NCBI GenBank assembly: GCA_033442325.1
Contig: JAWQFM010000027.1
Coordinates: 1 to 27,027 of the forward strand
DNA: 27,027 nt
Direction of reading: 5' to 3'
Source: Salpingoeca rosetta
Lineage: Eukaryota > Protista > Choanoflagellata
Positions 1-27,027 of the stretch are shown here, in pieces. The first letter of the stretch is position 1. Each line of letters starts with the position of its first letter. Below the pieces are notes generated by a model that saw only the letters and a program-made list of their open reading frames with translations, did no database searches and was not told the DNA's origin. A program made the position numbers and the translations under genes.

Positions 1-24
1 GTGTGTGTGTGTGTGTGTGCGTGC

Positions 25-97
<73 letters not shown>

Positions 98-180
98 ATG
101 GCTGCTGCGTGGATGCTGACCTCAAGCCCTCACTGAACATTCATGGCTGACACTCTGTGCCGCTTTGTTTCTCTGTGTAG

Positions 181-1647
181 TACTACGCGCATCTTTCCCA
201 GCAGCAGAACATGATGGGGGTACGAACTCCAATCCATTCTGTCTCGCGTGTGTGTGTGTGTGTGTGTGTGTGTTTGCAAGTGTGTGTGTGTGTGTGTGTT
301 GTATGTGAGTGCCTGAAAGCGTGTCTCTTGACAATGCCCACCATGCATAACGTGTGTTGGCGAACTCACTCTGCACAGGACTTTGTAAGGACGTCCACAT
401 ATCGGGACGCCATGCTCAAGAACCACGCCGACTTCAAGGACAAGGTGCACTGGAACTCCACTGCGTGTGCAGTGCGACATGCCATCCCACAGGCCTTTGG
501 TTCACACCGAAAACACACACACACACACATACACATTTGCACACACACGCACACACACGCGCGCGCACCTCCTCACATCACGCGCGTGGTGTGCAGGTTG
601 TGCTTGATGTGGGCGCCGGCAGCGGTCTGCTGTCGTTCTTCGCAGCACAGGCGGGAGCACGCAAGGTGCGCTGGTGGTGAAGACGGCCGGAGTTGATGAT
701 GCGTCATTCGTGACGGTAACGTTTGGTGTGCGAGTGGTATCTGTGCAGCGTGTGCCTCAGCCAACACACCCACTGCCTCTGTCACATTCATCTGCTCCAT
801 ACATCCTCCTGCACTTCGAACGCACTGATTCACTCGCCACTCCCCCCCCCTCCCTCGATTGCAGGTGTATGCGGTGGAAGGGAGCCACATGGCGGAGTGT
901 GCGCGCGCGCTCGTCAAGGGGAACAACCTCGAACACGTCATCACCGTCCTGCAGTGCAAAGTCGAAGACGTACGTCCACCTGGTGCCATCGTGGAGATGT
1001 GTGTGTGTGTGTGTGCGTGCGTATGCATGTGTGTGTGTGTGTGCGTGCGTATGCATGTGTGTGCATGTGTGAGTGTGCGTGCGTGCGTATACATGTGTGT
1101 GCATGTGTGTGAGTGTGTGTGTCGGAGTGTGTGTGTCGGAAACGTGTAGGATGCGTTTACTTTCGTACTGCAAGCGCCCCCCCCCGTCCTTATTCCTCTC
1201 TTCACGTTCCTGCCCCACCCATTCCCAATCCCTTGTCCCTCCCTGTCCTTCTCGTCCATCCCCCTCCCCCGAAACAGGCGGACCTGCCGGAGCCTGTGGA
1301 TGTCATCATCTCTGAACCCCTGGGAATCATGCTCGTCAACGAGCGCATGCTCGAGAGCTACGTTCACGCCCGCAAGTGGTGCGTACGTGTGATTGTGTGT
1401 GTGTGTGTGTGATTATGTGTGCGTGAGTGGGTGAGTGGGTGAGTGAGTGGGTGTGTGTTTCAATGTGCAATCATGATGTATGACAGCCTTGCATCAGCCA
1501 CGAGTCTGACACGTTATGTCTGACGCATCTGCGTGTGCGTATGTGTGCGCATGTAGGCTGAAACCCGGCGGCAAGATGTTCCCGACCAACTCCACGCTGT
1601 TCATCTGCCCGTTTTCCGACGCCAACGTCTTCCTCGAGGTGCAATGT

Positions 1648-1683
<36 letters not shown>

Positions 1684-3035
1684 CACACGCACACACGTAC
1701 GTTCACGACAACCACATCACATCCCTTCCCGCGTGCTCATCACCACCATCTCACCACCACCACCACCTCCACTTGCATGCGAGCAGACGCAGCAGAAGGC
1801 GCAGTTTTGGCAGACGAAGCAGTTCCACGGGATTGACCTGACGCCGCTGCACGCCGCCGCCCTCGACGAGTACCTCAGCCAGCCGTGCGTCGAGCAGGTG
1901 AGCAACACACATGAGGTGGAGTGCTGGTGGAGCAGTTGCGTTGGGTTGGCGGGACGAGGGAGGCGGTGGAAGGCGGAGAAGAGAATAGTAATTACGCGGA
2001 GGGTGAGCGAGTGTCAGTGGTGAAGGAGAAGACATCATCATCAATTCGCTCTCTCGCTCACACACACACACACACCATACAAACGCACGCACCATACCAT
2101 ACAAACGCACGTGTTCCCTGGTGCTGTAGATCAACCCGGAGTGTCTGGTTGGAGCGCCCGTGTACCGCAAGTTCGACTACCTCACCATGGACGCAAAGGA
2201 CTTTTTCGAGGTGACGGCAATGCTCTCATCGTCCCATGATGACAGTGGTAGTGGTGATGGTTGATAGAATTAGTGGCGATGGTGATGGTCCATGCTTCAT
2301 AGAAGGGATTGTGATTGTCTGGTTACGCTGCAATTGGTTGCTCGCAACAGCTGTTCTCGTTTGCGCGTGAATGATACTGACGGGTTTGTACCACCATCAT
2401 CATTGTTGCTGTGCTATTGTTGCAGATCACCATGGAGTTCTCGTACACGTTCCCGCACCCGGTTGAGGTGGGTCGTGATGGCCGTGCCATGATGACGGCT
2501 GTCTCGTATTTGTTTCGCCTTTCGCTGCGCGCGTGTGTTTCGCTCACTGCTTGCCATGTAACTCTCAAACTCAAACGCAAAAACTACACAAAAGCGCATA
2601 CTCACACACTCACACATACACACCCACACGCTCACGCTCACTCACACTCACACTCACTCACACTCACACTCACTCACACTCACACTCACTCACACTCACA
2701 CTCACTCACACTCACACTCCCACTCACACTCACTCACACTCACACTCACACTCACACTCACACACACACACAGATCCACGGGCTTGCGTCGTGGTTTGAC
2801 AACATGTTTGAGGGCACTTCGTTCCAGGTGCCGCTGTCCACGTCTCCGTATGCGCCCCTCACCCACTGGTACCAGGTGCGCTGCCTGTTGCGGGAGAGCG
2901 TGCTTGTGCAGCCGGGCGACACGCTGCGCGGGAAGCTCGCCATGCGCACCAACCGCTTCCAGAGCTACGACGTGCACATTGCCGTGCAGACCTCCACCCA
3001 GCAGTCCGAGGGGCACATCAACCTCAAGGGTGCGT

Positions 3036-3117
<82 letters not shown>

Positions 3118-3488
3118 TTGCACTTGTGCGAACGTGTGGTACTTTTTCGTTGTTGATATTGCGTGCCTTGCTCTTGTCATTCATCCCAGCACTCTTTCGA
3201 AACACCCTCACCCGTCTCGTTCTCCTCATTCTCGCCATCGTTTCCCTTTCCCTTTATCCAACACACACACGCATGCACACACACGTACACACGCGCACAC
3301 GCATACACCATACACATACGCATTTACACACGCACACAGAGCCCAACTTCCGCTTCGGGCAGTTCTCCAGCGTCCCGCACGCGTTCCCCGTCGGCGACGA
3401 TGTGCACGAGCAGCAGGCAGACCAGCACCAGCAGCAGGCGATCAAGGAAGGAGAGGATAGCAGCAAGGCCATGGTCACTGGAGAGTGA
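181..3488 (+). CDS. CARM1: CARM1/PRMT4-like type I protein arginine methyltransferase, 5'-partial, 11 exons
   Basis: GT-AG exons 181-219, 379-444, 597-665, 865-969, 1278-1378, 1557-1638, 1787-1897, 2130-2210, 2426-2467, 2774-3029, 3340-3488 splice in frame (1101 nt including TGA). Product reads [63 protein letters not shown]...[22 protein letters not shown] (double-E loop)...[10 protein letters not shown] (THW loop). SQQQNMM and QSYD are typical of CARM1. Confidence 0.95.
2600..2773. repeat. (CACACT/CACT)n intronic simple repeat running up to a splice acceptor
   Basis: Tandem ctcaca/ctca units ending in cacacacag at 2773. Confidence 0.9.
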
Positions 3489-3867
3489 GATGGGTGGTGT
3501 GATGTCATGTCATGTCGTGTGAATTGCGTTTTGGCAATTGGCATGGGTAATCAACCGTAGCCAGGCAGTTTAGGGCCAGCCAGCTTCGGCGTTGCTTGCA
3601 CTTACAGTAGTTGCGTGTATGGTGTGCATGTGTACGTGTGTGTGTATGTGTGTGTGTGTGTATGTGACACACAATACAAGGTCGTCACATCAGAGCGTGG
3701 TCGCCACAACCAACGAGAACAGCTCCTCCGCCCAACAGCACAAAGTGTAGTAACTGAAGTGTTTTGGTTTCTGTTCGAGAGAGCGGACGGACGGAAACAC
3801 ACACAAACACACTTTCAAACAAGAAGACGCAAGCGACACACACACCAACACACACACCTTGGGCGTG

Positions 3868-4975
3868 ATGCCTCGACGGCGTGAGGATGTGCCGTTGCGA
3901 GGAAAGAAGTCTGGGAGTGGGGAGGGCGGTGTACCTGCGATTCGCAGTCGAGGCAGAGCTGCGACGACATCTGTAGCGGCTACCCTAGCGCAGGCATCCC
4001 CATCCACCTTGAGAAAGGCTGAGAGGTCATCGTCCATGTCCAAGGTGAAGATGACGGGGACATCAACCGGCCCCATATCGGGCTTCATCTGCCCCGCATG
4101 CCCCAACTTGATTAACTTTGAGTCTGAGACACTGTTGCTTCGCCACTGGGAAGCCTGTCATGAACAAGAAGTCTCCAGCATATCCGTACAAGACAACACA
4201 GACACGGTATTGTGTACGCATTGTGCTGTGTGTTGTGTGTGTGTGTGTGTGAGTGCGTGTACGTGTGCTCTGTGTGTGTGTGTGTGTGTTGTGCGTTCGC
4301 TGTACTCTGTGCGCTGTGCGCTCTATGCGTGCCGGTGTATTGTCTTCGCTTCAGCATGTGCTGCGTGTGTTTGATGATGGCGATGATGCTCTTAAATTTT
4401 TTGCGTCAGGCGTGGCGAGAGCACCTGTTCACGGACACCTGCCGCGCTGGCAAGACGTGTCGGTTCTGTGGTCATCGCATTTGGCGCGACGGACTGCAAT
4501 GCAAGAGTGCGTTACACTCTTGTTGTGTGTGCGTGTGTGCGCGCATGCGCTGGATGAGGTCATGCCACAGGTGTTCGTGGTGCCCTGCTGCCGGTGTGCG
4601 CCAACTTACATGTCTTGCATATTTCTGCGCACGCGACACGACCTGCCTTCCAGCCTGTCGCTATGCCTGCCACATCAAATGTGTCACCAAGGTGAGGTGC
4701 CTCGTGCTACGTTTGCGCTATGCATCCACCACCTCGTATTTCCACTTGCCGTAATCATGCATGAGCACGGTGTCGAGGCAGGGAGCACTCATACTGCTCA
4801 TAGGCTGCTTGCCTGGCCGTTCAGCGTTTGGCACGTCCCCTCACTCTGCGTCCTCGCATGCCTGCATGCACACCTGCTTTGTTTGTTTTACGCGCAGGCC
4901 AAGCCCGTGTCCAACTGTCCTGGCTTCTACCAGTCCACCAACCCAATTGTCAAGGGCATTCGCAAAGTCGTCACC

Positions 4976-5067
<92 letters not shown>

Positions 5068-5536
5068 CGCACTGACGGCTTGCTTGCTGATGAGTTGCTT
5101 GCTTGCTGGTGGCTTGCTTGCGTGCTCACTGGTTCGCGCGTTCGCAATGGGGGATGGCAGACGAGAACGGTAGCGAGGTGTTGACAGGGCCAATTGAACA
5201 GTGCGTGCAGGACTCGCAGGAGCTCAACGCCATCAACGCAATGATGAATGCACAGCCACTGCACATTCGCTTTGCCAACAAGAAGCGTGAGTGAGTGTGT
5301 GTGTGTGTGAGTGTGTGTGTGTGTGTGTGGAAGTATCAGGCTGTACATGTGTGCGCTGCGCGCAGGCTTTGCGTCCCGCTCACATGTGTCATGCACGTGT
5401 TGGTGGTGCAGATGCTTCGCTGTTCCTTGCCGCGTGCCCATCCTCCGCATCGCCTTTGTCATCAGAGCCGGCTGGCGAAGACGGAAAGAAGTTTGAGAAG
5501 ACGCGTGACTCCGCCGCCATCAGCGAATACTTCAAG
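3868..5536 (+). CDS. 3'-partial gene: C2H2 zinc finger + C1 (Cys/His-rich, DAG/PE-type) domain; probably the N-terminal part of a CARM1-like gene
   Basis: ATG at 3868. Exons 3868-4206, 4410-4506, 4654-4691, 4898-4977, about 5174-5286 (acceptor chosen on phase) and 5466-5536 are in frame. GFICPACPNLINFESETLLLRHWEACH is a C2H2 finger. HLFTDTCRAGKTCRFCGHRIWRDGLQCKTCRYACHIKCVTKAKPVSNC has C1 ligand spacing. The last exon ends FEKTRDSAAISEYFK before a GT-repeat intron that runs into the gap. Confidence 0.8.
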
Positions 5537-5638
5537 GTGTGCACGTGCGCGCGCGCGTGTGTGTGTGTATGCGTGTGTGTGTGTGTGCGTGTGTGTGTGC
5601 GTGTGCGTGCGTGTGTGTGTGTGTGTGTGCGTGTGTGT

Positions 5639-5699
<61 letters not shown>

Positions 5700-5759
5700 C
5701 GTGTGTGTGTGTGTGTGTGTGTGCGCGTGTGTGTGTGTGTGTGCGTGTGCGTGTGTGTG

Positions 5760-5792
<33 letters not shown>
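5537..5792. repeat. Long interrupted (GT)n intronic microsatellite; other large tracts at about 1-91, 3040-3113, 4978-5066, 7806-7920, 22261-22380
   Basis: Directly visible dinucleotide tracts. Confidence 0.95.
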
Positions 5793-5892
5793 NNNNNNNN
5801 NNNNNNNNNNNNNNNNNNNNNNNNNNNNNNNNNNNNNNNNNNNNNNNNNNNNNNNNNNNNNNNNNNNNNNNNNNNNNNNNNNNNNNNNNNNN
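5793..5892. other. Assembly gap (100 N)
   Basis: N run flanked by (GT)n on the left and (GAT/GAC)n on the right. Confidence 0.99.
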
Positions 5893-5893
5893 T

Positions 5894-6867
5894 GACGACG
5901 ACGATGACGACGATGAAGATGACGATGAAGATGACGATGAGATGACGATGAAGATGACGATGACTCCGCGTTGACGACCCCCTGGCACAAGCGTGGCTTT
6001 GAATGGCATCATCGTGCGTGGCGGCTGGATGCCGCATTTGATGCGCAGCTCCAGTGGAGGCATCCCAACAGCGACGTCTGCACCGCACGACTGCCTCGCC
6101 TCACTGCTCTGTATCGGTGGATTGAAGAGCAGATGGTGCCAGGCATCTCCTTGTCGCGTGTGGAGATTACGAAATCAGCAAGTGTGCTTCAAGGGTTTAA
6201 CTCGCGCGTGCATCGCTCCGCTCGGCGCCGTGGCGATCCCACAGCCGCCCAGCATAACCCGGACTATGGAGCCAACGACCCGGAGAAGCGAGCCATGCTC
6301 GGTCGCTTGAAGTCGCAGTTTGCTCTCACCGCTGACGGCGTCAAGCACGTGAATGTTCTCCTCGGGTGGCACGGATGCGATGAAGCGGTCACAGACAGCG
6401 TGATAGCTTATGGTGCCATCAACTTGAGCAGCCCAAAAGATCGCGGGTACTTTGGCTCCGGCATCTACCTCACCCCGCAAGCTGGCTACGCTGCTGGGTA
6501 TTCCACCGGCCTGCTCAAAACTCAGTGGCGCCCACCAAACGCTAACGGCGAACACGTGCTACTGCTGTGCGCTGCCCATGCGGGCCTTGCGTACCCAATC
6601 ACCCGCAGCAAGGACTACACGGGCAAGGTGCCCAAGCAGCATCCACATGGGCCCGAATTGTGCGACTACTACGGGCAGCCGTTCGACGCATTCCACGACA
6701 CCCACTATGTGCAGGTGTCCCAAGCTACCGATTTCCAGGCCACGCCAAGGCCCGGCCGGTACGACTTTGAGGAGTACGTGCTCTCTCAGGAGATGCAGTG
6801 CCTGCCATTCGCAAAGGTGTTTGTCAAGGTTGACAGGGATGCACTGGACACGTACTTGTTTGGATAA
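5894..6867 (+). CDS. 5'-partial gene ending in a PARP-like (ARTD, H-Y-E) ADP-ribosyltransferase catalytic domain, preceded by a poly-Asp/Glu tract
   Basis: Open frame 5941-6867 contains LLGWHGC, D-R-GYFGSGIYLTPQAGYAAGY and YDFEEYV, matching the PARP HG, GxGIYF..YS and catalytic-Glu motifs. The D/E repeat upstream is out of frame by one missing A at about 5940. Confidence 0.8.
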
Positions 6868-7335
6868 GTGAGGATGCTGGTGCTGCGGTCACGGCTTCCT
6901 TCCCTTCTTCCTATGTTCCTTCTTGCCACTTGTTGTGATTCTGTCGCTGTTCTGCTCGTGCTTCCGTGTTGTTGTGGTGTGGTCGTTGTGTCCTTACGTT
7001 CGTTGTGACATGATGCTGTTGCATTTTCGTCCCTTTCTTGTCTTTGAGGTTTGCCTTGTTCACCTCGCACTTGACCCCTTGAGTTCCCGTTACGTCACAC
7101 CTCCTCCTTGCCGGTGCCACATCCTGTTCCCCTCATCCTCGCTGCGTTTCACTTCTTTTCATTGCGTTGTTTTTGTTTGTTGCATGTCACCTCTTGTTGG
7201 TTCAGTAGTGCTCTGCCTGTGTGTGTGGTTTACTTTCGTTTGGTTACAATCAATACACACGCGAGCGAGAGAAAACCAAGTCTGTTACCACTGACACACG
7301 CGCACGAGCACATTCAAGCAACTCAACTGTTTGCG

Positions 7336-7804
7336 TCAGTGCATGGGTGCGTCGAGTGTGAACGCGACGACTGCTGCGCCCGCCAATACGGATAACAAGT
7401 CTGCCAACCAGAGACAGCGGAACGAATTTGCCAGCCCGCTGCTGTCGTCATCACACAGATCAGGCAGCAGCGACGCCAGCGCAATGTACAGGAACCCGCC
7501 CTGTGGTGCAGTGTGTGTGTGTTTGTGTATGTGCGTGCGTGTGTTTGTGTATGCGTGTTTGTGTACGTGCGTGTGTTTGTGTATGTGTGTGACGAAGAAA
7601 GCATGTCAGCCCGTCGTACTGGTGCGACATCGCAGTACAACCACTTGGAACCCCAAATATGCATCAGCTGCGACCCACCGCTGTGAAGGGCATGATGACG
7701 TGGGATGTCGACGACAGATCCATGTACAGCCCGAGAAACGCGCCCGTCAAACTGATCCCAGCACAAACACACAAGCGGAGGAGAGCGTGAGCAAACAACG
7801 TACG

Positions 7805-7854
<50 letters not shown>

Positions 7855-9177
7855 GACACACACACACAGACACACACACACACACACACAGACACACACG
7901 CACGTAAATACACACACACACGCACCTTGAATGATGCGCAGAAGGCCGCGGATATGGCAGCTCCGTGCATGACGTTATCGAGCCCGTTGACGATGATGTT
8001 AAGGTAGAAGACGGCTCGCCTGTGCACCGCTGCATTCACTGCATTCACCGCATTCCCTGCCCTCGTCTTTTCGGCACTGCCCCCTTTCGTGCTGTTCTTC
8101 GTCATTGTCGCCGCCTTTGTGCCCGCCTTTGTGTGCGTGGAGTGTCTGAGCTGCTCGACGGCCGCCGCCGCCTTCTCCAGGAGGAAGAACGACACGATGC
8201 CGATGAACATGGACGCGCCCGCCGGGGACAGGCGGCCAAACAACAGCTGGTCGTCCATCATGCCGAAGCTCTGGTAGAACGCGCGTGTGTGTGTGTGTGA
8301 ATGGAAATAGTGAGGTCTTCTGTGAGGGCAAGAGCTGGGTGGCCACAATGTGACAGACAGATTGGCCGGGGGGGGGGGGGTGGTTGTCCAGACACACACA
8401 CACACACACACACATACAAAGCAATACCTCCGGAAGGATGTGAAAGCACGTGTTGGCGAGAAGACCGCCGCATGAAGCACCCAACATGAACCGCAACAGC
8501 AACGACGATTGCGCCGTGTGCTCCTTGTACACGTGAAACGGCAGTACCAGCAACGGAAGCACCCCTGCGCGTGCGCGTGTTTGTGTGTGGAGGGGGGGGA
8601 GCGGGTTCAGTGAGTACAACCGCCTCTAACATACACATACACACACACACACATACACACACATACACACACACACACATACACAAGCACACACACACAA
8701 GCACACACAGACTCACTCACCGACGGCGCCGATGCAGCCTGCTGCAAACATGGCGACGGCAAACTGCTCAGACTCAAACACGTCTGCCATGGAGGGCGGC
8801 TTCTCTGTGCACGGGGATCTATGCATGCATGTGCGCACGTGCACGTGTGTTGCAATGATTAGTCAACACAGGATACCTACCAAGGCAGCCACAGTACCAT
8901 GTTGTTGTCATACACATCCACACACACACACACATACATCACGAACCAACCGTTCATCGTTGTTGTTGTTGTCGTTGTCGTAATCAAAACTGCCACGGCC
9001 GTGGATCCCGCTGCCCAACGCCGTTTGCACCGTCAACAAGCTCAGCCCTGCTATCAACACCACCGTCCACGCTGATGCCACTCCCCTCCCCTCCTTCCTC
9101 ATCCTCCTCGTTCGTCTCCCGCTTTGCTTCCGTTGCTCGCTGCAGCAACAACAACCATCGCCATCGCCACCACCCAT
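7336..9177 (-). CDS. SLC39/ZIP metal transporter, LIV-1 group, ZIP13-like; one internal exon absent from the assembly
   Basis: Minus-strand exons 9177-8951 (alternative ATG 9102), 8818-8721, 8564-8428, 8270-7926, 7751-7679, 7500-7336. Motifs: [45 protein letters not shown] (TM4), [21 protein letters not shown]. Confidence 0.88.
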
Positions 9178-9398
9178 TATCGTCGTCGTCTTTGTGCAAT
9201 CGAAGTGCGGAAAATCTGCCAAGATGGCGAAGGACAGCAGGAGCGGCAGTGATGGTGGCAGTGATGGCAAAGGTCTTCTGTTGGTCTTGGTGGTGCAACA
9301 ACCTCCCCTCCATCACCCTCCCCACTCCCCACTCCTCACTGCTTGCTGTTCATTCGTGATATCAGTAGTAGTTGTGTTGTGTTGTTCACTTGTGTTGT

Positions 9399-9863
9399 TT
9401 ACTTGTGCTTCTTCGTGTGCTTGTTCTTGGCAGGAGGAGGGGAGATGATGTGGGTGTAGATGTGCAGGAGGAACATGCAGATGGCAGAGGGGAGCAGGTG
9501 GACATGGGCGTCGTAGATGGTGTCCAGGGCGGCGGAGACGTCGGCCTCAGTGGCAGCGCTGGCGACGGTGGCCATGGCGGGCTTGATCACGCCGGCGAAG
9601 AGGTACATGGCGTAGGAGCCCGGGATGAGGAACAGCGCCTCACGCAGGTCGCGCAGCACAAACAGGCTGTACAGCGTGTCGGCGTAGGTCGTGAGCACGG
9701 CGAGCGGGATGACGAGCGACGCCGGCAGCGGCAGCGTCTGCTGCACGCGGTAGTACGCGGCGGTGGTGGCGGGTTCCGCATGGCGAATCAGATCAAAGTT
9801 GAGGGCCACCGCCGTCACGCCCTGGAGCAAGGCGATGCCAAAGCCCGCAATCGGCGCTCGCAT
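9399..9863 (-). CDS. Small 4-TM ER membrane protein, Shr3-like chaperone (paralog A), intronless, C-terminal KKHK
   Basis: 154-aa frame from ATG 9863 (MRAPIAGF...) with strong GC3 codon bias, four hydrophobic segments and a KKxx ER-retrieval end. Aligns end to end with the neighbouring gene. The Shr3 call rests on remembered motif resemblance only. Confidence 0.8.
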   Translation of the reverse strand: MRAPIAGFGIALLQGVTAVALNFDLIRHAEPATTAAYYRVQQTLPLPASLVIPLAVLTTYADTLYSLFVLRDLREALFLIPGSYAMYLFAGVIKPAMATVASAATEADVSAALDTIYDAHVHLLPSAICMFLLHIYTHIISPPPAKNKHTKKHK

Positions 9864-10124
9864 CGTTGAGTGTGAAGAAGAACAAAAGAAGAACAAAAGA
9901 AGAACAAGAAGAACAAGAAGACACGCCGGTAGCCAGGGCGGGTGCTTGTCGAGACAACGCCAGTTGTGTTGTGTTGTGTTGTGTTGTGTTGTGAATGCGA
10001 CGACGCCGAGCACGACGACAATGCAGCAGAAATGTCAGCGCGCGCCAACCAACCAATCAGTTGTGGTAGGAAATTCTTGCACCTCCCTTGTCTCCCATCT
10101 CGTTCCTCGTTCACAGCCGGTCGT

Positions 10125-10613
10125 TTACTTGTGCTTCTTCTTGTGCTTCGAACTGGCAGAAGAAGAGGAAGAGGAGGAAGGAGGGGAGATCATGTGGGTG
10201 TAGACGGTGCAGAGGAGCATGGCAGCAACGGTGGGGCACATGTAGAGGTGGGCGTCGCGGATGGCCTCCAGCTGTGGGATGTACTCGTCCACGTCGTCCA
10301 GGCTGGCGCCAGACATGGTCTCCATGGAGGGCTTCACAATGCCGATGAAGAGATAGAGGACGTACGAGCCGAGCACGAGGAAGAGCAGCTCGCGCGCGTC
10401 GCGGACCACAAGCAGGCTGTACAGGGTGTCGAGGAGGGCGACGAGAATCGCCGCGGGGATGATCAGGGACGCCGGCGGTGGGGTGTGGTGCTGCACGTGG
10501 TAGTATGTCATGCTCTTGGCGGGCTCCGTGTTTGCCAGTGCGTCAAAGTTCAAGTCCACGGCAATGTAGCCCATGGCCAGCATCAGGGCCAGCGCGCCGA
10601 ACGGCAGCCTCAT
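10125..10613 (-). CDS. Small 4-TM ER membrane protein, Shr3-like chaperone (paralog B), intronless, C-terminal KKHK
   Basis: 162-aa frame from ATG 10613 (MRLPFGAL...). Shares LNFD, YYxVQ, PASLxIP, DTLYSL, GSYxxYLFxGxxKP, IxDAH, YTHxISPP and KKHK with paralog A. Confidence 0.8.
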   Translation of the reverse strand: MRLPFGALALMLAMGYIAVDLNFDALANTEPAKSMTYYHVQHHTPPPASLIIPAAILVALLDTLYSLLVVRDARELLFLVLGSYVLYLFIGIVKPSMETMSGASLDDVDEYIPQLEAIRDAHLYMCPTVAAMLLCTVYTHMISPPSSSSSSSASSKHKKKHK

Positions 10614-10624
10614 CCTCCTTGTTG

Positions 10625-10656
<32 letters not shown>

Positions 10657-11157
10657 GGTGGTGGCACAGCGAGAGGGATGAGCCAAGTCGAGGACGCGAG
10701 GGTAACTGTTGCGGTAATGGGGGAAGGAGGTGAGGTGAGTGAGTGAAGGAGGTGAGTCTGCAACACCAAAAAGAGAGCAGCGTGTTGTGAGACGTGATGG
10801 TTTGCTGGTTCAGAACCACTCGTTAGTGTGTGTTGTTTTTGAGATGTATCTTGAGATGTGACGCACAGTGCATGCGTGTGTGTGCGTGTGTGTGCGCGTG
10901 TGTCGCACCACGGTGAAAGCGACAAGCATACTAAACTCAGCACGTCTCTCAAACCAACACAGGCGCAGACACACAGCAACACCCAAGGCAAGGCAAGGTG
11001 CCATGTCACAACTTATCGCAATCGCATCTCACCCGACGGGAGCACAGAAATCAGTGGCTGCGGCGGTGCGGAAAATTGATGCGTGATGTTCGTCAATTAT
11101 CATCGAGTTTGCCAGCAAATACGCAAGCAACCCACCAACACAAACAAGAAAGGAGAG

Positions 11158-11279
11158 ATGCAGCAGTGGACGATGATGACGTTGAGGGCGGCTGTGCTGG
11201 CGGTGCTGCTGGCATGCAGCTGCATGGTGGCCCTGGGCGCAGAGAAGCAGTGCTATGAATCTGTTCCCATGGTGTACAG
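11158..11279 (+). CDS. First exon of a secreted or membrane protein (signal peptide); the rest is lost at the gap
   Basis: MQQWTMMTLRAAVLAVLLACSCMVALGA|EKQCYESVPMVY followed by a strong donor CAG|GTATGT at 11280 and a GT-rich intron. Confidence 0.65.
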
Positions 11280-11469
11280 GTATGTGAGTGTGTATTCTGT
11301 GATTTGTGTGTGGTTGTGCTTCTGTTTGATGTGTTTGCTTGTGCTTCTGTTTGATATGTTGTGTGTTGGTTTTCTGTTGTGTTTGTGTTTGATGTGTTGT
11401 GTTGTTGCTCTCTTTGTGGTCCTTCTGTTGCCCTTCGTTGCTGTACTGATCACTCCTCGCGCTTGCCTC

Positions 11470-11569
11470 NNNNNNNNNNNNNNNNNNNNNNNNNNNNNNN
11501 NNNNNNNNNNNNNNNNNNNNNNNNNNNNNNNNNNNNNNNNNNNNNNNNNNNNNNNNNNNNNNNNNNNNN
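11470..11569. other. Assembly gap (100 N)
   Basis: N run. Confidence 0.99.
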
Positions 11570-11574
11570 GGATG

Positions 11575-12400
11575 AGTAGCATCCCTCTGCTCACTGCAAG
11601 CACACTTGCATGTGATTGTGCAGTGCTGCAGTGTTGCTCGCAAGCATTGGTAGCTTCTCCTACATGCATTGGATTCACTCCACCACGATCCGTTTACTCA
11701 TTGTAGACACACTTGCATGCAATTGTGCAGTGTTACTGTGTTGCTCGAAGGTACTCGTAGCTTCTCCTACATGCGTTGGATTCACTCCACAGCGATCCCT
11801 CTGCTCACTGCAACCATACTTGCATGCGATTGTGCAGTGCTGCTATGTTGCTCGCAGGCACTCACAACTTCTCCTGATTCGACTGGATTCACTCCACAAC
11901 ATCCGTCTGCAAACACTCACAACTTCTTCTGCTTGCATTAGATTCACTCCATTCCATCCCTCTACTCACTCGCAAGCACTCACAACTTCTCCTACTTGCA
12001 TTGGATTCACTCCACTACATCCGTCTACTCACTCGCAAGCACTCACAACTTCTCCTGCTTCGACTGGATTCACTCCACCACATCCCTCTACTCCCTGCTG
12101 TGTTACTCGCAGGCACTCACAACTTCTCCTACTTGCATTGGATTCACTCCACTACGATCTGTCTACTCACTGTTGTGTTACTCGCAGGCACTCACAACTT
12201 CTCCTACTTGCATTGAATTCTCTCCACGACATCCGCCTACTCATTGTTGTGTTACTCGCAGGCACTCACAACTTCTCCTACTTGCATTGGATTCTCTCCA
12301 CTACATACCATTGCTCGCTGCAGACACTTCATGCGTACGCTGCGTGTTGCTTGCAAGCACCCACAACTGCCCTTGCTTCCACCTTGTTCACTTTACAACA
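11575..12400. repeat. Complex minisatellite: nine good copies of a core of about 45 bp (consensus ctcgcaggcactcacaacttctcctacttgcattggattcactcca) plus degenerate copies
   Basis: The GGATTCACTCCA-like word starts at 11671, 11778, 11885, 11940, 12003, 12066, 12140, 12215 and 12289 (periods 107, 107, 55, 63, 63, 74, 75, 74). Confidence 0.92.
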
Positions 12401-15400
12401 CTCCTCCACTCACTCGCCACTGCTCCACTGCTTCGCCACCATGCCTGCACGCATCTGCAATCGACCCTTTATCATTCCACACCATCACTCACACACCGCT
12501 CTGTCACCCTTTCCCTCACCACTCCACGCCACTCCACTTCATTCAGTAACATCGCCTCGCTTCTTGGATTCACTCTCCAACATCACCTGCGCTTCCTCTC
12601 TCTCGCCTCCAGCAGCGATATGAGCAGGTGCGTAAGAAGCTTGCTGCAATCGCCTTCTCCTCTTCCCATTTTACCTTCTCTCAACGTGCATGCGTGCTAT
12701 TGCTTGCAATATTTGTGCTTATGCCTCCTTTGCTCCACCGCCACAATCACAACACAACACAAAACACAACACATCCATGCATGTGCCGCTTTGTCCCTTT
12801 GTCTCACCCTTCACTCACTTTTGCTTCCTTCCCTCTTCCCTTTGCCTTTCCACATTCCATGTGTTGCATTGTTGCTCTGCACTTGTTGCCACATGTATGC
12901 TTCATTCACCCTCGCCTCTCTCCTTCCCTTCCATCCACTCACCGCCACACAGCACCTCTCCACACAACATCACACATCCTTCACTTCACTTCACTTCACA
13001 CAACACAGCACCACAACACAACCCATTGTGTGCATTTGTGCTTCCCTTCGTCCCCTTCTTTCACCACCTTATCACCACAAGCCTTGTTTGTCCATTTCAC
13101 CTGCGTTCCACCACCCCTCCTGTCGTGTTTCAATTCTTGCCACTGCTGCTGTTGTTTCCATGCGCTCGCATGCCTTCCCTTGTCCATGTTCACTACTTTG
13201 TGCCGCCACTCCTTCCCTCCCATTCCCCTACCTTTCGTGCCTCGTTCATGTTTCATGCTGCATGTGCTACAGCACATCATAAACCCATCAAGCCCACACT
13301 GCCGCCTTCTTCAACATCAGCCCTGTTCACATCCACCACCACCAGTCGCTGCCATCATCACTCGCTTCATCCTCCCCCCTATCCCCACGCTCACAGCAGC
13401 TGCTGTCCTCACCTGCATGCAACACCCACTCCACAGCCACACGCCTAGCTCACCACCAATCCAATCCAAGTCACAACAACACACACCGTGTTGACTTCAC
13501 TGCAACCACCAACACCCATCCACCAGCACCAGTATCACACGATACACACCGTTGCACATGCGTGTTGCATTGTATATTTCCACTTCACTTCAGCAACACG
13601 ACAGCAAGCAAACACACACACACACACATGTGGAAAGAACAAGCGAGAAAGCATCCCCATATCAACTGCAACACACACACACAAACACACACAAAACAAG
13701 CGACAGCTCCATGCTATGTCACACCGCTTCAGTCCCCCATCAGCCGCCATTATCACCTTCAGCCAACAACAACAACAACAACAGCAGCAGCAACAGCAGT
13801 GTGCATGCTGTGGCAAGAGAAGAGAGAGAGAAAGGAAAAGGGAGGGAGGAAGGCAGAGGGATACAAGGAAAGAGACGTGCACGCTGTCAACAACAACACG
13901 CACACAACATAACACAATCAACACCACCCGCTCACGCTCCCTTCCTTCTCCAACGAGGCGCATGGCCTATGGCAGCCCACGTCTTGCTTGCTTGTCCTGT
14001 GCCCATGCTTGCTCGTGTCCTTGCTTGGTTGTGCGCGCCTTGCCATGGGTTCCAACAAACAGCCTGCACTTCCCCTGCACAAGCGTCCATGTGTGCATGT
14101 GCGTGTGAGGGGATGACAAAGAGGGAAGGGAGCAAAAGAGGAAGAAAAAGGGGAGAGATGGGAGGTGGGTGAGCACAGACGATGGTGATGGGCGCACACG
14201 ACGTGGCTGTGGTGAACACACACACACGCAATCACACACGATCACACAAGCACAGAGAAGCAGCAACGCACAACAGACACAACAGACACAAACAGGGGGG
14301 AAACAAGAGCAGCAGCGGTGCAATACACACACACGCACACACACACGCACCAAGGGAAGGACATCAGCCAGCCAGCATCATCCAACACCCCTTGCATCCA
14401 CTGGTCTATCCATGCACCAGTGGGGGTGGCAGCAGAGGGAGGAGAGAGACGGAGAGAAGGAAGAGTGTGCCTTGCCCTGCCTGCCTGTGTGAGGATGTGT
14501 GTCTGCACACCCACTCACTGTGTGTGTGTTTGCGTGTGTGTGTCACCACCAACACATCCACACACATGTGTGAGACAGAGGGAAGCAAGCAGCCACCACA
14601 CACACACACACACACATACAGTGTGAATCGCAAGCAGACACAGCATGAACGACTTGCACACAGTCACAGTCACGCACATGCAAGTGCAACGCACCGTGAG
14701 GTGGCATCAGACTGCTGGGTGTCAGCGTGTGCGTGTGTGTGTTCACACGCGTGTGTGTGTTCACACACGTGTGTGGGTTGATGCAGCCCATCATCCCTCT
14801 CTGTGTGTGCGTGAGCCAAATACATCCACAGCAGCAGGAGTGCGTGTGAGATCACATCACCCACCACAGCCACGTCCACCTCTCCCCCCTTCCTCCTTCA
14901 CACACAATCACACACCCACACAGCGGTCAAACCAATTGACAGAATTCGCCCAAACTCACGGTGCCAGCGTGCCATGGGCCTGTGCAGCACATATGTCAGC
15001 CTCACCGACCGTGGGCAATGCCTTGCGTGCCTTTGGCCCTGCACACATCCATGGTGTGGGCGCTGCTGTGCGTGTTCTCTGCTTGCACCTGTTCACCATC
15101 ACACCATCACCCACCACGCCCCACACAGTCCATGGAACCAAACGAGACCACCCACAACAGAACCGCCAGTGAGTGCCCGTCACAACGCGCACCCTCTCCC
15201 TCCTCTCCACCAACCTTGCGCCAGCCACGCACACGAACAACGCAACCCACCACCTCCCACTCAAACACGCACTCACCTTGATTCGCGTTTCGCCTGCTGC
15301 TTGCTTGCTTGTTGTTGGTCTTGTTGGTTCGTGTTTGGGCGATTGTGGAAGATGCCACAAATAATCGCCCACTGCTGTGTTTGTGCGGCAACTGCTGTTT

Positions 15401-18400
15401 GCTTTTGGCTTTGGCTTGTTGAAGGGCGGACTTGCTTGGTTGCTTGCTTGCTTGCTTGCTTGCTTGGTTGAGACAAGAAGAAGGAGGGGGAGAAGGGGAG
15501 AAGAAGGGGGACAGTGTGAATGCAACGCAGGTTCACATGCCTTGCAGGCTGAGGAGGGAGAAGAGAAGGGGAGAAGAAAAGGGGGGGGGATGGAAAGAAG
15601 AAGAAACAGCACACACACACACAGTTGTGGACAGCATGCACCCCTTCTCCTCCCTCTCTTCTCTTCTTCGCTTCCTCCCTCCTCCCCCTTTCACAGGCAC
15701 AACAGACAACCAACAGCCACAAAGGGCTGGAAGAGAAAACAAACAAGGGGGAAGGGGGCAACAGCCACCCAGCCAGATCGCCATGGAAGAAAGCGGCGAG
15801 GCGATGGAGGGGGAAAAGGAGAACACCGTCCATCAACACACACACGCACGCACATCTGTTGGGAGCCCCACGTCTTCTGTCCTTGCTTCCTCTTCCTCTT
15901 CCTTGGCCTGGGTTGAGTTGGGTTGGTTGAGGTGGCACAGCTCGCCATGGCGTGGCACGCGTGGATGTGGGTGTGGGCATGGGTGTTGGATGTGGATAGG
16001 TTCCTCTCTGTGTATGAAAAGGGGGTTGGAGGGAATCAGTGGAATGGGTGGTGGCAGCAGAGAGGAGGACGAAGAAGAAGAAGAAGCAAGGGGTGGATGT
16101 GAGCATGCCATGCGTGAATGAGCAACAACAGCGACACATGGGGCGCAATGATGATGGTGTGCTTGGTGTTGTGCGTGTTGTTGTGATGGCACAAGCACAC
16201 AAAGGTCAACCACACACACCTCGTCGTCGATCAACGCATCTGCCTGACATATGCGCACACGCGCACGCACATCTGCAGTCACACACACACACATGGCATT
16301 ACAGAATGAGACAGCGCACCATGCACACGCATGCACAGCAATGCAACCACCACAGCCGTCACAACGACAACATATCTCTCCCCTCATCTCCATCCCCAAA
16401 ATGCACGGTCACATGACCAGGTGCACAGCCGTGGTGGTGATGATGGCCATGATGAACGCCTTCCTCCCACTTTCCCTCAACCCCTTCCACCAAACACACA
16501 CAGCATTGCGTGCCCTCACCTCGTGCATCGTGTTGCAGTCGGCGTGGTTGATGGCGATGCACACACATGCACACACGCACACATGCACACACATCGCTGT
16601 GTGTCCTCGGTTGAGATGAGCAACGGAGAGGGAGAGAAATGGGCGACACGACACGATGGCCAGTCAAACCCAACTAATCCAATCCAGCATCCACTGCCGT
16701 GTGTTGCCTGCTGCAGTCATCATCACAATCACACAATCACACAGGTGCAAGCAACAGGAATGAGCCGCTGATATATGTGTCATTGTCATGTGATATTACC
16801 ACCACATGACATCACGTGCATGTGCACACGCACCCCCATCCCTCAACCAACATCATGCCCCACCTATCACTTTCCTTCCCTCCCTCCTTTCGCTCTGCAC
16901 TCCCACATCGCCTCATCACCATCACCACCGCCACCATCACCGTGTCACTTCCCTCCTTCCCCCGCTTCCCACCACTCGACACAACCCAGCCCACCAACCA
17001 ACCAACCAACCGCCAACGATCATCCTCACCTGTGCTTGATGCAGCCAACTAGCCAGCCGATGTGTCACAGCGAAGCCAGAAAATGGAAGCGCAATCACAT
17101 GCCACGACCACCATCGTCATCGCTGATGGAGCAGAAAGAGGAGATGACAGGGGAAAAGTGGTGGGCACGGGTCGTGTCCTTCCTTGTCTTCATCGGTGCA
17201 GCCCCAAACACGGCGCACAGCGCACATGCACGCACGGCCATCATCACAGCAGCAGCAGCAGCACAAGCAGCGAGCCAGCCTGCGTGCCTGTGAGGCAAGA
17301 AGAAACCAACCAGAGACGAACAACAATGACCGGTGATGGTGAGGACATGAAAGGAGGGACACAAGGGACCACGCACGGGAGCATGCATCATGTTGTGGGC
17401 GGGTACACCAGATGCACACAAGAACGACGAAGCAAGCGCCCAACAAGCAAGCAACCAGGCACACGATATGTCACCACCACCGCCACATCCACCACTGCTG
17501 CAATACCTGTGTTGGCCGCTGTCTCGATCACGCCTCAACAGCACCACATCGCATGGTGAAGGCTGATGATGATGATGACACAGAGCAAAGACGATTAGTT
17601 GGGAAAAGGAGGAAGGAAATTTGGTTGGGGAAACCCGCACACCTCCGCCTGCAGCCACGCACACACGCACACGCACATTGAGTTGTGTGATTGGTTCATA
17701 TGAGACACATGTCAGTGCAACCACCCCACAGCCAATGACTGCTCTGGTGTGTTGGCATGCATGTGTACATGCGTGCGTGTACGTGCGTGCGAATGAGTAC
17801 TACCACCCCATCACCGCACACACACACACACAGCGGCAGCCTCTCACCTTGCGCCTTCTTTTCTGGCACATTCGTGTGTGCGTGTATCGCTCTGGTCGTG
17901 TCATGAGGGCTTGGGAAGAGATCGGTCACCGTTGAGCAAATCACACACATGTACACATGCGCAAGCACAAACAACCAAATCAGCAAGAATCACACCACGC
18001 AGTGAGCCAGCATGGCAGAAACAAACCACGTCCACCTCCTTGTGCCACATTCACATCACCCACATCACCACCTGTGCACGCACATTTCACATCCCCACAC
18101 ACAGACACCATGACCACCGCCACAAGCAGCACATCTGCACATGCGTGTGTATGTGCCGTCTACATCCACCACAAATCACTCACCACCACCATCATCGTCG
18201 TCGCGCGAGGCGACGGCACATCGACGCACATCACATCCTGTGTGCGTGTGAAGAAAGAGGTGAGTTGTCACACAATCAGGCTGTCAATGACAACAACACC
18301 CATTGCCACCACCAACAGACCCAACGACATCCAAGCAAGCCTTCACAATCACACCCACACATGCTGATGTTCACACCCAACACATCACACACCACCCACA

Positions 18401-21350
18401 TCACCACAACCACCACCGCCATTCATCTCACCTCCACATCCATGGCAGCAGCCGCTGCTGTTGGTGACCAGTGACGACGACGAGGGAGGTGGAGATGGAC
18501 GATAGACAGATGGCCCGTTCATCCACAATGCAGCCACACATCAGCTGTTGTTGCTGCTGCTGGTGGTGGAAACGGTGAAAACAAACGGCCCCTTGCCACG
18601 CCGTGTCCTTTGCTCGCTCGCTTGGCTGCTTGGTTGGTTGGATGGAAGCGGGATGCATGACCCTGTGTCCAAATCAATCGAAAAGGGGGAGAAGAAGAAG
18701 AGACACATGAGTGGACAGAACAGACAAGGAAAGATGGAAGCGAAGAAGGAAGCACAACGTGTCAACCACACACACACACACACACATCTCAGTCGCCCTC
18801 TCACCTTCATCACTCGTCATCGTCATCGTCGTTAGTTCCACCGCTTCATGCGCCTCCTCAACGCTGTGAAACGTGTGTGCACGGACACAAGAAGGGGGAG
18901 AATGCAGGGGAATGAGGTGGACAGCGAAGCATCATCAACCACCCGCCAGCCCCATCCAATCACCCGCACTGATACACAACCACACGCACACATGTTGTCC
19001 CCACCACCACACGCACGCACACACACATGCTCACCTCTTCGTCAGAGCGACTGACATGTGCAATGTGTTCCTCACGCCAGATTGGAGCTGGTGTCGGCCG
19101 GGTGTGGTGTCGGCTGTGCGGTCCATGGCGATGATGATGACGGTGGTGACAGCGGAGCTGAGGTGGAAGAGAGAGAAAGGAGAGAGAAATGGGGAAGGTT
19201 GATGATGATGCTGATGGGTCGTTCATGGCGGCTTCCTTGCCCTCTTCTGATGTGGCCCTGGTGCGCATGCAACCAACACACAACGACAGACACATCAACA
19301 CACACAACACACAGGCGTGGCATGGGAGCACGGCAGACGTGTTCACCTTCCTGCCCCTCCTCTGCTTTCCTCCTCCTCGCCCCACGACACACACACACAC
19401 ACACACACACCTGCGCATAGCTGCGTCGCTGTGGTTGGATGTGCCCACCATGACCATGGACGTGTGTGTGTGTGTCCACAGCTGCTCCTCCCAATCCATC
19501 ATGTGTGCACCGCCAACCATCCTCCAACGATCCTCACGCAGTCGCTCCCCTGCAGCCACAAGCACAAGCACACACGCATGGCATGTGAGGTGCACAGCTA
19601 CACTGCTGCACGAGGCACAGCATCAGCAGCAACAGCAAACACTCACAGCAGCAACAACGCCAACACATGCACCATGTGCCAACCAAAGTATGCATGATGG
19701 GCTCACCTGGCCTTGCTCACGCATATGGGAACACTGCATGAACACAGCAGTGACAGCCGAATCGGGGAAGTTGCAGCAGCAGCAGCCGGCATGCGAGCCC
19801 GCTTCCAAGTGATGTGTGCTGGTACCTCACCACCTGTGCATATGTGTGTGTGTGTGCGTGTGGTTGCAGGGAACGTGGATGGGAACAGAACACAATAGGC
19901 AGACAGCAGGCCATCACGTCAGCACAGCAGAACGAGTGATTGACGTCACACGCACCACGTGTGATTGTGTGTGCGTGTGCGTGCGTGTGTCGGTGTGCGT
20001 GACCATCATCCCCCATCAACCTTCTTCCCCTTGTTCACTTCACCGCACCCCATCACCACACCCCCATCCCCCACCCCATCACACAACCAACCAGCCAACC
20101 ACTCATCACCACCCACATACCATGTGTGAGGCGAGTGCAGCTGGTACGCGTGACAAATATCCTCGACATTTCCCTCATCCTGCTTGTGCGTGCGCATCAC
20201 CTGTAAGTGTGGTTGTGTGCGAGCACCAGCATGGTGAGTGAGTGGGAGGGAAAGAGGGAGCATGGATATGTGCGCAGCTACACTGCTGCTGTCGCTGCTG
20301 GTGTTGTGCATGCAGGTGTGAAGAAGAAAGGGAAGAGAGAGAAAACAGACAACAGAAGGGAAGGAACAAGACATGCTGCACCCCATCCATCCATCCATCC
20401 CTCTTCCTCACACCACCACCACACACCACCGTCCTCTGTCACCAGCCAGCCAGTCACACCACACCGTACTCACCCAGCATCCCCCACCCCACCTCATCCA
20501 TCCATCCATCCAACACACATCTCCCCTCCGTTTTCCCTCTTCTTCACGCCCTCACCTCTGCTGCTGCTGCTTCCAACCGAAAATGCAACTTGTGCTGTCG
20601 CTACCTGTTCCCAGCTGCAAACAGCCAGCTCCCAGCAGCAGCAGTGGGCGATGGGTTGGTTGGTTGGTTGGTTGGTTGGTTGGAGGGATGTGTTCAGCGG
20701 CAAGCGGTGGTGGTGGTGGTGGTGCTGCTGCTGCTGCTGCATTGGCGGTAGAGGGTGTGTTGGCTGTTGTTGTTGTTGTGATGGCCGTCAGGGAGGGCGA
20801 GAAAGAGCGGGAAAGACGAGCAGTGGCTGCAAGTTGGAGAATGTGCAGGTGTGCAGGCAGTTGTGTGTGAGAACGAAGAAAGAGACAGCGCATCAAGCAA
20901 GGCAAACCAGGCAGCCGCACGACACACATGTACACATTGATGTGGGACAACAAGGGGAGACAGAAGCAACAAAGACAGCGAGCACAAAACACGCACACTG
21001 GTGTTGTGCGCAGCATACACATGCACATGCGGTGGTGCACTCACGTTGCTCATCGCTTGCTTGTTTGTGGTGTGAGTTGGTGTGGCTGCTTCCACAGCCG
21101 CACAAGGGTGGCTGGATGGTCATTACATGGCAGCGCCCGTCTGTTCATCCCACCAGAGCAGTGGTGGAAGGAGATGGCAGCTGCTGGCTCAAAGGGCCCT
21201 CTGTGTGGCGACAGCAGAAGGAAGGGGAAACAAGCGTGGAAGTTGATGGTGGTGGTGAGGATGGGAAGGGAAGGATGTGAGCAAAGACACAAGAAAATGA
21301 GAGGGTGGTGGCGACGGCGTGTGATGGGTGGAGAACAAAACACGCACGTC

Positions 21351-21412
<62 letters not shown>

Positions 21413-21423
21413 AACACGCACAC

Positions 21424-24435
<3,012 letters not shown>

Positions 24436-26479
24436 GAGTGATGAGTGGTTCAGTGTGTGCAGGTACACACCAGCAGCATCATCATCATCAGCAGCAGCAG
24501 CAGCGGCGTCGGCCGCAATGCACCCGCAACAACAACACAATTCGGTGGTCGCACCTCATGTCACCATCATCCTTGTGCCGGAACAGCGTCTCCCCTTCCT
24601 CTCTTCAACTTCCAGGCATAACCTGTGGCCCAAACACGCACGAGGAACAGAGATCAGGACAACACATCGCAGCACAAGATCAAACGATTGCAAGCAAAGA
24701 ACAGACAGCAGACGCATGGAAGAATGACCACGTCGACGTCACATATTCACACACGCTTACACATACAGTGTGCGCATACCTTTGAAAGCAGTCGCTCTGT
24801 CCCGCCATGAGCAGCACCTTGCCAATGTCACTAACACTCTGCTCCGTCGACGCAACCAAGGGCATCCAGTGAATGGCAACCTGGTCGGTGACGGTGGCGA
24901 GATGGGCGTTGCAGTGAGCGAGGGAATGTGCGCAGGAGTGATGAGCCGTCATCACACGGTTGCCGAGCGTAACGAGAAGCACACACACACACACACATCG
25001 CTCACTGTCATGATGAGACGGGGGCATTCCATCATCATCCCCAACACTCATGTCCAGCGAGATGATGCCGCGCAAGCGGGCTGTTGTGGGGTGTGTGTGC
25101 GTGAGGAAACCACGTGTGCAAGGGGCAGGTGATGAGCACTTACAGCGTGCATGCCATGTAAACTGACTTGATTGCAAGCTGGGGGATGAATGATGTGTGA
25201 CTGTGATCACGACAGAGGACTGACCGATGTCAGCGCAAATGCTGTGATTGCTCACCCCTGTACCGCTGTGGAGGTGCGTCCCACTCAAACGTGGCCTTCT
25301 GTATTGCTGGTGTCTTGGTCTCCACCACTCTCAGTTGCCGATTCCTGTCTGTTTGTTGTTTGCGTGCGAGGAAGAGACGATGCAACCGTGAGAATACACG
25401 TGCCAACAGCAGCAGCACCAGCAGCAGCAAGGCAGCAGCAGTGACAGCAGGGATTGTGGTTTGGATATCGGATCACCACCGTGCACTGATACACACACAC
25501 ACACATGCACAACATACACATGAGCGGAGGTGTGATTGCACCCACCTCGCAGGTGGCCGTGAGTGACACTGCTTGTCGCTTGCCTTGTGGTGTGCGTGTG
25601 TCAGCGGCACGTGTTGCCAGTGCACTCTCAAGAGCGTCGTTAGGTTTCTGCAGGCCACTGCCATAACCAACCACAAGAGAACAGCACACATGTTCACGTT
25701 AGCCAAGCACAACAACGACGACCTGACGACGACGAAACCACCACTTTCAGCAGACCCACAGCCCCCTGCACACATCCTTGTGCCACAAGAAGAAGGAAAG
25801 AAGGGAGTTCACAAACACACCCACAACAAGACAGCAACAGCAACAACCGACAGCACTGCCACCACAAACAGGACACCGCGTCCCACGTTCACATACTTGG
25901 TCGCCTGACGCATGGAGCGAACGAATAGTGCCCAAGAAGAAGAAGAAGGACAAGAAGCAGAAGTCGAGGAAGGAACAGTGGGCATGATGTGTGTTGGCTC
26001 ACCTGAGGATCGTTGACATGACACCTGTTTTGTGTGCATGTGTGTGTGTGTGTGTGTGTGTGTGTCTGTGTGTGTGTGTGTGTGTGTCTGTGTGTGTGTG
26101 TCTGTGTGTGTAGGTGTGTGTGTGTCAAAGACCTTTCTTCCACATTGGTCTGGTTGGCTGTTGGTGACTGGGTAGCGATCACCAACAATCTCCTCTTGCC
26201 CTCTCTCACATCTCTCTTCTCCCCCATGCTGCTGTTGCGGTGACTGCCACATCACCCCCACCTTCCTTCCTTGCCTTGCCTTGCCTCGCTGTGTGCAGCA
26301 AAGAGAACAAGAAGAAGAAGAAGAAGCGAGTAGGCGAGTGAAAGCGAGTGCAAGCAAGTTTGGGCTGCTGCATCTCCACAGTCGTGTCATCGACTGATTT
26401 CAGGTTTCCCCGTCTTCTTCTGCACAAACACGCACAACAGCCGTTTGTCGTGGCTGGTTGCGCGCCATGCACGCACACC

Positions 26480-26527
<48 letters not shown>

Positions 26528-27027
26528 CGCTGCATTCGCTGCGACGAAAGGAAAGGATGTATGGGGAGGTGCGGTTTGGTCACACTCAGCCACAACAACA
26601 ACCACAACAACAGCAGCAGGGAGCAGCAGGGAGCAGGGGGATATTGATGATGATGACAATGACACATGCAATCCATCAATCAATCAATCAAGCAGACGAG
26701 CAAGCAGGCAAGCGAGCAAGCAAGCCAAACAAAGGGACATGTGTTCATTCACTCCGCTTGGACGAGCGACACGCCCACCACGTGGTGCGTGCGTGTGTGT
26801 TGTACTCACTGCTCTGCCCTCCTTTACACGGTTCCTCCCTGCCTCGCAGTCCTCTCTCCCTTTCTTTCCTTTGCACACCCCTTGCTTGACCTGCTCTCTG
26901 CACACCCTCTCTTCTCCACTCCCCCCCCCCTCACTCACACGTCTCAAGTCACCTCCCTCTCACCCCCTCCCCCTTTGCCTTTGGCTGCAACGCTGTGCGT
27001 CTTCATCTTCACCACCACCATCTGTGT

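What the first reader, a model, noticed from the sequence alone, without database searches (positions are those of the whole stretch)
181..5792. CARM1 exons appear circularly permuted: the missing upstream exon lies downstream of the stop codon
Seen: exon 5466-5536 ends KKFEKTRDSAAISEYFK in phase 0 before a (GT)n intron. The window opens with a similar GC-interrupted (GT)n tract followed by the phase-0 exon [12 protein letters not shown] at 181. Known (recalled): animal CARM1 reads [27 protein letters not shown], and joining the two exons restores this YFxxY helix. Inference: 3868-5536 is the 5' half of a CARM1 gene. The locus is then either a head-to-tail tandem duplication with a unit of roughly 5.7 kb (collapsed or cut by the gap), or a mis-ordered contig. 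Genuine exon scrambling or a circular unit is least likely.
Basis: partly seen in the sequence, partly recalled or inferred. Interest (0 to 1): 0.75.

Follow-up and report, generated by a model that had tools for sequence, protein, structure and literature searches.

The report
CARM1 gene rotated in orphan contig
The only CARM1 (arginine methyltransferase) gene of the choanoflagellate Salpingoeca rosetta is stored back half first in a small orphan contig that breaks inside a long (GT)n intron, which is almost certainly a draft-assembly artefact and has left the public gene models truncated.

Summary
Window 181-3488 holds 11 exons of a CARM1 catalytic core that starts in phase 0 at [12 protein letters not shown]. 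Window 3868-5536 holds 6 exons with a start codon and no stop, ending in phase 0 at ...SAAISEYFK.

Complete transcript ORFs from the choanoflagellates Microstomoeca roanoka and Hartaetosiga gracilis read ...EYFK|[12 protein letters not shown] without a break. Their matches to the window end exactly at 5536 and resume exactly at 181. So 3868-5536 is the 5' half of the same gene.

Window 1-5792 is identical to GL833036.1, a stand-alone 5,792-bp scaffold of the 2013 S. rosetta draft. Both of its ends lie in (GT)n. The 100-N gap after it looks like a later Hi-C scaffolding join, not a sized gap. Nothing lies upstream, because the window starts at base 1 of its scaffold. Both halves are single copy in the assembly.

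The contig is therefore a rotated image of one locus. The likeliest cause is head-to-tail copies collapsed into one unit (about 0.5). The next is a false join in the 380-bp spacer (about 0.3). Real scrambling is unlikely (about 0.05). Only reads can decide between these.

This is ordinary biology. Its use is for curation, since PTSG_11441 is truncated and mis-spliced.

The parts
1..92 (+). GC-interrupted (GT)n tract; 3' portion of the microsatellite in the split intron; left end of the contig and of the scaffold
93..180 (+). Unique 3' end of the split intron, with AG acceptor at 179-180
181..219 (+). Exon B1, phase 0, [13 protein letters not shown] (second half of the pre-core YFxxY helix)
379..444 (+). 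Exon B2 ([22 protein letters not shown])
597..665 (+). Exon B3, SAM-binding motif I ([10 protein letters not shown]...)
865..969 (+). Exon B4
1278..1378 (+). Exon B5, double-E loop region ([16 protein letters not shown])
1557..1638 (+). Exon B6
1787..1897 (+). Exon B7
2130..2210 (+). Exon B8; skipped in the public model PTSG_11441
2426..2467 (+). Exon B9; skipped in the public model PTSG_11441
2774..3029 (+). Exon B10, PRMT beta-barrel with THW loop; best PDB matches are CARM1
3340..3488 (+). Exon B11 with TGA stop at 3486-3488
3489..3867 (+). 379-base spacer joining the 3' flank of half B to the 5' flank of half A. Unique in the assembly. It contains an imperfect GT-rich tract at about 3615-3667, which is the only candidate site for a false join.
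3868..4206 (+). Exon A1 with the start codon; low-complexity N-terminus and a C2H2-like CxxC...H...H motif
4410..4506 (+). Exon A2, first part of a C1-like zinc finger
4654..4691 (+). Exon A3, middle of the C1-like finger
4898..4979 (+). Exon A4, end of the C1-like finger plus linker; the donor lies in a (GT)n run, so its exact position is ambiguous
5161..5286 (+). Exon A5; only weak similarity to the N-terminal domain of the Barroeca monosierra orthologue
5412..5536 (+). Exon A6 (the public model starts it at 5466); CARM1 pre-core segment ending ...SAAISEYFK in phase 0
5537..5792 (+). GT donor and 256 bases of GC-interrupted (GT)n; 5' portion of the split intron; right end of the contig
5793..5892 (.). 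100-N spacer joining GL833036.1 to the next draft scaffold (a scaffolding join)

Best explanation
S. rosetta has one functional CARM1/PRMT4 gene. Its mRNA runs A1-A6 (3868-5536) and then B1-B11 (181-3488). The intron between A6 and B1 carries a (GT)n microsatellite of at least about 350 bases that the 2013 454/Sanger assembly could not cross. The 5,792-bp contig is a rotated picture of this locus. In it, the 3' flank of half B runs without a break into the 5' flank of half A, and both contig ends sit in the same microsatellite. That pattern is a cycle in the assembly graph. The likeliest cause is two or more near-identical head-to-tail copies (whole or partial) collapsed into one unit and cut open at the weakest point. 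Being a repeat, the contig could not be placed and stayed an orphan scaffold. Hi-C later attached it to the end of a chromosome-scale scaffold. Shown here: the two halves belong to one gene, and the contig is an orphan bounded by (GT)n. Inferred: the copy number and the collapse.
For: Half B is CARM1. Exon B10 hits PDB CARM1 chains at E = 1e-19 against 2e-8 for PRMT1, and matches PRMT_C above the curated cut-off. Half A has a start codon, six in-phase exons and no stop. Complete transcript ORFs of M. roanoka (P0151) and H. gracilis (P0003) read ...EYFK followed directly by [12 protein letters not shown]. tblastn matches for four choanoflagellate orthologues (P0151, P0003, P0152, P0154) end exactly at 5536 and resume at 181, except the mis-framed P0152 model, which resumes at B2. 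BLASTP of exon A6 gives E = 1e-7 and 2e-5. No other genomic place matches the orthologues' first 110-140 residues, and there is only one CARM1-type locus. Window 1-5792 equals the stand-alone scaffold GL833036.1. Both halves and the spacer are single copy in the assembly. The spacer is mostly unique sequence, which argues that the B-to-A junction exists in real DNA. The assembly history comes from PMC4054682 and PMC10232365.
Against: No read depth, mate-pair or long-read data were available, so the copy number is untested. With exactly two copies, an assembler would be expected to break at the duplication borders and keep links to the true flanks, yet no such flanks are seen. The consensus has no ambiguous bases. 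A 379-base stop-to-ATG spacer leaves little room for a 3' UTR plus a promoter.
Confidence: 0.5

Rival explanations
1. The gene is single copy and the contig is chimeric. The true order is flank - A - (GT)n - B - flank. The assembler, or the manual gap closing, falsely joined the 3' flank of B to the 5' flank of A through GT-rich low-complexity sequence at about 3615-3667, and conflicting mate links left the contig an orphan.
For: GT/CA microsatellites are extremely common in this genome, giving hundreds of hits, and occur in most introns of this gene. The spacer contains a GT-rich tract of about 53 bases. The draft was built by a hybrid Newbler and Arachne process with manual edits. A single-copy gene is the default expectation.
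Against: The tract is short and imperfect; its longest pure GT run is under 20 bases, so 400-800-base reads should span it. A join of exactly the two halves of one gene needs a special coincidence or guidance from mate pairs. No other scaffold carries any overlapping flank sequence.
Confidence: 0.32
2. The permuted order is real. Either the unit is a circular or amplified extrachromosomal element, or it is a single chromosomal B-then-A arrangement whose two pre-mRNAs are joined by trans-splicing.
For: Both halves keep intact reading frames and canonical splice sites. The contig closes on itself only through (GT)n. Nothing in the sequence alone excludes this reading.
Against: The two intron halves are same-sense GT repeats. 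They do not have the Watson-Crick complementarity seen where split genes are trans-spliced (direct reading). The gene model of the relative Barroeca monosierra runs from the EYFK exon into the B1-type exon in normal order. The contig is an orphan from a draft assembly, which is the typical setting for artefacts.
Confidence: 0.05
3. A and B are separate genes. A continues into some other exon beyond the (GT)n tract, for example the acidic, PARP-like ORF after the gap, and B's own 5' exons are simply missing from the assembly.
For: In the rescaffolded record, A's open donor faces a + strand ORF that lacks a start (5941-6867).
Against: That adjacency comes from a later scaffolding join with arbitrary orientation. 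Exon A6 is homologous to the CARM1 pre-core segment and ends on exactly the right residue and phase. No other pre-core exon exists in the genome.
Confidence: 0.03

Closest known systems
CARM1/PRMT4 of animals and choanoflagellates (for example PDB 3b3f or 5dwq; M. roanoka EP00043_P013338; H. gracilis EP00056_P012569)
   Same: The type I PRMT core has motif I, the double-E loop, the THW loop and the PRMT_C barrel. It also has the CARM1-type pre-core YFxxY...QQQNMM helix and the C-terminal LKEPNFRF segment. Exon B10 is 71% identical to M. roanoka, and the other core exons are 50-81% identical.
   Different: In the record the gene is stored 3' half first. The N-terminus appears to carry a C2H2-like and a C1-like zinc finger that the other choanoflagellate orthologues lack. 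No PF11531 N-terminal domain is detectable.
Collapsed tandem repeats or rotated contigs in draft assemblies
   Same: A small orphan contig whose two ends lie in the same repeat and whose content is a circular permutation of a linear unit.
   Different: Excess read depth, the usual proof, could not be measured here.
Genuinely split or permuted genes joined at RNA level
   Same: The 3' part is encoded ahead of the 5' part.
   Different: There are no complementary intron halves. The break coincides with a contig end in a microsatellite. The gene model of a related species is colinear across this junction.

Membership tests
CARM1/PRMT4 (type I protein arginine methyltransferase) | SAM-binding motif I (VLDVGxGxG) in a Rossmann fold | tested here: met
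   Exon B3 reads [23 protein letters not shown]. It gives weak PrmA and Methyltransf hits because the piece is only 23 aa. It is 96% identical to the orthologues.
CARM1/PRMT4 (type I protein arginine methyltransferase) | Double-E loop and THW loop | tested here: met
   [16 protein letters not shown] is in exon B5 and LTHWYQVRC is in exon B10.
CARM1/PRMT4 (type I protein arginine methyltransferase) | PRMT C-terminal beta-barrel and dimerisation subdomain | tested here: met
   PF22528 at E = 1.5e-11 and 45 bits, against a cut-off of 27.
CARM1/PRMT4 (type I protein arginine methyltransferase) | Closer to CARM1 than to other PRMT paralogues | tested here: met
   PDB CARM1 at E = 1e-19 against PRMT1 at 2e-8 and PRMT6 at 1e-7. 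The top full-length database relatives are annotated CARM1/CARMER.
CARM1/PRMT4 (type I protein arginine methyltransferase) | Continuous pre-core helix ...[15 protein letters not shown] | tested here: met
   Met only when exon A6 (ending at 5536) is read before exon B1 (starting at 181). The orthologues are colinear across that join. In the record as written the helix is split and permuted.
CARM1/PRMT4 (type I protein arginine methyltransferase) | N-terminal PH-like CARM1 domain (PF11531) | tested here: inconclusive
   No PF11531 match anywhere in the genome, but the control genomes were silent too. There were no Pfam hits for the A exons. The choanoflagellate orthologues also carry no PF11531 hit. 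Exon A5 resembles the B. monosierra N-terminal domain only weakly: E = 0.012 without composition correction, and not significant with it.
Collapsed tandem duplication | Read depth about twofold or more, and reads spanning the copy junction | not testable with these tools
Trans-spliced split gene | Complementary sequences in the two intron halves and separate primary transcripts | tested here: not met
   Both halves are same-sense (GT)n. Transcripts could not be examined.

The most novel reading that the evidence does not exclude
The B-before-A order is real in the chromosome or on a circular element, and S. rosetta makes its only CARM1 mRNA by joining two separately transcribed halves across (GU)n-rich intron halves.
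Probability: 0.04. Interest if true: 0.8.

Novelty: not a real feature. Interest (0 to 1): 0.15.

Why it matters
S. rosetta is the main experimental choanoflagellate, and CARM1 is a conserved chromatin and transcription co-activator. Because of this rotated contig, the public proteome holds a truncated and mis-spliced 355-aa PTSG_11441 plus a separate stop-less 251-aa protein. It does not hold one CARM1 of roughly 620-635 aa. Comparative studies would therefore miss the N-terminal part, including a possible lineage-specific zinc-finger extension. Otherwise this is an ordinary assembly problem, useful as a curation flag for the 2013 draft and its Hi-C rescaffold.

Tried and rejected
- A PDB search with the 23-aa exon alone found nothing at E up to 10; the query is too short.
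- Pfam scans of the A exons one by one found no families.
- I built a broad HMM of the pre-core segment from 135 CARM1-like proteins. It ranked the A6 fragment first among 5,225 six-frame fragments, but at only 8.6 bits, which is not significant at genome scale. I therefore rely on the close orthologues instead.
- PF11531 searched against the genome gave no hit, but the controls were silent, so this is uninformative.
- A suffix-prefix test of the two contig ends found only a trivial 18-base (GT)n overlap. The same overlap appears with any other GT tract, so it is no proof of closure.
- Exon A5 against P0152 with composition correction was not significant.
- An exact look-up of the A1-containing ORF in other assemblies found nothing on record.
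- Paper and supplement searches for the PTSG identifiers found nothing.
- The reading that A continues into the PARP-like ORF was rejected, because that adjacency is a later scaffolding join.
- The joined (spliced) protein was never submitted to any search tool. All searches were exon by exon, by reference. Joined translations were printed only inside my own scripts to check frames.
Full report
**What the record is.** The window is bases 1-27027 of scaffold C27 of a 55.4-Mb, 68-sequence assembly, so nothing lies upstream of it.

A word search with a choanoflagellate orthologue returned 'hypothetical protein PTSG_11441 [Salpingoeca rosetta]', 355 aa, on a contig of 5,792 bases. The look-up of that protein gave record GL833036.1 of GCA_000188695.1. 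This is a stand-alone 5,792-bp scaffold with two gene calls: 211-3488 (355 aa) and 3868-5536 (251 aa, weak C1_1 hit). The record is letter-for-letter identical to window 1-5792.

The 2013 draft had 154 scaffolds. It was built from 454 fragment reads, 454 jumping reads of about 3 kb, and Sanger 4-, 10- and 40-kb clones, using Newbler, then Arachne HybridAssemble, then manual edits (PMC4054682). In 2023 it was rescaffolded to 36 chromosomes with Hi-C, using HiRise and SALSA2 with manual curation (PMC10232365).

In the present assembly, sequences C1-C36 are large and the later ones are small. Native gaps have varied sizes, whereas C24, C26, C27 and C28 each begin with a 6-8-kb piece followed by exactly 100 N. 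I therefore read the gap at 5793-5892 as a Hi-C join of an orphan scaffold to a chromosome end. It is not a sized gap inside a locus. This last step is an inference.

**Gene anatomy.** On the + strand I modelled 11 exons at 181-3488 ('B', 366 codons plus stop). I modelled 6 exons at 3868-5536 ('A', 251 codons, or 269 with an earlier acceptor at 5412). All have AG/GT borders and compatible phases.

- B begins in phase 0 with [13 protein letters not shown] and has no start codon of its own.
- A has an ATG that is the first one after an in-frame stop. It has no stop codon and ends in phase 0 at ...SAAISEYFK, directly before a GT donor.
- My A model coincides in span and length with the public call, which was made independently.

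**B is CARM1.** Exon B10 matches PRMT_C above the curated cut-off. It matches PDB CARM1 chains at E = 1e-19, against 2e-8 for PRMT1. Motif I, the double-E loop and the THW loop are all present in the translation. The genome has only three PRMT_C loci, and only this one is of CARM1 type.

**A is the 5' half of the same gene.** The all-database HMMER search with exon B10 and the word search produced choanoflagellate orthologues. Their sources are as follows:

- Hartaetosiga gracilis, P0003, a complete transcript ORF.
- Microstomoeca roanoka, P0151, a complete transcript ORF.
- Barroeca monosierra, P0152, a genome-based gene model.
- Salpingoeca macrocollata, P0154.

In P0003 and P0151 the mRNA reads ...EYFK followed immediately by [12 protein letters not shown]. 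A local tblastn of these proteins against the window gives matches that end exactly at base 5536 and resume at base 181, then run on colinearly to 3395; P0152, whose model is mis-framed at this junction, resumes at B2. BLASTP of exon A6 gives E = 1e-7 against P0151 (18 of 38 identical, ending on residue 131 = K of EYFK) and E = 2e-5 against P0003.

Whole-genome searches with P0003 and P0151 found no other place matching their first 110-140 residues. The B. monosierra model also runs from its EYFK exon into the B1-type exon, although read in the wrong frame. So the order there is the normal one.

The joined spliced protein was not handed to any search tool. Everything was done exon by exon, by reference.

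**The break.** The complete introns of this gene are 125-310 bases long. The split intron already totals at least 436 bases, of which about 350 are GC-interrupted (GT)n. The two contig ends are the same repeat type and orientation, but they overlap only trivially. This tract is the obvious place for a 454/Sanger assembly to fail.

**Why the halves are in the wrong order.** In the contig, B's stop is followed by 379 bases of mostly unique sequence and then A's ATG. A linear single-copy gene cannot give that picture unless the spacer is a false join. A cycle in the assembly graph gives it naturally.

- I favour collapse of two or more near-identical head-to-tail copies (about 0.5). The junction lies in unique sequence, and repeats typically end up as orphan scaffolds.
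- The main rival is a false join at the imperfect GT-rich tract at about 3615-3667 (about 0.3).
- True permutation, a circular element or trans-splicing is possible but unsupported (about 0.05). The intron halves are same-sense repeats, not complementary.
- A continuing into the acidic, PARP-like ORF after the gap is rejected (about 0.03). That adjacency is a scaffolding join, and exon A6 is clearly a CARM1 pre-core exon.

Read depth, junction reads, long reads and RNA-seq junctions would settle this. None was available here.

**Verdict.** Taken together, the two artefact readings have a probability of about 0.8-0.85. Biologically this is an ordinary CARM1 orthologue. The practical outcome is a curation flag, because the public models are wrong. 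PTSG_11441 starts at an internal Met, skips exons B8 and B9, and reads through intron sequence. The 5' half is annotated as a separate stop-less protein.

Noticed in passing
window 3868-4979 (exons A1-A4): The 5' part of the S. rosetta CARM1 gene appears to encode a C2H2-like CxxC...H...H motif and a C1-like zinc finger (precomputed Pfam C1_1, weak). These are absent from the M. roanoka, H. gracilis and B. monosierra orthologues. Exon A4 carries both the last Cys of the finger and the linker into A5. So this is either a lineage-specific domain fusion or a merged upstream gene.
   Followed up: partly
window 1898-2773: The public model PTSG_11441 (P0158) replaces exons B8 and B9 (2130-2210 and 2426-2467, both well conserved in orthologues) with about 40 residues of intron-derived low-complexity sequence. 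It also starts at an internal Met at base 211.
   Followed up: yes
window 5893-6867: The next draft scaffold begins inside an acidic GAY-repeat coding tract that leads into an intronless ORF, which another first-stage note calls PARP-like. There is an apparent one-base frame shift near 5938-5941, and the ORF has no start codon in the assembly.
   Followed up: partly
G000 C24:1-6804, C26:1-6061, C28:1-7949 (loci L030, L025, L026): Several chromosome-scale sequences begin with a 6-8-kb piece followed by exactly 100 N, as C27 does. Small orphan scaffolds seem to have been attached to chromosome ends, so genes at such ends may be misplaced or mis-oriented.
   Followed up: partly
window 1-5792, introns: Most introns of this gene carry (GT)n or (AC)n microsatellites, up to 88 bases within the contig, and hundreds of similar tracts occur genome-wide. 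GT tracts often start right at the donor, which makes splice-donor positions ambiguous (for example at the end of exon A4).
   Followed up: partly
protein P0152 (Barroeca monosierra gene7008), residues 116-136: The B. monosierra CARM1 gene model reads the exon homologous to B1 in the wrong frame, directly after its EYFK exon. The same intron therefore also trips gene prediction in a relative.
   Followed up: partly
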